A DNA stretch of 64,000 nucleotides from Gemmatimonadales bacterium (GTDB lineage: Bacteria > Gemmatimonadota > Gemmatimonadetes > Gemmatimonadales > GWC2-71-9): assembly GCA_040901965.1 (NCBI GenBank), contig JBBDYB010000005.1, positions 31,345 through 95,344 on the forward strand, given 5' to 3'. The first letter of the stretch is position 1, and every line of letters begins with the position of its first letter. Positions 1-64,000 of this stretch are shown piece by piece. The position numbers were made by a program, and so were the translations under genes. The notes beneath the pieces are model-generated. The model was not told the origin of the DNA and did not search any database. It saw only the letters and a program-made list of their open reading frames with translations.

Positions 1-2
1 CC

Positions 3-1063
3 GACGGCGACGCGCTGCGGCGGGATGCCGCCCTGAACGGCGTGCGCGCGGAGCCCGTGGGAAGCGGGGCCGTCATCTCGATCCGCGGCGAGATCGAAGC
101 CAGCAACATGGACGCGGTGCCGCTCGAGAAGGCGCCCAAAGTCGCCGTGTACGCGCCCCCCAACGCCGCGCCGTGGGACGACGCCGTGACGATGGCGCTC
201 CAATACGCCGGCATTCCGTTCGCCAAGATCTGGGACCCCGAGGTGTTGAACGGCGGGCTGCGCGAGTACGACTGGCTGCACCTGCATCACGAGGACTTCA
301 CCGGCCAGTACTCGAAGTTCTTCCTCATTTATTCCGGGATGCCGTGGCTCGCCGATATGGTGCAGCGCAACAGCGAGACCGCCCGGCGCCTCGGCTTCCA
401 GACCGTGCCGGATCTGAAGAAGGCGGTCGCCCGGGGCATCCGCGGCTACGTGGAAAACGGCGGCTTTCTGTTCGCGATGTGCACGGCCACCGAGACGATT
501 GACCTCGCGCTCGCGGCGCGCGGCGTGGACATCGCCGCCACGTTCGCCGACGGCACGCCGCTCGATCCCGACGCCGATGCCAAGCTCGATTGGTCGCAAA
601 CTTTCGCGTTCACCGGCGGGCACCTCGAGCCGAATCCGCTGGTCGCGAGCTTCTCCGACATTGACGGCCACCAGGTGAACGGCGGCTCGCGCCGCCAGCC
701 GCTGGGCGCGTTCAAGCTGTTCAACTTCAGCGCCAAGATCGACCCGGTGCCCACGATGCTGGTGCAGGGCCACCGCCAGACGATCCCCGACTATTACGGC
801 CTGACGACCTCGTTCATGCGCACGCGCCTGAAACCCGGCGTCACCATCCTCGCGGAAGAGGAAGGCGCGCCCTGGACCAAGTACGTCCACGGCGACCTGG
901 GGAAGGGCACATGGACCTTCTTCGGCGGCCACGATCCCGAGGATCCCCAGCACCAGATCGGCGATCCGCCGACGGATCTGTCGCTGCATCCGCATTCGCC
1001 CGGCTACCGGCTGATCCTGAACAACGTCCTCTTTCCCGCGGCCAAGAAGCGCGAGCTGAAGAC

Positions 1064-1067
<4 letters not shown>
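3..1067 (+). CDS. conserved hypothetical protein, 5' end truncated by window edge (possible class-I glutamine-amidotransferase-like fold)
   Basis: The frame is open from nt 3, with no stop before the GTG at 42 used by the ORF track. Third-position GC is high. The stop TGA at 1065-1067 overlaps the GTG of the next gene. The fold guess rests only on a nucleophile-elbow-like 'GGFLFAMCTA' motif recalled from memory. Confidence 0.6.
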
Positions 1068-3595
<2,528 letters not shown>

Positions 3596-3601
3596 ATTCA
3601 A

Positions 3602-3784
3602 GTGTACTGGATCGTCGGGTCTTTCGACGTCAAGTGGCGGACGCGGGACGACTATAGGCGATTCAAGGAGACGTTCCGCGAGGAGTACCAGGCCCTCGAC
3701 GTGAAGTGCGCGGCGCTGACCGACTGGGAACACAAGATCGGCGATTTCGAGACGATGTCGGAGGAGAGCTTCAGTGGCGGGTAA
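3602..3784 (+). CDS. small hypothetical protein (60 aa)
   Basis: GTG start with strongly GC-biased third codon positions, like neighbouring genes. It overlaps the next gene start by 11 nt. I recognise no homology. Confidence 0.35.
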   Translation: MYWIVGSFDVKWRTRDDYRRFKETFREEYQALDVKCAALTDWEHKIGDFETMSEESFSGG

Positions 3785-4943
3785 CAGCAAACGGGTGACG
3801 CAGCTGCCCACGTATCCGATGGCGGAGCTGCCGGCGATCAAGCGCCGGCTCATCCAGCAGGGCGTGGACCTGATTGACGTCGGAGCGGGGGACGCCGACT
3901 TGCCGCCGCCGCGCGTCGCGGTCGAGACGCTCGCCCGGGCGGCGCAAGACCCGGCGATGAGCCGCTACGCCTTCCAGCTCGGGCTGCCGGCGTTCCGCGA
4001 AGCGGCGGCCGGCTACATGCAGCGCCGGTTTGGCCTGACGGTCGATCCGTTCACCGAGCTGCACCCGCTGCTGGGCTCCAAGGAAGGCCTCGCGCACCTC
4101 GCCGCCGCGGTCCTCGATCCCGCGGACACGGCCATCGTGCCGGTCCCCGGCTACGCCGTCTACCACGGCGGCACCGTGCTCGCCGATGGCGAGCCGTATC
4201 TCTACGACCTCACGCCGCGCACCGATTTCCTGCTCGAGATGGGCGAGATTCCCGGCGACGTGCGGAAGCGGGCGAAGCTCGTCTATTTGAACTATCCGAA
4301 CAATCCGACCGCCGCTGTCGCGCCGCGCGAGTATCTCGAGCGGACGGTCGCGGCATGCCGGCGACACGACATCCTGCTCGCGTACGACAATCCGTACTGT
4401 GAGATCACGTTCGACGGCTATGTCGCGCCCAGTATTTTCGAGATTCCCGGGGCGATGGACGTGGCGGTGGAGTTTCACTCGCTGTCAAAGAGCTTCTGCA
4501 TGACGGGGTGGCGGCTCGGCTGGGCGGTGGGACGCGCCGACCGGATCGCGGCGCTGGCCCGCGTCAAGAACTACGTGGACACGGGCGCGTTTCTGCCGGT
4601 CCAGGCGGCGGGAGCGGAAGTGCTGAAGCAGGCCGAGCGGCTCGCGGCCGGGTACGCGGCGCAGTTCAAGGAGCGGCGCGATGCGATTCTCCCGGCGCTG
4701 CGCGCCAACGGCTTCGAGGTCGAGTCGCCGCGGGCCACGATGTACCTGTGGGTGCCGCTGCCCGAGGGCCTGTCCTCGGCGGCATTCCAGAAGCGGGCGC
4801 TCGAGGACGTCGGCGTCGTGACGTTGCCGGGTAGCGCGTTCGGTACGGGGGCGGAGGGATTCTTCCGCATCGCGCTCACCGTTCCGATCCCCAGGCTCAT
4901 CGAAGCCACAGAGCGTCTGGGAAAGGTGCTCGCCGCTGTTTGA
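3774..4943 (+). CDS. PLP-dependent aminotransferase class I/II (LL-diaminopimelate aminotransferase-like)
   Basis: 'IDVGAGDADLPPP', 'NYPNNPT', and the PLP-lysine motif 'SLSKSFCMTGWRLGW'. Confidence 0.8.
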   Translation: MAGNSKRVTQLPTYPMAELPAIKRRLIQQGVDLIDVGAGDADLPPPRVAVETLARAAQDPAMSRYAFQLGLPAFREAAAGYMQRRFGLTVDPFTELHPLLGSKEGLAHLAAAVLDPADTAIVPVPGYAVYHGGTVLADGEPYLYDLTPRTDFLLEMGEIPGDVRKRAKLVYLNYPNNPTAAVAPREYLERTVAACRRHDILLAYDNPYCEITFDGYVAPSIFEIPGAMDVAVEFHSLSKSFCMTGWRLGWAVGRADRIAALARVKNYVDTGAFLPVQAAGAEVLKQAERLAAGYAAQFKERRDAILPALRANGFEVESPRATMYLWVPLPEGLSSAAFQKRALEDVGVVTLPGSAFGTGAEGFFRIALTVPIPRLIEATERLGKVLAAV

Positions 4944-5004
4944 CCGCCAGGTTCCGCGCCTCTCGGTCGGCCGCGCGTGGCTGATCACCGCGGCGATCCA
5001 CGTC

Positions 5005-5766
5005 GTGGCGGTCATCCTCGCGCTCACGGTGCCCTGGCAGGCGCCGCGCCGCCAGGCGGAGTACGTCGTGCTCCAGCCGCTGGAAATCGGCGACACGCTG
5101 CAATTCGTGCCGGGGACACGTGAGCTCCGCGCGAAAGGTCCGACGATCGCCTCGACACGTCGCGAGCCCGCGGCGCCCCCTGCGGCCCCTGCGCCGCCCG
5201 TCGCCGCTGCGCTGCCCGACACGGGCGTTACCCTCCCGGCGTACGATCCCAACGCGAGCCGGATCGCCCCGGCGCCGCAGGTGGGCGACGGGCGCCTGTG
5301 GGTGAGCCCGCGCCCGCCGCTCCCGGCGTCGGTCGCTGACGCGCTGTACGGCGACACCACGGGTCGGGGCGCCCAGGCGGTCGAGCGGCTGCGCGTCATG
5401 GTGGATTCGCTCAACCAGGTGTTGGACCTGATGCAACGCGAGCGGCAGCGGCCGTCGTGGACCGTCGGCGGCGAGGGGACGCCGAAGTTCGGCATCGACT
5501 CGCAATACATCCACGTCGCCGGGATCAAGATCCCCACGCTGGCGCTGGCGCTGCTCGGCAACCTGCTCCCGCAGGGCAACTTCGACGAGAGCATGCGAGC
5601 GCGGCAGTTGAATGACATGCGTGCCGATCTGTTGCGGGCCGCGGACCGCGCCCAATCCTTCCAGGATTTCCGGCGGTACGTGCGCGAGCTCAGGCAGCGG
5701 AAGCAAGCCGAGCGCGACGCCGAGCAGCGGCGCCGGGCGCAGGATACGACCGGAGTGATCCCCTAG
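5005..5766 (+). CDS. hypothetical membrane-anchored protein (start uncertain; possible CTG start at 4936)
   Basis: The frame is open upstream and encodes 'FDRQVPRLSVGRAWLITAAIHVVAVILALTV'. This TM helix would be cut by the first canonical start (GTG 5005). CTG 4936 is preceded by GGGAAAGG. The C-terminal half is charged and coiled-coil-like. Confidence 0.55.
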   Translation: MAVILALTVPWQAPRRQAEYVVLQPLEIGDTLQFVPGTRELRAKGPTIASTRREPAAPPAAPAPPVAAALPDTGVTLPAYDPNASRIAPAPQVGDGRLWVSPRPPLPASVADALYGDTTGRGAQAVERLRVMVDSLNQVLDLMQRERQRPSWTVGGEGTPKFGIDSQYIHVAGIKIPTLALALLGNLLPQGNFDESMRARQLNDMRADLLRAADRAQSFQDFRRYVRELRQRKQAERDAEQRRRAQDTTGVIP

Positions 5767-5770
5767 ATAC

Positions 5771-5798
5771 AAAAACGGGGGAGCCGACCGGCTCCCCC
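5771..5798 (-). terminator. rho-independent terminator downstream of the CHRD gene
   Basis: Stem GGGGGAGCC/GGCTCCCCC with loop GACC (5777-5798). On the minus strand it is followed by GTTTTTGT. It lies between convergent genes. Confidence 0.65.
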
Positions 5799-5821
5799 AC
5801 CTAGGACGTCCTCCTACCAGC

Positions 5822-6322
5822 CTACTGCTTAACGAGCTGTCCCCGAATCTCGCCCGCCGGATAGTCGCCTGCGGGGCCCGCAGGATCGGCTCCACCCACT
5901 CCGTCGCTCGTGTGGATGTTCACGTACGTATTCCCGGCGCGCATGTGAGTGAGCACCGAATCGACCACCACCAACGAGCCAAGCGCGATGGTCGTGGTCG
6001 TGGGATAGTCGCCAGCCGTGGGTGCGAGGTCCACCATCACGCCCCCCGCTACGCCCGCGGCGCCGAAGTGAATGTGTCCAATGATGACATTCTCGATTCC
6101 TGTCACCTCCACTCTCCAGCTCACCAGGTTGTCCATGACTGTGATCGTCGCTGCACCCGTCGCGGTGGTCGGCGATACGAGCGCGGGGACTTCGTTCGCG
6201 CCGTTCAGCGTCGCGGTAAAGACCTCGAGGCCCTCGGGAATGGCGGTGGTGATGTCGTCCCCGCACGCGACGCCCACCAGGGCGACGGCGGCCAGGACGG
6301 TGAACACGCGCGGTGCGCGCAT
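5822..6322 (-). CDS. CHRD domain lipoprotein
   Basis: The internal ATG at 6322 is preceded by AAGGAGG. Signal peptide and lipobox 'LVGVAC'. CHRD motifs 'LNGANEVP', 'GHIHFGAAGVAGG', 'YVNIHT...PAGEIRGQL'. Confidence 0.85.
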   Translation of the reverse strand: MRAPRVFTVLAAVALVGVACGDDITTAIPEGLEVFTATLNGANEVPALVSPTTATGAATITVMDNLVSWRVEVTGIENVIIGHIHFGAAGVAGGVMVDLAPTAGDYPTTTTIALGSLVVVDSVLTHMRAGNTYVNIHTSDGVGGADPAGPAGDYPAGEIRGQLVKQ

Positions 6323-6408
6323 AAAGACCTCCTTGGACTGCTTCCTTCTGATTGAACCGCACGAAGCTTCGGGAATCCGGCTCGGCCCTCCTTTTGGACG
6401 GCTAAAGG

Positions 6409-6816
6409 TTATTGAACGACGATTTGCCCCACCATGCCAAGCAACCTGTGCGGCGTGCAGTGATACGGGAACGCTCCCGCTGCGGGGAAGCGGTGCGAGA
6501 AGCGCAGGCCGACCGCAAACTCCCCCGAGTCCCACGCCGGTGTGTCGGACGTCGTCGTGTGAGGCTCGGTCCCCGCCGGCTCGCAGTTGACCCACGTCAC
6601 CGTCGCGCCCACGGGCACCGTGATGGTGTCGCGGACGAACTTGAAGTCCCGCATCGCGACGATCACGTGCAGCGAATCGATGACCGTGACCGGCACGCGG
6701 CACTCGGCGGCCCCCTCCACTCCGGGGCCCGCGCCCCGCTCCGAGAAGCAGGCCGCGGCCGCTGCGGCGGCGGCGCACCCAACCACGAGGAACAGAGCCC
6801 TACGAGATAGGGTCAT
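6409..6816 (-). CDS. cupredoxin (plastocyanin/azurin-family blue copper protein), lipoprotein
   Basis: Cu ligands are in 'EPHTT' and 'YHCTPHRLLGM'. The signal peptide carries Cys. A GAGG SD lies upstream. There is a 2-nt gap to the upstream gene. Confidence 0.85.
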   Translation of the reverse strand: MTLSRRALFLVVGCAAAAAAAACFSERGAGPGVEGAAECRVPVTVIDSLHVIVAMRDFKFVRDTITVPVGATVTWVNCEPAGTEPHTTTSDTPAWDSGEFAVGLRFSHRFPAAGAFPYHCTPHRLLGMVGQIVVQ

Positions 6817-6818
6817 GG

Positions 6819-7874
6819 TTACCTCACGACGAGGACACCCTTCATGAACGGGTGCGGCGTGCAGTGGAAGGAGTAGTCGCCCGCAGTGGCGAACGTGTGG
6901 TGCCAGGTCGCGCCGGGCTCGATCGGTCCCGAGTCCCAGGAGCCGTCGTCGGCGGTGACGGTGTGCACGACCATGTCGGTGTTCGTCCAGCGGATCGTGG
7001 CGCCCGCCGCGATCTCGATACGATTTGGCGCGAACGCCATGCCACGGATCCCGGCAGGCCTGGCGTTCGCCGACGCATCACCCACGGCGCCATCTCGCGC
7101 CGTCTCCCGCCGTTTCCCGAAGTAGCGGCTCAGCGTAAAGGGAATCGTGAACTCGAATCCGCCACGTACGCGGTCAATGCCGCGCGACGAGCCCTGGAGC
7201 GTCGCGGTGTTCGTGTTCGTCACCTGCAGCGAGAACGTGTGCGGGGAGTAGGGAATGGCGAGGTGCAGCCCCGCGCCCCAGGCCAGCTCTTCGGTCGGCC
7301 GGCGGTCGAGGAGCGTAGTCGCGTCGCCGGCGATGGCGAACCAGCGGCTCAAGCGCAGCGTCACGCCGCCGCCGACCGCGTAGCGCGTCGTGTCGCTTGC
7401 GTAGCCGTTCGAAAGCACCCGGCCGACGCCCATCAACCGGAGCGCCCCCACCCGCCGCCCCACGGTCAACTCGCCGTCACCACTCCGCGCTGCCTGGTTG
7501 TAGCCGACCTGGGCGGCCACATCCAGCGGCCCCACCGCTGGCGCGTACCGAGCGAACCCTTCCCACTCGTTCGGAAACGCCGATGCGACGTCGGAGGAGG
7601 TGGCGTAGTTGAAGCCGATGAGAAATGGAATGGGAAGCCGGTAGGCGAGGAGGAAGGTGGGAGAGTTGGTGACTTTGCGCAGCGGGGCACTGCTGACGCC
7701 AAAGCGGTGCACGAAGTTGAACTGCAGCGTCCCACCCGGGCCCAACCAGCCGCCCGACAAGTTGGGCGGCCGCTCCAGCAGGGACTGGCTCTGCGCTACG
7801 CCGGAGAGGCCGGCGAGGGCGACTGCAGCGACAACAGCGGCGACGGCACCTGCGGACGGACGAAATTGGGGCAT
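6819..7874 (-). CDS. secreted beta-barrel-like (DUF5777-like) domain fused to C-terminal cupredoxin
   Basis: It has a signal peptide. The N-terminal ~250 aa has alternating beta-strand character with 'FNFVHRFG'. The C-terminal 'IRWTNTDMVVHTV...YSFHCTPHPFMKG' is a type-1 Cu site. Confidence 0.75.
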   Translation of the reverse strand: MPQFRPSAGAVAAVVAAVALAGLSGVAQSQSLLERPPNLSGGWLGPGGTLQFNFVHRFGVSSAPLRKVTNSPTFLLAYRLPIPFLIGFNYATSSDVASAFPNEWEGFARYAPAVGPLDVAAQVGYNQAARSGDGELTVGRRVGALRLMGVGRVLSNGYASDTTRYAVGGGVTLRLSRWFAIAGDATTLLDRRPTEELAWGAGLHLAIPYSPHTFSLQVTNTNTATLQGSSRGIDRVRGGFEFTIPFTLSRYFGKRRETARDGAVGDASANARPAGIRGMAFAPNRIEIAAGATIRWTNTDMVVHTVTADDGSWDSGPIEPGATWHHTFATAGDYSFHCTPHPFMKGVLVVR

Positions 7875-7887
7875 GCAGCGGGTCTCC

Positions 7888-9174
7888 TCATGTTAAGGCT
7901 GCGGCCTCGAGGCGGCTTAGCGCCGCCTCTTTCCCAACGACATACAGCAGCTCGTTCACGGGTTCGGATACCGTCCCCCCGGTTAGCGCAATCCGGATCG
8001 GCTGAAAGATCTTCCCGGCAGCTACATTGCGCTGCTCCGCGAGATCCCGCAACACCGCCTCGAGATTCTCCGGCGACCACTCGGCGTTCTTGAGTGCGAC
8101 GACGCTCGCGGCGAGCGAGGCGTGATACCCCGCGGGATCCTTGGCGATTTCCTTCTGCGCCTTCTCATCGAGCGCCACGAACTTGGCGTCCAACCGGACC
8201 GCCACCTGCCGGGCCACGTCCAGCGTGGTGCGAGAGCGCGTTTTCACCGCGGCTATCGCCTTGAGAATGGCGGCCTTGTTGCCGTCCACACCGAGTTTCG
8301 CCAGCTGCTCCGACACGAGGGGATAGAGCTCTTCGGCCGACTTGGCCGAAAGGTACTGCCCGTTCATCCACTCGAGCTTCGTCGTGTCGAAGATCGCGGG
8401 TTTCTTCTGGATGCCGTCGAACGAGAACAACGCGATCATCTCGTCCAGCGTCATGATCTCGCGGTCGCCGCCGGGACTCCACCCAAGCAACGCGAGAAAG
8501 TTGCGCATCGCCTCTGGGAGAATCCCTAGGTGCTGGTAGTCGCCCACCGCGGTGGCGCCGTGGCGTTTGGAGAGCTTCTTGCCGTCGGGCCCGTGGATCA
8601 TGGGCACGTGACCGAACACGGGCAGCGCCGCGCCCAGGGCGCGATAGGCGGCGATCTGCTTGGGCGTGTTGGAGATGTGGTCGTCGCCGCGCAGGACGTG
8701 CGTGATCTGCATGTCGATGTCGTCCACGACGACGGCGAAGTTGTAGAGCGGCGAGCGGTCGGGGGGGGAGCGCAGGATCACGAAGTCCCGGATGTCCTCG
8801 CCCTGAAAGCTGATGCGGCCGTGCACGGCGTCGTCCCAGGCGATTTCGCCGGGCGGCACGCGCAGCCGGATCGCGTCCTCTTCCATGTAGGCTTTGCCGT
8901 CGGCGAGGAGCTTATCGGCGACTTCCTGGTGGCGGGCGACGCGGGCGCCCTGAAAGACGGGCGACTCGTCCCAGTCGAGGCCGAGCCATTTCAGGCCGTC
9001 GAGAATGACCTGGGTGTGCTCGTCGGTGGAGCGGGCCTTGTCGGTGTCCTCGATGCGCAGCAGGAACTTCGCGCCTGCCCGGCGGGCGAAGAGCCAGTTG
9101 AAGAGGGCCGTGCGGGCGCCGCCGACGTGCAGGTAACCGGTAGGAGATGGTGCGAAGCGGACGCGGATGGTCAT
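7888..9174 (-). CDS. gltX: glutamate--tRNA ligase
   Basis: 'RFAPSPTGYLHVGGARTALFNW' (HIGH-type motif), 'KLSKRHG' (KMSKS-type motif), 'RIEDTD'. Confidence 0.93.
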   Translation of the reverse strand: MTIRVRFAPSPTGYLHVGGARTALFNWLFARRAGAKFLLRIEDTDKARSTDEHTQVILDGLKWLGLDWDESPVFQGARVARHQEVADKLLADGKAYMEEDAIRLRVPPGEIAWDDAVHGRISFQGEDIRDFVILRSPPDRSPLYNFAVVVDDIDMQITHVLRGDDHISNTPKQIAAYRALGAALPVFGHVPMIHGPDGKKLSKRHGATAVGDYQHLGILPEAMRNFLALLGWSPGGDREIMTLDEMIALFSFDGIQKKPAIFDTTKLEWMNGQYLSAKSAEELYPLVSEQLAKLGVDGNKAAILKAIAAVKTRSRTTLDVARQVAVRLDAKFVALDEKAQKEIAKDPAGYHASLAASVVALKNAEWSPENLEAVLRDLAEQRNVAAGKIFQPIRIALTGGTVSEPVNELLYVVGKEAALSRLEAAALT

Positions 9175-9254
9175 TTGAGTTGTCAGTTATCGGTCGTCAG
9201 TATGTGCAAATGCGCCTCTGAGAACTGATGACCGACGACTGACGACGGTGTCAA

Positions 9255-9345
9255 CGGAGAGGGGGGGATTCGAACCCCCGATAGGGTTTTAAAGCCCTAT
9301 AACGGTTTAGCAAACCGCCGCCTTCAGCCACTCGGCCACCTCTCC
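9255..9345 (-). tRNA. tRNA-Ser (anticodon GCU)
   Basis: The reverse complement folds as a cloverleaf. The acceptor stem is GGAGAGG/CCTCTCC. The anticodon loop is TTGCTAA. The long variable arm is ATAGGG..CCCTAT. The T-arm is GGGGGTTCGAATCCCCC. No CCA is encoded. Confidence 0.92.
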
Positions 9346-9690
9346 CTACGTTGCATCGCTTGCAGCGCCTGAACTTAGCGGAGCCACAGCAGCAGCGGTA
9401 CCCTCCGGTTTTGCCGTAGTTTGGCCGTTGAAGCGGCGCGCGACGGCATCGGCCAGGTCGGCGTCGTCGACGATGTTGTACCGGTCGAACATGGCCCGCG
9501 TCTTCCATCCGCACAGCGCCATGATCGTGCCCTCGTTTACACCGGCCGCGCGAAAGTCCCGCGCCGCGGTGCGCCGCAGGTCGTGCACGATGCGCCCTTC
9601 GCATCCTGCGCGCTTCGTGGCCCGCTGCCAGTGATGCAGCAGCGTCGTATACCCGAGGCGCTTGCCGCGCCGCGGACCCCTCTCATTCAA
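9346..9690 (-). pseudogene. tyrosine recombinase/integrase, C-terminal fragment only
   Basis: 'HDLRRTAARDF...GWKTRAMFDRYN' carries the HxxR and catalytic Tyr region. About 250 N-terminal residues of a normal integrase are absent. It abuts tRNA-Ser. Confidence 0.7.
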
Positions 9691-9903
9691 ACTGACCCAC
9701 TACCTCAAGGTGCGACATGACGTGTAGGGGCTCGCGCGCCCTCGGGCGTCTGACTATGCGGCGGGGGATAAGACGGCGTGCGAATCCTGTTCGGCGCTGA
9801 TCGGAGTGTGACGGCCACTTCGGCCCGCCAACCAAACCCCGGGGAGTTGTCGGCCCCGGGTTTTGGTCTTGACATTAACCGCTTCGCGGGATTACGTACG
9901 GGC

Positions 9904-9981
9904 ATGCAACGCGTCGCACGTCACCACCGGCATCATCATCGCCACCCGTTCGGGGGGCCGCCGGAGGTGTGCGCAAGCTAG
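9904..9981 (+). CDS. hisL: candidate his operon leader peptide (25 aa, MQRVARHHRHHHRHPFGGPPEVCAS)
   Basis: Six His codons fall within 8 consecutive codons (9922-9945). It lies between a TTGACA hexamer (9869-9874) and a terminator immediately upstream of hisG. Confidence 0.6.
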   Translation: MQRVARHHRHHHRHPFGGPPEVCAS

Positions 9982-10016
9982 TCTCTACCAGCACGAGACC
10001 TTGAGTCCATCGCCGA

Positions 10017-10045
10017 CGCCGGCCCCTAGGGCCGGCGTTTTTTTT
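10017..10045 (+). terminator. intrinsic terminator (candidate his attenuator)
   Basis: Stem CGCCGGCCC/GGGCCGGCG with a short loop, followed by T8 (10038-10045). It lies about 35 nt upstream of the hisG ATG. Confidence 0.8.
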
Positions 10046-10080
10046 GGTTGCGCACCACGACCACACCGGAGCAGCCCAAG

Positions 10081-10941
10081 ATGTGCCCACAACTCGACTC
10101 GACCCGCGTCTTGCGACTCGGCCTCCCGAAAGGCCGCATGGAAGCTGGCGTCCTCACTCTTCTCGCGGACGCCGGCATCCACGTGCGCCCGGGCGCACGC
10201 GGCTACCGCCCGGAGGTTTCGCTCCCTGAGACCGAAGCGAAGCTGCTCAAGCCGCAGAACGTCGTGGAGATGCTGGCCGCGGGGAGTCGCGACGTCGGAT
10301 TCGCAGGCGCGGACTGGGTTGCTGAGCTTGACTTCGCGGTGATCGAGTTGCTCGACACGGAGCTCGATCCGGTGCAGATCGTCGCGGCCGCGCCCGGCCC
10401 GCTCCCCGACCGGCGTATCGTCGTCGCATCGGAATACGAGCGCCTAACACGCGCTTGGATCGCGCGCCGCGGCCTCGCCGCCGACTTCGTTCGCTCTTAC
10501 GGCGCGACCGAGGTTTTTCCACCGGAAGACGCGGACGTCATCGTCGACAACACCGCCACGGGCGCGACCCTCGCGGCGAATGGCCTCCGCGTACTGGACG
10601 TCCTGATGCGCTCCTCGACCCGGCTGTACGCCAACCCGCGCGCGCTCGAATCCCCGGAGCGCCGTCGCCGGGTGGAGGATCTGGTCCTGCTGCTCCGCTC
10701 CGTGCTCGACGCGCGCCGGCGGGTGATGCTCGAGGTCAACGCGTCCGCCGATTGTCTGGACGCGGTCGTGGCGGCGCTGCCCGCGATGCGCCAGGCGACC
10801 GTGTCGCCGCTGTTCGGCAACGGGGGCTACGCGGTGAAAGCGGCGGTGCCGCGCGACCTCCTCCCCCTCGTGATTCCCGCGGTGAAGGCGGCGGGGGGGA
10901 CGGATGTCGTGGTCTCGCGTCTGGCCCAGATCGTACCATGA
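10081..10941 (+). CDS. hisG: ATP phosphoribosyltransferase (long form)
   Basis: 'LRLGLPKGRMEAG', 'LKPQNVVEMLAAGSRDVGFAGADWV'. ATG 10081 has GGAG 9 nt upstream. The track start at 10048 lies in the terminator tail. Confidence 0.88.
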   Translation: MCPQLDSTRVLRLGLPKGRMEAGVLTLLADAGIHVRPGARGYRPEVSLPETEAKLLKPQNVVEMLAAGSRDVGFAGADWVAELDFAVIELLDTELDPVQIVAAAPGPLPDRRIVVASEYERLTRAWIARRGLAADFVRSYGATEVFPPEDADVIVDNTATGATLAANGLRVLDVLMRSSTRLYANPRALESPERRRRVEDLVLLLRSVLDARRRVMLEVNASADCLDAVVAALPAMRQATVSPLFGNGGYAVKAAVPRDLLPLVIPAVKAAGGTDVVVSRLAQIVP

Positions 10942-12581
10942 ACACGCGCCTGGCATTGAAGCTGGACAGCAATGAGGGTCCGCTTCCCCCGCCCGCTCTG
11001 CTCGCGGCGTTGGCGTCCCTCGACCTGGAGGCGCTGCGCCGCTATCCCGACGTGTCGACGCTCGAGGCTACGCTCGCCTCCCGGGTCGGCGTCGCTCCCA
11101 ACCGCGTGATCGTCACCGCCGGCGCGGACGACGCGATCGACCGCGTGTGCCGGGCCTATCTCGGTGCCGGTCGCACGATGCTCCTCGCGGAGCCGACCTT
11201 CGAGATGTTCGATCACTTTGCAAAGCTCTCGGGAGCGGCCACGCTCGTGCGCGTCCCGTGGCCTTGCGGCGAGTTCCCTCTCGCGGCGTTTCTCGACCGG
11301 CTCGAGGAGCAACCGGCCGTGATCGCCGTCGTGTCGCCCAACAACCCCACCGGAGCCACAGCGACCGCCGCCGACGTCCGGCGCCTGGCCGAAGCCGCTC
11401 CCGGCGCCCTCGTGTTGCTCGACCATGTGTACGTCGAGTACGCGGACGAAGACGTCACGCCCGCCGTAATCGACCTTCCCAACGTCGTCGTCCTGCGCAC
11501 CCTCTCCAAAGCCTGGGGGCTCGCCGGATGCCGGATTGGCTACGCGATTGCGAGCCCCGACGTCATAGCGACCTTGCGGATCTCAGGCGCGCCCTACCCC
11601 GTCGCCGCTCCGTCGGTCGCAGTCGCGCTGCGGCAGCTCGCCGACGGCGACGAGGCGTTGCGCGTACACGTCGCGTGTGTGCGAGAGGAACGGAGCGCAT
11701 TGTGCGCTCGTCTGACGGCGTTGGGACTCGAGCCGCTTCCCTCTCAGTCAAACTTCATTCTGGCCGAATGCGGCGAGCTCGCACCGTTCCTCACCGCCGC
11801 CCTCGCGGCGCTCGGCGTCTTCGTGCGGGCGTTTCCAAACCGACCCGGCCTGACCAGCGCACTGCGCATCACTCTGCCGGGAAACGCTGCCGCCTTTGAG
11901 CGCCTTGTGGCGGCCTTCGAAACCGCCCTCGCCCCTGAAGCGCTTCTCTTCGACTTGGACGGTGTGCTCGCCGACGTACAGCACTCTCAGCGAGCCGCGA
12001 TCGCCGCAACGGCCGGCGCCTTCGGCGTAGCCGTCACGTCCACACAGGTCGCGGCGGCAATCCGGACCGGCGACGCGGCGAACGACTGGCTGGTCACCCG
12101 GCGATTGATCGAAGCTGGTGGATGCAGTGCCTCATTCGACGATGTGACGGAGCGGTATCAATCGCTGTATCTGAGTTTACGTGAGCAAGAACGCCTCATC
12201 CCGCCCAGCTCATTGTTGGATCGTCTCGCCGCCGGCCGACCGTTGGCGCTCGTCACCGGTAGGCCACGCGCCGAGGCACAGTGGTTCCTGGATCGCGCGG
12301 GCGTCGCGTCGCTCTTCGGCACCGTGGTCGCGATGGAGGATGCGCGTCCCAAGCCCGACCCGGCGCCCGTGCGGCTCGCACTCGAGCGCCTCGGCGTCCG
12401 CCGCGCTTGGATGATCGGCGATACGCCCGACGACGTCCGCGGCGCGGCGCAAGCGGGTGTGCTTCCCCTCGGCGTTGTCGCACCTGGCGACGACGCATCG
12501 TTGGCCGGCGCGGCACTGCGGGACGCCGGTGCCGCTCGCGTGCTCGACCGGCTTTCCGATCTCCTGGAGCTCTTGCCATGA
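10938..12581 (+). CDS. hisC: histidinol-phosphate aminotransferase fused to C-terminal HAD-superfamily phosphatase domain
   Basis: ATGA overlap with hisG. HisC motifs 'LDSNEGP', 'SPNNPTG', '[16 protein letters not shown]'. From ~11935, HAD motifs '[10 protein letters not shown]', 'LVTGR', 'KPDP', 'IGDTPDDV'. Confidence 0.85.
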
Positions 12582-13180
12582 ACCGCGCTGCCGCTGTGGA
12601 GCGAGTCACCCGCGAGACCGCGATCAAAGTCAACCTCATCATCGATGGGACGGGCCGGGCCGAGGTGAGCACAGGCATTGGGTTCCTCGACCATCTCTTC
12701 GAGACCCTGGCTCGGCACGCCGGGTTTGACCTCACCATCGCATGCAAGGGCGACCTGCGCGTGGACGATCACCATACCGCCGAGGACTGCGCGCTCCGGT
12801 TCGGCGAAGCGCTCGACCGTGCCCTCGGCGAGCGTCGCGGAATCATGCGATTCGGATCGGGATTTGCGCCGCTCGACGAGGCGCTGGCGCGCGCGGTGGT
12901 TGATCTCTCGGGTCGCCCGTACGCCGCAGTGGACCTGGGTCTCGGTCGCGAGGTCATCGGCGGGCTCGCGTGTGAGAATGTGGCGCACGTTTTCCGTTCG
13001 CTCGCCACGGCCGCACGGCTCACCCTGCACGTCGACGTACTGCGAGGGGAGAACGATCACCACCGCGCGGAAGCCGCGTTCAAGGCCCTGGCTCTGGCGC
13101 TGCGCCAGGCTGTGGCCTGCTCCGGTGGCGACGATGTCCCGTCCACGAAGGGCACGCTGGGCGCTCCTCGCGATGTCTGA
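12578..13180 (+). CDS. hisB: imidazoleglycerol-phosphate dehydratase (monofunctional)
   Basis: ATGA overlap with hisC. Motifs '[16 protein letters not shown]', '[10 protein letters not shown]', '[14 protein letters not shown]'. Confidence 0.92.
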
Positions 13181-14564
13181 GATCGTCGTCGTCGAGACCG
13201 GCGTCGCAAACGTCGCGTCGATCGCGAACGCGTTCCTCCGGCTCGGGGTGCGCGTCACGCTGACAAACGATCCAGTAGTCGTGGGCCGGGCATCGCGCTT
13301 AGTCCTGCCGGGCGTCGGCGCGTTTGGTGCGGCCGCAGCCGAGCTGCGCGCCCGGGGGGGAGGCCTCGACGACGCCTTGCGCGAACGCATCGCGGACGGC
13401 GCGCCGCTGCTCGCTGTGTGTCTGGGCATGCAACTGCTGTGCGACGGCAGCGAGGAGGCGCCGGGCGTGCCGGGGCTCGGGATCGTACCGGGCATCTGTC
13501 GGCGCCTACCGGCGGGTGTGCGAGTTCCGCACCTCGGCTGGAACCGGGTTGACGCGAATCCTGCCGCTCGCTTCGTCACCACGGCTGAGGCGGCTTTTGC
13601 CAACTCCTACGCTCTGCGTGAAGCGCCGCCCGGGTGGACTGCATCGTGGACGAAGCACGGGGCGCCATTTGTGGCTGCGTTGGAGCGGGGCAACACGCTC
13701 GCCTGCCAGTTCCACCCAGAGTTGTCGGGAGCGTACGGAGAAGCTGTGCTGGCGCGGTGGCTGGGCCTGGGAAACGGTGTGGCGCGCACCGAACCGCCGG
13801 CGCGCGCGGCCGGTCTGCTGCGCCGGATCGTCCCCTGCCTCGATGTTCGCGACGGGCGGGTGGTGAAGGGCGTGAATTTCCAGGGGCTCCGCGACGTCGG
13901 CGATCCGGCTGAGCACGCGGCGCGCTACGAGGCGCAAGGCGCGGACGAAATCGTCATGCTCGATATCGCGGCCGCACCAGCGGGGCGAGACACACAGGTG
14001 GAGACCGTGCGGCGAGTACGGGAAGCCATTCGGATTCCGCTCACGGTCGGTGGGGGGGTCCGTAGCGTCGCCGACGCGCGGCGCCTGCTTGGCGCCGGCG
14101 CCGACAAAGTGAGCGTCAACACCGCTTCGGTCCGGCGTCCGCACCTCCTCAGTGAGCTGGCCGACGCATTCGGCCGGCAGTGCGTCGTCCTCGCGATCGA
14201 TGCGAGACGCCGCGACCAGGAATGGGAGGCACTCGTCGTGGGCGGTCGGTCCGCCGGCGGACGCGACGCAGTCGGTTGGGCATCCGAAGGCGAGGAACGT
14301 GGAGCCGGAGAAATTCTGCTCACGAGCTGGGACGCGGACGGAACCCGCAAGGGGCACGATCTCGGATTGCTGCGCGCCGTCGTCAGCGCCGTCCACGTGC
14401 CCGTGATCGCGTCTGGAGGGATCGGAACGCGGACCCACGTCGTCGAGGCGTTCGAAGCCGGTGCGGACGCCGTGCTGGCGGCGTCGGTGCTGCACGACGG
14501 CGTCGAGACGGTGGAGGGTATCAAATCGTACGCCGCCGCGTGCGGCATCGCGGTGCGGACGTGA
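13173..14564 (+). CDS. hisHF: imidazole glycerol phosphate synthase, fused HisH (glutaminase) and HisF (cyclase) domains
   Basis: HisH motifs 'LPGVGAFG', 'GVCLGMQLL', 'ACQFHPE'. Then in the same frame HisF motifs '[16 protein letters not shown]', 'DEIVMLDI', 'GGGVRS', 'ASGGIG'. There is no stop between them. Confidence 0.9.
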
Positions 14565-15823
14565 TAATCCCGAGCATCGATATCATGAACGGACGAGCCG
14601 TCCAGCTGCGGCATGGACGGGAGCTCGTGCTCGATGGCGGAGACCCGCTGGAGCGGCTCGAGCAATTCGCCGTCGTGGGTGAAGTGGCGGTCGTGGATCT
14701 CGACGCCGCTCTCGGGCAAGGGTCCAACACGGCTCTGATCCAAACGATGGTACGGCGCGCGCCGTGCCGCGTCGGTGGCGGTATCCGCTCGTCGGACGCG
14801 GCCCGCGCGTGGCTGGACGCGGGCGCGAAAAAGGTCGTGCTCGGGACCGCCGCCAGCCCCGAGCTGTGCGGGCGGTTGCCGCGCGAACGCGTGATCGCGG
14901 CGGTGGACGCCGAGCGTGGTGACGTCGTGGTAGACGGGTGGCGAGCCAAGACCGGCGCCCACGTGCCTGAACGCATCGCCGTGCTAGCACCGTACGTGGG
15001 CGGGTTTCTGTTCACCCAGGTCGAGTACGAAGGAGCGATGGGTGGATTCGACTTGGATGCAGTTCGCAGCGCAATCGCGGCGGCCGGCGGAGCGCGCATC
15101 ACGGCTGCAGGCGGGATCATCACCGTAGATCATGTGGCGGCGCTCGACGCGCTCGGTGCGGATGCGCAGGTCGGCATGGCTCTGTACACGGAGCGCCTGC
15201 CTCTGGGCGAAGCGCTCTCGGCTTCGCTGGCCAAGCCGCTGGACGGCGGCGTATGGCCAACGGTGGTGTGCGACGAGCTCGGACGAACGTTGGGGCTCGT
15301 CTGGAGCACGCGAGAGTCGCTGGCCCGCGCAATCGGCGAGCGGCGGGGGATCTATTGGTCGCGATCGCGAAAGGTCGTCTGGGTGAAAGGCGAGACGTCA
15401 GGCAACACGCAGAAATTGGTGCGCGTCGAGCTCGACTGCGACCGCGACGCTCTGCGCTTCACGGTGCGTCAACAGGGTGATGGATTCTGCCATCTGCAAC
15501 GTCTTTCGTGCTGGCCGGACGGGTTCGACCTCGGCGTGCTGGAGCGCGTGATCCAGGCCCGCGCTAAAGGGGCGGGGGGGACCCCCGAATCGGGCACCGC
15601 CCGCCTGTTGGCCGACAGGACTCTGCTTGCCGCAAAGCTCAGCGAGGAGGCGGCCGAACTGGCCGCCGCGGAAACCGCGGCCGAGGCGGTCGGCGAAACG
15701 GCGGATCTATTCTATATGGGGCTGGTGGCGCTGGTGCGGTCCGGCGCGTCGCTCGCCGACGTACTGGCGGAGCTGGAGCGGCGACATGGCGCCGTGAGTC
15801 GCCGACCGATGGTCGCGAAATGA
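14561..15823 (+). CDS. hisA-hisIE: fused HisA (ProFAR isomerase), HisI (PR-AMP cyclohydrolase) and HisE (PR-ATP pyrophosphatase)
   Basis: GTGA overlap with hisHF. HisA motifs '[15 protein letters not shown]', 'VGGGIRS'. HisI motifs 'YWSRSRKVVWVKGETSGN', 'DCDRDAL'. The HisE-like helical C-terminus is 'EEAAELAAAE...ETADLFYMGLV'. Confidence 0.88.
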   Translation: MIIPSIDIMNGRAVQLRHGRELVLDGGDPLERLEQFAVVGEVAVVDLDAALGQGSNTALIQTMVRRAPCRVGGGIRSSDAARAWLDAGAKKVVLGTAASPELCGRLPRERVIAAVDAERGDVVVDGWRAKTGAHVPERIAVLAPYVGGFLFTQVEYEGAMGGFDLDAVRSAIAAAGGARITAAGGIITVDHVAALDALGADAQVGMALYTERLPLGEALSASLAKPLDGGVWPTVVCDELGRTLGLVWSTRESLARAIGERRGIYWSRSRKVVWVKGETSGNTQKLVRVELDCDRDALRFTVRQQGDGFCHLQRLSCWPDGFDLGVLERVIQARAKGAGGTPESGTARLLADRTLLAAKLSEEAAELAAAETAAEAVGETADLFYMGLVALVRSGASLADVLAELERRHGAVSRRPMVAK

Positions 15824-17115
15824 CGCCTCTGTTACCGCCTCGCACAGTCGATGAGATCACCCGGCCGCGTCCTACAGTGCCGACGGAAGCGCTGACAGCC
15901 GCTGCCCAAATCGTCGCAGCCGTGCGTCGAGGGGGCGAGCCCGCGGTGCGCGAGCAGGCGGAGCGGTTCGGTGAGCTTCAGCCGGGCGAGCCGATCGTGA
16001 TCCAGCGCCCGGCACTCGAGCAGGCTCTGCGCGGGCTGAATCAGGCGGATCGAGACCGGCTCGAACGGGTCGCGGGCCGCATCCGCACGTTCGCGGAAGC
16101 GCAGCGGCGCACCCTCAGTGAATTGACGGTCGCGATTCCCGGCGGGAAGGCGGGACACACCGTTGCCCCTGTCGAGCGCGTGGGATGCTACGCGCCGGGC
16201 GGGCGGTATTCCCTTCCATCATCTGTCCTGATGACCGCGGTGACCGCACGGGCCGCAGGGGTGCGCGAGGTGTGGGTTGCGAGCCCGAAGCCCACGCCGC
16301 TGGTGCTCGCGGCAGCCGCCGTCGCCGGTGCTGATGGCTTTCTGCGCGTAGGGGGGGCGCAAGCGATCGCGGCGCTCGCGTATGGGGCGGGTCCCGTTCC
16401 CCCCTGCGATGTGGTCGTAGGTCCCGGCAATCATTACGTCACCGCGGCCAAGCAGCTCGTCGCCGGCGCCGTTGGCATCGATCTCCTCGCGGGGCCATCC
16501 GAGCTTGTCGTCTTCGCCGACGCGAGCGCCGATCCCTCCCTCGTCGCTGCCGATCTCCTCGCGCAAGCCGAGCACGACCCCTGCGCGCTTCCTGTACTCG
16601 TGTCGGTCGGTACGTCGCTTGCAGCGCAGGTCGAGATCGAGATCCGCCGACAGCTGTCCGACCTGCCAACGGCCGGCATCGCGCGGGCCGCACTCGCCCA
16701 TGGCGGCGTGATCACGGTGAATACAATCGACGACGGCATTGCGGCGTGCGATACGATCGCGCCAGAGCACCTGCAACTGCACCTCTCCGACGCGCAGGCC
16801 GTCGCCTCTCGGCTCGAGCATTACGGGGCGCTGTTCATCGGAGCGGAGGCGGGCGAGGTGTTGGGCGACTATGGCGCCGGGCCCAACCACGTACTGCCAA
16901 CGAGCGGCACGGCGCGGTGGACTGGTGGCTTGTCAGTGCTGACGTTCTTACGCGTGCGTACGTGGTTGCGGATAGCTGACCCCTCGGCAGCCCGTGAGCT
17001 GACGGAGGACGCCGCCTGGTTTGGTCGCGCGGAAGGGCTCGAAGGACATCGTAGATCTGCTCAACGGCGCCTCCCGGAATTCCCCTCCAAGCCCGAACAG
17101 TTGATTACCCGGTAA
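15820..17115 (+). CDS. hisD: histidinol dehydrogenase
   Basis: ATGA overlap with the upstream gene. Motifs 'GPSELVVFAD', 'LLAQAEHD', 'APEHLQL', 'GDYGAGPNHVLPT'. Confidence 0.93.
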   Translation: MTPLLPPRTVDEITRPRPTVPTEALTAAAQIVAAVRRGGEPAVREQAERFGELQPGEPIVIQRPALEQALRGLNQADRDRLERVAGRIRTFAEAQRRTLSELTVAIPGGKAGHTVAPVERVGCYAPGGRYSLPSSVLMTAVTARAAGVREVWVASPKPTPLVLAAAAVAGADGFLRVGGAQAIAALAYGAGPVPPCDVVVGPGNHYVTAAKQLVAGAVGIDLLAGPSELVVFADASADPSLVAADLLAQAEHDPCALPVLVSVGTSLAAQVEIEIRRQLSDLPTAGIARAALAHGGVITVNTIDDGIAACDTIAPEHLQLHLSDAQAVASRLEHYGALFIGAEAGEVLGDYGAGPNHVLPTSGTARWTGGLSVLTFLRVRTWLRIADPSAARELTEDAAWFGRAEGLEGHRRSAQRRLPEFPSKPEQLITR

Positions 17116-17154
17116 GGTAAACAGGCCCTTCCCTCCCGGAGGCTCAACCCCGGG

Positions 17155-17580
17155 TCATTGAATCCGGGTGTGCACCTCGATCACGGCGCCGGTTTGGCGG
17201 GGGCCGAAGCGAAGCGTGGCATCCGCGGCGCTGAGGTACGTGATCCCCACGACGTTGCCCGCCGGGATGTTGCGGAGCGCTGCGGCGTTCCCGAACGCCA
17301 CGCCGTCAACGTACACCGTCACTTCGCCCGACGCCCGATTGCGCGGGTTCGTCGGCCCGCGGCGCCGCAGCCAGTTGGGCCGAAGCCGCTGGACGATGTC
17401 GTACGCATCGGAGGCGTCGAAGCGCCGGATGTCTTCCTCGATCAGGACGTTGGACGAGCGGGCGCGGGGTCGCTCCCGATTCTCCGAGGGCGTTGAATCC
17501 GCCCGTTCCTGCGCCGCAAGTCCGGCCGGGCCGAGGACACCAACGACTCCAGCGGCAAACAGATAGAGGAGACGTCGCAT
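17155..17580 (-). CDS. small secreted protein with TonB-dependent-receptor plug-like domain
   Basis: The internal ATG at 17580 gives the signal peptide 'MRRLLYLFAAGVVGVLGPAGLAAQ'. 'VTVYVDGVAFG...GAVIEVHTR' resembles plug-domain motifs. It overlaps the upstream gene by 1 nt. Confidence 0.6.
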   Translation of the reverse strand: MRRLLYLFAAGVVGVLGPAGLAAQERADSTPSENRERPRARSSNVLIEEDIRRFDASDAYDIVQRLRPNWLRRRGPTNPRNRASGEVTVYVDGVAFGNAAALRNIPAGNVVGITYLSAADATLRFGPRQTGAVIEVHTRIQ

Positions 17581-18266
17581 CACAGCGTCCGCTCCCACCA
17601 CCGGAACCGCTGCGGCTCGAGCTTGGCGAGCCGGTGGAGATTGCGCGCGAAGCGCCCCACGAACAGCGCCACCATCCCGGCGAGCAGGATCGCGAGCGTC
17701 CAATTCGCGATGACGCTCACCGGCACCGGCAGCGGCGACGGCATGCCGGCGGTGAGCACGGCCGCGGTGTTCAGCAGAATGAGAATAAGCCGTACCTCGG
17801 TGGGGCCCACCCGGCCGTAGGAAATCTTGAACACGCCAAACACAGTGGACTCGAGATAGACGTTGATGGACATCGCCAGATACACGACGACGATGCCCAG
17901 GGCGAGGCCGAGGTAGACATACGGCGAGAGCCCGATGCCCAGCCCGATCACGGCGGTCGAGAAGGCGTCCACGACGTGGTCCAGATAGTAGCCGTACTTG
18001 GGCCGCTGCGTCCCGCGTACCCGGGCCAGCGTCCCATCGAGGCTGTCGCCCAGCCAGTTTACCACCAGCATCAGGCTCGCCACCCACAGCCAGGCGGGAT
18101 GGTAGTTGGAGAGGGCATAGGCGGCACCCGCGCCCGCCGCGCCCACCATGCCCAGCGCGGTGAGGTGGTTCGAGCGGATCATGCGCGGCACGCGCGCCGC
18201 CAGCGCGTGTAGCACCCGGCGCTCGGGCCCGGCGAGCAGAAACTCCATTTCACGCGTACCGGTCAT
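17580..18266 (-). CDS. CDP-alcohol phosphatidyltransferase family protein
   Basis: Signature 'GDSLDGTLARVRGTQRPKYGYYLDHVVD' (DGx2ARx8Gx3Dx3D). It has multiple TM helices. Confidence 0.85.
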   Translation of the reverse strand: MTGTREMEFLLAGPERRVLHALAARVPRMIRSNHLTALGMVGAAGAGAAYALSNYHPAWLWVASLMLVVNWLGDSLDGTLARVRGTQRPKYGYYLDHVVDAFSTAVIGLGIGLSPYVYLGLALGIVVVYLAMSINVYLESTVFGVFKISYGRVGPTEVRLILILLNTAAVLTAGMPSPLPVPVSVIANWTLAILLAGMVALFVGRFARNLHRLAKLEPQRFRWWERTL

Positions 18267-18362
18267 TCACGATCCCCTGGCAGTTGTCTAAGTATTGTCA
18301 TTTCCGCGCATCCGGAGCAAGGGGGATTTGACGGCGCGCGTTCGCGGTGCCAAGCTAGCGGC

Positions 18363-18797
18363 ATGCGAGTCCTTCTGTCCTGCGTAACCGCCTGTGTCGT
18401 CCTCGCCGCCTGTCAGGCGGGCACCGAGGCCAACACCGTGGACGTGAGCGGCCGCTGGGCTTGGACCGAGACGCTCGAGGACCGCGTCCACGGCTTCAGC
18501 TGCTCCGACACCGGCACCTACGACATCTCGCAAGTGGGCGACCGCTTCATGGGCACCTACGGGCAAAGCGGCGTCTGCAGCACGCCGACCGGGCCCGTAA
18601 ACAATGCCGATTCTGGAACCGTGGACGCCGGCCGGGTCGTCGGCCACACGTTCAGTTTTATGGTCACCGCCAACTGCGAGTACGATGGCGCCGCGAGCGG
18701 CATGCCGCCGAGCCAGTTGACCGGCCGTGGCACGTGCGTGCTGCACGACGGCAGCCGCCGGATCACGCTCACGGGGGCCTGGAAAGCGACGCGATAG
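18363..18797 (+). CDS. hypothetical lipoprotein
   Basis: Signal peptide with lipobox 'VVLAAC'. GC3-biased coding. No family recognised. Confidence 0.6.
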   Translation: MRVLLSCVTACVVLAACQAGTEANTVDVSGRWAWTETLEDRVHGFSCSDTGTYDISQVGDRFMGTYGQSGVCSTPTGPVNNADSGTVDAGRVVGHTFSFMVTANCEYDGAASGMPPSQLTGRGTCVLHDGSRRITLTGAWKATR

Positions 18798-18865
18798 TTT
18801 CCCCGCAGGACCTGTCGAATTCGTGGAGTCCCGTTCGTCGTGTGAGTGGAGCGGAAGGGATGCGA

Positions 18866-18948
18866 CGGAGGGCACAGGATTCGAACCTGTAAGGGCTTGC
18901 GCCCGCCGGTTTTCAAGACCGGTGCCTTAGCCATTCGGCCAGCCCTCC
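18866..18948 (-). tRNA. tRNA-Ser (anticodon UGA)
   Basis: The reverse complement has acceptor GGAGGGC/GCCCTCC and anticodon stem-loop CCGGT-CTTGAAA-ACCGG. The variable arm is GGGC-GCAA-GCCC. The T-arm is ACAGGTTCGAATCCTGT. Confidence 0.9.
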
Positions 18949-19196
18949 CAACGGTCCCTAATCTAACCGGCCTCCTCTGGACACACTCTTGCGACCGGCG
19001 CGGCTTCGGTATACGTTCGGGGCCGTTGTTTTGCGATTTCGCGACGGCCCATTCGATGTTAGGAACGTGTAACCGTGGAACTGACACGTCGTAATCTCTG
19101 TTACGTTGAGGATTGCTCGGAACATCAGCCCCTCGGGTTGCGTAGGTCCTGCCAGCCCTCTGCGGCGCGTTCACGGTCCAGAAACGAAATGGCCCA

Positions 19197-22100
19197 ATGA
19201 AACTCTCTGACATCTCCATCCGGCGGCCCGTGCTCGCCAGCATGATGAGCGCCGCGCTGGTCCTGTTCGGGGTGATCGGCTATCGGCTCCTTTCCGTGCG
19301 CGAGTTTCCGGACATCGACCCACCGGTCGTCTCGGTGACGACGGTGCTCCCGGGCGCCAATCCGCGGGTCGTGGAATCGGCCGTGACCGATATCCTCGAG
19401 GAGGAGCTCTCCACCATCCCCGGGCTGCGGACGCTGACGAGCTCCAGCGCCGAGCAGGTCTCGAGCATCACGCTGGAATTCCATCTCTCGCGCAAGGTGG
19501 AGGAGGCGGCGCAGGACGTCCGGGACAAGGTCTCGCGCGCGCGCGGGCGACTGCCGGAGGACATCCAGGAGCCGGTCGTCGCGAAGCAAGAAGCGGATGC
19601 CTTCCCGTTCTATTGGCTGGCGCTGCGGGCGCAGAATTACGACTTGCTGCAGCTCTCGGACATCGGCGACCGCGTCGTCAAGACGCGGCTGCAGAGCCTG
19701 CCGGGCGTCGGGCAGGCGCTGATTTTCGGCGAGCGCCGCTTCTCGATGCGGGTGTGGTTGTCGTCCGCCCAGCTCTCGGCTCGCGGCCTGACCGTGCAGG
19801 ACGTGGAGAGCGCGATTCGCGCGCGCAACGTCGAGATCCCGGCGGGGCGCATCGAGTCGGTGCGGCGCGAGTTCACCGTGCGCTCGCTCGGCGAGCTCAA
19901 GACCCCCCAGGAGTTCGGGGAGCTGACGGTCGCGAATCAGAACGGCCGGCTCGTGAAGCTCAAGGATCTCGCCCGCGTCGAGCTGGGAGCCGAGGATGAG
20001 CGCAGTGTGTTGCGCTACAAGGGCGTGCCCGCCGTCGCGGTGGGCGTGGTGCGCCAGTCGAAGGCCAACCTGATCGAGGTCGCGGACGCGATTCGCGGCG
20101 AGCTACCGGCGATCCAGCGGGACCTGCCGCCCGGCGTGGAGCTCATCTCCGCGTTCGACCAGTCGGTGTTCGTGACGCGGTCCATCGAGGAAGCGCAGGA
20201 GACGCTGGTGATCGCGGCGATCCTCGTGATCCTGATCATCTTCGTCTTCCTGCGGAACATCCGGGCGACGATCATCCCGGGGCTCGCGATCCCGGCGTCC
20301 ATCGTGACGACGTTTGCGGTGATGTACTTCCTCGGCTTCTCGATCAACAATCTGACGCTGCTGGCGCTGATCCTCGCGATCGGCATCGTGGTGGACGATG
20401 CGATCATCGTGCTCGAGAACGCCTACCGCCATCAGGAAGAGCTCGGGGAAGACCCGGAAACGGCGGCGATCAACGGCACGCGCGAAATCGCGTTCGCGGT
20501 GATCGCGACGACGATCTCGCTCGTGGCGGTATTCACGCCGCTCGCATTCCTCCAGGGGAACACGGGCCGCCTGTTCAACGAGTTCGGCATCGCGGTCGCG
20601 GGTGCGGTGGTGATCTCGGGGTTCGTGGCGCTGACGCTCACGCCCATGCTGTCCGCCAAGATCCTGCGCGTGCCGAAGCAGCACGGCCGGGTCTTCAAGA
20701 CGCTGGAGCGTGGATTCGAAGCACTGGCGAGCCGGTATGGGCGCGGGCTGCGCGGGGCGCTTGGGCAGCGGATGATCGTCTTCTTCGTGGCCCTGGTCAC
20801 CATCCGGCTGGCCGTCTCGCTCTTTCAGCACCAGCTCAAGCGCGAGTTCATTCCGGCCGAAGACCGCGGCTATTTCATCACGTTCGTCATCGCGCCCGAA
20901 GGGGCGTCGCTGCAGTACACCGATGAGTACCAGCGCCGCGTCGAGGAAATCATCGGGCGGACGAAGGACGTCGAGGGCTACTTCAGCATCATCGGATTCC
21001 GGGGTGTGAATTTCGGCGTGATCTTCACGCGCCTCACCGACTGGAGCGAGCGCAGCCGCGGCGTGCAGGCCGTCATCGACGAGGTGCAGCCGCAGTTCTT
21101 CATGATCCCGGGCATCTTCGCGTTCGCGCAAAATCCGCCTGCCATCGGCGGGGGATTCAGCGGCCAGGTGCAGTTCGTGGTGCAGAATCCCGACTTCGAC
21201 AAGCTCCAGGCGGCGCTGGGCGCGTTCTACGGGCGGGTCGGCCAAATCACGGGGCTGACGAACCTGCAAATCGACCTGAAGGTCAACAAGCCCGAGCTGA
21301 CGGTGCGGTTCGACCGCGACCGCGCCGAGGATCTCGGCGTGCCGGTGCGCGACGTCGCGGGCGCGCTGCAGACGCTGCTGGGCGGGCGCCGGGTCAGCAC
21401 GTTTACGCGCAACAACAAGCTCTACGACGTGATCGCGCGGCTGAATCCGGAGGAGCGCGCCACGCCCAGCGACATGACGGGGATCTATCTGCGCGGCAAG
21501 GACGGGCAGCTGGTACAGCTCTCGGCCATTGCGTCGGTGGACGAAGGCGTCGGTCCGCAGAGCCTGTTGCATTACAATCGCGTGCGCTCGTTTACGCTGT
21601 CGGGCAGCGTCGTGCCGCCCTTCACGTTGGGCGATGCGGCCGACTCGCTGCAGGCCGCCGCGGCGCAGGTGCTGCCTCCGGGGAGCACCACGGCGCTTGC
21701 CGGGGAATTGCGGGAGTTCGCCGAGAGCGGCTCAGCGCTGTTGTTCGTCTTCGTGCTCGCGATCGTCATCGTGTTCATGGTGCTCGCGTCACAGTTCGAG
21801 TCGCTGCTGCATCCGTTGACGGTGCTGCTCGCCGTGCCGCTCGCGGTGACGGGCGCGCTGCTCCTGCTCTGGATCGCGGGCTCGACGATCAACCTGTACA
21901 GTCAGATCGGGATGATCCTGCTCGTGGGTCTCGTGACCAAGAACTCGATTCTGCTCGTCGAATACGCGAATCAGCTCAAGGAGCGCGGTCTTTCGACCGT
22001 GGACGCCATGCTCGAGTCGGGCCGCATCCGGCTGCGGCCGATCCTCATGACGTCGGTCTGCACGGTCATGGGCGCGGTGCCGATCATGCTCGGCCTGGGC

Positions 22101-22280
22101 GCGGGCTCAATTAGCCGCCGTCCCCTCGGCTATGCGATCGTGGGCGGGATTCTGTTTTCGACGGTGCTGACGTTGTTCCTCGTTCCCGTCGCGTATGTGA
22201 CGTTCGACGGGCTGCGCGAGCGTGTACAGACGTGGCGAACCCGGCGGCGGCTCGTCCCGGGCCAAGCGGAGGGCGATTGA
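19197..22280 (+). CDS. RND efflux transporter permease (AcrB/HAE family)
   Basis: 1027 aa. N-terminus 'SIRRPVLASMMSAALVLFG', with 12-TM topology and large periplasmic loops typical of AcrB-like pumps. Confidence 0.92.
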   Translation: MKLSDISIRRPVLASMMSAALVLFGVIGYRLLSVREFPDIDPPVVSVTTVLPGANPRVVESAVTDILEEELSTIPGLRTLTSSSAEQVSSITLEFHLSRKVEEAAQDVRDKVSRARGRLPEDIQEPVVAKQEADAFPFYWLALRAQNYDLLQLSDIGDRVVKTRLQSLPGVGQALIFGERRFSMRVWLSSAQLSARGLTVQDVESAIRARNVEIPAGRIESVRREFTVRSLGELKTPQEFGELTVANQNGRLVKLKDLARVELGAEDERSVLRYKGVPAVAVGVVRQSKANLIEVADAIRGELPAIQRDLPPGVELISAFDQSVFVTRSIEEAQETLVIAAILVILIIFVFLRNIRATIIPGLAIPASIVTTFAVMYFLGFSINNLTLLALILAIGIVVDDAIIVLENAYRHQEELGEDPETAAINGTREIAFAVIATTISLVAVFTPLAFLQGNTGRLFNEFGIAVAGAVVISGFVALTLTPMLSAKILRVPKQHGRVFKTLERGFEALASRYGRGLRGALGQRMIVFFVALVTIRLAVSLFQHQLKREFIPAEDRGYFITFVIAPEGASLQYTDEYQRRVEEIIGRTKDVEGYFSIIGFRGVNFGVIFTRLTDWSERSRGVQAVIDEVQPQFFMIPGIFAFAQNPPAIGGGFSGQVQFVVQNPDFDKLQAALGAFYGRVGQITGLTNLQIDLKVNKPELTVRFDRDRAEDLGVPVRDVAGALQTLLGGRRVSTFTRNNKLYDVIARLNPEERATPSDMTGIYLRGKDGQLVQLSAIASVDEGVGPQSLLHYNRVRSFTLSGSVVPPFTLGDAADSLQAAAAQVLPPGSTTALAGELREFAESGSALLFVFVLAIVIVFMVLASQFESLLHPLTVLLAVPLAVTGALLLLWIAGSTINLYSQIGMILLVGLVTKNSILLVEYANQLKERGLSTVDAMLESGRIRLRPILMTSVCTVMGAVPIMLGLGAGSISRRPLGYAIVGGILFSTVLTLFLVPVAYVTFDGLRERVQTWRTRRRLVPGQAEGD

Positions 22281-23563
22281 TGTTGGCGTTGTGGCTCGCC
22301 CTTCAGGGCGTAGTGTCTCCGCACGCCACCGACACGCTGCCGCGCGTGACATTGACGGAAGCGTTGCAGCGGTCGGCGCGGCTCGACCCCAATTATGTGG
22401 CGGCGCTCGGGCAGGTGGACAACGCCGTCTGGGCGCGCCGCAATGCCTTCGCGGTCTTCGTGCTCCCGTCGGTTACGCTGGCGTTGAACATGCAGAGCTC
22501 CAACCCACCCGGGTTTTCAGTGACCGGAGGGTTCAAGACCGTTTGGATCGGTCAGATCAACGCACGCTATGACCTGTTCACGGGGGGCCAGAAGCTCGCC
22601 GAGCTGACCCGCTCGGCGGCTGCGCTGGACGGCGCGCATGCCGGGGAGCTCGCGCAGCGGTTCGCCACGGCGCTGCTGACGGAGTCCGATTACTACGCGG
22701 TGCTCGCCGGCAACGAGCTCGACCGCGTGGCGCGCGACCGCCTGCGCCGCGCGGAGCAGCAGCTCGCGATTGCGCGGGCACGCGTCATTTCAGGGGCGGC
22801 GGTCTCCACGGACTCGCTGAACCTGCGGCTCGAGTTTACGCGCGCGCAGGTGGGAGCGCTCGAGCAGGCCTCGACGTTGCGCCTGGCGCGGCTCGAGCTG
22901 GGCCGGCGGGTGGGGCTCGATGGACCCGCCGACGCCGCGCCGCTCGACACCGTGCCCGCGCCCGAGCTGCCGCTGCCGCTGGCGGAGGCGATTTCGCAAG
23001 CGGCCGTCCAAGGCCCGCAGTACCGGATTGCCGCCGCGAATGAGCGCGCCGCCCGCGCGTCCTATCGCTCTCAGCGGGGCGCGTACCTGCCGCGTGCAAC
23101 GCTGACGTTCGGAGCCACGGCGTTCGACACGGTCTTCTTTCCGAACCTCTTTAAGCAGACAACGTTTGGGCTCAGTGTCTCCTTGCCGCTGTGGGACAAC
23201 GGGCAGCGCGAGCTCGCGCTCTCGCGGGCGCGGGTCGCCCGCGACGTCGCGCACGCCGTCCGCGAGGACATGGACCGGGGCCTACAGCACGACGTGACGG
23301 CCGCGTACGATGCGTATGTGGTGGCCCGCGCCACCACGGCCCTGGCCGTCGAAGGCGTGGTGGTCGCGCGCGAGAGCTTCCGGGTGCAGCAGAACCGTTA
23401 TTCCGCGGGCGCCACGACGATCCTCGACTTGCTCGAAGCGCAGGTGAATCTTTCAGCAGCCGAGGCCGCGCTGGTGCAGGCCCGTTACGGAACCCGGCTG
23501 GCGTTGGCCGGTCTCGAAGCGATCCTCGGCCGCCGACTCTTTACCGACAAGGGAACACCGTAA
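22280..23563 (+). CDS. outer membrane efflux protein (TolC family)
   Basis: ATG 22280 overlaps the RND stop (TGATG). Motifs 'LTLTEALQRS', 'LEAQVNLSAAEAALVQARY' and two repeated halves are typical of OMF proteins. Confidence 0.85.
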   Translation: MLALWLALQGVVSPHATDTLPRVTLTEALQRSARLDPNYVAALGQVDNAVWARRNAFAVFVLPSVTLALNMQSSNPPGFSVTGGFKTVWIGQINARYDLFTGGQKLAELTRSAAALDGAHAGELAQRFATALLTESDYYAVLAGNELDRVARDRLRRAEQQLAIARARVISGAAVSTDSLNLRLEFTRAQVGALEQASTLRLARLELGRRVGLDGPADAAPLDTVPAPELPLPLAEAISQAAVQGPQYRIAAANERAARASYRSQRGAYLPRATLTFGATAFDTVFFPNLFKQTTFGLSVSLPLWDNGQRELALSRARVARDVAHAVREDMDRGLQHDVTAAYDAYVVARATTALAVEGVVVARESFRVQQNRYSAGATTILDLLEAQVNLSAAEAALVQARYGTRLALAGLEAILGRRLFTDKGTP

Positions 23564-24666
23564 TGTCCGCTCGATTCGTTGGTCTCCTGCTCCTGCTGGC
23601 GGCGTGCAACAAAGCCAAGTCCGCCGCCCCCGGCGGCGGTGGTCCGCCGCCGATGCCGGTCGAGGTCGCTGTCGCGCTGCGTGACACCGTCGTCGATGCC
23701 ATCGCCGCCACGGGCCAGATCGAGGCGGTCCAGTCGATCGAGCTCCGGCCCGAAGTGGAAGGCCGGATCGTCCAGATCCTGGTGCGCGAAGGTGAAGAAG
23801 TCGCCCGCGGGAGGCCGCTCTTCAAAGTGGATGACGCGGAGCTCAAGGCGCAGGTCGCCCGCGCCGAGGCCGATCGCGATCTCGCGCGCCGGGCCCTCGA
23901 GCGGACGAAGTCGTTGATGGCGCAGAACGCGTCGTCGGCTGCCGATCTCGAGCGTGCCGATGCGACGGCGCGCAGCGCCGAAGCGGCATACGATCTGTTG
24001 CAGATCCGGCTCGAGCGCAGCGTGGTGCGGGCGCCGTTCGGCGGCGTGACCGGCCACCGTCTCGTCAGCCTGGGTGAGTCCGTGAACTCGCAGACGCGTC
24101 TCATCTCCCTGCAAACGGTGAATCCGCAATATGCGGCGTTTCACGTGCCCGAGCGCTACGCCGAACGGCTGCGCCGCGGTCAGCTCGTGAGCTTCCAGGT
24201 CGCCGCGCTGCCGGGCCGCAACTTCTCGGGTGAGGTAGTATTCGTGGATCCCGTCGTCCAGCTGCCGGCCCGCACCATCCTCATCAAGGCGCGGGTTCCG
24301 AACCCGGAGCGCCAGCTATCGGCGGGGATGTTCATCGAAGCGCGCTTGGCGACCGACATCCGCACCAACGCCATCGTCGTGCCGGAGGACGCGGTGCTGC
24401 CCCTGCAAGGCTCCACGTTCGTCTGGGTGGTGAAGGACGGGAAGGCCGACCGCCGCCAGGTGACGCTGGGCGTGCGCACGCCCGGGTGGGCGGAGATCCA
24501 GGGTGGGGCCGTCGAACCCGGCGACCAGGTCGTGGTCGGCGGGATCGAGCGGCTGTTCCCGGGCGCGCCGGTGATGGCGCAGGTCGTCGAGCGCCGCCGC
24601 GGCGCCCCCACGGGAGCGGAGTCCACCGGCGCCGCCCCGCAGCAGGCGGCAGACAGCGCGCGCTAG
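23563..24666 (+). CDS. efflux RND periplasmic adaptor (MFP/HlyD family) lipoprotein
   Basis: ATG overlaps the TolC stop (TAATG). Lipobox 'LLLAAC'. Motifs 'GQIEAVQSIELRPEVEGRI', 'VRAPFGGVTG'. Confidence 0.88.
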   Translation: MSARFVGLLLLLAACNKAKSAAPGGGGPPPMPVEVAVALRDTVVDAIAATGQIEAVQSIELRPEVEGRIVQILVREGEEVARGRPLFKVDDAELKAQVARAEADRDLARRALERTKSLMAQNASSAADLERADATARSAEAAYDLLQIRLERSVVRAPFGGVTGHRLVSLGESVNSQTRLISLQTVNPQYAAFHVPERYAERLRRGQLVSFQVAALPGRNFSGEVVFVDPVVQLPARTILIKARVPNPERQLSAGMFIEARLATDIRTNAIVVPEDAVLPLQGSTFVWVVKDGKADRRQVTLGVRTPGWAEIQGGAVEPGDQVVVGGIERLFPGAPVMAQVVERRRGAPTGAESTGAAPQQAADSAR

Positions 24667-27059
24667 TTGCCGGGCTGCTCCGGCAGCGGCTGGAACATGG
24701 TCTGCGTGTTCCGGAAGATCGCTTGCGCGATCTGCTGGGCCCGCGCGGCCAGCGTCGGTTGCGGGGCCTGGAGCTCCTGCGCCATCGCGTAGTAGGTCAG
24801 CCCGTACAGCGACAGGATCCCTTCCGAGGGCCTATCCACCCAGCCGCGCGGCCGCGGCCGGGCCGCGGCATCGGCGTGATAGACCTCGAACAGCAGTCGC
24901 GTGGTGCGCGGAACGTTGACGTAGCCCAGCGACTGCATCGCCTTGATGCTGTCCGACTGCTGCAGCTCTGTTTCCCGTAGTGCCCGCGCGAAGCCGTGGC
25001 CCTCGAGCCGTGACGTCAGCCCGAACTGATCCCCGTAGAGACCGATGGTGCGCGAGAAGTAGATCGGGCGCTTGCCGAGCTGGTCCTTGATCACCTGGAG
25101 CACCACGACGTCGGCGCGCTCGATGTAGGGACGCCCCATCATCTGCGGATCGAGCGTGACCTCGATCGCGCCCAGGCGCGCGACGCGCTTCTGATCGATG
25201 ATGTAGTACTGCTCGAGCAGGGCGAGCTGCTCGTCGGTGAAGCTCATCAGCCGCCCCGTCGGCATCGGCCACTGCCGGCCCCGGTAGATGGCCGGCGCGT
25301 TGAGCGAGTCGAACGGCTCGACCGGGCGCCGCTGCAGCTGCCGCACATACCAATCGGTATTGGCGAGCGACAGGTTGACCACCGTGACGTCGCGCCGGAC
25401 GGCTTCGACCTCCTGGATGTACCAGAGCGGGAACGTATCGTTGTCTCCCGCCGTCACGAGCACGCCGTACGGCTCCACCGATTGCAGCAGATCGTAGGCG
25501 AAGTCGCGGGCCAGCGTCTCGCCTTTGCGCGACGCCGTCAGGTGGTTACCGAACAGCGGAATCAGGGCGACGGCGAGCACGGGCGTCGCGTACAGCCAGC
25601 GGCGCGTCTCGTCGGGTTGGCGCTCGCGGAACCAGCCGGTCACCCCCTCCATCAGGGCCGCCAGCCCCATCCCCACCCAGATGCCCCAGATCGCAAACGA
25701 GCACATGAAGAAGTAGTCGCGCTCGCGCACCTCGTGTTGGAGGCCGGGCTGGTTGTAGGGCTGTGAGAAACCCCACTTGAAGTTCAGGTAGAAGATGAGG
25801 GCGAACGTGAACGTGAAGACGAGCAGCGACATCGCCAGCGCGGTGCGCTTATCGGCGCGCCAGTGCCGCCAGGCGCCGATGCCGCCGACGAACAGGAACA
25901 GCACCGCGAGCAGCCGCTGGATCCGAGCCGGGAAATCGTGGCCGAATTGCCAGCTGAAGTACTGCCAGTAGTTCTGGATCTGCTGCCAGAACAACACGAG
26001 GGTGTGGCCCGGGTTCGTGGCGCCCGGCGGATGCATCGGATTGTCGAAGATGGACGGCTTGCCGTACTGCTGGCGCGTCAGCACCGCCCACAGCGCCTCC
26101 CAGGTTGTGGGCTCGCCCTCGTTGATCGGCGGGTAGAAGGCCGCGCGGATCGGGAGGTACGTGTACACCGACAGCCCGATCGCGGCGACCACCAGCGCCG
26201 TGACCGCGAACGACCAGTTGCCGGCGTAGACGGCCGCGAACAGCAGAGCACCCAGGAATAGCAGGCCCGCCAGCACGACGGGCGTCATGCTCTCGAGCCC
26301 GAGGGTGAACACCACCAGCCAGACCGTCGAGAACACGAGGAACTGCGACCACTCGATCCTCCGCCCCTCTTCCGTCGCCGCCCGCTGCTTCTTGAGCGGC
26401 GGGAACAGCAGCACCATCACGACGGGGCCCACCAGCACGCCCATCATGTGGTTGGTGGCGGTGAGGGCGAGCAGATACACGATCAGGAGCAGATGGTGAT
26501 CGTGGGCCTCCCCGGCGGGCTGGTCGTCCCAGCGCACGATGAGCCAGAGGATCAGCGCGATGGAGAGCAGGCTCAGCGTGTACACCTTCTCGTTCACGAC
26601 CGACTGGTTCCATACCGTAAACGACGTGGTCGCGACGATCGCGCCGGCGAGCGCGGCGAGACGCCGCGGCCACGTGGCGGGTACGATCGACCGCAGCCAC
26701 CGCTCGCCGATCAGGAACCAGCACCCCGCCGACACGGCGCTCGTCGCCGCGGCGAACAGATTGATCCGCTGCGCGTAATTCTCGACCCAGGGGATCATTC
26801 CCCAGACGTGGGCGATGAGAACGAACAGCGGGTTCCCCGGCGGATGGGGGATGCCGAGCGTATACGCCGCGGCGATGTACTCCGACGTGTCCCAGAACTG
26901 GGTCGTCGGCGCGAGCGTCAGGATGTAGAGGAGCAGGGCGCCGGCGGCCAGGCAGGCCGCCATCAGATACGGCGGGTTAACGGCGGATGGAGGCGCCGCG
27001 GGTGCAGACCCGAGCCGCCGATCAGCGGGCGTAGCGCGATTGGGTACGGTGGTCGTCAT
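24663..27059 (-). CDS. DUF2723-family polytopic membrane protein (GT-C-like glycosyltransferase)
   Basis: 'APTTQFWDTSEYIAAAYTLGIPHPPGNPLF' is the hallmark N-terminal motif of DUF2723. It has many TM helices and a soluble C-terminal domain. Confidence 0.8.
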   Translation of the reverse strand: MTTTVPNRATPADRRLGSAPAAPPSAVNPPYLMAACLAAGALLLYILTLAPTTQFWDTSEYIAAAYTLGIPHPPGNPLFVLIAHVWGMIPWVENYAQRINLFAAATSAVSAGCWFLIGERWLRSIVPATWPRRLAALAGAIVATTSFTVWNQSVVNEKVYTLSLLSIALILWLIVRWDDQPAGEAHDHHLLLIVYLLALTATNHMMGVLVGPVVMVLLFPPLKKQRAATEEGRRIEWSQFLVFSTVWLVVFTLGLESMTPVVLAGLLFLGALLFAAVYAGNWSFAVTALVVAAIGLSVYTYLPIRAAFYPPINEGEPTTWEALWAVLTRQQYGKPSIFDNPMHPPGATNPGHTLVLFWQQIQNYWQYFSWQFGHDFPARIQRLLAVLFLFVGGIGAWRHWRADKRTALAMSLLVFTFTFALIFYLNFKWGFSQPYNQPGLQHEVRERDYFFMCSFAIWGIWVGMGLAALMEGVTGWFRERQPDETRRWLYATPVLAVALIPLFGNHLTASRKGETLARDFAYDLLQSVEPYGVLVTAGDNDTFPLWYIQEVEAVRRDVTVVNLSLANTDWYVRQLQRRPVEPFDSLNAPAIYRGRQWPMPTGRLMSFTDEQLALLEQYYIIDQKRVARLGAIEVTLDPQMMGRPYIERADVVVLQVIKDQLGKRPIYFSRTIGLYGDQFGLTSRLEGHGFARALRETELQQSDSIKAMQSLGYVNVPRTTRLLFEVYHADAAARPRPRGWVDRPSEGILSLYGLTYYAMAQELQAPQPTLAARAQQIAQAIFRNTQTMFQPLPEQPGN

Positions 27060-27072
27060 AGCGCCGTGTAAT

Positions 27073-28620
27073 CTAGTGCCTGAATTGCCGCATACCGGTC
27101 AGGATCATGGCAAGGCCGTGCTCGTCGGCCGCCGCGATGACCTCGCCGTCCTTGACCGACCCGCCCGGTTGAATGATCGCGGCGATGCCGGCCGCCGCCG
27201 CTTCGTCCACCCCGTCCCGGAAAGGGAAGAAGGCGTCGCTCGCCAGCACCGCGCCCTTGGGATTGTGGCCCTGCTGGCGCGCCTTGTGGACGGCGAGGAA
27301 CGAGGCGTCCACCCGGCTCATCTGACCCGCGCCGATCCCGATCGCCGCTTCCTCCCGGGCGACGAGGATCGCGTTCGACTTGACCGATCCGACCGCCGCC
27401 CAGGCGAACCGCAGGTCGTTCCATTCCGCATCCGTGGGCCGTCGGGACGTGACGACCTGCCACTTGGACTCGTCTGCTACCCCGCTTCCCCAAAAACGGA
27501 ATCGGTCCTGAACGAGGAAGCCGCCGCGCACGCGCTTGAAGTCCATGGTCGGGGGGGGCTCGTCCGCGAAGCGCGGCAGCTCCACGACACGCAGATTCTT
27601 CTTTTCCTGGAACACGGTGAGCGCGTCGGCGTCCACGCGCGGCGCGACTACGACCTCGATGAAGAGCTCGCGCATCGCCTCGGCGGCGGTCCGGTCCACC
27701 ACCGTGTTGAACGCGACGACCGACCCGAACGCCGAGGTCCGGTCGGTGGCGAGGGCGCGCGTGTAGGCATCGGCGGCATTGCGGCCGAGGGCGATGCCGC
27801 AGGGCGTCGTGTGCTTGATGATGACGCAGGCGGGGCGGCCCTCTTTCCCCCACGGCGCCACCGCCATCACCGCGGCATCCACGTCGAGCAGATTGTTGAA
27901 CGACAGCTCTTTCCCGTGCAGCTGATGCAGGTCGCCGATACCGCGCTCATTGGTCGCGTACAGCGCGGCGCGCTGATGGGGGTTTTCGCCGTAGCGCAGC
28001 GCCTGCTGGCGTTCGAGCACCAGGCTGAGCGTGGGCGGCAGCGCTTCCTGGGAGCGCGACAGGTAGCCCAGAATCGCCGCGTCGTATGCGGCGGTATGGG
28101 CGAACACCTTGGCCGCGAGCGCCTGCCGCTCGTTGGCCGCGACGCCGCCGCTCTGCAGCCGTTTGATGATGGACGGGTAGTCGTCCGGGTCGACGATGAC
28201 GATGACGGAGGCGTGATTCTTCGCGGCGGAGCGCAGTATTGACGGGCCGCCGATGTCGATCTGCTCGATCGCCTGGGCGAACGTCGTCTCCGGCTTCGCC
28301 ACCGTCTCGCGGAACGGGTAGAGGTTCACCGCCACGAGATCGATCGGCGTGATGCCGTGCCGCTTCATCGCGTCGATGTCACCGGGATGATCCCGCCGCC
28401 CGAGCAGGCCGCCGTGGACTTTGGGATGCAACGTCTTCACCCGTCCATCCATCATCTCAGGGAACCCCGTGACCTGCTCGATCGGCACGACGGGCACGCC
28501 CTCGCGCCGCAGCGCCTCGGCGGTCCCGCCTGTGGAGACGATCTCCCAACCGAGCCCGACCAGCTCTCGCGCGAAGTCCACCAGGCCGCGTTTGTCGGAA
28601 ACCGAGAGTAATGCCCTCAT
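27073..28620 (-). CDS. purH: bifunctional AICAR transformylase / IMP cyclohydrolase
   Basis: '[21 protein letters not shown]...STGGTA', '[13 protein letters not shown]', '[10 protein letters not shown]'. The start is taken at ATG 28620. TTG 28638 is an alternative. Confidence 0.93.
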
Positions 28621-28622
28621 AG

Positions 28623-28671
28623 GGCGGTCAAGAAACAACGGCGGCGGTCAAGAGGCAAATGCGGCGGTCAA
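28623..28671 (-). repeat. three direct copies of TTGACCGCC at exactly 20-nt phasing in the purN-purH spacer
   Basis: On the plus strand GGCGGTCAA starts at 28623, 28643 and 28663. On the minus strand this reads TTGACCGCCGC...TTGACCGCCGC...TTGACCGCCCT, directly before the purH ATG. Confidence 0.7.
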
Positions 28672-28674
28672 CGT

Positions 28675-29247
28675 TCATCCAATCCTCCGGGCAAGTTCCA
28701 ACACCACCCGCGGCAGCAGTCGATGCTCCACGTCCAAAACGCGTGCCGCGAGCGTGTCGGGCGTGTCCCCAGGGTCGATCCGCACCTTCTCCTGTGCAAT
28801 GATGTCGCCGCGGTCGAACGCTTCATCCACGTAGTGCACGGTCGCCCCCGATTCCTTGGCGCCGCTCGCCAGCACCGCCTCGTGCACGCGCTTGCCGTAC
28901 ATCCCGGGGCCGCCGAAGTCGGGCAGCAGGGCGGGATGGATGTTGATCATGCGGCGGCGAAAGCGCGCGACGACCGCCGGCGGCACGAGCTTCAGGTAGC
29001 CCGCCAGCACCGCGAGGTCGTGGCCTTCGAGGGCGGCGAGCAGCTCGTCCGGGTCGGTGGGGTCCCGCAGCACCGTCGTGGGGACGCCGGCACGGCGCGC
29101 GCGATCCAGCGCACCGGCGCCCGGCCGGCTCGAGATCACGCGCGCAACGCGCGCGAGCGGTGAATCGTGGAGGGCATCGAGGAGGGCTTGCAGGTTCGTG
29201 CCGCCGCCCGACACGAGCACGGCGACACGAACCGGCCGATCCGTCAC
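28675..29247 (-). CDS. purN: phosphoribosylglycinamide formyltransferase
   Basis: 'VAVLVSGGGTNLQAL', 'INIHPALLPDFGG', 'GATVHYVDEAFDRGDII'. Confidence 0.92.
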   Translation of the reverse strand: MTDRPVRVAVLVSGGGTNLQALLDALHDSPLARVARVISSRPGAGALDRARRAGVPTTVLRDPTDPDELLAALEGHDLAVLAGYLKLVPPAVVARFRRRMINIHPALLPDFGGPGMYGKRVHEAVLASGAKESGATVHYVDEAFDRGDIIAQEKVRIDPGDTPDTLAARVLDVEHRLLPRVVLELARRIG

Positions 29248-30797
29248 TGACTCCGGCTACAGCGCGCGACCGATTTGGGCTTCGAGCCGCTGGTGACGCT
29301 CAGCGTGAACGCTCCCGTCGCATACTTGTCGGCCGTGTTCACGACGATCTCGTATTCGGCATTTTGCGGGAACGTCGCCGTGAGACGGGCGTGGCAGCTG
29401 CCGCCCGAGTCGTCGTCCTGGAAGTCGCGGCCGCCGGAGACGCCGGGGCCCCGGAGGAACAGGTACGCGTCGAACGCCTCCGATTCGAGATCGATCGTCA
29501 CCGTCTGGCCGGCGCGGCCCTGGATGTTCCACGCCTGTGCATACGTGCTGTCGCTCGACAGCAGTACGTCGTTGCGGCTGAGCGTGCCCTGCTGCGTCTG
29601 CCCGATGGAGATCGCGTGCGCAGTCGCCGCTCCGCCGCTCGGCAGGCCGCTCTCGGCGCCGCCCGCGGCGGCCTGAGGTGGCTGACAGTCCTGATTGCCG
29701 CGCTCCTGCACCGGCTTCGACCCGCGCGTGATCGACAGCGTGAAGCGGCCCGTCTGGCGCTCCGGCGAAGCGGTCGTGTTGACCAGAATCCGATACGGCC
29801 CGCGGCCCGGGAAGGCGCGTGATACCCGCGCTGAGCAGCCGGGCCCGCCGTCGTCGTTGATCACGGACGCGTCGAGGTCGTCGCCGCGAATGATGAGCAT
29901 CGGATCGAACTCGTCGGACGCGAGGTCGATCGTGATCGGCCGCCCCGGCGTTGCGGTGAACACGTAGTTCTGGTAGTAGGTCGTGTCGGGATACAGGGAG
30001 TCGCTGCTCGTCAGCGTCCCGGTGACGATCTGCCCCAAGGCGATCTGCGGGAATGCCGCCGATACCGCGCTCCCCGGTCGGGCGCGGCCGGTCGGGGTGC
30101 CGGCGCCGGCGAGATCGCCCGCCTTGGGCGCGAGCAGCGACTGGGCCTCCGCCATGGCCGTCGGGTCGTTGTTGAGATTGCGGATGGCGTCCGTGGCCGT
30201 CGCAAAGTTCAGGGCCTGGCCGGTCTCGATGGTGCTCCGCACGATGCCGATCACCTGGCCGCGCGCGTTGAGCACCGGACCGCCGCTCGAGCCGTGCGAG
30301 ATCGGCGCCGAGATCTGGAGCAGCTTGGTCCCCTCGATGACGCGGGTGGCGGACACGATCCCCTTCGAGATGGTCCCCGGGAGTTGACCCAGCGGATTGC
30401 TGATGACGGTGACCTCATCCCCGTCCCGCGCGGTCTCGCTCGATCCCCAGCGCAGGGTGGCGGGCGGGGTGCCCGGCACCATGAGCATCGCGACGTCCTT
30501 GGCCGTGTCCGACGCCGCCACCGAGCACCGCAGCTTCTGACCGTCGGAGAGCTCGATGCTGCAACCGGTCGCGCCCACGAGCACGTGGGCGGCCGTCAGC
30601 ACGTAGCCTTCGGTGACGAAGAAGCCGGTCCCGCTCGCGACCGGCCTGCCGGTCGGACCGAGGGCGTGGATCGTCACGACGGCCTTCCGGGCCGCGGCGA
30701 GGTCGATTCCCACTGCGGGTCGGGGTTGCTGGGAAGCCAGGACGGTGGGGAATGGGAGCAGGGCGGCGAGGGCGAAGCGGAGGTAGCGAGCGCGCAC
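29244..30797 (-). CDS. secreted trypsin-like serine protease (S1/HtrA-like core) with two tandem pre-peptidase C-terminal-like domains
   Basis: It has a signal peptide. Catalytic motifs 'LTAAHVL', 'KDVAML', 'HGSSGGPVLN'. Two ~110-aa repeats both end in 'G.FTLS(I/V)T.GSKP'. Confidence 0.8.
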   Translation of the reverse strand: MRARYLRFALAALLPFPTVLASQQPRPAVGIDLAAARKAVVTIHALGPTGRPVASGTGFFVTEGYVLTAAHVLVGATGCSIELSDGQKLRCSVAASDTAKDVAMLMVPGTPPATLRWGSSETARDGDEVTVISNPLGQLPGTISKGIVSATRVIEGTKLLQISAPISHGSSGGPVLNARGQVIGIVRSTIETGQALNFATATDAIRNLNNDPTAMAEAQSLLAPKAGDLAGAGTPTGRARPGSAVSAAFPQIALGQIVTGTLTSSDSLYPDTTYYQNYVFTATPGRPITIDLASDEFDPMLIIRGDDLDASVINDDGGPGCSARVSRAFPGRGPYRILVNTTASPERQTGRFTLSITRGSKPVQERGNQDCQPPQAAAGGAESGLPSGGAATAHAISIGQTQQGTLSRNDVLLSSDSTYAQAWNIQGRAGQTVTIDLESEAFDAYLFLRGPGVSGGRDFQDDDSGGSCHARLTATFPQNAEYEIVVNTADKYATGAFTLSVTSGSKPKSVARCSRSQ

Positions 30798-30848
30798 AGG
30801 AGCTCCTAGGTAGGGCTGGGTTGACCGCTAATCTGCAGCACGAGTGGA

Positions 30849-31409
30849 TCAAAAAACAGTCGGCCGCAGAATCTCGTCCGCCGCGGCGGCCAAGTCCGCG
30901 ACGACGATCACACCGATGGCACGCGCCTGTCCCTGGTGCAGGTTGCCCTGGCCGGTGGCGACCAGGATGCCGTGGTCCCCCCCCCCCAGCAGCCGGGCCG
31001 GCTGCACGTCCGAGAGCCGGTCGCCGACCCACCAGGAGCGCGTGAAGTCAATCGTTCCCCCCAGCGCCTCATTGGCGTCCCGGTACAGCTTCGTGCCCGG
31101 CTTGCGGCATTCACACGGCCCGGTGAACTGGGGATGATGCGGGCAAAAATACGAGTCGTCCAAGCGGGCGCCATGCGCCGCGAGGAGCTCACCGAGGCGT
31201 CGCTGGACGGCCGCGTATTCGGCCACGGTGAACTTGCCCCGGGCAATACCCGACTGATTGGTGACGCAGATAACGAGGTGGCCGTGCTCGTTCAGCCGCC
31301 GGATCGCGGCGGCGGCGCCCGGCAGCAGCTTGACCTTGCCCGGCTCATGCAAAAAACCGCTGTCCTCGACGATCGTTCCGTCGCGGTCGAGAAAGACTGC
31401 GCGAGCCAT
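30849..31409 (-). CDS. gmhB: D,D-heptose 1,7-bisphosphate phosphatase / HisB-N-type HAD-IIIA phosphatase
   Basis: 'AVFLDRDGTI', 'VTNQSGIARG', Zn motif 'FCPHHPQFTGPCECRKP', 'WWVGDRLSD'. Confidence 0.85.
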   Translation of the reverse strand: MARAVFLDRDGTIVEDSGFLHEPGKVKLLPGAAAAIRRLNEHGHLVICVTNQSGIARGKFTVAEYAAVQRRLGELLAAHGARLDDSYFCPHHPQFTGPCECRKPGTKLYRDANEALGGTIDFTRSWWVGDRLSDVQPARLLGGGDHGILVATGQGNLHQGQARAIGVIVVADLAAAADEILRPTVF

Positions 31410-31415
31410 CAGCTA

Positions 31416-32732
31416 TCAGCCATCTGCTGTCAGCGCGGCCCTAACGGTCTGGATCTGATCAGGGAAGATTGTGCGCGCGTCGAGCAGCGTCCGGCCGCCG
31501 GCAACTCGGGCGATGATGGGCGGGTCGTTCGCGCGCAACCTGGATGCGGCGCTCTCATCCGGCAGGCTCACGAGCCAGGTCTTCAACGTCGCCCCCGGAA
31601 ACGAGCCTCCCCCCACTTCCGACTCGCCCTCGACGAGCTGCCCGCCGAGCCTCTCGGCCCGTCGTTTGATGCTCTCGAGATCCTCGGTGAGCATCCTCAG
31701 AACCGGGATCTCCTGTCTCGCGACTTCGGGATCGCGATAGAGCGCCAGCGTCGCCTCGAGCGCGGCCAGCGTCAGCTTGTCCGCCCGCACCGTGCGCGCG
31801 AACGGATCGGCGCGGCACGCGGCGATCGCCGCCTCGCTGCCGACCAGGATTCCGGCCTGCGGGCCGCCGAGCAGCTTGTCGCCGCTGAACGCGACCACAT
31901 CGGCACCGCTCGCTACCGCCTCGCGCACCGTGGGCTCGCCGCTGAGACCCCACTTGCCGAGGTCGAGCAACAGGCCGCTTCCCAGATCGTAGAGGCACGC
32001 CACACCACGCGCGTGCGCCAGCTCGGCCAGCTCGGCAACCGGTACGTCGGCGGTGAAGCCGCGGACTTCGAAGTTCGACCGGTGCACCTTGAGGAGCACG
32101 CGACTCGCATCGCTGAGCGCCGCTTCGTAGTCCTTCTTGTGGGTGCGGTTCGTCGTGCCGACTTCGACGAGCTGCGCGCCCGAGCGGGCCATGATGTCGG
32201 GGATCCGGAACGAGCCGCCGATCTCCACCAGCTCGCCGCGCGACACGATTGCTTCGCCGCCCCGCGCGAGAGCGCTGAGCGCGAGCAGCACGGCGCCGGC
32301 GGCATTGTTGACCACCAGGGCATCGGTTGCCCCCGTTAGTTCGACGAGCAGGTCGCGGCAGTGCGCGTGCCGCGAGCCACGTGTGCCGCGGCCGAGGTCG
32401 TATTCGAGCGCCGCGTACCCCTCGGCCACGCGGGTCAGCGCCGCGATCGCCGCGGGCGCCAGGGGGGCGCGGCCGAGGTTCGTATGCAGCACCACGCCGG
32501 TGGCGTTGATCACCGGCGCGAGCGACGGCACGACGAGGCGCGCCACGGCGGCGCGCACCGCCGCATCCCACCCCTCGGCGGGCGCCGTCCCACCGCTCAC
32601 CCGCGCGCGATCCACCGCCTCGCGCACCGCTTTCAAGACCAGCGCGCGCGGATGCTCGGCGAGCAGCGTCGCCACACCCGGCTCGGCGAGCAGGGCGTCC
32701 ACGGCGGGCAAGTGACGGCGTGGGTCCGTCAT
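31416..32732 (-). CDS. selA: L-seryl-tRNA(Sec) selenium transferase
   Basis: 'VINATGVVLHTNLGRAPL', PLP-lysine motif 'FSGDKLLGGPQAGILVG', SelA-type N-terminus 'LPAVDALLAEP'. Confidence 0.88.
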   Translation of the reverse strand: MTDPRRHLPAVDALLAEPGVATLLAEHPRALVLKAVREAVDRARVSGGTAPAEGWDAAVRAAVARLVVPSLAPVINATGVVLHTNLGRAPLAPAAIAALTRVAEGYAALEYDLGRGTRGSRHAHCRDLLVELTGATDALVVNNAAGAVLLALSALARGGEAIVSRGELVEIGGSFRIPDIMARSGAQLVEVGTTNRTHKKDYEAALSDASRVLLKVHRSNFEVRGFTADVPVAELAELAHARGVACLYDLGSGLLLDLGKWGLSGEPTVREAVASGADVVAFSGDKLLGGPQAGILVGSEAAIAACRADPFARTVRADKLTLAALEATLALYRDPEVARQEIPVLRMLTEDLESIKRRAERLGGQLVEGESEVGGGSFPGATLKTWLVSLPDESAASRLRANDPPIIARVAGGRTLLDARTIFPDQIQTVRAALTADG

Positions 32733-34009
32733 TCTTGGGGCTTGGGGCTAGGGGCTAGGGAATCGGGCCTACGGCGGGTGGTGTCGGCCACCGCCGGCTT
32801 CGGGACGAGCAATACGACTTGCCCGTCGCCTTTCCGGCCCGTGAGGTTCGTCGCGCCCGTCACCCGGATCAGGTACCGGGTCTCGGGCTTCAGGGCCCGG
32901 GCGAACGTAAGCACGATCCTGTCCGACGGCACCGGGCGCTCGGCGAGCAGCTGGCGCACCAGGGAGGTGTCCACCTGGAGCGCTGGGCGCCGCGGCTGGC
33001 CGGGTTGCTCCGGGCCAGGCGGCGGCGCGACGCGTTGCCGGCCAGCCGCCGTGTCCTGTGCCGCGGCCGAGTCCGCTTTCGCGCGCGCCGCCGCCGCCGT
33101 CAGCGAGTCGTACTGGCGCTGGGTGAGGATGCTGGCGATCGCGACCGGCGTCGAATCTGGCAGCTCGAGCACGCGCACCTGCGTGGTGTCGAGCGGGATG
33201 GTCGCATCGAGCGGCTGCGTGAACTCGACGCGCGCGCTCAGCGAGTCGATCGCGGTCGCCACGCGCAGCCTGGGGGGCACGGTGTCGTGGAGGAATGTGT
33301 AGAGTGCCACGTTGCTGCTCGAATCGAGCGTGACCAGCGTCGAGTCGTAAGGCTCACGCAGGCCGCGGCGGCGATCGCCGTTCTCATCCGCTGTCGCGTA
33401 CACGATGTAGCGCCCCGGGGTTAGGCCCTCGAGGTTGAACTGGCCACCCGAGTCGGCCAGGGTCAAGTAGCCGATGCTGTCGGGAAGCGGCACGGCCTCG
33501 ATGAGCGCCCGGGGAAGGACGCGCTGCTCGACCCAGGCGAGCGCGATGCCGCCGATGCGCGCGTGGCCGATCTCCGGGCCGGTGGAGAAGAGCACGATTG
33601 TGGCGGAGTCAAGCCGGTTGCGGCGCAGGTCGAGAATGCCGGGGAGGATCTCGAGCCGGTACACGCGGGCCCCCCCGTGTTTCCATCCTTCCCGTGGCTT
33701 GACGCTGATGCTGGAGCGGTGCCAGCTCACCTTCATGCCGCGCGCGGTGGGGGACAGCAGCACGTATGCGGCGAGATTGGCCGGGCCCGTTCCCGGCATT
33801 TCCTCGATCACTTCATCGAACTGGATGACGGCGTCGTCTTTCCAGTTGGGGACGACGGCGCCCGACTCGGGCCGCACGCTCACGATTCTGGGAGGTGCGA
33901 CGTCGGGCGGCCCGCCGGGCGGGTCGCCGACATTGGCGCATGCGAGGCTCCCTAGGAGCAGCCCAGCGACCGAAGCTTGCCGGCTAAGACTTCGCGCTGG
34001 TCGCGCCAT
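32729..34009 (-). CDS. lipoprotein with SbsA/Big_5-like Ig domain
   Basis: The internal ATG at 34009 gives 'MARPARSLSRQASVAGLLLGSLAC' (lipobox). 'PPRIVSVRPESGAVVPNWKDDAVIQFDEVI' is an Ig-like N-terminal domain motif. It overlaps the valS 3' end by 58 nt and selA by 4 nt. Confidence 0.65.
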   Translation of the reverse strand: MARPARSLSRQASVAGLLLGSLACANVGDPPGGPPDVAPPRIVSVRPESGAVVPNWKDDAVIQFDEVIEEMPGTGPANLAAYVLLSPTARGMKVSWHRSSISVKPREGWKHGGARVYRLEILPGILDLRRNRLDSATIVLFSTGPEIGHARIGGIALAWVEQRVLPRALIEAVPLPDSIGYLTLADSGGQFNLEGLTPGRYIVYATADENGDRRRGLREPYDSTLVTLDSSSNVALYTFLHDTVPPRLRVATAIDSLSARVEFTQPLDATIPLDTTQVRVLELPDSTPVAIASILTQRQYDSLTAAAARAKADSAAAQDTAAGRQRVAPPPGPEQPGQPRRPALQVDTSLVRQLLAERPVPSDRIVLTFARALKPETRYLIRVTGATNLTGRKGDGQVVLLVPKPAVADTTRRRPDSLAPSPKPQE

Positions 34010-36606
34010 GCCTTCTCTTTCTCGCGCTCGCGCGCCACGACGTCCTGCGGGGCGCGGGCGACGAAATTCTGGTTGGTGAGCCGGGCGGCCAAGCCCTTGA
34101 GCTGCTGGTCGAGCCGGCCCAGCTCGTCCGTCAGGCGCCGGCACTCCTGCTGTACGTCGATCGTCCCTTCGAGTGCGACCACGACCTCGCTGCCGTCGCC
34201 GAATACGGCGTGCGCCCCCGCTCCCGCGCCCTGCGTCGCGCCATCCAGGGCCAAGCTCTCGAGCTGCGCCAGACGCTCGATCGTCTCCCGCTCGCCCGCG
34301 AACGTCGCGGCGCGGTCGTTGCCGCGCGCCACGATCGTCGCGCGCAGCTTGGTCTTGGGTGGGACGCGGTACTCGGCCCGGATCGAGCGAATATGCTCGA
34401 TGGCCGTCTTGACCCGTGCGAACTCGCGGTCCGCGCCGGCATCCTCGAGCTCGGGCCGGACCTTGGGCCAGTCCGCCACCGCCAACAGCTCGTTCGCCTG
34501 ACGCCCAGGCAGCTTCTGCCACAGCTCTTCGGTAATGAAGGGGACGACTGGATGCAAAAGTCGTAGTACTGAATCGAAGCAATACACCAGAACCGAGTGA
34601 ACCGTGGCCCTGGCCTTCGCGTCGCCGCCGAGGCGCGGCTTGACCGCCTCGACATACCAGTCCGCCAGCTCGTTCCAGACGAATTCAAAGCAGCGTTTCG
34701 CGGCCTCATCGAGCCGAAATTGTTCGAAAGACGCGGTCGTTTCTTGGATCGTCGCCTGGGCGCGCGACAGGATCCAGCGATCGGCGAGCGTGAGCTGGCG
34801 GCGGTCAATCGCCTCGATCGCGGGCACCTGGGCGGGGAGCTGGCCCAGGATGAACTGCCCGATGTTCCAGACCTTGTTCGCAAAATTGCGGCCCGGCGCA
34901 AACGTGGTCTCGAGGTCGTCAGGATCGAGCATCAGGTCCTGGCCCAGCGCGGTGTTGGCGATGCAGGTCCACCTGAGCGCGTCGGCGCCGAACTTCTCCA
35001 CCACGACGAGCGGGTCAATGCCGTTGCCGAGCGACTTCGACATCTTGCGATGCTTCGTGTCGCGCACGATGCCGTGCAGGAACACGGTGCTGAACGGCTT
35101 CGTCCCCATAAAGTGGTAGCCGGACATCAGCATCCGGGCCACCCAGAAGAACAGGATGTCGGGGCCCGTGACCAGCGTGTGGCCGGGGTAAAAGCGCGCG
35201 AGATCGGGAGTTTTCTCGGGCCAGCCGAGCGTCGCGAACGGCCACAGCCAGGAGGAGAACCAGGTGTCGAGCACGTCGGGATCCTGCTCCACCGGGCCGC
35301 CGCACTTGGGGCACTGTTTGGGATCTTCGCGGTCGGCCCATTGGTGCTCGCACTTGGTGCAGGTGAACACCGGAATCCGGTGCCCCCACCACAGCTGCCG
35401 CGAGATGTTCCAGTCGCGGATGTTGTTCATCCAGTTCTCGAACGTCGCGTGCCAACGCTCGGGCACGATCTTGAAGTCGCCCTTCGCATAGCCCTGCATC
35501 ACTCGCTCGGCGAGCGGCTTCATTTTGACGAACCACTGATCGGAGAGCCGCGGCTCGACCACGGAGTCACAGCGGTAGCAACGGCGAACCGAATGCTGAT
35601 GCTGCTCCACCTTCACGAGCAGCCCCTCCTTCTCCAGCATCTTCACGATCTTTTTGCGGGCGTCGAAGCGGTCCAGCCCCTGGAGCGCCTCCGGTACCCT
35701 GGACGAGCGCTCCATGCGCGTGTCCTCGGTCGTGATCAGCGGCTTTTCTTCGTTGGGCCACACCCGGTTCGCGATCTCGAAGTCATTGGCATCGTGGGCC
35801 GGCGTCACCTTGAGCATCCCCGTGCCGAACGCTTGATCCACGGCGTCGTCCACCGCGATGGGAATCGCGAGGCCGGACAGCGGGATCTTCGCCTGCTTCC
35901 CCTTGAGCCCCTTGTACCGTTTGTCCTTGGGGTTGTAGACCAGCCCGATGTCGCCGAACATCGTCTCGGGCCGCGTCGTCGCGACAGTCACGTTCCCGGA
36001 ATTGTCCGCCAGCGGATAGTTGATGTAGTACAGATTCCCGTTCGTCTCGTGATGCTCGGCCTCTTCATCAGAGAGCGCGGTCAGACAGCGCGGGCACCAG
36101 TGGATGACGCGGTGGCCGCGGTAGATGAGCTTCTCCTCCCAGAGGCGTACGAACACCTCGCGTACGGCCCGCGAGTACTCGGGGTCGAGCGTAAAGCGGG
36201 TGCGGCTCCAGTCGGCGGAGCTGCCGATCACCTTGAGCTGCTCGAGGATCGTGCGCCCCGTCTTCTTGACGAATTCCCAGACGCAAGCGAGAAACGCCTC
36301 GCGCCCCACTTCGAAGCGCGTCTTGCCCTCTTCGGCGAGCAGCTTCTCCACGACATTCTGGGTCGCGATGCCGGCGTGATCCGTCCCGGGCACCCACAGC
36401 GCCGCGCGACCCCGCATCCGCTCGAAGCGGATGAGCACGTCCTGCGTGGTGATGTCGAGCCCGTGTCCCATGTGCAGCACGGCGGTGACGTTGGGTGGGG
36501 GCATGACGATCACGTACGGCTCGCCCTGGGCCCTAGGCTGGAAGACTCCCGCATCGAGCCAGCGCTTGTAGATCGCGGGTTCTACGGGCCGGGGATCGTA
36601 TGCCAT
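33952..36606 (-). CDS. valS: valine--tRNA ligase
   Basis: 'PPPNVTAVLHMGH' (HIGH), 'KMSKSLGN' (KMSKS), a C-terminal coiled coil, 884 aa. Confidence 0.95.
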   Translation of the reverse strand: MAYDPRPVEPAIYKRWLDAGVFQPRAQGEPYVIVMPPPNVTAVLHMGHGLDITTQDVLIRFERMRGRAALWVPGTDHAGIATQNVVEKLLAEEGKTRFEVGREAFLACVWEFVKKTGRTILEQLKVIGSSADWSRTRFTLDPEYSRAVREVFVRLWEEKLIYRGHRVIHWCPRCLTALSDEEAEHHETNGNLYYINYPLADNSGNVTVATTRPETMFGDIGLVYNPKDKRYKGLKGKQAKIPLSGLAIPIAVDDAVDQAFGTGMLKVTPAHDANDFEIANRVWPNEEKPLITTEDTRMERSSRVPEALQGLDRFDARKKIVKMLEKEGLLVKVEQHQHSVRRCYRCDSVVEPRLSDQWFVKMKPLAERVMQGYAKGDFKIVPERWHATFENWMNNIRDWNISRQLWWGHRIPVFTCTKCEHQWADREDPKQCPKCGGPVEQDPDVLDTWFSSWLWPFATLGWPEKTPDLARFYPGHTLVTGPDILFFWVARMLMSGYHFMGTKPFSTVFLHGIVRDTKHRKMSKSLGNGIDPLVVVEKFGADALRWTCIANTALGQDLMLDPDDLETTFAPGRNFANKVWNIGQFILGQLPAQVPAIEAIDRRQLTLADRWILSRAQATIQETTASFEQFRLDEAAKRCFEFVWNELADWYVEAVKPRLGGDAKARATVHSVLVYCFDSVLRLLHPVVPFITEELWQKLPGRQANELLAVADWPKVRPELEDAGADREFARVKTAIEHIRSIRAEYRVPPKTKLRATIVARGNDRAATFAGERETIERLAQLESLALDGATQGAGAGAHAVFGDGSEVVVALEGTIDVQQECRRLTDELGRLDQQLKGLAARLTNQNFVARAPQDVVAREREKEKAWRDQREVLAGKLRSLGCS

Positions 36607-36642
36607 TCCTTAATATAGAAGCCGCCGCTAGAATATCGTCCA

Positions 36643-36804
36643 ATGACTCCCCCCCCATCCGATGATTCGCTGCCGCCGAGTCGTATCGTCCGCTGGCTGT
36701 TGCTCGCGGGCGTGATTCTGTTCTCCGTGGGGCTGTATTTCCGGTATGGGCTGCACGTCCCGCCCATCGGATCAGTCCCGCCGCCGGCGACGTCCACGCC
36801 TTAG
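36643..36804 (+). CDS. possible small membrane protein (53 aa; below ORF-track cutoff)
   Basis: ATG 36643 to TAG 36804. It encodes one TM helix 'WLLLAGVILFSVGLYF'. It ends 3 nt before the thrS ATG. GC3 bias is moderate. Confidence 0.3.
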   Translation: MTPPPSDDSLPPSRIVRWLLLAGVILFSVGLYFRYGLHVPPIGSVPPPATSTP

Positions 36805-36807
36805 CGC

Positions 36808-38760
36808 ATGCCCGCCTCCGAGATTCACGTCGTCCTGCCGGACGGGAGTCAGAAAGCTTTGCCGGCCGGCGCGACCGGCGCCGACCTGTCCAAGGCGATC
36901 GGCCCCGGCCTCGCCAAAGCCGCGCTCGCCATTCGCGTGGATGGGGAAGTGCGCGACCTCCAGCGGCCGCTCCCCGACGGGGCCAAGGTCTCGATCCTCA
37001 CCGACAAGGATCCGCACGCGCTCGACGTGCTGCGCCACTCCTCGGCGCACGTCCTGGCGACCGCGGTGCGGCAGCTGTTCCCAAAGGCCCAGATCGGGTT
37101 CGGCCCGCCCATCGAAGACGGCTTCTACTACGACTTCGATATCGGACGGCCTTTCGGGCCGGAGGATTTGGAGGCCATTGAAAAAAAGATGGTGGAGGTG
37201 GTGAAAGCAGATTACGCCTTCACGCGCGAGGAAGTCTCACGCGCCGAGGCGAAGAAGCGCTTCACGGATGATCCGTTGAAGTTGGAAAGAATAGATGATT
37301 TGAAAGAAGATGAAGTGATCTCCGTCTATACCGACGGGCCGTTCGTGGACCTGTGCCGCGGCCCGCACGTCCCCAGCACGGGGAAGATCAAGCACTTCAA
37401 GCTGCTGCACGCCGCCGGCGCGTATTGGCGCGGCGACGAGCGCCGCCAGATGCTGCAGCGCATCTACGGCACGGCCTGGTTCTCCAAGGAAGATCTCGAG
37501 GGCTACGTCCGCCGCCTCGAGGAAGCGCGCAAGCGCGACCACCGGGTGATCGGCAAGCAGCTCGACCTGTTCTCGATCCAGGAGGACGTCGGTCCGGGGC
37601 TCATCTTCTGGCACCCCAAGGGCGCGATGCTGAACTTCGAGCTGCGCCGCTTCATCGAGGACACGATCCTCGCGCGCGGCTATCAGCTCGTCTACACGCC
37701 CCACGTGACGCGCGAGCAGCTGTTCCTGCGCTCCGGCCACCTGCCGCTCTACGCCGAGAACCAGTTTCCGCCGATGGCGGCGGGCGAAGGGGAAGGCGAG
37801 GACGTGCGTTACCGGGTGAAGCCGATGAACTGCCCGATGCACATCCTCGTGTACGCGAGCCAGCAGCGCAGCTACCGCGACTTGCCCATCCGGCTCGCGG
37901 AGATCGCCAACGTCTACCGCAACGAGCGCTCGGGCACGCTGCACGGGATGCTGCGCGTGCGCGGCCTCACCATGGACGACGCGCACATCTTCCTGCGCGA
38001 GGACCAGATCGAGGAGGAGATCTTCGAGCTGCTCGACCTCGTCGAGTTCGTGATGGGTAGGACGTTCGGCCTCCAGTACCGGCTCGACCTGGCCACCCGG
38101 CCCGCGAAGAAGCTGGGCACTGATGCGATGTGGGATGTCGCGGAAAAGGCGCTTGAAGGCGCGTTAAGGCGCCGTGGGGTGCCATTCCACATGGACGTGG
38201 GGGGCGGCGCGTTTTACGGGCCGAAGATCGACATCAAGTTCGACGACGCGATCGGGCGCGAGTGGCAGGGCGCCACGATCCAGCTCGACTATGCGCTGCC
38301 CGAGCGCTTCCAGATCGAATACACGGGCGCGGACAACAAGCCGCACCGCACGCTCATGATTCACCGCGCGATCTTCGGAACGATCGAGCGATTCGTGGGG
38401 TTCTTGATCGAGCATTTCGCGGGGGCGTTCCCGCTGTGGCTGTCACCCGAGCAGGTGCGGGTGCTGCCCATCGCCGACGCGCAGCTCGATGCCGCGCGCG
38501 CGGCGCACGAGACGCTCCGCAAGGCGGGCATCCGGTCGCATCTCGACGAGCGCTCGGAGACGTTGAACTACAAGATCCGCGACGCCGAGACTCACAAGGT
38601 GCCTTACATGGCGGTGGTGGGGCAGCGGGAGGCTGATTCCGGGGCGGTGGCGGTGCGGTCGAGGGGTGAGGGGAAGAAGCAGGTGGTGCTGCCGGTGGGG
38701 GAGTTCGTGGCGCGGCTGCAGGATGAGGTGCGCACCCGGGCGTTGAACCCATTAATTTGA
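36808..38760 (+). CDS. thrS: threonine--tRNA ligase
   Basis: TGS-domain N-terminus. Motifs 'HSSAHVLA' and 'FWHPKGA', class II motifs, 650 aa. Confidence 0.95.
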   Translation: MPASEIHVVLPDGSQKALPAGATGADLSKAIGPGLAKAALAIRVDGEVRDLQRPLPDGAKVSILTDKDPHALDVLRHSSAHVLATAVRQLFPKAQIGFGPPIEDGFYYDFDIGRPFGPEDLEAIEKKMVEVVKADYAFTREEVSRAEAKKRFTDDPLKLERIDDLKEDEVISVYTDGPFVDLCRGPHVPSTGKIKHFKLLHAAGAYWRGDERRQMLQRIYGTAWFSKEDLEGYVRRLEEARKRDHRVIGKQLDLFSIQEDVGPGLIFWHPKGAMLNFELRRFIEDTILARGYQLVYTPHVTREQLFLRSGHLPLYAENQFPPMAAGEGEGEDVRYRVKPMNCPMHILVYASQQRSYRDLPIRLAEIANVYRNERSGTLHGMLRVRGLTMDDAHIFLREDQIEEEIFELLDLVEFVMGRTFGLQYRLDLATRPAKKLGTDAMWDVAEKALEGALRRRGVPFHMDVGGGAFYGPKIDIKFDDAIGREWQGATIQLDYALPERFQIEYTGADNKPHRTLMIHRAIFGTIERFVGFLIEHFAGAFPLWLSPEQVRVLPIADAQLDAARAAHETLRKAGIRSHLDERSETLNYKIRDAETHKVPYMAVVGQREADSGAVAVRSRGEGKKQVVLPVGEFVARLQDEVRTRALNPLI

Positions 38761-38787
38761 ACGGACATCCGTCAGGGAATCGGGATG

Positions 38788-38817
38788 TGTAGGGGCGCAG
38801 CATGCTGCGCCCCTACA
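38788..38817. repeat. perfect 30-nt palindrome TGTAGGGGCGCAGCATGCTGCGCCCCTACA (REP-like / terminator hairpin after thrS)
   Basis: Read directly from the sequence. It is self-complementary over its full length and lies 28 nt after the thrS stop. It generates the spurious 'MLRPYK' ORF start. Confidence 0.75.
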
Positions 38818-38846
38818 AACCGCATCACAACGATGATTCGGATCCT

Positions 38847-40013
38847 ATGACACACGACCAAACCACACCCGTAATTTTGTCCGCCTGCCGCACCCCCGTC
38901 GGGCGGTACCTGGGCGGCCTGTCGCCGCTGCCCGCCCCCAGGTTGGGCGCCCTGGTCATCCGCGAGGCCGTGCGTCGAGCGGCGATCGCCGACACCGCCG
39001 TCGAAGAAGTCATCATGGGCAACGTGCTCCAGGGTGGGGAAGGGCAGGCGCCGGCGCGCCAGGCGGCGATTCACGCGGGACTGCCCGGGACGATTCCGGC
39101 GCTCACGATCAACAAAGTGTGCGGCTCGGGGCTCAAGGCGGTGATGCTCGCCGCGCAGGCGATCAAGGCGGGCGACGAACAGTGCATCGTGGCGGGCGGG
39201 ATGGAGTCCATGTCGAACGCGCCGCACTACGTGTTCGGGATGCGCACGGGGATCAAGGCGGGCAACACGCAGCTCGTGGACGGCATGATCCATGACGGCC
39301 TGTGGGATTCGTTCTCGAATACGCACATGGGCAACCTCGCCGAGTACACCGCGAAGAAGGCGGGCGTGTCGCGCGCCGACCAGGACCAGTTCGCGTTGGA
39401 GAGCCACCGCAAGGCGGTGAAGGCGATGGAGGCGTGCAACTTCAAGGCCGAAATCGTGCCGGTCGAGACTCTCTCCAAGGACGAGTCGCCGCGCGCCGAT
39501 ACATCACTGGAGAAGCTCGCGTCGCTCAAGCCTGTGTTCCAAAAAGACGGCACCGTCACGGCGGGCAACGCGCCTGGCCTCAACGACGGCGCCAGCGCGC
39601 TCGTCGTCACGTCGCTTGCGTTTGCCACAGCGCATGGCCTCAAGCCGATGGCCAGGATCACGGCTTATGCGACGGGCGGCGGTGAGCCGAAGGAGATCTT
39701 CTTCGCACCGATCGTGGCGGTGCAGAACCTCATGAAGAAGATGGGCACCAATATCAACGACTACGATCTCATCGAAGCGAACGAAGCATTCGCGGTCCAG
39801 GCGCTCGCCGACGGCCGCGCCCTCGGCTGGGATTGGAGTCGCGTCAATGTGCATGGTGGCGCCGTCGCCCTCGGCCACCCCATCGGCGCGTCGGGCGCGC
39901 GCGTCCTCACGACGCTGCTGTACGCCCTGAAGCACTACGGCAAGAAGACCGGCCTCGCCACTCTGTGCCTCGGTGGCGGCAACGCAGTCGCCCTTAGCGT
40001 GGAGATCTTGTGA
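38847..40013 (+). CDS. acetyl-CoA C-acetyltransferase (thiolase II)
   Basis: 'ILSACRTPVGRY', active-site 'NKVCGSGLKAV', 'NVHGGAVALGHPIGASG', 'LCLGGGNAVAL'. Confidence 0.92.
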   Translation: MTHDQTTPVILSACRTPVGRYLGGLSPLPAPRLGALVIREAVRRAAIADTAVEEVIMGNVLQGGEGQAPARQAAIHAGLPGTIPALTINKVCGSGLKAVMLAAQAIKAGDEQCIVAGGMESMSNAPHYVFGMRTGIKAGNTQLVDGMIHDGLWDSFSNTHMGNLAEYTAKKAGVSRADQDQFALESHRKAVKAMEACNFKAEIVPVETLSKDESPRADTSLEKLASLKPVFQKDGTVTAGNAPGLNDGASALVVTSLAFATAHGLKPMARITAYATGGGEPKEIFFAPIVAVQNLMKKMGTNINDYDLIEANEAFAVQALADGRALGWDWSRVNVHGGAVALGHPIGASGARVLTTLLYALKHYGKKTGLATLCLGGGNAVALSVEIL

Positions 40014-40645
40014 TGGATCAAGCAATCGTCATTGGACGTTCTACATTGGCCATTCGCGCCGGCGCGGTAGCGCTCGGCGCGCTCCTCGTCGCGGCCGCGG
40101 CGCAGGTGGCCGTCCCGCTTCCGGGCACACCCGTTCCGATGACGCTCCAGCCGCTCGCCGTGCTGCTCGTCGGCGGCCTGCTCGGCGCCCGGCTCGGCGC
40201 GCTAAGCATGATTCTTTATCTGGCGATGGGCATCGCGGGACTCCCCGTCTTCACGCCGACCGTGCCCCTCGTGGGCGTGGCGCGGCTCATGGGACCGACG
40301 GGCGGCTACTTGCTCGCGTATCCGGTCGCTGCGTTTGTGGTAGGTAGGTTTTCTGACCCCGGGCGCAAGCCCGGGGAAAACCCAAACCCGGCGTCGGCGT
40401 CTTTCAACCCCGGGCTTGCGCCCGGGGTTAGAGAACCCTATTGGCTGCGAGTGGGGCTCGGTGTGCTCGCCGGCCTCGTCCTCATTCATCTGGGTGGCCT
40501 GGCACAGCTCCTGATTATCACCGGGAGCGTCTCGGTGGCGGCGAGGTTCGGAACGCTACCGTTTCTGCTAGGCGATCTCTTTAAACTGGTGATCGCGGTG
40601 GCGATCCTTGCCAAGCTGGCCCCCTCGATTCGCGCGCGCCTCTGA
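40010..40645 (+). CDS. bioY: biotin transporter BioY (with ~30-aa in-frame insertion)
   Basis: 'VPLPGTPVPMTLQPLAVLL', 'GPTGGYLLAYPVAAFVVG'. The start is GTG 40010 or ATG 40013, overlapping the thiolase stop. Confidence 0.85.
   Translation: MMDQAIVIGRSTLAIRAGAVALGALLVAAAAQVAVPLPGTPVPMTLQPLAVLLVGGLLGARLGALSMILYLAMGIAGLPVFTPTVPLVGVARLMGPTGGYLLAYPVAAFVVGRFSDPGRKPGENPNPASASFNPGLAPGVREPYWLRVGLGVLAGLVLIHLGGLAQLLIITGSVSVAARFGTLPFLLGDLFKLVIAVAILAKLAPSIRARL
40347..40437. mobile_element. MITE/REP-like element with ~30-nt terminal inverted repeats inside bioY
   Basis: The left end is GGTTTTCTGACCCCGGGCGCAAGCCCGGGG. The reverse complement of the right end is GGTTCTCTAACCCCGGGCGCAAGCCCGGGG, matching 28/30. 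Each end contains its own hairpin CCCCGGGC-GCAA-GCCCGGGG. Confidence 0.65.
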
Positions 40646-41514
40646 TGGCGCGCGTTTCGTTTGCGGGAGTGAAGCACGGCGGGATCGCGGTCCTGTGGGT
40701 CCTGTTGTTCGCCGCGATCAGTATCGGCGTCATCATCGGGCTTTCGGAAGTTGCCGCGGGCTGGGGCGGCCAGAACTGGCTGATCGTGCGCAATGGCGTG
40801 TACGGACTCATTGGGTTTGGCGTGGCGACGATCGTCGTGGGCAGGCTCCTGAACAAGTACACCTGGGACGGCATGGGATGGCGGGCGCGCACAGGCATTG
40901 CGTTCGCCCGCGGCGTCGCGCTCGGCGGCGTAATGTCGATCGTCGCAATCCTGCTGGCCGTCGTCTTGGGCGCGCGTGTGCACATCACCAGTGACGGGAG
41001 CGCGTGGGCGGGCGTCGCCCTGCCGTTGTTCCTCGGGCTGGTCCTGTCCGCAGTGGCCGAGGAGCTGGCGTTCCGCGGCTACCCGCTGCGCCGGTTCGCG
41101 GATGGGGTGGGCGTCCTGCCGGCCATGCTCGTGATCGCCGTGCTGTTCGGCCTCGCGCACGCGGGCAATCCCAATGCGACGGTCTTCAGCATCGTCAACA
41201 TCGGCCTCGCGTCGTTGTGGCTCTCGGTTGCGTTCTTCTCGCAGGGCGGGATGGGGCTCGCGTGGGGTGCGCACCTCGGTTGGAACGCCGGACTCGCGCT
41301 GCTGTTCGACGCGCCCGTGAGCGGCTTCGACTTCACGGTGCCGGTCGTCGAATACATGCCGGGCAACTATGCGTGGGTGGACGGCGGTGCGTTCGGCCCC
41401 GAGGGCGGCATCGTCACCACGATCTCCCTGATCGCCGGCACGCTCTATCTCCTCACGCGCGCGCGCGGCTTCGCGCTGCCCGAACCCGCGGTGCCGACCG
41501 AGGTCGCCGCGTGA
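40645..41514 (+). CDS. CPBP-family intramembrane glutamic endopeptidase (CAAX protease-like)
   Basis: '[17 protein letters not shown]' (EExxxR), 'FGLAHAGN' (FxxxH). Polytopic membrane protein. Confidence 0.85.
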
Positions 41515-42359
41515 GTAAGGTGGCCGTCGTTGGCGCGGGGACGATGGGCAACGGCATCGCCCACGTGTTTGCGCAAGCCGGCTGGTCAACGGTCCTTATT
41601 GACGTTGCGAGCGACCCACTGGCCCGAGCCTTGAAAACGATTCAAACGAACATCGAGCGGCTGGTGAAAAAGGGAGCCGTGAGCAGGGAGCAGGGAGCAG
41701 AGACGATTGGCAGGATCCAGACGAGCACGTCGCTCGATGACGTCAAGACGGCCGATTTCGTGGTCGAGGCGGCGACGGAGAATCCCGAGATCAAGTTTAA
41801 GATCTTCCGCGACCTCGACCGCCTGGCGCCGCCGGGGACGATCCTGGCGAGCAACACGTCGTCCATCTCGATCACGACGATCGCCGCCCAGACGAAGCGG
41901 CCGCATGCCGTAATCGGAATGCACTTTATGAATCCAGTTCCGGTTATGAAACTCGTAGAAGTAATACGTGGAATAGAGACGTCGAGCGAAACCGTAAAAA
42001 GAGTCGTCGCAATAGTCGTCGAACTGCAGAAAACGCCTGTGGAGGTCAACGACTTTCCCGGTTTCGTGTCCAACCGCGTGCTGATGCCCATGATCAACGA
42101 GGCCATCTTCTGCGTGCAGGAGGGCGTCGCAACGCCGGACGCGGTCGATCAAGTCATGAAGCTCGGCATGAATCATCCGATCGGTCCGTTGGCGCTCGCC
42201 GATCTGATCGGGCTCGATGTCTGTTTGGCGATCATGGATGTGTTGCAGGAGGGATTCGGCGATCCGAAATACGGTCCGGCCACATTGCTCAAGAAGATGG
42301 TCGCCGCCGGCCAGCTCGGCCGCAAATCCGGGCAAGGGTTCTATGCTTACCGCGACTGA
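41511..42359 (+). CDS. hbd: 3-hydroxybutyryl-CoA dehydrogenase
   Basis: GTGA overlap with the upstream gene. Motifs '[14 protein letters not shown]', 'SNTSSISIT', '[15 protein letters not shown]', 'GFVSNR'. Confidence 0.9.
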
Positions 42360-43491
42360 GCAACGCGAGGTCGTGGAGCTGGCGCGCGAGTTCGCCAAAG
42401 AAAAGATCGAGCCATTTGCCGCCGAGTGGGATCGGACGTCGCATTTCCCCCGCGATGTGATTGACGAGCTTGGCAAGCTCGGCTTCCTCGGCATGATCAC
42501 ACCCGAGGAATACGACGGGATGGGGCTCGACACGCTCACCTACCTGCTGGCGCTCGAGGAGATCTCGGCGGCCGACGCCTCCATCGCCGTCTCGATGGGC
42601 ATCCACAACGCCATTCCCACCACGATGCTCGTGAAGCACGGCAATCCGGCGCAGAAGGAGCGCTTCCTGAAGCCGATGGCGCGCGGCGAGCTCTTGGCTG
42701 GATTTGCCCTGTCCGAAGCGGATGCCGGCTCCGACGCCGCATCGCTGAGAGCGCAAGCCATTCGCGACCGAAGCCAGTGGGTGCTCAATGGCACGAAGGC
42801 GTGGGCGACCAACGCCGGCACGGCCGACCTGATGATGATCATGGCGCGCACCGATCAGCCCAACGCGCGCAAAGGGCCGAAGGGCATCTCGACGTTCATC
42901 GTGCCGACCGACACGCCGGGTTACACGCCGGGCAAGCCCGAGGACAAGATGGGCCTGCGGGCCTCGAATACGGCCGCGATCGAGCTGAACGATCTGCGCC
43001 TCCCCGCCGATCAGATGCTGGGCGAGGAGGGGATGGGGTTCGTGTACGCGATGGAGGGGTTGGACGCGGGGCGGCTGGGGATCGGGGCGCAGGGGGTGGG
43101 GATCGCGCGCCGGGCGCTCGAGCACTCGATCCGCTACTGCGCCGAGCGGCGCCAGTTCGGCAAAGCGATCGAGGAGTTCCAGGCAGTGCAGTTCAAGCTG
43201 GCCGACATGGCCACGCGGATCGAGGCGGCGCGCGCCCTGGCGCACCGCGCCGCGATCCGCAAGGATTCGGGCGAGGAAATCGGGATGTACGCGAGCATGG
43301 CCAAGCTCTTCGCCTCCGAGACGGCGATGTGGGTCACGACGCAGGCGATTCAGCTGTTCGGCGGGTATGGGTACATGCGGGACTTCCCTGTGGAGAAACT
43401 CTTCCGCGACGCAAAGGTCACCGAGATCTATGAAGGCACCAGCGAAATCCAGCGCGTCGTCATCGCCCGCGCGCTCCGTCACCACGCCTAA
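42343..43491 (+). CDS. acyl-CoA dehydrogenase (short/branched-chain type)
   Basis: '[11 protein letters not shown]', '[10 protein letters not shown]', '[34 protein letters not shown]'. Confidence 0.9.
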
Positions 43492-43510
43492 GAAGGAAGA
43501 GGCGTCGGCG

Positions 43511-44560
43511 CTGTTCGCGCTGCTCGAGGAGCACGCGCACGAGCAGGTGAGCCTCGTCTACGAACCCTCCTCGGGGTATCGCGGCATCATCGCGATCCAC
43601 GACACGACACTAGGGCCCGCGCTGGGTGGCACCCGCTTCTGGAACTACGCGAGCGACCGCGAAGCGCTGATCGACTGCCTGCGACTGGCGCGCGGCATGA
43701 CGTACAAGGCGGCGGTGGCGGGGCTGAACCTGGGCGGCGGCAAGAGCGTCATCATCGGCGACAACAAGATCCGGAATCGCGAGCCGGTGTTTCGGGCGCA
43801 CGGCCGTCACGTCGAGTCGCTGCACGGCCGCTACATCACCGCCGAGGACGTGGGCACGTCCACGGGCGACATGGAGTTCATCAAGGCGGAGACCGACTAC
43901 GTCACGGGATTGATCGGCAAGTCGGGCGATCCGTCGCCGGTGACGGCGTTCGGCGTGTATCGCGGCATCAAGGCGTGCGCCCGGTATCGCTATGGCGGCG
44001 ACAGCCTGACGGGGAAAACGGTCGCCATCCAAGGCTGTGGCCACGTCGGCTATTACCTGGCCGAGCTGCTGTATCAGGAAGGCGCGAAGCTGATCGTGAG
44101 CGACATTGACCGCGCCAAGCAGCAGCGGGTGGTGAGCGAGTTCAAGGCGGTAGCGGTGGCGCCTGAGGAGATCTACGCCGCGGCGGCGAACATCTTTGCA
44201 CCCTGCGCGCTGGGCGGGATCATCAACGACCAGACGATTCCGCAGCTCAAGGTCGATATCGTGGCGGGGGGCGCGAACAATCAGCTCGCCGAGGAGCGGC
44301 ATGGCGACGCGCTCGAGGCGAAGGGGATCCTGTACGCGCCCGACTACGTGATCAACGGCGGCGGCTTGATCAACGTCAACGCCGAGCTGAACGGCTGGAC
44401 CATGGAGCGGGCGCGCAGCAAGGCGGGGGAGATCTACGACACGCTGCTGACGGTGTTCGAGATCGCGGCCGAGGAGCGGATGCCCACGTACAAGGCGGCC
44501 GACCGGCTGGCGGAGCGGCGCATCGCCGCGATCGCGAAGGTGAGGCAGAACTTTGTCTGA
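43511..44560 (+). CDS. ldh: Leu/Val/Phe dehydrogenase (Glu/Leu/Phe/Val dehydrogenase family); start uncertain (CTG 43511 or ATG 43430)
   Basis: 'IIAIHDTTLGPALGGTRFW', 'MTYKAAVAGLNLGGGKSVI', Rossmann motif 'AIQGCGHVGYYLA'. No ATG/GTG/TTG occurs at the position where homologues start. Confidence 0.85.
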   Translation: MFALLEEHAHEQVSLVYEPSSGYRGIIAIHDTTLGPALGGTRFWNYASDREALIDCLRLARGMTYKAAVAGLNLGGGKSVIIGDNKIRNREPVFRAHGRHVESLHGRYITAEDVGTSTGDMEFIKAETDYVTGLIGKSGDPSPVTAFGVYRGIKACARYRYGGDSLTGKTVAIQGCGHVGYYLAELLYQEGAKLIVSDIDRAKQQRVVSEFKAVAVAPEEIYAAAANIFAPCALGGIINDQTIPQLKVDIVAGGANNQLAEERHGDALEAKGILYAPDYVINGGGLINVNAELNGWTMERARSKAGEIYDTLLTVFEIAAEERMPTYKAADRLAERRIAAIAKVRQNFV

Positions 44561-44597
44561 AATGCGGCCGTCAGCCATCAGCCATCAGGGGCGTGCC

Positions 44598-45047
44598 ATG
44601 GCTGAAAAAATCTACGTTGGGGCGGATCATGTCGGGTTCAATCTCAAGAACCGGCTTGTTGATGAGCTGAAGAAGTTGGGTTATGAACCGATCGACGTTG
44701 GACCCAAGCAGCTCGATCCATCGGACGACTATCCTGACTATGCCAAGCCCGTGGCGCAGGCCGTGAGCAGCGGCGCAGTGCAGCGCGGCATCCTCACGTG
44801 CGGGACTGGTCTCGGGATGTCTTACACGGCAAACCGGTATCCAAAGGTGCGAGCGGCGCTCGCGTGGAATGCCGAGATCGCCGAGTTGGCGCGGCGGCAC
44901 GGAAACTCCAATCTGCTGGTATTGCCTGCGCAGTTCGTGAGCGATCAGGAGGGCATCGATATTCTGCACCGATGGCTGGAGACGAGTTTCGAGGGGGGCC
45001 GCCACGACCGGCGTGTAAGAAAGATTGAACTGAAAGCTGACAGCTGA
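44598..45047 (+). CDS. rpiB: ribose-5-phosphate isomerase B
   Basis: '[13 protein letters not shown]', '[17 protein letters not shown]', '[11 protein letters not shown]'. Confidence 0.9.
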
Positions 45048-46306
45048 TGACTGATCGCTTAGCACCTCTCTCCGAGGTCGACCCCGCAGTTCGCCAACTC
45101 ATCCGTCAGGAAGTGGCCAGGCAGGAGCATGGATTAGAGCTGATCGCGAGCGAGAATTTCTGCTCGATCGCGGTGCTCGAGGCGATGGGCAGCGCGCTCA
45201 CGAACAAGTACGCTGAGGGGTTGCCGGGGAAGCGCTATTACGGCGGCTGCGAGATCGTGGATCAGGTGGAGCAGCTCGCGATTGACCGGGCGAAGCAGCT
45301 GTTCGGCGCCGAGCATGCGAATGTGCAGCCGCACTCGGGGGCGCAGGCCAACATGGCGGCGTATCTGGCGGTCGCGAAGTTCGGCGACACGCTGCTGGGG
45401 TTGGCACTGCCGCATGGCGGCCACCTGACGCACGGCTCGCCCGTGAATTTCTCAGGCACGCTGTTTAGGGCGACGGCGTATCATGTGCGCGAGGACACCG
45501 GGCGGATTGATTACGACGAGGTACGCGACGTAGCGCACAAGGAGAAGCCGCGGATCATCATTGGCGGCGGCAGCGCCTATGCGCGCGTCGTGGATTTCCC
45601 CGCGCTGCGCGCGATTGCCGACGAGGTGGGCGCGGTTCTGGTCGTGGATATGGCGCATTTCGCCGGGCTCGTGGCCGGCGGCGTGTATCCTTCGCCGGTG
45701 CCGCACGCGCAGATCGTCACGAGTACCACTCATAAAACGTTGCGCGGTCCCCGAGGAGGCTTGATTCTGTGCAACTCCGAACTTTCTAAGGCAGTTGACA
45801 AGCAGGTGTTTCCGGGGACGCAGGGTGGGCCGCTCGAGCATGTGATTGCGGCGAAGGCTGTCGCACTACTTGAAGCCGCCCAACCGGACTTCAAGCAGTA
45901 CGTGAAGCAGGTCGTGCAGAACGCCCAGACGCTGGCGGCGGCGCTGGTCAAACGGGGCTACGCGATTGTCTCAGGGGGCACCGATAGTCACCTGATGCTG
46001 GTGGACCTGCGGCCCAAGAAGCTGACGGGGAAGGATGCCGCGCAGCTGCTGGACCGGGCGGCGATCACGGTGAACAAGAACACGATCCCCGGGGACCCGC
46101 AGTCGCCCTTTGTGACGAGCGGCATCCGCCTCGGCACCTCGGCGGTGACGACGCGCGGGTTTGGGGCGGAGGAGATGGAGCGCGTGGCGGAGCTGATGGA
46201 TGAGGTGCTGGTGAAGCGGGACGAGGCGACGGTGACGCGGGTGAAGGGGGAGGTGCGGGAGTTGGTGGAGGAGTTTCCGTTGTATGCGAGGGTGGGGGTG
46301 GGGTGA
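45047..46306 (+). CDS. glyA: serine hydroxymethyltransferase
   Basis: 'LELIASENF', '[14 protein letters not shown]', '[15 protein letters not shown]'. ATGA overlap with rpiB. Confidence 0.95.
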
Positions 46307-46507
46307 GGAATGGAAGCCGAGCCCAAGGTCAGGAATCACGACAAGGGAGGCGATCGTACTGAACATCCGTTCTAACGAGGACTTTGGGACTAGGCCCTAC
46401 TCACAATTGCGCAAAAGTACCCAGCGAGAGCTTGAAGTCCATTCCTTCGCAATCGTCAGAGTCCCCAGAGCCCCACTTTGCGGGAACCCCTAGGAGAGAA
46501 GCTATCG

Positions 46508-46696
46508 GTGATCGAACTCACGAGTCACGTTTGGCATGTTCGCGAGGTGGACAAGGTAGAAGACTACTGGGAGTTCGTCGTCAACTACCATGTGAAGGCA
46601 GACGATGCGGCCATCAGAGTTCTGCTTCAGCCTGAAATCCAACAGCCTGTCCGGTGGGTTGCTGGGCGTCTCGGTACGCCAGATGCAGGACGTTAG
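46508..46696 (+). CDS. small hypothetical protein (62 aa from GTG 46508; track start TTG 46478)
   Basis: GGAGAG lies 8 nt before GTG 46508. This is the lower-GC islet. No family recognised. Confidence 0.4.
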   Translation: MIELTSHVWHVREVDKVEDYWEFVVNYHVKADDAAIRVLLQPEIQQPVRWVAGRLGTPDAGR

Positions 46697-46711
46697 CGAT
46701 GCAGGTGTGCG

Positions 46712-47542
46712 ATGGGTACGAGGTCGCTAAGCCAACCGGATCCCTCGGAGGAACGCTTGGGCAAGCACAACTCCTCTCGCACTCGCGTAGCTCCGGTCTT
46801 TGAATCGCTCCTGAGCAAGGACCGCAGCGGTCGCAGCTGGCTCGTGCCCCTTATGCAGCTGGGTTCACGAAGTAGTGCCGCTCAGATTCCGGTGGACGGT
46901 GGGCTCATCGAGAACCACGAGTCGTGGTGGGGGACGAATGAGCGCCGGCTCAAACCTCATCCCGCGCTCCTCCGTTGGCTGGCCCAGAACTTCGAACGAG
47001 GAACGGGCGGTCGGGAAACGAGCGAGGCGACTCGCGAAAACCGCCAGAAGCTGCTCGACCGAGACCCAGCCACAATCACGCAGGCGCTGCAACTGCTCGC
47101 GACATCAGGTACGCCGGGGAAATGGTATGTGCTCGAGGGATTCTCGCAACCGGACGCATACCTCGAGGCGGACGACTTCGTCTTGGTCATCGAAGGCAAA
47201 CGCGCCGAGCGCGGGCAGACGACGGCTACCAGTTGGATGGCGAATCGCAACCAGATGCTCAGGCACATGGATGCCGCCGCGTGGAATGCTCCCAAGGGCA
47301 AGCGCGTGTTTGGACTCATGATCGTCGAAGGGGAAGCAAGCGGGGATGGCATGACGGCCAGCGACGAATGGGTCAAGGGTTGTGATGCGATCCGCTCCGA
47401 TGCCGTTACCAATCGCAGTCTGCCGCATCTGAGCGCCGCAGAGCGCCGCACGTTGGTGGATGGGTTTCTTGGCGTGACAACGTGGCAGCGCATTTGTCAC
47501 ACGTTCAAGCTTCCGTGGCCTCCAGTAGAAGAGAATTCGTAG
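46712..47542 (+). CDS. hypothetical protein with PD-(D/E)xK nuclease-like motif
   Basis: 'GFSQPDAYLEADDFVLVIEGKRAE' fits PD...(D/E)xK. 276 aa, lower GC than its neighbours. It ends at TAG 47540-47542. Confidence 0.6.
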   Translation: MGTRSLSQPDPSEERLGKHNSSRTRVAPVFESLLSKDRSGRSWLVPLMQLGSRSSAAQIPVDGGLIENHESWWGTNERRLKPHPALLRWLAQNFERGTGGRETSEATRENRQKLLDRDPATITQALQLLATSGTPGKWYVLEGFSQPDAYLEADDFVLVIEGKRAERGQTTATSWMANRNQMLRHMDAAAWNAPKGKRVFGLMIVEGEASGDGMTASDEWVKGCDAIRSDAVTNRSLPHLSAAERRTLVDGFLGVTTWQRICHTFKLPWPPVEENS

Positions 47543-47929
47543 GCTCATCCCAAACGTCCCCTCAAGCTCCACGTCCGCATTCCATCCTACCGTGGACCAC
47601 GCAACGCCTGGCGTCGTCAGATCCATGCGGCGGTCGAGGAGGCTCAGCGCCGCTCGAGCGCTCGCTACGATGCGGGCGACCGGCTCGAAATCGCGGTCCG
47701 GCTGTATTTGCCGACGGCTTCGCTGACATCGAACGACGTCGATAATCGCCTCAAGGACGTCCTGGATGCGTTGCAGGGGAGGGCAGGCGGATCGAAACGG
47801 ATACGAGCGTTGCGGGCGGTTGTCCCCAACGACCGTCAGATCTTTCGAGTCATCATTGAAAAAGCGCTGCCGCCCAAACAGAGCCGCGGTCTGGGACATC
47901 TCACTATTCGCCGCTTGGGCAAGAGATGA
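47543..47929 (+). CDS. RusA-like Holliday-junction resolvase frame lacking a canonical start; contiguous in-frame with the preceding ORF across a TAG
   Basis: The translation after the TAG is 'AHPKRPLKLHVRIPSYRGPRNAWRRQIHAAV...RLEIAVRLYLP...SNDVDNRLKDVLDALQG...VVPNDRQIFRVII'. The RusA signature is DxDNxxKxxxDAL...DD/ND. The first ATG/GTG/TTG in frame is TTG 47708, in the middle of the domain. Confidence 0.5.
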   Translation, partial: AHPKRPLKLHVRIPSYRGPRNAWRRQIHAAVEEAQRRSSARYDAGDRLEIAVRLYLPTASLTSNDVDNRLKDVLDALQGRAGGSKRIRALRAVVPNDRQIFRVIIEKALPPKQSRGLGHLTIRRLGKR

Positions 47930-47936
47930 ACTTTCG

Positions 47937-47974
47937 TTAGGGCGCGCCTTCGCCGAGCGCTTCAGCGCACGGTC
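47937..47974 (+). repeat. partial REP-like unit (right arm only)
   Basis: TTAGGGCGCGCCTTCGCCGAGC-GCTTCAGCGCACGGTC matches the right half of the 85-nt units, with a 3-nt (CGG) deletion. Confidence 0.7.
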
Positions 47975-48051
47975 CTCGAATCGAGGACCTGGTTGGGGCC
48001 GTAAGAGGTGGGTCTGGATCGCAAAGACGGAGATCCGTCTGGTCGTCGTTT

Positions 48052-48136
48052 ATCCGTGTCCTAAAGGACCGGCTCGGCCACTTCACACGCCCTTAAGGGC
48101 GCGCGCCTTCGCCGAGCCGGCGCTTCAGCGCACGGT
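48052..48136 (+). repeat. REP-like structured hairpin unit, copy 1 (85 nt)
   Basis: The sequence is ATCCGTGTCCTAAAGGACCGGCTCGGCCACTTCACACGCCCTTAAGGGCGCGCGCCTTCGCCGAGCCGGCGCTTCAGCGCACGGT. Outer arms are ATCCGTG/CACGGT and CCGGCTCGGC/GCCGAGCCGG. Nested palindromes are GTCCTAAAGGAC, CGCCCTTAAGGGCG and GCGCTTCAGCGC. Confidence 0.85.
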
Positions 48137-48163
48137 CATATCAACGTTGCCCCCCGATCGTTT

Positions 48164-48248
48164 ATCCGTGTCCTAAAGGACCGGCTCGGCCACTGCACAC
48201 GCCCTTAAGGGCGCGCACCTTCGCCGAGCCGGCGCTTCAGCGCACGGT
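48164..48248 (+). repeat. REP-like structured hairpin unit, copy 2 (85 nt)
   Basis: Identical to copy 1 at 83/85 positions by direct comparison. A 27-nt spacer separates them. Confidence 0.85.
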
Positions 48249-48276
48249 TAATTCAAGGGTGACCAGTCCATCCTTG

Positions 48277-48801
48277 ATCCGTGTCCTAAAGGACCGGCTC
48301 GGCCACTACACGCGTCCTTAAGGACGCCGGGTGCGCTCATTTGGTTGGTTCGCCTTGAGCCGCCCCGATATCCTCGACCATGCCTTTCCATCTTTACGCG
48401 CATCTCTCGTGGACAACCTGGGGACGCCTGCCGCTGATCGACCAACAAGTCGCGAGCTTCCTCGCCCCCTTTCTCCTGGCGGAAGCGAAGCGGCACAATA
48501 CGCGCGTCGTGGAGATCGGGATCGTGCGCGATCACGTGCACATGCTGTTGGAGCTGCCCCCCGCCTACGATGTGCCGCGATTGGTGCAGGGCCTGAAAGG
48601 CGCGAGCGCGCGCCTCGCCAACCGCGATGGGCATTCGGCGCGCAAGAGTCTCCGGTGGGAACCGGGCTACGACTTTCGGTCGGTTGGGATTCGCCAGCTC
48701 CCCAACGTAACCGCGTATGTTCGCGACCAAGAGCTCAAGCACGGGAGCCCACGCCCTTCAGGGCGCGTGTCGTAGCCGAGCCGGCGCTTCAGCGCACGGA
48801 T
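48277..48801 (+). mobile_element. IS200/IS605-like or RAYT unit: Y1 transposase gene bracketed by left and right halves of the REP-like hairpin
   Basis: The left half at 48277-48328 is ATCCGTGTCCTAAAGGACCGGCTCGGCCACTACACGCGTCCTTAAGGACGC. The right half at 48750-48801 is CACGCCCTTCAGGGCGCGTGTCGTAGCCGAGCCGGCGCTTCAGCGCACGGAT. The tnpA-like gene lies between them. Confidence 0.75.
48380..48775 (+). CDS. tnpA: Y1 HUH transposase (IS200-like TnpA / REP-associated tyrosine transposase)
   Basis: HUH motif 'RDHVHMLLELPP'. Motifs 'LKGASARL' and 'RWEPGYDFRSVG'. Catalytic Tyr region 'VTAYVRDQELKH'. 131 aa. The 3' end runs into the right REP half. Confidence 0.8.
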   Translation: MPFHLYAHLSWTTWGRLPLIDQQVASFLAPFLLAEAKRHNTRVVEIGIVRDHVHMLLELPPAYDVPRLVQGLKGASARLANRDGHSARKSLRWEPGYDFRSVGIRQLPNVTAYVRDQELKHGSPRPSGRVS

Positions 48802-48854
48802 AAGAATCAACCGGGCTCGCGGTCCCCACCTATCGAGAGACGGGCCGTCGTTGT

Positions 48855-48881
48855 ATCCGTGTCCTGAAGACGGGCTCGGCC
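48855..48881 (+). repeat. degenerate REP-like left arm
   Basis: ATCCGTGTCCTGAAGACGGGCTCGGCC resembles the left arm (GTCCTAAAGGAC becomes GTCCTGAAGAC). No partner right arm follows. Confidence 0.55.
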
Positions 48882-48922
48882 CCAGCCTCGCGCCCTCCCG
48901 CCGATTGCGGTACTCTCCCGCG

Positions 48923-49714
48923 ATGCCGGTCTCCTCGTACGACGTCATTCCCGACTTTGGCCTGCTCTACGACAGCGTGCCGCTGTACACGGCGCGTCCG
49001 GACGTCGCGTTCTATGTGGACGAAGCCAAAGCCGCCGGGGGGAAGGTGCTCGAGCTGGGCTGCGGCACCGGCCGCATTCTCGTGCCGATCGCGCGCGCGG
49101 GAGCAACCGTGGTGGGCATCGACAGCTCCCAACAGATGCTCGCGCGCTGCCGCGCCAAGCTCGCCGCCGAGCCGGCCGCAGTGCAGGCGCGCGTCACGCT
49201 CCACCAGCAGGACGTGCACGACTTCGATGTCGGCGCCGCATACGCCCTCGTGATCGCGCCCTTCCGCGTGCTTCAGCATGTGCCGGCCGTGGAGGATCAG
49301 TTGCGCGTGCTCGCGCGCGTGCATCGCCACCTCGCGCCGGGTGGGCGGTTCGTGTTCGACGTCTTCAATCCCAATTTCGCCAGGCTCACGGGCGCCGATG
49401 GGACGGAACAGGAGGACACGCCGGAGGTCTCACTGCCGGACGGCCGCGCGTTTCGTCGCACGTACCGGATCGTGCGTGTCCACTGGGGGGCGCAAACGAG
49501 CGACAGTGAGCTGATCTACTACGTGTCCCCTCGGCCCGGCGTGCCGGCCGAGCGCTTCGTGCAGGCGTTCGAGATGCGGTGGTATTTGCGCGCCGAGCTG
49601 GAGCACCTGCTCGCGCGCAGCGGGTTCCGGGTCCGCGAGATCTACGGCGACTTCAAGCGGGGACCGCTCGTTGACGGGGCGCCGGAGCAAGTCGTGATCG
49701 CGGAGCGCGCTTAG
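48923..49714 (+). CDS. class I SAM-dependent methyltransferase
   Basis: 'VLELGCGTGRILVPIARAG', 'VVGIDSSQQML'. The internal ATG at 48923 was chosen because the track start lies inside REP sequence. Confidence 0.85.
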   Translation: MPVSSYDVIPDFGLLYDSVPLYTARPDVAFYVDEAKAAGGKVLELGCGTGRILVPIARAGATVVGIDSSQQMLARCRAKLAAEPAAVQARVTLHQQDVHDFDVGAAYALVIAPFRVLQHVPAVEDQLRVLARVHRHLAPGGRFVFDVFNPNFARLTGADGTEQEDTPEVSLPDGRAFRRTYRIVRVHWGAQTSDSELIYYVSPRPGVPAERFVQAFEMRWYLRAELEHLLARSGFRVREIYGDFKRGPLVDGAPEQVVIAERA

Positions 49715-49765
49715 AGCGCGCTCGAGGGGTTCGCGGGGCACCGGCGTTTGAGCTAACTCTGAGGC

Positions 49766-50308
49766 ATGGATCACAATCTCGATCGCTCCATCGAGATCCT
49801 CGGGCGCACGCCCGCGACCCTCTCGGCGCTGCTCGGTGGAATCCACGACGCGTGGGCCCGCGGCACCGAAGGGCCCGAGACGTTCAGTCCGTTCGACGTC
49901 GTCGGCCACCTGATTGACGGCGAGGAGACGGACTGGATCCCGAGGGCCCGCATTATCCTTGCCCAAGGTCCGAGCCTTCGCTTCGAGCCCTACGACCGAT
50001 TCCGCCATTGCACGCGCAATGCCGGTCGCTCGCTCGCGGCGCTCGTCAGCGAGTTCGCTGCGCTCCGTGCCAGCAACCTGGAGCTGCTGCGCTCCTGGAA
50101 GCTCAGCGCGCGGCAGCTCGATCTCCCGGGCGAGCACCCGAGCCTCGGCGCCGTGACGCTCCGGCAGCTCCTGGCCACCTGGGTCGTGCACGACCTCGGC
50201 CATATCGCCCAGGTTGCGCGCGTCATGGCGAAGCAATACGGCGATCAGGTCGGGCCCTGGACGCCGTTTCTGCCCGTTCTCACCGATCATTCCGTCCCGC
50301 GCTCATGA
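49766..50308 (+). CDS. DinB-family (DinB_2/DUF664-like) metal-dependent protein
   Basis: A four-helix-bundle-type sequence with conserved His: 'VVGHLIDGEE', 'WVVHDLGHIAQV'. Confidence 0.75.
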   Translation: MDHNLDRSIEILGRTPATLSALLGGIHDAWARGTEGPETFSPFDVVGHLIDGEETDWIPRARIILAQGPSLRFEPYDRFRHCTRNAGRSLAALVSEFAALRASNLELLRSWKLSARQLDLPGEHPSLGAVTLRQLLATWVVHDLGHIAQVARVMAKQYGDQVGPWTPFLPVLTDHSVPRS

Positions 50309-50344
50309 CGCGGCTGGTGATTCGCCAGGGCAGGGGCCAGACCG

Positions 50345-50849
50345 ATGGCGTTCCCTGACTCCTTCTCCACCACCCGCCTGCGTGCCGAGCGACTCACGCC
50401 CGAGCACTTCGATGCCCTGTGCGGCATGGAATCGCGATCCGCGGTTCATGGGCCTGCTCGGCGGCCCGCGCGACGCGGCGCAGACGGCCGACTATCTGGC
50501 CAAGAACCTGGAGCATTGGGCCGAGTACGGATTCGGGCTCTGGGTCCTGCGGGACGTCGACGGCCGCATCGTGGGGCGCGGGGCGGTGCGCCATCTTCTG
50601 GTCGAGGACACCGACGAAACGGAACTGGGCTACGGCTTCTATCCCGCGTTCTGGGGGCGCGGGCTCGCCACCGAAATCGCCAAGTCGTTTCTCCAGTACG
50701 GGCGCGAGCAGCTGGGCTTGCCGTCGCTCGTGGCGATCACGCGACATGCGAACGTCGGCTCGCAGCGCGTCCTGATCAAGACAGGGCTCGTGTACGAGCG
50801 CGACATTGACCACGAGGGCGTCCCCCACCTGCTGTACCGTTCCGTCTGA
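50345..50849 (+). pseudogene. GNAT family N-acetyltransferase with apparent frameshift near 50425-50435
   Basis: The N-terminal 'FSTTRLRAERLTPEHFDALCGM' is in frame 2. The continuation 'NRDPRFMGLLGG...GFGLWVLRD...ELGYGFYPAFWGRGLATE' is in frame 0. Both halves match the RimJ/RimL-like GNAT pattern. Confidence 0.65.
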
Positions 50850-51355
50850 TGCGTTGGTCCAGCGTTGGCCTCGCGCTCCGCAGCATCCTTTGGACGCTCC
50901 TGCTTCCGGGTCTCTTTGCCGGCTACCTCCCGTGGCGATTTTTCGGGCTCGCGCAGGTGCAGCCCGATCTCCGCAATCCGGTGCACATCCTGGCGCTCCT
51001 CATGATCGGAGCCGGCGCGGCGCTGCTCCTCACCTGCATCTGGGAGTTCGCGCGCAGCGGCCGCGGCACCTTGTCGCCCGTGGACCCGCCCCGGGAGCTC
51101 GTAGTACGGGGTCTCTATCGGTACGTACGCAATCCGATGTACTTGAGCGTCACCATGATCGTGTTGGGGGAGGTGCTGCTCACCGGGTCGCGCGCCCTGC
51201 TGCTCTACTGGACCATCTGGTTCGTCGCCGTCAACCTCTTCGTGATCGGCTACGAGGAACCCACGCTCCGTCGCCGCTTCGGCGAATCGTACGAGCGCTA
51301 CACCCGCGAGGTAGGACGGTGGCTGCCGAGCGTCAGGCGGACTCGTCGGAGTTAG
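50849..51355 (+). CDS. isoprenylcysteine carboxyl methyltransferase (ICMT)/phospholipid methyltransferase family membrane protein
   Basis: 'LVVRGLYRYVRNPMYLSVTMIVLGEVLL', 'EEPTLRRRFGESYERYTREV'. Confidence 0.82.
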   Translation: MRWSSVGLALRSILWTLLLPGLFAGYLPWRFFGLAQVQPDLRNPVHILALLMIGAGAALLLTCIWEFARSGRGTLSPVDPPRELVVRGLYRYVRNPMYLSVTMIVLGEVLLTGSRALLLYWTIWFVAVNLFVIGYEEPTLRRRFGESYERYTREVGRWLPSVRRTRRS

Positions 51356-51494
51356 GAACCCGCCCATCTCGCATCTCAGCACGTCCTCCACCGTCCGCGT
51401 CCTCGCCGGTCTCGCCGCCGGGCTCGCGCTGGGCACCGTCGCCGCCGCTACCAGGCAGCCGGCGCTGCTCGCCATCGCCGCCGCGCTCGAGCCC

Positions 51495-52610
51495 GTGGGC
51501 ACGCTCTGGACCAACGCCATCCGCATGACCGTGATCCCGCTCGTGATCGCGCTGGTGATCACGGGTGTCGCCGCCACGGCCGACCTGCGGCACGTCGGCC
51601 GGCTGGGCGCCCGCGCGCTGCCGATCTTCGTCGTGCTCCTCGTCGCGGGAGGTTTATTCGCGCTGCTCCTCGCCCCGCTCGCGCTCGATCGTCTCGCGAT
51701 CGCGCCCGATGTGGCGGCGACGCTGCGGACCGGCGCGGCGATCGACACCACGGCGCAGGCGGCCATGCCGGGGCTCGTCGAGCGCCTCGTCGCGATCGTG
51801 CCCGCCAATCCATTCCGTGCCGCGGCGGACGGCGCGATGCTGCCGCTCGTCGTGTTTACGCTGATCTTCGCCGTGGCGCTCGCCCGTCTCGAGCCCGCCC
51901 GGCGCGAGCCCGTCGTCCAGCTCTTTCACAGCATCGCCGACGCCATGCTCGTGGTGGTCGGGTGGATCCTCGCGCTCGCGCCGATCGGCATCTTCGCGCT
52001 GGCGCTGGGCCTCGCCGCCCGCCTGGGCGCCGCGGCCGCCGGCGCGTTGATCTACTATATGGCCACGCTCTCGGGCGTGCTGCTGCTGTTCACGCTCGCG
52101 CTCTACCCGGTCGCCACGGCCCTGGGCCGCGTTCCGCTCGCCCGCTTCGCGGCCGCCCTCGCTCCCGCCCAGGCGGTGGCCTTCAGCTCGCGCTCCTCCC
52201 TCGCGGCGCTCCCGGCGCTGATCACGGGCGCCCGCGAGCGGCTCCACGCGTCGCCGGTGATCACCGGATTCGTGCTGCCGCTCGCCGTGTCCGTGTTCCG
52301 GCTCAACGTGCCGGTCGCCTGGGTGGTCGGGGCGATATTCCTCGGCCGGTTGTACGGCGTGGAGCTCGCGCTCCCCGAGCTGATCGGGCTCGTCGTAACC
52401 GCGACGCTGATCAGCTTCAGCGTGCCGGGGATTCCGAGCGGCAGCCTGTTTCTCCTGGCTCCCGTTCTGGTGGATTTGGGCTTGCCCGCCGAGGGGGCGG
52501 GCATTCTGATCGCGGTGGACGCGATCCCCGACATGTTCAAGACCACGTTGAACGTGACGGGGCACCTCACGGTCGCGGCGAGCGTGGGCCGGGCGGAGAG
52601 CCCGGGCTGA
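51495..52610 (+). CDS. dicarboxylate/amino acid:cation symporter (DAACS/GltP family); true start probably upstream of 51495
   Basis: 'LWTNAIRMTVIPLVIALVITGVA', 'SSRSSLAALP', 'DAIPDMFKTTLNVTG'. The upstream in-frame sequence encodes the expected TM1 'VRVLAGLAAGLALGTV' but has no canonical start after the stop at 51312-51314. Confidence 0.85.
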   Translation: MGTLWTNAIRMTVIPLVIALVITGVAATADLRHVGRLGARALPIFVVLLVAGGLFALLLAPLALDRLAIAPDVAATLRTGAAIDTTAQAAMPGLVERLVAIVPANPFRAAADGAMLPLVVFTLIFAVALARLEPARREPVVQLFHSIADAMLVVVGWILALAPIGIFALALGLAARLGAAAAGALIYYMATLSGVLLLFTLALYPVATALGRVPLARFAAALAPAQAVAFSSRSSLAALPALITGARERLHASPVITGFVLPLAVSVFRLNVPVAWVVGAIFLGRLYGVELALPELIGLVVTATLISFSVPGIPSGSLFLLAPVLVDLGLPAEGAGILIAVDAIPDMFKTTLNVTGHLTVAASVGRAESPG

Positions 52611-52651
52611 GGCTGTTGTGCCGGTCCAGAGTCGAGTAGTCTTAGGTCTGC

Positions 52652-53056
52652 ATGCGGCAGCCTGCATTTCTCCTACGCGCGGTGCTCACCGGCGCCCTGT
52701 TTTTCGCCGGCGCGGCGGCGTGCGATGCTTCCTCCGGCCCCGGCGGTCTCCTCAGCGGTCACTGGGTGTCCGACACCAGCTTTTCGGTGACGATCGACAT
52801 CACGCTCACGCATCGCGATACCGTGATCGAGGGGCGGGGGACGATGTTTACCACGACGCCCCACCAGCTCTCCATTATCGGGTTCTATTCGTCAATCGCC
52901 TCGAACCCCACCCCCATCATTATCACGTTTTCGGGCGTCAACCTCGTGCCGGCGATCTACTTTGGCACGCTCGCGTCAGACGGCCGTTCCATGCGAGGCG
53001 AATACCGCTGGGCGTTCGGCATCGCGCCCGACACGGTGACATTCATCCGCCAGTAG
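52652..53056 (+). CDS. hypothetical lipoprotein
   Basis: Signal peptide with lipobox 'FAGAAAC'. No family recognised. Confidence 0.55.
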   Translation: MRQPAFLLRAVLTGALFFAGAAACDASSGPGGLLSGHWVSDTSFSVTIDITLTHRDTVIEGRGTMFTTTPHQLSIIGFYSSIASNPTPIIITFSGVNLVPAIYFGTLASDGRSMRGEYRWAFGIAPDTVTFIRQ

Positions 53057-53129
53057 TCCCTGCCCTGAAGGCATGCAACAGGTTCGGCCCGAACAGCATC
53101 TAAGCAGGTAACCTCTCCCGGAGCTCTCC

Positions 53130-53595
53130 ATGCGTCTCGCGCAGACGGTTTTGTGCTTTACGGTCCTGGCCGCACCCGCTGCCGCTCAGGAACCCAGCAC
53201 GCCGCCGCCTCCCACGCTTCCCTCCATCACACTTCCTGCCGAGCTCGATCGCGTCCTCCGCGACTACGAGCGCGCCTGGAAGGCGGGCGATGAGGCCGCG
53301 CTCGCCGCGCTGTTCACCGCGGACGGGTTCGTGCCGTCGGGGCGGGGGTGGGTGCGCGGACGCGACGCGATTCGCGCCAACTATGCGAATTCGAGCGGCG
53401 GCCTGCAGCTGCGCGCGCTGGCCTTCGCGGTCCAGGATACGGTTGGCTACATCGTCGGCGCTTACGGCTACGGTGACGTCGCGCCCACTCCGGATCGGGG
53501 CAAATTCGTGCTCGCGCTGCGGCGCGCGCGGGGCGGGGGGGGGTCCCTGGCTCATCGCGGCCGACATCGATCAGAGCAACCGGCCGCAGCAGTAG
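53130..53595 (+). pseudogene. DUF4440/SnoaL-like (NTF2-fold) secreted protein, frame broken in a G9 tract
   Basis: Frame 0 gives 'DYERAWKAGDEAALAALFTADGF...GKFVLALRRARGGGG', then runs on without a stop. Frame +1 continues with the expected 'PWLIAADIDQSNRPQQ*'. The junction is the G9 run at 53535-53543. Removing one G restores one ORF of about 154 aa. Confidence 0.7.
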
Positions 53596-53638
53596 CCAGA
53601 AGACGGAAACCATCCAAGCGAAACGCCGTACGTCAGCC

Positions 53639-54979
53639 ATGCATCCCTATCGCACAGCTCTCTGCATGGGAGCGACTTTCCTTCCAGGAATCCTCGGCGG
53701 GCAGGACCCCGCGCTCGGACCCTGGCAGGGCTACTGGGCTCGCAGTGGCGATACGCTCGGCGTCACCCTCGACATCCAGGCGGGCGATGCACCGCACGGC
53801 TACCGCGCGTCATTCTCATCCGATCGGATCCGCGTCGCAGGAATTCCGTTTGCGTCGGTCGAACGCGACGGATGCTGCCTCATCCGGTTGACACTCCGCG
53901 GCGACGCGACGACATCCGTGTTCCAGGGCACGATCCGGGGAGACTCGATCACCGGGACGTTCACCGAGGCAGGAGCATCGGGGACGTTTGCGCTGCGCCG
54001 CGGGCCGAAGGCCTCCCCGCTTCGCGAAGCGGAGGTGCAGTTCTCCAACGGCTCGGTGCGTTTGAGCGGCACGCTGATCCTTCCGCGCTCGGCGCCGCCG
54101 TACCCCGCGGTGGTCATGGTCCATGGGTCGGGGGCCGAAGGACGATGGGCGAACCGCTTTCTGGCCCATCGCCTCGCGCAGGCCGGCGTTGCGGCGCTCA
54201 TCTTCGACAAGCGCGGCGTCGGCCAATCCTCGGGCGACTGGCAGTCCGCCGGTTTCGAAAACCTCGCGGCCGATGCCGCCAGCGGCGTGGCGATGCTGCG
54301 CGAGAGAAGCGACATCCGCGCGGGGAGCGTCGGCGTGTTTGGCCACAGCCAGGGCGCCACCATTCTGCCGCTCGTTGCAGGCGCGGGAGGCGTGGCGTTT
54401 CTCATCGCCTCGGCCGGCTCGGCCGTCGCCACCGACTCCGCCGAGCGATTCAGTCTGCGCAACGCCGTCGGCTTCTCCACGTTGCCTCCCGACGAGGCGG
54501 CACACGCGAACCGGTACATCGAGGCGCTCGTGCGGGTGGCCTACTACGGTGAGCCGCGTGAGGAAATGGATTCACTCGCCACCGCGCTCGCCGGGAAGCC
54601 CTGGTACTTCGCGCCACCACCTCCGGCCAGTCACTACTGGGCGTTCTCCCGGCGCATAGCGGGATATGAGCCGCGGCGCCATTGGATGCAGGTCACCGTA
54701 CCGGTGATGCTCGTGTATGGTAGTGCGGACCAGCGCGTACCCACGGAGGCGAGCGTGCGGGCGATCCGAGAGGCTTTAGCTGCGGCGCATCGCGACCCGC
54801 CCACCGTGTGCGTGTACCCCGGGGCCGATCATACCCAGAGGCTGCGGCGGGCCGGCGCCGTGTGGCCACGCAATGCCCCCGGGTATCTCGAAGATTTGCT
54901 TGCATGGGTGCGGTTCGCCGCCGGCGTTGATGGGCGCACCGACTCGCGCGCGGGCCGTCTCACCGGTGCTTGCACTTGA
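53639..54979 (+). CDS. alpha/beta hydrolase (S9/dienelactone-hydrolase-like) with N-terminal beta-rich domain
   Basis: 'PAVVMVHGSGAEGR', nucleophile elbow 'VGVFGHSQGA', 'VPVMLVYGSADQRVP', 'YPGADH'. Confidence 0.8.
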   Translation: MHPYRTALCMGATFLPGILGGQDPALGPWQGYWARSGDTLGVTLDIQAGDAPHGYRASFSSDRIRVAGIPFASVERDGCCLIRLTLRGDATTSVFQGTIRGDSITGTFTEAGASGTFALRRGPKASPLREAEVQFSNGSVRLSGTLILPRSAPPYPAVVMVHGSGAEGRWANRFLAHRLAQAGVAALIFDKRGVGQSSGDWQSAGFENLAADAASGVAMLRERSDIRAGSVGVFGHSQGATILPLVAGAGGVAFLIASAGSAVATDSAERFSLRNAVGFSTLPPDEAAHANRYIEALVRVAYYGEPREEMDSLATALAGKPWYFAPPPPASHYWAFSRRIAGYEPRRHWMQVTVPVMLVYGSADQRVPTEASVRAIREALAAAHRDPPTVCVYPGADHTQRLRRAGAVWPRNAPGYLEDLLAWVRFAAGVDGRTDSRAGRLTGACT

Positions 54980-55002
54980 GGTGGACCCGATCGTCCTATG
55001 TT

Positions 55003-55088
55003 GTCCGTGCCCTAAAGGGCCGGCTCGGCTACTGCACGCGTCCTTAAGGACGTGTGTCTTGGCCGAGCCGGCGCTTCAGCGCACGGAT
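55003..55088 (+). repeat. REP-like structured hairpin unit, copy 3 (diverged, with compensatory changes)
   Basis: The sequence is GTCCGTGCCCTAAAGGGCCGGCTCGGCTACTGCACGCGTCCTTAAGGACGTGTGTCTTGGCCGAGCCGGCGCTTCAGCGCACGGAT. The sub-hairpins CCCTAAAGGG and CGTCCTTAAGGACG differ from copies 1 and 2 by paired substitutions that keep complementarity. Confidence 0.8.
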
Positions 55089-55225
55089 CCGCAGCCGCGA
55101 CTCGGCGGCCATCGCGGCAATCCATGCCTTCCTGGCGTTCCAGCGCGGCGACCATCGCGCGGCGAGCCACGATTCCCCTTAGGCCCCGCGCTGGCGCGCA
55201 CGGGCGTTTCGCGTACTCTATTCTG

Positions 55226-56377
55226 ATGACCTCCATGCCCATTCTGAAACGCCTCGTGCTGCCGCTGTTCGCGGCCGTTCTCGCTCCCACTGCCGCCTGC
55301 ACTCAGTCCCCACCGCAGGAATTCAGCTCGGAGCGCCACCGGTTCCGCCTGGTGACGGTCGCGGATGGCCTCGACCATCCCTGGGGACTCGCGTTCCTCC
55401 CCGACGGCCGCATGCTTGTCACCGAGCGAACAGGCACGCTCCGCATCGTCGCGCAGGATGGACGCGTCTCGGCGCCGGTCTCTGGCGTGCCCGCTGTGCA
55501 CGCACAGGGGCAGGGCGGCCTCCTCGACGTGGTCCTCGCCCCCGACTTTGCGAGGAGCCGCATGATTTACCTGAGCTACGCCGAAGCGGGGGCGAATGGG
55601 ACGGCGGGGACCGCGGTCGCGCGCGGCCGGCTCGGCGACGACGGGGAGGGGATCAGCAACGTCGAGGTGGTGTTCTGGCAGCAACCCAAGGTGACCGGAG
55701 GCGCCCACTTCGGCTCGCGCCTCGTGTTCGCGCGCGACGGCAGTCTCTTCATCACGACCGGCGACCGGCAGCAGCGCCCCTACGTCCAGGACCTCACTCG
55801 GCAGCAGGGGAAGGTGATCCGCATCCGGCCGGATGGGACGGTCCCCTCCGATAATCCGTTCGTGACGAGTGACGGCGCGCGGTCGGCGATCTGGTCCTAC
55901 GGCCACCGGAACGTGCAGGGCGCCGCGCTCCATCCGGAGACCGGCGTGCTCTGGACGGTCGAGCACGGCGCGCGGGGCGGCGACGAGCTCAACGCTCCCC
56001 AAAAGGGAAAGAACTACGGTTGGCCCGTGATCACGTACGGCCGCGATTACTCGGGCGCCAGCATCGGCGAGGGACAAAGAAAGGAAGGCATGGAGCAGCC
56101 GGTCCACTATTGGGACCCGTCCATCGCGCCGAGCGGACTGCTGTTCTATACGGGCGATCGCTTCCCACAGTGGAAGGGTAGCCTGTTCGTCGGCGCGCTG
56201 AGCTTCCGGTTGCTGTCCCGACTCGAGTTGGACGGCGAACGCGTGACATTCGAGGAGCGCCTGCTCCGCGATTATGGCCAACGGATCCGCGACGTGCGCC
56301 AAGGTCCGGACGGCTACATCTACCTGGTCACCGACGAAGGCGACGGAAGGATCCTGAGGCTCGAGCCGGTCCCGTAA
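55226..56377 (+). CDS. PQQ-dependent sugar dehydrogenase (soluble aldose sugar dehydrogenase YliI-like)
   Basis: Signal peptide and lipobox 'APTAAC'. Motifs 'DHPWGLAFLPDGRMLVTER', 'HFGSRLVF', 'WSYGHRNVQG', 'GGDELN', 'GPDGYIY'. Confidence 0.88.
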   Translation: MTSMPILKRLVLPLFAAVLAPTAACTQSPPQEFSSERHRFRLVTVADGLDHPWGLAFLPDGRMLVTERTGTLRIVAQDGRVSAPVSGVPAVHAQGQGGLLDVVLAPDFARSRMIYLSYAEAGANGTAGTAVARGRLGDDGEGISNVEVVFWQQPKVTGGAHFGSRLVFARDGSLFITTGDRQQRPYVQDLTRQQGKVIRIRPDGTVPSDNPFVTSDGARSAIWSYGHRNVQGAALHPETGVLWTVEHGARGGDELNAPQKGKNYGWPVITYGRDYSGASIGEGQRKEGMEQPVHYWDPSIAPSGLLFYTGDRFPQWKGSLFVGALSFRLLSRLELDGERVTFEERLLRDYGQRIRDVRQGPDGYIYLVTDEGDGRILRLEPVP

Positions 56378-57876
56378 TGCCCCTGTCCAAAACGGGCCGT
56401 CTCGTTGCTCTTGGGGTCGCCGCGGGCCTCCTCGGCGTCCTGCTGTACGCCAGCACGTTCGTCATCCCCTATGGCGAGCTGTTCCGCGCCCAGGACCCGT
56501 TGCTGGCGGCGGACGTCGCGCGCCTTGCCCCCGCCCGGGTGGCGCGCGTCGAGCACGTGCGCGCCGTGGAGCAACTGCAAGCCGTGCTGCGCGACGCGCG
56601 GGAACGCGGGCTCAAGGTGTCGGTCGCCGGCAGCCGCCACAGCCAGGGGGGCCACACCTACACCGCCGGCGGCGTGCGGCTCGACATGCGGGGTTTCAAC
56701 CGTATCCTCGACATTGACTCAGCCGCGCGCACGATCACCGTGGAGAGCGGCGCCACCTGGGACGAGGTGCAGCGCGCCATCGCGCCGCACCGTCTCGCCG
56801 TCAAGGTCATGCAGTCGTCGAACATCTTCACGGTCGGCGGCACGCTCAGCGCCAACGCGCATGGGCGCGACCTGGACGTGACGCAGGTCGTCGAAGTCGT
56901 CCAGCGCTTCCATCTGCTGCTGGCCGACGGTCGCATCCTCGAGGTCAGCCGCGCGGCGCACCCCGAGCTGTTTTCGCTGGTGATCGGCGGCTACGGCCTC
57001 TACGGCGTGATCCTCGACGTGACGTTGCGCGTCGCGCCGGACGAGCTGTACGAGCAACAGTCGACCATCATGGACTACGCCGCATTCCCCGCCTATTTCG
57101 CGGAGCGCATCCAGGGCGACTCCGACATCGTGCTGATGCTGGCGCGCCCGTCCATCGACCCCGACCCCGCCTCGTTTCTGCGCGAGATCGTAGTCGTCAC
57201 CTGGCGCCACGCCGGTCCCGGACGGACCGGGTCCTATGAATTGACCGAAGAGCAGCACGTGTGGCGGGACAAGGTCTTCCTGGGCCTGTCGCGGCGCTTC
57301 GATTGGGCCAAGGCGCTCAGATGGAAACTCCAGAAGAAAATCGAGCTCGGCGCCGGCGAGCACCGGATCGTGTCGCGCAACAACGCGATGCGGCCGCCGC
57401 TCGCGCCGCTGGAGCTGCTGCAGTACCACTCCCGCAAAGACACCGACATCATCCAGGAGTATTACATCCCGGTCGAGAGCTTCGTCCCATTCATGGACCG
57501 GTTTCGCGCGATTCTCAGGGACGGCCGGATGAACGTGCTCAGCTCGACCGTGCGCTACGTGTCGCCCAACGCCACGCCGGCCCTCGCGTACGCGCCGCGC
57601 CGGCCGGCGTTCGCGATCATCCAGATGAGCAATGTGGGCCTGTCCGAGGACGCGCAGGCTCACGCTCGGGCCGTCACCCAGCAGCTCGTGGACGCGACGC
57701 TGGAGTTCGGCGGCACGTATTATTTGACCTACCAGCTCTATCCCACTCCGGAGCAGCTGCACCGGGCGTACCCGAACGCGCGCCGAGCCTTCGACCGGAA
57801 GCGGTTCTACGATCCCGGCGAGCTGTTCAGCAACCAGTTCTACGAGGCCTATGGCCACTCCCATCCTCCGGACTAG
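56377..57876 (+). CDS. membrane-anchored FAD-binding oxidoreductase (FAD_binding_4/PCMH type)
   Basis: It has an N-terminal TM helix. Motifs 'VSVAGSRHSQGGH', 'VESGATWDEV', 'FTVGGTLSANAHG'. Confidence 0.8.
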   Translation: MPLSKTGRLVALGVAAGLLGVLLYASTFVIPYGELFRAQDPLLAADVARLAPARVARVEHVRAVEQLQAVLRDARERGLKVSVAGSRHSQGGHTYTAGGVRLDMRGFNRILDIDSAARTITVESGATWDEVQRAIAPHRLAVKVMQSSNIFTVGGTLSANAHGRDLDVTQVVEVVQRFHLLLADGRILEVSRAAHPELFSLVIGGYGLYGVILDVTLRVAPDELYEQQSTIMDYAAFPAYFAERIQGDSDIVLMLARPSIDPDPASFLREIVVVTWRHAGPGRTGSYELTEEQHVWRDKVFLGLSRRFDWAKALRWKLQKKIELGAGEHRIVSRNNAMRPPLAPLELLQYHSRKDTDIIQEYYIPVESFVPFMDRFRAILRDGRMNVLSSTVRYVSPNATPALAYAPRRPAFAIIQMSNVGLSEDAQAHARAVTQQLVDATLEFGGTYYLTYQLYPTPEQLHRAYPNARRAFDRKRFYDPGELFSNQFYEAYGHSHPPD

Positions 57877-58783
57877 ACGGCGGAAGATTCTCGCCGCGAT
57901 CGCCGCGGTGCTGGTCCTCGCCGCCGGCTACTGCTTCGGCTACGAGCCGCGCTACAAGGGCGCCCTCGTGACGGCGCAGGTGCCGCCGCGCCCGCTCATC
58001 TTCGCGCACCGCGGCTTCGGCAATTTCGGGCCGGACAATAGCCTCTACGCGGTCGATCAGGCGTTGGACGTTGGGATGGACGGCGTGGACGTGGACGGCC
58101 AGCTCACCTGGGACGCCGAGATCGTGATCTTCCACGACCTGAGCGTGGATCGGCTCACGTCGGGCACGGGGCGCGTGCGCGACAAGACGAAGGCCGAGAT
58201 GCTGGCGTTGGACCTGGGTCCCAAGTACAACGCCGCCCTCCTGGGCGCCAACGTGCACACGTTCGAGGACTTCGTGCGCGCGGTGAAGCGGCGTGGACGG
58301 GGGATCCTGATGGTCGAGCTCAAGGTACCGGGCCTGGGCGCGAGCGGCATCGAAGCGCGCGCCGTGGAGATCATCCAGCGCCACAACGCGCACGAGAACG
58401 TGATCCTCAGCTCGTTCAATCCCTTCGTGCTGTACCGCATCAAGCGGCTCGACCCCAACGTGCGCACCGCGCTGATCTTCATGGACACCAATTGGAATCC
58501 CGAGCTGCTCGCCGAGATCAAGCCGGAGGACCGGGTGGACCTGCCGTGGATCGTGCGCCAGGAGTTCATCCGCCGCGCGATCCGCAAGATCATCCGGCCC
58601 GACCTGCTCAGCATCAATCACGCCGTGAACCCGCGGGTCACCAACCGCTTGATCGCCAAAGGCTGGCCGGTGTTCATCTGGACCGTCAACGAAGCGCCCG
58701 ACATCCGCGCAGCCCTGGAGAAGCGCCCGTACGGCGTGATCTCGGATCAGCCGATCCGTGCGAAGCAGCTGCGCGATCAGTGA
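57851..58783 (+). CDS. glycerophosphodiester phosphodiesterase family protein
   Basis: It has an N-terminal TM helix. Motifs 'IFAHRGF', 'DGVDVDGQLTWDAEIVIFHD', 'MVELK', 'WTVN'. Confidence 0.85.
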   Translation: MATPILRTRRRKILAAIAAVLVLAAGYCFGYEPRYKGALVTAQVPPRPLIFAHRGFGNFGPDNSLYAVDQALDVGMDGVDVDGQLTWDAEIVIFHDLSVDRLTSGTGRVRDKTKAEMLALDLGPKYNAALLGANVHTFEDFVRAVKRRGRGILMVELKVPGLGASGIEARAVEIIQRHNAHENVILSSFNPFVLYRIKRLDPNVRTALIFMDTNWNPELLAEIKPEDRVDLPWIVRQEFIRRAIRKIIRPDLLSINHAVNPRVTNRLIAKGWPVFIWTVNEAPDIRAALEKRPYGVISDQPIRAKQLRDQ

Positions 58784-58792
58784 GCGGGAGCG

Positions 58793-59434
58793 ATGCACGA
58801 GCCGGCCGTCGTCCTCACCGATCTCGTGCTCGCCATCCTGGGCGCGGTGCTGGGCTGGCGGCTGACGGGGCAGGGCCGCGTCATCCTGGGTGGGCTCGCG
58901 AGTGCGGCGTTTTGGGGCGCGGTGTTTCATGCGTTTTTCCCCGCCCGCACAGCCACGACCGCCGGCTTCATCGCGTGGCTGCTAGTAGCCGTTTCGATCC
59001 TCGTCGTCGCGGCGGGATTGTTGGATTTGGCTTTGACCATGCTCATGGCTCGGCTGACCCCGGGCGGCAGCCCGGGGAGCACCAGAGCACGTCGCGCCAT
59101 CGTCCTCGGGTACTGCGCCGTCTTCCTCGCCCTCCTTCTGTTCGTTGACGAGTCATTCTCCATGATCGTGCGGCTGTACGCGCCGATCCTCCTGCTCGCG
59201 CTCGCGGCCGCGGCGCTCGAGGCGATCCGCGCGCGCAGCCGGGCCTGGGCGCTTGTCGCGCTCGGCCTGACGCTGTCCGCGGCGGCCGCGCTGCTGCAGC
59301 AAGCGCGCGTCGCGCTCCATCCGGTCTATTTCGACCACAACGCGGTCTATCACGTCGTGCAGGCCGCGGCGCTGGTGGTCCTGTACGTGGGATTCCATGA
59401 ACGCCGAACGGATTCAGCAGCTCGCGCGGGATGA
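58793..59434 (+). CDS. hypothetical polytopic membrane protein
   Basis: About seven hydrophobic segments. C-terminal 'YFDHNAVYHVVQAAALV'. No confident family assignment. Confidence 0.6.
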   Translation: MHEPAVVLTDLVLAILGAVLGWRLTGQGRVILGGLASAAFWGAVFHAFFPARTATTAGFIAWLLVAVSILVVAAGLLDLALTMLMARLTPGGSPGSTRARRAIVLGYCAVFLALLLFVDESFSMIVRLYAPILLLALAAAALEAIRARSRAWALVALGLTLSAAAALLQQARVALHPVYFDHNAVYHVVQAAALVVLYVGFHERRTDSAARAG

Positions 59435-59981
59435 GCGGCTGGCGCGGCGCGCCGGCTTTTGGTGGGGCCTTGCCGAAGGCTTTCTCTTCTTTATCGTGCC
59501 CGACGTCTACGTCAGCTTTGCCGCGCTGTTTTCGTTGCGGGCGGGGCTCGTCGCCTGGGTCGCATCCATCGCCGGCTCCCTGGCCGGCGTCCTTGTCATT
59601 TACCTGCTTGTGGTCGTGCTCGGGTTCGACTACGTGCGGTTCCTCGATGCGATTCCCGGGATTCCGCCGCGGATGCTCTTCGACGTGGGCGCCGAGCTGG
59701 GAGCACAGGGGCTGCCGTACATGCCGCTGCTGATTCTGGGAGGCGTGCCGCTCAAGGTGTACGCCGGGATCGCGTTCTTCTTGGGGACGGGCTTGGTGCC
59801 CGTGTTGCTCTGGACGGTGTTCGCGCGGATCGTGCGGATGGCGCCGGTGTTCGCGGTGGCCGCGGCGGCGCGCCTCCTGTTCCGGCGCTCGATTGACGGG
59901 CGGCCCGTGCTCTGGTGCACCGTCCTCGGCGCCATTTGGTTCGGCTTCTATGTGTTCTACTTCGTGCGCATGAGCCGCTAG
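59397..59981 (+). CDS. hypothetical polytopic membrane protein
   Basis: Four to five hydrophobic segments. It overlaps the previous gene by 38 nt, so the start is uncertain. Confidence 0.55.
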   Translation: MNAERIQQLARDERLARRAGFWWGLAEGFLFFIVPDVYVSFAALFSLRAGLVAWVASIAGSLAGVLVIYLLVVVLGFDYVRFLDAIPGIPPRMLFDVGAELGAQGLPYMPLLILGGVPLKVYAGIAFFLGTGLVPVLLWTVFARIVRMAPVFAVAAAARLLFRRSIDGRPVLWCTVLGAIWFGFYVFYFVRMSR

Positions 59982-60646
59982 GGCGTCTCGATCCGCGCGA
60001 TCTTGACGGCGTCGAGCCTGGGGAACTGCCGCTCGAGGTACCGGTTGCCCTCCGCCTGCATCCGCTCCTGGCTCGGGCCGCGGCCGCGCGGTGCGCCCTC
60101 GCCGTAATCGTCATAGAGTTGGTCCACCACCTCCATCCCTTCGACAACCTCCCCGAATGGGGCAAATCCCATCGCGTCGAGCCGGTCGTTGTTGCCGAAG
60201 TTGATGAACACCTGGGTCGTGCGCGTGCCCGGACCGGCGGTCGCGAATGAGACCATGCTTCGCACGTTGGTACGGCGCACCGGATCGTCGGGGATGTACT
60301 GGTAGTGCCACACCGCCGACACCGCCGAGTCGCCGTGAATCCCGAACTGCGCCATGAAGCCCGGGAGCACGCGGAAGAAGCGCACGCCGTCGTAATAGCC
60401 CGAGCGGACCAGGTTGTAGAAGCGGTCGGCGCCGCGCGGGGCCCACGCGCGCTGCACGGCGATCACGAAGACGCCCTTCGTGGTCTCGAAGCGGGCGCGG
60501 AACGTGTCCGGAGCCTGAACGCTGAACGCCGCGCTCGTGGGATGCTTGATATCCGGCGCCGTGCCGGGGCCCGAAGCCTGGGGCGGCTGGTCCGCTTTGC
60601 GGCAGGCGGCGGCGAGCGTGAGAGCGATCAGCAGTAGCCGGGGCAT
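59978..60646 (-). CDS. peptidyl-prolyl cis-trans isomerase (cyclophilin type), lipoprotein
   Basis: The internal ATG at 60646 gives 'MPRLLLIALTLAAAC'. Motifs 'YYDGVRFFRVLPGFMAQFG', 'SFATAGPGTRTTQVFIN', 'FGEVVEGMEVVD'. Confidence 0.88.
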   Translation of the reverse strand: MPRLLLIALTLAAACRKADQPPQASGPGTAPDIKHPTSAAFSVQAPDTFRARFETTKGVFVIAVQRAWAPRGADRFYNLVRSGYYDGVRFFRVLPGFMAQFGIHGDSAVSAVWHYQYIPDDPVRRTNVRSMVSFATAGPGTRTTQVFINFGNNDRLDAMGFAPFGEVVEGMEVVDQLYDDYGEGAPRGRGPSQERMQAEGNRYLERQFPRLDAVKIARIETP

Positions 60647-60818
60647 GCGCAACTCCGTACGAGTGGATACCGCCAAAATAATCAGGTGGCAAAGCCCTGC
60701 GTGGCACCCATGCAACACCTCCGGCCCGCCCGGCCAGCAGGCCCCCCTTGCGGCGGCCATGCGTCAGGCGCACGGAGCTTGCAGCCCCTCATCCTGCCAC
60801 CCTCTCCGGAGCGACTCG

Positions 60819-61706
60819 ATGACAGCCCGTGTCTTCCTCGGCACGATCGCCGGCCTACTGGCCGCGGCATGCGCCGAATCCGCAGACCGTCCCAGCGGGA
60901 CAGAGCGTCTTGCGGCCCCCCTGTTTGCCGCAACCCCGGCACCCGATCTCGACGGCGTCCCGGACCTGACCGTGGATGCCAGGCGCCTCGCCCACTCGTG
61001 GCTGGTCCGCGACGAGGAGGTGAGTCAATGCGCGATCCTCGAGGGCGGCGTGAGCCCGGGCACGCACCGCCTGCTGCGCTTCACCGCCACGACGCCCAAC
61101 GTCGGCACGGCCGATGTATTCGTCGGCGATCCGCTCGAGCACGTCGCGGCAAACGACGGCACGTTCGAGTTCGCGACCTGCCACGATCACTTCCACTTCC
61201 GCAACTACGCGACCTACGAGCTGATCTCCGTCTCGACGGGCGCCGTCGTGCAGGCGGCGAAGCGGGGCTTCTGCATGGTGGACGTGACGCCCGCGGGGGG
61301 CAGCGGCGCCGCGCCGGGGCGGCGCCTGTACGAGAGCTGCGGCACGCGCTCGTCCCCCGGCAATCAGGGGATCAGCGTTGGATGGGCCGACTCCTATAAC
61401 CGGCTGTTGGACGGCCAGTACTTCGTGCTCGACGAACCGGGGGCGGCGGTTCCGGCGGGCGACTACGTGGTGCGTATCACCGTGAATCCGCCCTTCGTGT
61501 GCGGCGACGGAGACGGCAGCCGCCCGCGCGACGCAGCCGGATTCTGCCGCATGTTCGCCGAGAGCGATTACGCCAATAACGTGGGCGAGGCGGCCATCAC
61601 GATTGCCGACGACACGAGGAACGCTTCCGGACCCGGTCTGTCGGACGCACTCTCGCCCGACGAGCTCGCCGGCATCATGACGAAGACGCGGCAACCGCAT
61701 CATTAA
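60819..61706 (+). CDS. lysyl-oxidase-like copper amine oxidase domain lipoprotein
   Basis: The internal ATG at 60819 gives the lipobox 'LLAAAC'. 'ATCHDHFHFRNYATYEL' parallels LOX 'SCHQHYHSMDEFSHYDL'. 'KRGFCMVD' parallels 'KASFCLED'. 'GISVGWADSY' and 'ESDYANN' parallel 'ESDYTNN'. Confidence 0.75.
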   Translation: MTARVFLGTIAGLLAAACAESADRPSGTERLAAPLFAATPAPDLDGVPDLTVDARRLAHSWLVRDEEVSQCAILEGGVSPGTHRLLRFTATTPNVGTADVFVGDPLEHVAANDGTFEFATCHDHFHFRNYATYELISVSTGAVVQAAKRGFCMVDVTPAGGSGAAPGRRLYESCGTRSSPGNQGISVGWADSYNRLLDGQYFVLDEPGAAVPAGDYVVRITVNPPFVCGDGDGSRPRDAAGFCRMFAESDYANNVGEAAITIADDTRNASGPGLSDALSPDELAGIMTKTRQPHH

Positions 61707-61732
61707 TTCCGAGATTCGAGTAGGTGGTCCCT

Positions 61733-61762
61733 GGCCCGGCGTCGCCGCCGGGCCGTTTTTTC
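61733..61762 (+). terminator. rho-independent terminator after the LOX-like gene
   Basis: Stem GGCCCGGCG/CGCCGGGCC with loop TCGC, followed by GTTTTTTCTT. Confidence 0.8.
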
Positions 61763-61953
61763 TTGGCGCCGCGGAACTGTGGCTCGTGGCTGCCACGGTG
61801 TGGCGCGAATCCTGACGCGCACCCGCGACACACAGTAGGCGCGCAGCCTTGGCGCAGGCACTCGGCCCCTGGCACTTGGCTTGCGTGTCTGGCACGCGGA
61901 TCGAGTAATGCGTTCGCAACGTGTACCGACGTGTACCGAAAGGAATGGGACAC

Positions 61954-62565
61954 ATGAGTAAGGCGAGACATTCATCGTTGGCGCTGGGCGCGCTCGCGGC
62001 GGCGCTGATTGCGGTGGCCTGCCAGACCGAGCCGGTCGGCGCGCCGAGCTTCGGCGTGAAGCCTCCTCCACCGCCCAAGAAGGACGAAGGCGGCTGCGCG
62101 AACTTCCGGCTCACGGGCGGCGGCCGCATCGATGAACGCGACCACACCGGGTTCGCCAAGAGCACGCCGCAATCCCGCGACTTTGCGACGTTCGGCTTCC
62201 AGGCGCGCCCCACCAAGGCGTGTCCGCCCACGGACGGCAGCGGGCAGTTCCAGTGGAACGAGCACAACCCCGACGGATTCGGCGGCGGATTCTCCTTCCA
62301 CGGGCGGGTGACGTTCTTCACGACGCCGACCGACGAGACCGCGGGCGATTCGCGCTGCGGGCGCTTCGGCGGGTCCGGCACCCTGCGGACGCGCAATAGC
62401 GGCACCTCGGAGAACGTGCCGTTCGAGGTGAATCACGCCTGCGACAACGGCGAGCCCGGCGTGGGGAACGACCACATCAAGCTCACGATCAGTACCGTGT
62501 ACACGCGCCACGGCATTCTGTCGGGCGGCAACATCCAGCAGCACAGGCTGACTGGAAACTTCTGA
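61954..62565 (+). CDS. hypothetical lipoprotein (motifs 'DNGEPGVGND' and 'GGNIQQH')
   Basis: ATG 61954 is preceded by AAAGGAA. Lipobox 'LIAVAC'. It lies next to a choice-of-anchor-like secreted protein. Confidence 0.65.
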   Translation: MSKARHSSLALGALAAALIAVACQTEPVGAPSFGVKPPPPPKKDEGGCANFRLTGGGRIDERDHTGFAKSTPQSRDFATFGFQARPTKACPPTDGSGQFQWNEHNPDGFGGGFSFHGRVTFFTTPTDETAGDSRCGRFGGSGTLRTRNSGTSENVPFEVNHACDNGEPGVGNDHIKLTISTVYTRHGILSGGNIQQHRLTGNF

Positions 62566-62587
62566 GGCTCGCAAAGGAGAATTGACC

Positions 62588-63229
62588 ATGAAAGCGATAG
62601 GAATTCGCGCGCTCGCGGTCGTGAGCGGCCTCGGCCTGCTCGCCGGACCGGCGCTCGCGCAGAGCGTGTCGGGGACCGCGTACGGCGCGTACGTGAATGC
62701 GCTGGGCGTGACCAGCCAGTCCGCGGTCGCGTCCGTGAGCGACACGGGAGGCCTTGCCGCGGCCAACGCTGATTCGTACCAGGTGCCCAGCGCCGTCTCG
62801 GCGAACTGGCTGAGCGCCACGAGCAGCGGCGCCGTCGGCAGCGGCAGCGACAAGAACTCCGGCGCGCAAAGCGTGTCCGAGCTCGAGACCGTCAGCGTGC
62901 TGTCCGGCGTGATTCGGGCCGACGTGGTGACGGCGGTGGCGAGCAGTTACGTGACCGGAACCGGGGCCGGGAGCAACGGCACCGGATCGGGGTTCGCCAA
63001 CCTCGTGGTGAACGGCGTCGCGGTCATTACCGAGGTCGCGCCCAATACCCGCGTGACACTCCCCGGCGTGGGGTATGCGGTGTTCAACGAGCAGACCCCC
63101 TCGGGCGATGGCGTAACATCGTCCGGTATCCGCGTGACCATGATTCGGGTGGTTCTGCAGGATGCGCTCACCGGGGCCAAGACCGGCGAGATCGTCGTGG
63201 GATCCGCCGCAAGTAGCGTCACGCGCTAG
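62588..63229 (+). CDS. secreted protein resembling the choice-of-anchor P family
   Basis: AAAGGAG lies 8-9 nt before ATG 62588. Signal peptide 'LLAGPALAQ'. The pattern 'FANLVVNGVAV...VTLPGVGYAVFNEQ...GIRVTMIRVVL' is recalled from that family. The family name is from memory and unverified. Confidence 0.55.
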   Translation: MKAIGIRALAVVSGLGLLAGPALAQSVSGTAYGAYVNALGVTSQSAVASVSDTGGLAAANADSYQVPSAVSANWLSATSSGAVGSGSDKNSGAQSVSELETVSVLSGVIRADVVTAVASSYVTGTGAGSNGTGSGFANLVVNGVAVITEVAPNTRVTLPGVGYAVFNEQTPSGDGVTSSGIRVTMIRVVLQDALTGAKTGEIVVGSAASSVTR

Positions 63230-63255
63230 CACCGCGCGGGACGTAGTAGTAGAAA

Positions 63256-63315
63256 GCGCATGCCCGTTTCCGGGGACGTTCCCGCCCCCGGAAAGGGGCA
63301 TGGCGCGTTTGTGTT
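63256..63315 (+). terminator. long imperfect hairpin plus U-rich tail after the secreted-protein genes
   Basis: GCGCATGCCCGTTTCCGGGG ... CCCCGGAAAGGGGCATGGCGC, followed by GTTTGTGTT. Confidence 0.6.
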
Positions 63316-63400
63316 CCAGATTAACCCTCAGTAACCCGGCACCAATCTTGCCCTTGTAGCCCAGCACGCAGGCTACCTTCTCTCTTCTCCACGGGGACCG

Positions 63401-64000
63401 ATGACGGCGACCGGCGCTCCGCGCGCCTCATTCTGCATCCTGGCCCTGGCGCTGGGCGCTGCGGCATGCGGCAAAGCGCCGCTCGGCCCCGCGCAAGGTT
63501 CCGGCACGGGCGCGCCGCGGTCCGGCTATCAGGTCGTGGATCTGGGCCACCTGGGCGGGGGGTGGACGGTCCCTGAGGCGTTGACCGATGACGGCCGCGT
63601 GGTCGGCACGAGCATCACGGCGTCCGGCGTGCGACGCGGCTTTCTCTACGAGAACGGCGTGATGCGCGCGCTGGCCGAGTCGGGGCCCTTCGCCCGCAAT
63701 GAGGCCCAGGCGATCAATCCCGCGGGGCAGATCGCGGGCATCGAATCGGGCCTGCACGCGGTGCTCATTTGGGACGGGGTCACGGGCGCGCCGCGGCGGC
63801 TCGACACCGGAGCGTCGGCACCTCCCGCCACGCGGATCATCGGGTTCAACGAGCGCGGGGACGTCCTCGTCCGGCTCGATAACAATCACTACGACGTGCG
63901 CGCCACGTTGTGGCGCGATGGCGTGGCCCAGGAGCTGGGCGGTCTCGGCACGCGCGGGTGGACTTATGCGAACGCCTGGAACTCCCGTGGCGAGGTGATC
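63401..64000 (+). CDS. lipoprotein with HAF-type extracellular repeats, 3' end truncated by window edge
   Basis: It is not in the ORF track because it runs off the window. ATG 63401 is open for all 200 codons. Lipobox 'LGAAAC'. Repeated pattern 'A.AIN..GQIAG' / 'GF...G....L'. Confidence 0.6.
   Translation, partial: MTATGAPRASFCILALALGAAACGKAPLGPAQGSGTGAPRSGYQVVDLGHLGGGWTVPEALTDDGRVVGTSITASGVRRGFLYENGVMRALAESGPFARNEAQAINPAGQIAGIESGLHAVLIWDGVTGAPRRLDTGASAPPATRIIGFNERGDVLVRLDNNHYDVRATLWRDGVAQELGGLGTRGWTYANAWNSRGEVI

What the first reader, a model, noticed from the sequence alone, without database searches (positions are those of the whole stretch)
9869..10080. His-codon-rich leader ORF plus terminator: candidate ribosome-mediated attenuator upstream of hisG
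A 25-codon ORF (9904-9981) encodes MQRVARHHRHHHRHPFGGPPEVCAS. Six of eight consecutive codons (9922-9945: CAC CAC CGG CAT CAT CAT CGC CAC) are His.

About 35 nt after its stop there is a perfect GC hairpin CGCCGGCCC/GGGCCGGCG followed by T8 (10017-10045). About 35 nt after that comes hisG (GGAG, ATG 10081).

GGGGCCG at 9954-9960 is complementary to CGGCCCC in the 5' arm of the terminator, which makes it a possible antiterminator. A small hairpin GTCTC/GAGAC sits at 9981-9999.

A consensus TTGACA lies at 9869-9874, but I could not identify a convincing -10. The ATG may therefore be close to the transcript 5' end.

This is the architecture of the enterobacterial hisL attenuator. From memory, his leader-peptide attenuation is documented mainly in Proteobacteria, while other phyla use T-boxes. 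Finding it in front of this unusually fused operon deserves checking.
Basis: partly seen in the sequence, partly recalled or inferred. Interest (0 to 1): 0.65.

Follow-up and report, generated by a model that had tools for sequence, protein, structure and literature searches.

The report
Leaderless histidine leader-peptide attenuator of hisG
A tiny histidine-rich reading frame followed by a transcription stop signal sits in front of the histidine-synthesis operon of this Gemmatimonadales bacterium; it most likely acts as the classic "ribosome senses histidine" switch, here in a sequence family shared by at least five little-studied phyla and apparently translated from the very first base of the transcript.

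Summary
The interpretation, a ribosome-mediated his attenuator, is strongly supported by comparative evidence.

- **Host and operon:** the window is from a Gemmatimonadales genome. The operon is hisG, hisC-HAD, hisB, hisHF, hisA-IE, hisD.
- **His-rich ORF:** 67 of 80 related hisG loci carry a short ORF with at least 5 His in 8 codons. Only 6 of 3148 background segments do.
- **Terminator:** a conserved hairpin (core CGCCGGC…GCCGGCG) follows 24-41 nt after the stop codon.
- **Pairing:** the His-codon stretch pairs with the next segment (region 2), with real compensatory changes across phyla. Region 2 can alternatively pair with the terminator's 5' arm.
- **Codon signature:** variation in the His run is concentrated at third codon positions.
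- **Leaderless start:** a TTGACA -35 and a TAnnnT-like -10 place the ATG 6-10 nt after the -10 in 62 of 67 loci. No Shine-Dalgarno precedes it, so the leader ORF is probably leaderless.
- **Distribution:** a covariance model finds one copy per locus in 74 of 80 loci, labelled Gemmatimonadota, Acidobacteriota, Planctomycetota, Acidimicrobiia and Armatimonadota.
- **Databases and papers:** Rfam, Pfam and NCBIfam have no match. I found no paper describing it in these phyla.

It is a known mechanism in an undescribed family. Nothing has been tested experimentally.

The parts
9869..9874 (+). -35 hexamer TTGACA of the his leader promoter
   Evidence: Exact consensus. A TTGAC[A/G/C/T] hexamer at the same distance from the leader ATG was found in 67 of 72 related leaders. 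The ATG-anchored profile shows TTGAC at about -37 to -32.
9892..9897 (+). Probable -10 hexamer TTACGT (weak match; homologous to TTAGAT, TTACAT and TATATC in relatives)
   Evidence: It lies 17 nt after the -35. By homology with L001, L002 and L008 the ATG follows 6-7 nt later. An AT-rich patch lies at -13 to -8 in a roughly 65% GC background, with C at -1 in 75% of loci. Inferred; no TSS data.
9904..9981 (+). Leader ORF (25 codons plus TAG), MQRVARHHRHHHRHPFGGPPEVCAS; probably leaderless, with the A of ATG at or near +1
   Evidence: An in-frame ATG lies 6-10 nt after the -10 in 62 of 67 loci. An SD-like motif precedes the leader ATG in 1 of 72 loci, against 58 of 72 before hisG. The first His is about codon 7 in most loci.
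9922..9945 (+). Regulatory codons: 6 His (CAC/CAT) and 2 Arg codons; these are the sensor
   Evidence: Conserved in 67 of 80 loci. Entropy at codon position 3 is 0.60 bits, against 0.28 and 0.18 at positions 1 and 2.
9919..9947 (+). Region 1: the 5' strands of the anti-antiterminator helices (9919-9931 and 9941-9947), overlapping the His codons
   Evidence: RNAfold MFE, RNAalifold on 31 Gemmatimonadales, and covariation across 58 sequences.
9953..9977 (+). Region 2 (G-run, GCCGG, AGGUGUGCGC). It pairs either with region 1 (9953-9958 with 9941-9947; 9960-9973 with 9919-9931) or with region 3 (antiterminator)
   Evidence: The nucleotide sequence GGGGGnnAGCCGGAGGCG is conserved whether it is coding (long-peptide clade) or contains the stop codon (short-peptide clade).
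9981..9999 (+). Small hairpin GTCTC/GAGAC, enclosed by the antiterminator helix
   Evidence: It is poorly conserved in relatives, so its role is unknown.
10000..10027 (+). Region 3: the terminator 5' arm plus its upstream flank (…CCAUCGCCGACGCCGGCCCC). It pairs with region 2 when a ribosome occupies the His codons
   Evidence: Constrained folds. Duplex energy for 2:3 is -29.0 kcal/mol against -24.8 for 3:4.
10015..10045 (+). Intrinsic terminator: 11-bp stem (10015-10025 with 10029-10039), 3-nt loop, T8 (10038-10045)
   Evidence: -22.4 kcal/mol. A strict hairpin plus T tract occurs in 68 of 73 related leaders. 94% of cells are paired and 6 of 11 pairs show double changes.
10068..10071 (+). Shine-Dalgarno GGAG of hisG
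   Evidence: it lies 9 nt before the ATG at 10081.
10081..17115 (+). Regulated operon: hisG 10081-10941, hisC-HAD 10938-12581, hisB 12578-13180, hisHF 13173-14564, hisA-hisIE 14561-15823, hisD 15820-17115. Adjacent genes overlap at their stop and start codons
   Evidence: NCBIfam hits for every gene.

Best explanation
This is a ribosome-mediated (leader-peptide) transcription attenuator that sets his operon expression according to the supply of charged tRNA-His.

Transcription starts from the TTGACA/TTACGT promoter, probably at the A of ATG 9904, so a ribosome can load on the 5'-terminal AUG without a Shine-Dalgarno sequence.

- **His-tRNA plentiful, or leader not translated:** the ribosome clears the His codons. 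Region 1 (the His-codon stretch, 9919-9947) re-pairs with region 2 (9953-9973), or the ribosome itself covers region 2 near the stop codon. The terminator's 5' arm stays free, the 10015-10039 hairpin plus U8 forms, and RNA polymerase stops before hisG.
- **His-tRNA scarce:** the ribosome stalls within 9922-9945 and holds region 1. Region 2 then pairs with region 3 (10000-10027) as soon as region 3 is made. The terminator cannot form and the six his genes are transcribed.

Shown in silico: the ORF, the His run, the terminator, the 1:2 helix with covariation, and promoter spacing consistent with a leaderless start. Inferred: the 2:3 antiterminator, the transcription start, the timing, and the response to histidine.
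For: - **Conservation of the parts:** a His-rich short ORF occurs in 67 of 80 hisG-upstream regions against 6 of 3148 controls. A terminator occurs in 68 of 73. The covariance model gives one hit per locus, always just upstream of hisG, in 74 of 80 loci plus the window (103 bits).
- **Evidence that the ORF is translated:** the ATG is conserved about 6 codons before the first His. C/T variation is concentrated at third codon positions of the His codons.
- **RNA-level constraint:** the region-2 sequence is conserved whether it encodes amino acids or contains the stop codon.
- **The 1:2 helix and terminator:** 85% of cells are paired, against 35-54% when partners are slid. There are 84 doubly changed cells against 33 in shuffles (0 of 500 reach the observed value). 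For example, one pair is GC in 21, AU in 17 and GU in 9 sequences. RNAalifold predicts the same helices.
- **The switch:** the energy gained by pairing the terminator's 5' arm with upstream RNA has a median of -8.3 to -10.1 kcal/mol with a ribosome on the His run. It is -4.0 with no ribosome and -4.2 with a ribosome at the stop codon. In the window the 1:2, 2:3 and 3:4 duplexes are -25.6, -29.0 and -24.8 kcal/mol and share strands.
- **Leaderless start:** the -10 to ATG gap is 6-10 nt in 62 of 67 loci. SD-like motifs precede 1 of 72 leader ATGs against 58 of 72 hisG starts, and C at -1 precedes A at +1.
- **Context:** a complete his operon follows.
Against: - There are no experimental data: no transcription start, no 3' end, no response to histidine.
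- The window's own -10 (TTACGT) is a poor match, and the simple promoter scan found nothing.
- The antiterminator has no covariation support, because region 3 is nearly invariant. A fixed register pairs in only 69% of cells.
- Shuffle tests of the window's own 1:2 and 2:3 complementarity are marginal (p = 0.05 and 0.115).
- For the window, the computed advantage of the stalled state is small when the stall is at the second His (-6.9 against -7.3) and appears only for later stalls (-11.1).
- In the long-peptide clade, which includes the window, the stop codon lies about 15 nt past region 2. A terminating ribosome therefore does not cover the G-run, and termination under histidine sufficiency must rely on 1:2 re-pairing or on timing.
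- The related sequences are not independent samples, and the taxonomic labels are those of metagenome-assembled genomes.
Confidence: 0.85

Rival explanations
1. The same parts act by a different read-out. The His-codon stall controls hisG through Rho-dependent termination or through translation or mRNA stability, and the hairpin with its U tract is not the decisive terminator.
For: In many relatives the U tract is interrupted (…GGCGTCGTGCTTTT). Some carry an extra segment able to pair with the hisG SD. The known mycobacterial leaderless Cys sORFs act translationally (10.1101/834739).
Against: The window has a textbook intrinsic terminator: 11 bp (9 of them GC) and U8. The hairpin plus T-rich tail is the most conserved part of the element across phyla. 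The hisG SD in the window is not sequestered.
Confidence: 0.07
2. The ORF encodes a free-standing small His-rich peptide, for example a metal-binding one, with its own terminator. Its position before hisG is incidental or reflects co-expression only.
For: His-rich peptides bind metals. The ORF and its start codon are conserved.
Against: Only the His run and the first residues are conserved. The C-terminus differs by clade, and a single T/C change moves the stop by 8-10 codons while the RNA sequence stays the same. The element is always directly upstream of hisG. The His codons pair with downstream RNA with covariation. There is no Pfam or NCBIfam family.
Confidence: 0.03
3. An untranslated RNA switch, such as a riboswitch or a tRNA-sensing element, in which the CAC/CAU repeats serve only as pairing partners.
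For: There is strong RNA-level conservation and alternative helices.
Against: No T-box or riboswitch model matches even at E up to 10. The ATG is conserved in frame about 6 codons upstream with no intervening stop. Third-position periodicity is seen in the His codons. No ligand-pocket-like conserved multi-helix junction is present.
Confidence: 0.03
4. Chance co-occurrence of a His-rich ORF and a terminator.
For: The generic terminator scan is at chance level in this GC-rich DNA.
Against:: the same combination recurs at the same place in 74 of 80 related loci and essentially nowhere else in 0.92 Mb.
Confidence: 0.01

Closest known systems
Enterobacterial his operon leader, hisL (Rfam RF00514 His_leader; Johnston et al. 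1980 model, as cited in 10.1101/834739 and PMC9413887)
   Same: A short ORF with a run of His codons, alternative hairpins, an intrinsic terminator immediately before hisG, and the same logic: a stall at His codons leads to antitermination.
   Different: There is no sequence or structure similarity (no RF00514 hit at E up to 10; no Pfam or NCBIfam leader-peptide hit). The His run is interrupted by Arg codons whose CGG supplies the CCGG pairing core. The layout is a simpler three-helix one. The start is probably leaderless rather than SD-led. The hosts are Gemmatimonadota and other non-proteobacterial phyla.
Predicted His leader-peptide attenuators of Firmicutes (hisS/hisZ in bacilli, PMC2965389; his operons of the B. 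cereus group, Peptostreptococcaceae and Erysipelotrichales, PMC9413887)
   Same: They are independent, non-proteobacterial His-codon leader ORFs with terminator and antiterminator hairpins, found by comparative genomics only.
   Different: They belong to a different phylum and are low-GC sequences with no reported leaderless start. They are narrow lineages, whereas this family spans several phyla with a conserved terminator core.
Corynebacterium glutamicum ilvBNC attenuator (Morbach et al. [quoted passage not shown]
   Same: A leader peptide translated without an SD (leaderless) that drives terminator-based attenuation in a high-GC bacterium.
   Different: It senses branched-chain amino acids, is from Actinobacteria, and has an unrelated sequence.
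Mycobacterial polycysteine leaderless sORF attenuators (10.1101/834739)
   Same: A leaderless short ORF enriched in codons for the pathway's end product, with a stall that remodels downstream RNA.
   Different: Those act on translation by unmasking an SD, not through an intrinsic terminator, and they sense cysteine.
Histidine T-box leaders (Rfam RF00230), used by Lactobacillales and Corynebacterium for his genes (PMC9413887, PMC3896937)
   Same: They occupy the same regulatory position and sense the same signal, tRNA-His charging, with a terminator/antiterminator read-out.
   Different: They bind uncharged tRNA directly with no translation. No T-box match is found here.

Membership tests
Rfam RF00514 His_leader / enterobacterial hisL | Match to the family covariance model at or above its gathering score | tested here: not met
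   No RF00514 hit at gathering level or at E up to 10 in 9600-10300.
Rfam RF00514 His_leader / enterobacterial hisL | Leader peptide recognised by a curated His-leader protein model | tested here: not met
   No Pfam or NCBIfam family at E up to 10 for three leader peptides. Very short, low-complexity queries, so this is a weak test.
Rfam RF00514 His_leader / enterobacterial hisL | Shine-Dalgarno-led leader ORF inside a 5' UTR | tested here: not met
   The ATG lies 6 nt after the probable -10. An SD-like motif precedes the leader ATG in 1 of 72 relatives.
Ribosome-mediated (leader-peptide) transcription attenuators, as a class | Short ORF enriched in codons for the end product of the downstream operon | tested here: met
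   6 His in 8 codons before a complete his operon. Conserved in 67 of 80 loci against 0.2% of background segments.
Ribosome-mediated (leader-peptide) transcription attenuators, as a class | Intrinsic terminator between the leader ORF and the first structural gene | tested here: met
   11-bp stem plus U8 at 10015-10045. Present in 68 of 73 relatives, with 94% of cells paired.
Ribosome-mediated (leader-peptide) transcription attenuators, as a class | The regulatory codons lie in an RNA segment whose pairing (1:2) competes with an antiterminator (2:3), which in turn competes with the terminator (3:4) | tested here: inconclusive
   The 1:2 helix is supported by covariation. The 2:3 helix is predicted by constrained folding in all 68 loci and is energetically favoured by a stalled ribosome. 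It has no covariation, and a fixed register pairs in only 69% of cells.
Ribosome-mediated (leader-peptide) transcription attenuators, as a class | Read-through increases when the cognate tRNA is poorly charged, and depends on translation of the leader | not testable with these tools
   Needs reporter, Term-seq or in vitro coupled assays.
T-box riboswitch (RF00230) | Match to the T-box model (specifier loop, T-box sequence) | tested here: not met
   No hit.
Leaderless short-ORF attenuators (C. glutamicum ilvBNC type; mycobacterial LL-sORFs) | Transcript 5' end at, or within a few nt of, the start codon of the sensory ORF | not testable with these tools
   Only indirect support: -35 and -10 spacing, a 6-10 nt gap, C(-1)A(+1), and no SD. 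Needs 5'-end mapping.

The most novel reading that the evidence does not exclude
This is one instance of a single, previously undescribed cis-regulatory RNA family: a leaderless His leader-peptide attenuator with a conserved terminator core ACGCCGGCC…GGCCGGCGT. It travels with a long-form hisG and a characteristically fused his operon through Gemmatimonadota, Acidobacteriota, Planctomycetota (Phycisphaerae), Acidimicrobiia and Armatimonadota. If so, classical attenuation is not essentially a proteobacterial and Firmicute invention. Leaderless initiation would be an integral, selected part of the device, because the ribosome loads the moment the 5' AUG leaves RNA polymerase and this enforces transcription-translation coupling.
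Probability: 0.55. Interest if true: 0.6.

Novelty: new member of a known kind. Interest (0 to 1): 0.5.

Why it matters
Amino-acid attenuators are usually presented as a speciality of gamma-proteobacteria with few transfers (PMC3766115). For histidine the accepted picture is attenuators in Proteobacteria, T-boxes or HisR in Gram-positives, and a few predicted Firmicute attenuators (PMC9413887).

This element would give the first regulatory model for amino-acid biosynthesis in Gemmatimonadota, and a ready-made candidate RNA family (model R1) for genome annotation across several soil and marine phyla that lack genetics.

It also offers a natural test case for two questions. One is whether leaderless translation can drive terminator-based attenuation. 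The other is whether transcription-translation coupling, which attenuation requires, operates in these phyla.

The mechanism itself is textbook, so the value lies in distribution, annotation and evolution rather than in a new principle.

Tried and rejected
- **Rfam:** scans at E up to 10 around the site and at gathering level over the whole window returned only terminator-shaped chance hits and two tRNAs.
- **Protein models:** Pfam and NCBIfam gave nothing for the leader peptides (one search was a malformed request).
- **Promoter scan:** the simple scan found no promoter. The -10 was assigned only by homology.
- **Counting paired bases:** counting how many bases of the terminator's 5' arm are paired in constrained folds did not discriminate the states, because GC-rich RNA always finds a partner. 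I replaced it with an energy difference.
- **Region 2 shuffles:** dinucleotide shuffles had low power. They were mis-specified for the short-peptide clade, where my region boundary cut off the G-run. They were significant mainly in the non-Gemmatimonadales leaders.
- **Fixed-register antiterminator:** tested on the cross-phylum alignment, it showed no covariation. Registers differ between clades and region 3 is almost invariant.
- **Second pattern match:** a second match to the terminator-core pattern at 59570-59589 lies inside a coding region and scores 15 bits, so it is chance.
- **Longer ORF:** the 67-codon ORF from GTG 9778 was rejected as the leader because the conserved promoter lies inside it.
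- **SD-sequestering hairpin:** the hairpin seen in some relatives folds no better than shuffles and is absent here.
- **Literature:** searches for this element in Gemmatimonadetes, Acidobacteria or Planctomycetes found nothing. The library lacks many subscription papers, for example Vitreschak 2004 and Lopatovskaya 2010, so absence is not proof.

Full report
**1. What is in the sequence**

- The ORF runs from ATG 9904 to TAG 9981 and encodes MQRVARHHRHHHRHPFGGPPEVCAS.
- The stretch 9922-9945 reads CAC CAC CGG CAT CAT CAT CGC CAC.
- A hairpin forms at 10017-10025 with 10029-10037. It extends to 11 pairs over 10015-10039 (-22.4 kcal/mol) and is followed by T8 at 10038-10045.
- GGGGCCG lies at 9954-9960, the small hairpin at 9981-9999, and TTGACA at 9869-9874.
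- GGAG lies at 10068-10071, and the hisG ATG at 10081.

Downstream is a complete, tightly packed his operon:
- hisG, long form
- hisC fused to a HAD hydrolase
- hisB
- a hisH-hisF fusion
- a hisA-hisIE fusion
- hisD

The window has 67% GC. Record titles of the best HisG matches (92%, 89% and 77-80% identity) place it in the Gemmatimonadales.

**2. Is it more than chance?**

In the window, the segment holding this ORF is the only one of 266 (both strands, all frames) with at least 5 His in 8 codons.

I fetched 80 loci encoding relatives of this HisG from one-genome-per-species contigs. A stop-free stretch with at least 5 His in 8 codons lies within 450 nt upstream of hisG in 67 of 80 loci. Only 6 of 3148 other 480-nt segments of the same loci meet that criterion. 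For at least 6 His the counts are 49 of 80 against 0 of 3148.

A strict hairpin with a T-rich tail follows in 68 of 73 leaders. It starts 24-41 nt after the leader stop codon, most often about 31 nt. Its core, CGCCGGC…GCCGGCG, occurs essentially once per locus, at that place.

A covariance model built from 58 leaders finds exactly one strong hit per locus (45-121 bits), always just upstream of hisG. It does so in 74 of 80 loci and in the window (9904-10045, 103 bits). This includes loci that were not in the training alignment, such as L005 (65 bits), whose leader MSTPFHRHGHSVLGG has only three His. One of these (L073) is cut off by a contig end.

Six loci have no hit. Their records are labelled Polyangiaceae, Myxococcales, Deltaproteobacteria and one 'Alphaproteobacteria'.

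**3. Evidence that the ORF is translated, and that the RNA is also under selection**

Three observations point to translation.
- The ATG is conserved. The first His is about the seventh codon in most loci.
- Within the His run of 31 Gemmatimonadales leaders, variation is concentrated at third codon positions (C/T). Mean entropy is 0.60 bits there, against 0.28 and 0.18 at positions 1 and 2.
- The peptide downstream of the His run is not conserved as protein. In one clade the frame ends at TAG inside GGGGGA**TAG**CCGGAGGCG. In the clade containing the window the same nucleotides read GGGGGG**CAG**CCGGAGGCG and the frame continues for 8-10 more codons.

The third point shows that what is conserved past the His run is the RNA, not the peptide.

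**4. Structures**

*Region 1 with region 2.* RNAfold and RNAalifold agree on a helix between the His-codon stretch and the next segment. The invariant CCGGC at 9927-9931, inside CAC-CGG-CAT, pairs with GCCGG at 9960-9964. This helix extends to 9919-9931 with 9960-9973. An inner helix pairs 9941-9947 with the G-run at 9953-9958.

On a MAFFT alignment of 58 leaders from several phyla, this structure plus the terminator is paired in 85% of cells. When partners are slid by 1-3 columns the figure is 35-54%. There are 84 doubly changed cells against 33 ± 7 in shuffles, with 0 of 500 shuffles as high. The informative changes are real compensations. Where relatives replace CAC-CGG by CAT-CAT in the His run, region 2 changes from GCCGG to TGATG. 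One column pair is GC in 21, AU in 17 and GU in 9 sequences; another is GC in 30, UG in 7, with a few CG, UA and AU.

This also explains the invariant Arg codon CGG inside the His run of Gemmatimonadales. It supplies the CCGG pairing core.

*Region 2 with region 3 (antiterminator).* If the nucleotides under a ribosome stalled in the His run are made unavailable, and the RNA is folded up to the terminator loop, region 2 (9953-9977) pairs with 10000-10027. That partner is the terminator's 5' arm and its upstream flank, and the helix encloses the small hairpin.

In the window the three duplexes share strands and have similar strength: 1:2 is -25.6, 2:3 is -29.0 and 3:4 is -24.8 kcal/mol.

Across 67 leaders I computed the energy gained by letting the terminator's 5' arm pair with upstream RNA.

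| State | Median energy gained (kcal/mol) |
|---|---|
| No ribosome | -4.0 |
| Ribosome at the stop codon | -4.2 |
| Ribosome stalled in the His run | -8.3 to -10.1 |

The stalled state is at least 3 kcal/mol better than the no-ribosome state in 42 of 67 leaders.

This helix has no covariation support. Region 3 is almost invariant, registers differ between clades, and a fixed register pairs in only 69% of cells. Shuffles of region 2 are significant mainly outside the Gemmatimonadales. For the window itself they are marginal (p = 0.05 for 1:2 and 0.115 for 2:3). I therefore treat the antiterminator as well-motivated inference, not as shown.

**5. Promoter and a probably leaderless start**

Relatives supply it. 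A TTGAC[N] hexamer is followed after 16-18 nt (19 in one locus) by a TAnnnT-like hexamer (TATATC, TAGATC, TTAGAT, TTACAT). The first in-frame start codon lies 6-10 nt after that hexamer in 62 of 67 loci.

In the window this is TTGACA (9869-9874), a 17-nt spacer, TTACGT (9892-9897), a 6-nt gap, then ATG.

Anchored on the ATG, the profile shows three features in a roughly 65% GC background:
- TTGAC at about -37 to -32
- an AT-rich patch at -13 to -8
- C at -1 in 75% of loci

A pyrimidine at -1 before a purine at +1 is the usual start-site preference (general knowledge).

SD-like motifs occur within 16 nt upstream of 1 of 72 leader ATGs. They occur before 58 of 72 hisG starts.

The simplest reading is that transcription begins at or within a few bases of the A of the ATG, so the leader peptide is translated from a leaderless mRNA. 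This is inference; there are no 5'-end data.

**6. Mechanism proposed**

With ample His-tRNA, or with no translation, region 1 pairs with region 2, or the ribosome covers region 2 near the stop codon. The terminator forms and transcription ends at about 10045.

With scarce His-tRNA the ribosome stalls at 9922-9945 and region 2 captures region 3. The terminator cannot form and the operon is transcribed.

One weak point applies to the window's clade. The stop codon lies about 15 nt past region 2, so a terminating ribosome does not cover the G-run. Efficient termination then depends on 1:2 re-pairing or on timing. In the short-peptide clade the stop codon sits inside region 2, as in the classical trp model.

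**7. Comparison with what is known**

The element works like the enterobacterial hisL attenuator but is not a member of that family. There is no RF00514 hit at E up to 10, and no T-box. There is no Pfam or NCBIfam leader-peptide match. It has no SD-led start.

The papers I could search describe the following:
- His attenuators in Proteobacteria.
- His T-boxes in Firmicutes and Actinobacteria.
- Predicted His leader peptides in a few Firmicute lineages (PMC9413887; PMC2965389).
- In Actinobacteria, a 2005 survey found no conserved RNA structure upstream of his genes (PMC1262725). A 2015 conference paper on His leader peptides there is cited in PMC4833913, but I could not read it.

Leaderless sensory ORFs have precedents. 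One is the C. glutamicum ilvBNC leader made without a ribosome binding site (Morbach 2000, cited in PMC4046766). Another is the mycobacterial polycysteine leaderless sORFs, which act translationally (10.1101/834739).

I found nothing on such elements in Gemmatimonadota, Acidobacteriota, Planctomycetota or Armatimonadota. The library omits many subscription papers, so this absence is not proof.

**8. Distribution**

By record titles and model hits, the family occurs in:
- Gemmatimonadales, Longimicrobiales and Gemmatimonadaceae
- Acidobacteriota, including Thermoanaerobaculia and Ca. Sulfomarinibacteraceae
- Phycisphaerae and other Planctomycetota
- Acidimicrobiia
- a Fimbriimonadia genome

These labels come from metagenome-assembled genomes.

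The HisA-HisIE, HisH-HisF and HisC-HAD fusions recur in 50, 42 and 40 of the 80 loci. The operon and its leader therefore look like a module shared by these lineages, whether by descent or by transfer. The 'unusual' fusions are lineage-typical.

**9. Verdict**

It is a classical mechanism in a new, apparently unannotated family with a probable leaderless start. Confidence in the attenuator reading is about 0.85, and in the leaderless start about 0.7. Interest is moderate: the value lies in annotation, distribution and evolution, not in a new principle.

Noticed in passing
window 9255-9345 (-) and 9346-9690 (-): tRNA-Ser(GCT) lies next to an ORF whose translation reads like the C-terminal end of a tyrosine recombinase (…HDLRRTAARDF…, read by eye; no NCBIfam hit). 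This may be an integrase remnant at a tRNA, just upstream of the his promoter. The closest relative, L001, has unrelated sequence upstream of its -35.
   Followed up: partly
window 9831-9867: A 13-bp hairpin (-22 kcal/mol) followed by TTTTGG ends one base before the -35 TTGACA. It looks like a (bidirectional) terminator insulating the his promoter. It is not better than shuffles.
   Followed up: partly
window 10938-12581, 13173-14564, 14561-15823: The his operon has three gene fusions: HisC-HAD hydrolase (TIGR01548-type, plausibly the missing histidinol-phosphate phosphatase, since HisB here is dehydratase only), HisH-HisF and HisA-HisIE. They recur as single HSPs in 40, 42 and 50 of 80 related loci across phyla.
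   Followed up: partly
L008 6253-6330, L013 6409-6480 and many other Gemmatimonadales loci: About 60 extra conserved nucleotides lie between the terminator and hisG. They contain ACUCCGG…ACGGAG, which can pair with the hisG Shine-Dalgarno and could be a second, translational layer. The fold is no better than shuffles, and the segment is absent from the window.
   Followed up: partly
window 9963-9969: Region 2 contains GGAGGUG, a strong Shine-Dalgarno consensus for this phylum (extended anti-SD reported for Gemmatimonadetes in PMC10783764), inside the leader ORF. It is probably a by-product of being complementary to CAC/CAU codons, but it could interact with the 16S rRNA 3' end of a translating ribosome.
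   Followed up: no
L005 1968-2078: This Gemmatimonadales relative keeps the promoter, region 2 and terminator, but its leader (MSTPFHRHGHSVLGG) has only three His codons. It may be a degenerating or less sensitive version.
   Followed up: partly
L049, L056, L058, L061, L066, L076: Six loci, labelled Myxococcota-type or 'Alphaproteobacteria', encode a similar HisG (64-68% identity) but lack the leader element entirely. How their his genes are regulated is open.
   Followed up: no
window 59570-59589: A second match to the terminator-core pattern (CGCCGGCTCCCTGGCCGGCG) lies inside what reads as a coding region and scores only 15 bits with the model. It is judged to be chance.
   Followed up: yes

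Follow-up and report, generated by a model that had tools for sequence, protein, structure and literature searches.

The REPIN/RAYT systems of Pseudomonas and Escherichia coli (Bertels and Rainey 2011, PMC3116915) are the closest described counterparts of the repeat reported here. REP/RAYT systems consist of a G+C-rich palindrome of 20 to 30 nt with a conserved tetranucleotide at one end, dispersed in many copies that often form inverted pairs around a short spacer and could then fold into one long hairpin, and of a small Y1 HUH transposase gene set between oppositely oriented repeats; all of these features recur in the Gemmatimonadales family described below. Intragenic REPs have been described as well, over half of them dimers encoding 20 to 30 amino acids (Di Nocera et al. 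2013, PMC3733652), and single or dimer intragenic copies encoding about 7 to 30 amino acids, such as those found here, are reported for some REP families. The Rickettsia palindromic elements (RPEs), which lie in frame in genes, are summarised in the same work (PMC3733652), and they resemble our repeat in that the palindromes sit in frame in intact genes and add a peptide segment. Miniature elements of the MITE type (Correia elements, Nezha) offer a further likeness, being small, non-autonomous, bounded by terminal inverted repeats, foldable as RNA and sometimes intragenic. RPEs are longer and A+T-rich and come from an intracellular alphaproteobacterium, and no sequence relation between them and the bioY repeat is expected. 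A literature search for REPs in Gemmatimonadota found no relevant report. Here, we describe a palindromic doublet, in all likelihood a REP element, that is read in frame within the bioY gene of a Gemmatimonadales bacterium, together with the dispersed family to which its repeat belongs.

The window (the whole stretch of DNA that was analysed, 64,000 nt) contains the host of the element, a plus-strand open reading frame (ORF) at positions 40013 to 40645 (210 amino acids; 211 from an alternative GTG start at 40010), identified from the ORF list, Pfam and a protein match. Pfam places its product in PF02632, and the sequence is 100% identical to that of a Gemmatimonadales protein annotated as biotin transporter BioY, encoded in a metagenome-assembled genome (MAG). 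The alignment with the structure of Lactococcus lactis BioY (4DVE; E = 2e-9) spans residues 23 to 113 and 151 to 202 and leaves residues 114 to 150 unaligned, so that 37 query residues stand between the aligned blocks versus 19 in the structure, in which the connection at the insert point is shorter. Across the element the ORF encodes GRFSDPGRKPGENPNPASASFNPGLAPGVREPYW and contains no stop, as the preliminary description had stated. The structure model of BioY (AlphaFold, alignment A1) was poor (mean pLDDT 49, pTM 0.29), and in it residues 115 to 143 are coil between helices 95 to 114 and 144 to 170. S-components have six helices and an N-in topology. From this topology and the Arg/Lys residues on either side of the insert, the TM4-TM5 loop that holds it is predicted to be cytoplasmic.

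The element (91 nt, positions 40347 to 40437) consists of two inverted units and a spacer, all given here in plus-strand coordinates. The left unit (40347 to 40376; inverted repeat I7) comprises the flank GGTTTT, the tag CTGA (40353 to 40356) and a core hairpin (40357 to 40376; CCCCGGGC-GCAA-GCCCGGGG); its full sequence is GGTTTTCTGACCCCGGGCGCAAGCCCGGGG, it encodes (R)FSDPGRKPG, and its core and tag match the family pattern given below with 0 mismatches. The spacer (40377 to 40407, 31 nt) encodes ENPNPASASF(N). The right unit (40408 to 40437) is inverted, with the core first (40408 to 40427; CCCCGGGC-TTGC-GCCCGGGG), followed by the tag TTAG (40428 to 40431) and the flank AGAACC; its sequence is CCCCGGGCTTGCGCCCGGGGTTAGAGAACC, it encodes (N)PGLAPGVREP, and it matches the family pattern on the minus strand, again with 0 mismatches. 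A GNRA-looped hairpin, which the preliminary description had placed in each end, is present in the left arm only (GCAA); the right arm carries its complement, TTGC, on the coding strand. Spacers of 31 nt were found in six of the nine bioY doublets compared (the window counted), the rest being 34, 82 and 94 nt long, and the spacer sequence is variable among orthologues.

The repeat finder returned the two arms as 30-nt inverted repeats within bioY, 31 nt apart and complementary at 28 of 30 positions (93%), in agreement with the initial reading, and both mismatches become G-U pairs in plus-strand RNA. Structure prediction for the mRNA, which had been proposed as a check, gave one long hairpin (−75.7 kcal/mol versus −43.5 ± 4.1 kcal/mol for shuffled sequences; z = −7.8; 0 of 200 shuffles equal), and the element folds as DNA at −38.9 kcal/mol (z = −7.05). 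Each arm alone forms a hairpin of 8 to 10 bp, with local DNA hairpins of −12 kcal/mol (z = −4.75) on the left and −13.2 kcal/mol (z = −4.79) on the right. The 20-nt core matches the window three times with up to three mismatches (0.05 expected) and is free of stop codons in all six frames. An Rfam scan of positions 39500 to 41200 at E values up to 1 gave no match, the terminator and promoter scan did not class the bioY element as terminator-like, and the element flanks (GTGGTAGGTA on the left, CTATTGGCTG on the right) share no direct repeat and show no target-site duplication.

The pattern ACCCCGGGCGNNAGCCCGGGG was scanned against 185,579 species, each represented by a single genome, and gave at least 143 matches in at least 120 loci. 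Among the 143 matches listed, 100 (77 loci) come from Gemmatimonadota/Gemmatimonadales MAGs, all of these counts being lower bounds. Of these 100 Gemmatimonadota matches, 53 have CTGA and 12 have CTAA as the four nucleotides immediately preceding the core; the loop is GCAA in 58, and a T-run follows just 1. The 43 listed matches in other phyla look like ordinary terminators or local repeats, since they have unrelated flanks and other loops, and a T-run follows 8 of them. Several Gemmatimonadales genomes carry many loci (at least five, with at least eight matches, in SMAG_U8601). Inverted pairs with spacers of 29 to 32 nt occur at unrelated loci (L087, L123, L164 and L115) and also upstream of a thiolase gene (L012-L014, L040-L043). 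The bioY repeat is a member of a dispersed repeat family of soil Gemmatimonadales.

Two loci (L120 and L160) hold clusters of five copies each, with a small ORF between copies. Both ORFs (L120:4483-4971, E = 6.6e-20; L160:2019-2423, E = 6.8e-17) are Pfam Y1_Tnp (IS200-like), and tblastn homologues of these transposases were found in L192 (87%), L173 (56%) and L177 (54%). Wherever the gene is complete (the four loci L120, L160, L192 and L173), a repeat adjoins it at each end, and the repeats at the two ends are oppositely oriented. The L120 copies lie at 3926, 4022, 4104 and 4453 (all minus) upstream and at 4883 (plus) downstream, and those of L160 at 1736, 1823 and 1910 (all minus) upstream and at 2423 and 2487 (both plus) downstream; the copies abutting the gene, itself on the minus strand, are at 875 (plus) and 445 (minus) in L192 and at 4083 (plus) and 3637 (minus) in L173. 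Locus L177 ends inside the transposase gene, and the upstream copy (7791, minus) alone is visible. The genomes of L120, L160, L192 and L173 carry copies at further loci too. The family shows the REP/RAYT layout in related genomes, the layout by which REP-associated tyrosine transposases are defined. Uniqueness of the element had been named as evidence against its mobile character; what was found is a dispersed family that flanks a Y1 transposase gene in five related genomes. The transposases score 66 bits against the NCBIfam IS200/IS605 model (cut-off, 55 bits) and 30.8 bits against the curated REP-associated model REP_Tyr_transpos (cut-off, 80 bits), of which they are not members, and their nearest solved structures are ISDra2 and IS608 TnpA. 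Within the 64-kb window, no cognate transposase with family repeats at its flanks was found. The window's own Y1 transposase (48380 to 48775) is bordered by a different palindrome family; it was considered as the cognate enzyme and rejected, being 31% identical and belonging to another repeat family.

Copies inside genes were counted with a strict through-coding test (frame open for 60 codons on both sides, coding-like GC3 on each side). Of the 92 Gemmatimonadota copies that could be tested, 16 passed, against a pass rate of 55% for random positions taken from these loci; the family therefore avoids genes, as REPs do, and most copies are extragenic. Corrected for test sensitivity, the intragenic share is roughly a fifth to a quarter, and an earlier ORF-based estimate of more than one-third was lowered after the two-sided test with its random-position control. 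The host genes are real genes, as their Pfam domains either flank the hairpin on both sides or extend across it. In-frame copies lie in HypF (L097), PurH (L135), QueG (L138, with the same site occupied in L121 and L117, making three genomes), CtaA/COX15 (L178; also L148 and L150) and a UPF0004/radical-SAM enzyme (L156, with a pair; also L123). Between them, the copies are read in all six frames (PGRKPG, PGASPG, PRAQARG, PGLAPG, PGLRPG and PRACARG).

The window has three family hairpins in total. Besides the two in bioY, a single plus-strand hairpin, CTGA-CCCCGGGC-GGCA-GCCCGGGG, lies in frame at 59054 to 59077 (CTGACCCCGGGCGGCAGCCCGGGG) and encodes LTPGGSPG in the ORF at 58793 to 59434, a membrane protein of Pfam family DUF6962 (E = 2.5e-23). 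A 7-amino-acid TPG(G/A)SPG segment is present in some DUF6962 orthologues and missing in others, among them the closest (P0122, 85% identical). The early statement that the window holds no second copy is thus correct for the full 91-nt pair and not for the single hairpin.

The best 120 relatives of BioY are Gemmatimonadales proteins of about 59 to 83% identity, most of which have DPGRKPG...NPGLAPGV at the same place. Loop DNA was read between the conserved motifs GGYLLAYP and H(L)GG in 77 sequences (the window and 76 of 80 metagenome loci encoding BioY relatives). Loops of 30 amino acids have no hairpin, those of 35 to 39 have one (in either orientation, with varied loops), those of 53 to 54 have the inverted pair (54 in the window), and those of 69 to 96 have tandem multiples (L004, L018, L036 and L037). 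In 51 of the 77 orthologues, the loop site holds a perfect hairpin with a stem of 7 bp or more. The preliminary description was right that BioY has extra residues here, the loop being 54 amino acids long versus 30 in relatives without a palindrome; the private, recent insertion that it implied is wrong, as the element is present in one form or another at the same site in most of the close Gemmatimonadales orthologues.

The difference between the pair (54 amino acids) and the single hairpin (37 amino acids) is 17 codons, or 51 nt, which equals the spacing of direct repeat D1. Locus L010 has kept the element flanks (GGTTTTCTGA directly followed by AAACC) and lost the 20-nt hairpin; the close relatives L004 and L037 have three versus four units; and the nearly identical genes of L045 and L074 differ in the left flank and the loop of the hairpin, the L074 palindrome being extended and perfect. 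Loop states are intermingled on a neighbour-joining tree of the BioY core (172 columns, noisy, giving no event count). Orthologues with empty loops share the motif (R/A)(E/D)G(R/S), which is replaced and not interrupted in occupied loops; about 24 nt of loop sequence differ in this way, with no clean insertion. In the orthologue alignment that had been proposed for mapping the insertion boundaries, the original junctions are not readable because the loop sequence was replaced.

Local stems are perfect (8/8) in both arms of all nine doublets. Double changes in L002 (GGGC to GCGC) and L022 (GGGC to GGAC) keep the local hairpin and break the pairing between arms. The perfect stems and the double changes show that, as far as sequence comparison goes, the single hairpin is the maintained unit. 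Its maintenance is compatible with individual recognition by a Y1 transposase and also with template-switch correction inside the palindrome, for which no selection is needed. The two arms covary at one flank position, which is T/A in the window, G/C in L014 and A/T in L003, L007 and L012, so the whole pair is not irrelevant either.

In some orthologues, this loop is occupied by other palindromes. The L077 loop holds a pair of GCGCCCT..AGGGCGC hairpins, which also occur elsewhere (L149 and L150) and resemble the repeats beside the window's own Y1 transposase. The L028 loop holds a GTAG-tagged palindrome (GTAGGGGCGCAGCATGCTGCGCCCCTAC) that is intergenic in the window at 38789 to 38816 and is also found in L003, L059, L075, L152 and L188. 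The loops of L021, L048, L055, L057 and L058 hold CCCCCTCTCCGC..GCGGAGAGGGGG, which within the sample is confined to bioY. At least two, and probably three, unrelated palindrome families share this loop besides the family of the window, and the bioY loop is therefore at least very permissive.

We consider it very probable that the bioY segment is a non-autonomous REP doublet of REPIN architecture, drawn from the dispersed family and tolerated in a protein loop, the core having no stop codon in any frame. The transposase would recognise the hairpin on single-stranded DNA and mobilise copies in trans; both the mobility and the cleavage by the Y1 enzyme are predictions. One copy would have entered the part of bioY that encodes the TM4-TM5 loop, and its retention may be explained by a core that is free of stops in six frames and encodes a Pro/Gly-rich, hydrophilic linker (DPGRKPG / NPGLAPG). 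The arms, each palindromic, double as direct repeats 51 nt apart, and slippage between them would add or remove 17 codons, which would account for the 51-nt step between pair and single with the frame kept. Further changes at the site include tandem multiplication, hairpin loss and the substitution of palindromes from other families. A dedicated role of the copy in biotin transport is improbable; it is more likely a tolerated passenger that lengthens the loop and also puts a very stable structure into the bioY mRNA. The 51/77 occupancy of the loop exceeds what a purely neutral passenger would obviously predict.

In the main alternative, the bioY message carries an RNA structure under selection, whatever its mobile origin: a barrier to or target of RNase (a 30-bp stem suits RNase III), or a translational pause that aids insertion of helix 5. 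The very stable fold (z = −7.8) speaks for it, as do the 51 of 77 orthologues, of 60 to 83% protein identity, in which a perfect stem of 7 bp or more has been kept at the site, the L002 and L022 double changes that leave the local stems paired, and the unrelated palindromes, at least three, in the same loop of other orthologues, which can be read as convergence. However, close relatives have none, one, two or up to five hairpins in either orientation, with no single structure conserved; the same hairpin occurs in many unrelated genes and is mostly intergenic; paired changes in a palindrome can come from template switching or from copying of family members without selection on RNA; and the element has no Rfam family match. 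We therefore hold selection on the RNA to be improbable, and regulation of the mRNA by the long hairpin, which the preliminary description had offered, is weakened by the close relatives with one, several or no hairpins.

The MITE part of the original MITE/REP-like label is not supported; the REP-like, in-frame part stands. A classical MITE would be a DDE-type insertion sequence shortened by deletion and moved by the transposase of its parent element, and the 30-nt terminal inverted repeats and the small size (91 nt) would suit it; but the ends of the bioY element have no flanking direct repeat and thus no target-site duplication, each terminal repeat is a self-complementary hairpin that is also found singly, and the repeats border a gene (on both sides in four genomes, on the one visible side in a fifth) that encodes a Y1 HUH transposase and not a DDE enzyme, which makes this origin very unlikely. 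Scarcely credible is an ancestral, protein-level origin, in which the Pro/Gly-rich loop is an old feature of this BioY clade that happens to coincide with a DNA palindrome. Conservation of DPGRKPG and NPGLAPGV in many orthologues would agree with it, whereas the same nucleotide core is found in all frames of other genes and in intergenic DNA, and both the 30-amino-acid loops within the clade and the L. lactis structure lack the extension. The hairpin codons CCC and GGG are moreover the minority choice for Pro and Gly elsewhere in these genes, a comparison that counts for little because it is partly circular, the hairpins having been picked by sequence.

The doublet, as we read it, resembles REPINs in its inverted REP units, its arms paired at 28 of 30 positions, its 31-nt spacer, its long-hairpin fold and its recurrence at unrelated loci, and the bioY case works like the intragenic REPs already described. 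It differs from them in tag, transposase type and phylum: the Gemmatimonadales tag is CTGA/CTAA, in contrast to the GTAG or CGTC of classical REPs (classes of Di Nocera et al.), and the transposases score as IS200 TnpA and below the cut-off of the REP-associated model. The bioY copy is also intragenic, whereas an extragenic location is expected of REPs.

Soil Gemmatimonadales, known almost only from metagenomes, thus carry REP/Y1-transposase systems, and the hairpins of this family are stop-free in six frames and often built into proteins. For annotation, Pro/Gly-rich extras of 7 to 30 residues in these proteomes are to be read as repeat-encoded and not as functional motifs specific to the lineage. 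In evolutionary terms, the loop states of bioY (empty, with one or two units, with as many as five, or with other families) form a natural series for the study of gain, slippage and loss. Loop copy number differs even between near-identical bioY genes. No new class of mechanism is involved, and the busy bioY loop is the one point that merits further attention. As a tentative and rather doubtful suggestion, palindromic elements may preferentially land, or be retained, at the TM4-TM5 loop site, which unrelated palindromes occupy in different lineages. If so, Y1-driven REPs would regularly generate in-frame variation of loop length in Gemmatimonadales proteins, by way of targeting to existing hairpins or of selection for a structured or longer loop, and would be something other than mere tolerated junk.

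In the window, bioY (40013-40645) lies between a thiolase-like open reading frame (38802-40013), the stop of which overlaps the bioY start (GTGATG at 40010), and a gene for a CPBP/Rce1-like protease (Pfam PF02517; 40645-41514), the start of which overlaps the bioY stop. As neither bioM nor bioN is adjacent, the gene looks like a solitary bioY within an unrelated operon.

The loop between TM4 and TM5 of BioY, which holds the REP doublet in the window, carries other palindromes in orthologous loci (L handles) from other genomes. The loop of L077 contains a GCGCCCT..AGGGCGC hairpin pair (1049-1110), and such hairpins were also found in L149 (346-405 and 1301-1360) and L150 (527-600); these hairpins make up a dispersed family of their own, akin to the repeats beside the window's own transposase. 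In five further orthologues (L021, L048, L055, L057, and L058), the loop (sequence PPLRSAERGSGGED) has a CCCCCTCTCCGC-loop-GCGGAGAGGGGG hairpin followed by TCAGGGGGTGAGGAC; no copy of this hairpin was found outside bioY among the loci compared and the window. The BioY loop of L010 retains the flanks GGTTTTCTGA|AAACC and lacks the 20-nt hairpin, a clean hairpin loss. The bioY genes of L045 and L074 are almost identical; unlike in L045, the left flank in L074 is now complementary to the right one (TGTTAACCCCGGGCTGGCAGCCCGGGGTTAACA), the outcome expected of template switching within a palindrome.

A second REP/transposase locus is present in the window. It encodes an IS200-like Y1 transposase (48380-48775, + strand; 131 amino acids; NCBIfam model, 65 bits), with three units of a palindromic repeat, CCGTGTCCTAAAGGACCGGCTCGGCC...CGCCCTTAAGGGCG, just upstream (48050-48326) and a further copy 6 kb away (55004-55087). 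This repeat belongs to a different palindrome family from that of the bioY doublet, and the transposase is 31% identical to the Y1 enzyme of L120, a locus in a related genome where CTRA-family copies (the family of the bioY doublet) flank the gene. The 3' end of the L120 open reading frame (4483-4971) extends across the REP copy on its downstream side (...FSDPGRKPGVQARG...), and even the tail of this transposase is thus repeat encoded.

Upstream of the thiolase gene, the spacer contains a perfect 28-nt GTAG-tagged palindrome, GTAGGGGCGCAGCATGCTGCGCCCCTAC (window positions 38789-38816; DNA fold, −16.7 kcal/mol; z = −6.9). The same palindrome was found 1.2 to 1.3 kb upstream of bioY in L003, L059, and L075, at other places in L152 and L188, and within the BioY loop itself in L028. 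Six orthologous loci carry a CTRA-CCCCGGGC inverted pair directly before the thiolase gene, ~1.26 kb upstream of bioY (L012, 8751-8820; L013, 1327-1397; L014, 3499-3570; L040, 3263-3333; L041, 8744-8814; L043, 4341-4411), and a GTAG palindrome stands at about the same distance (~1.26 kb) in three further loci as well as in the window. Here the bioY operon seems to have a second site at which such elements recurrently land.
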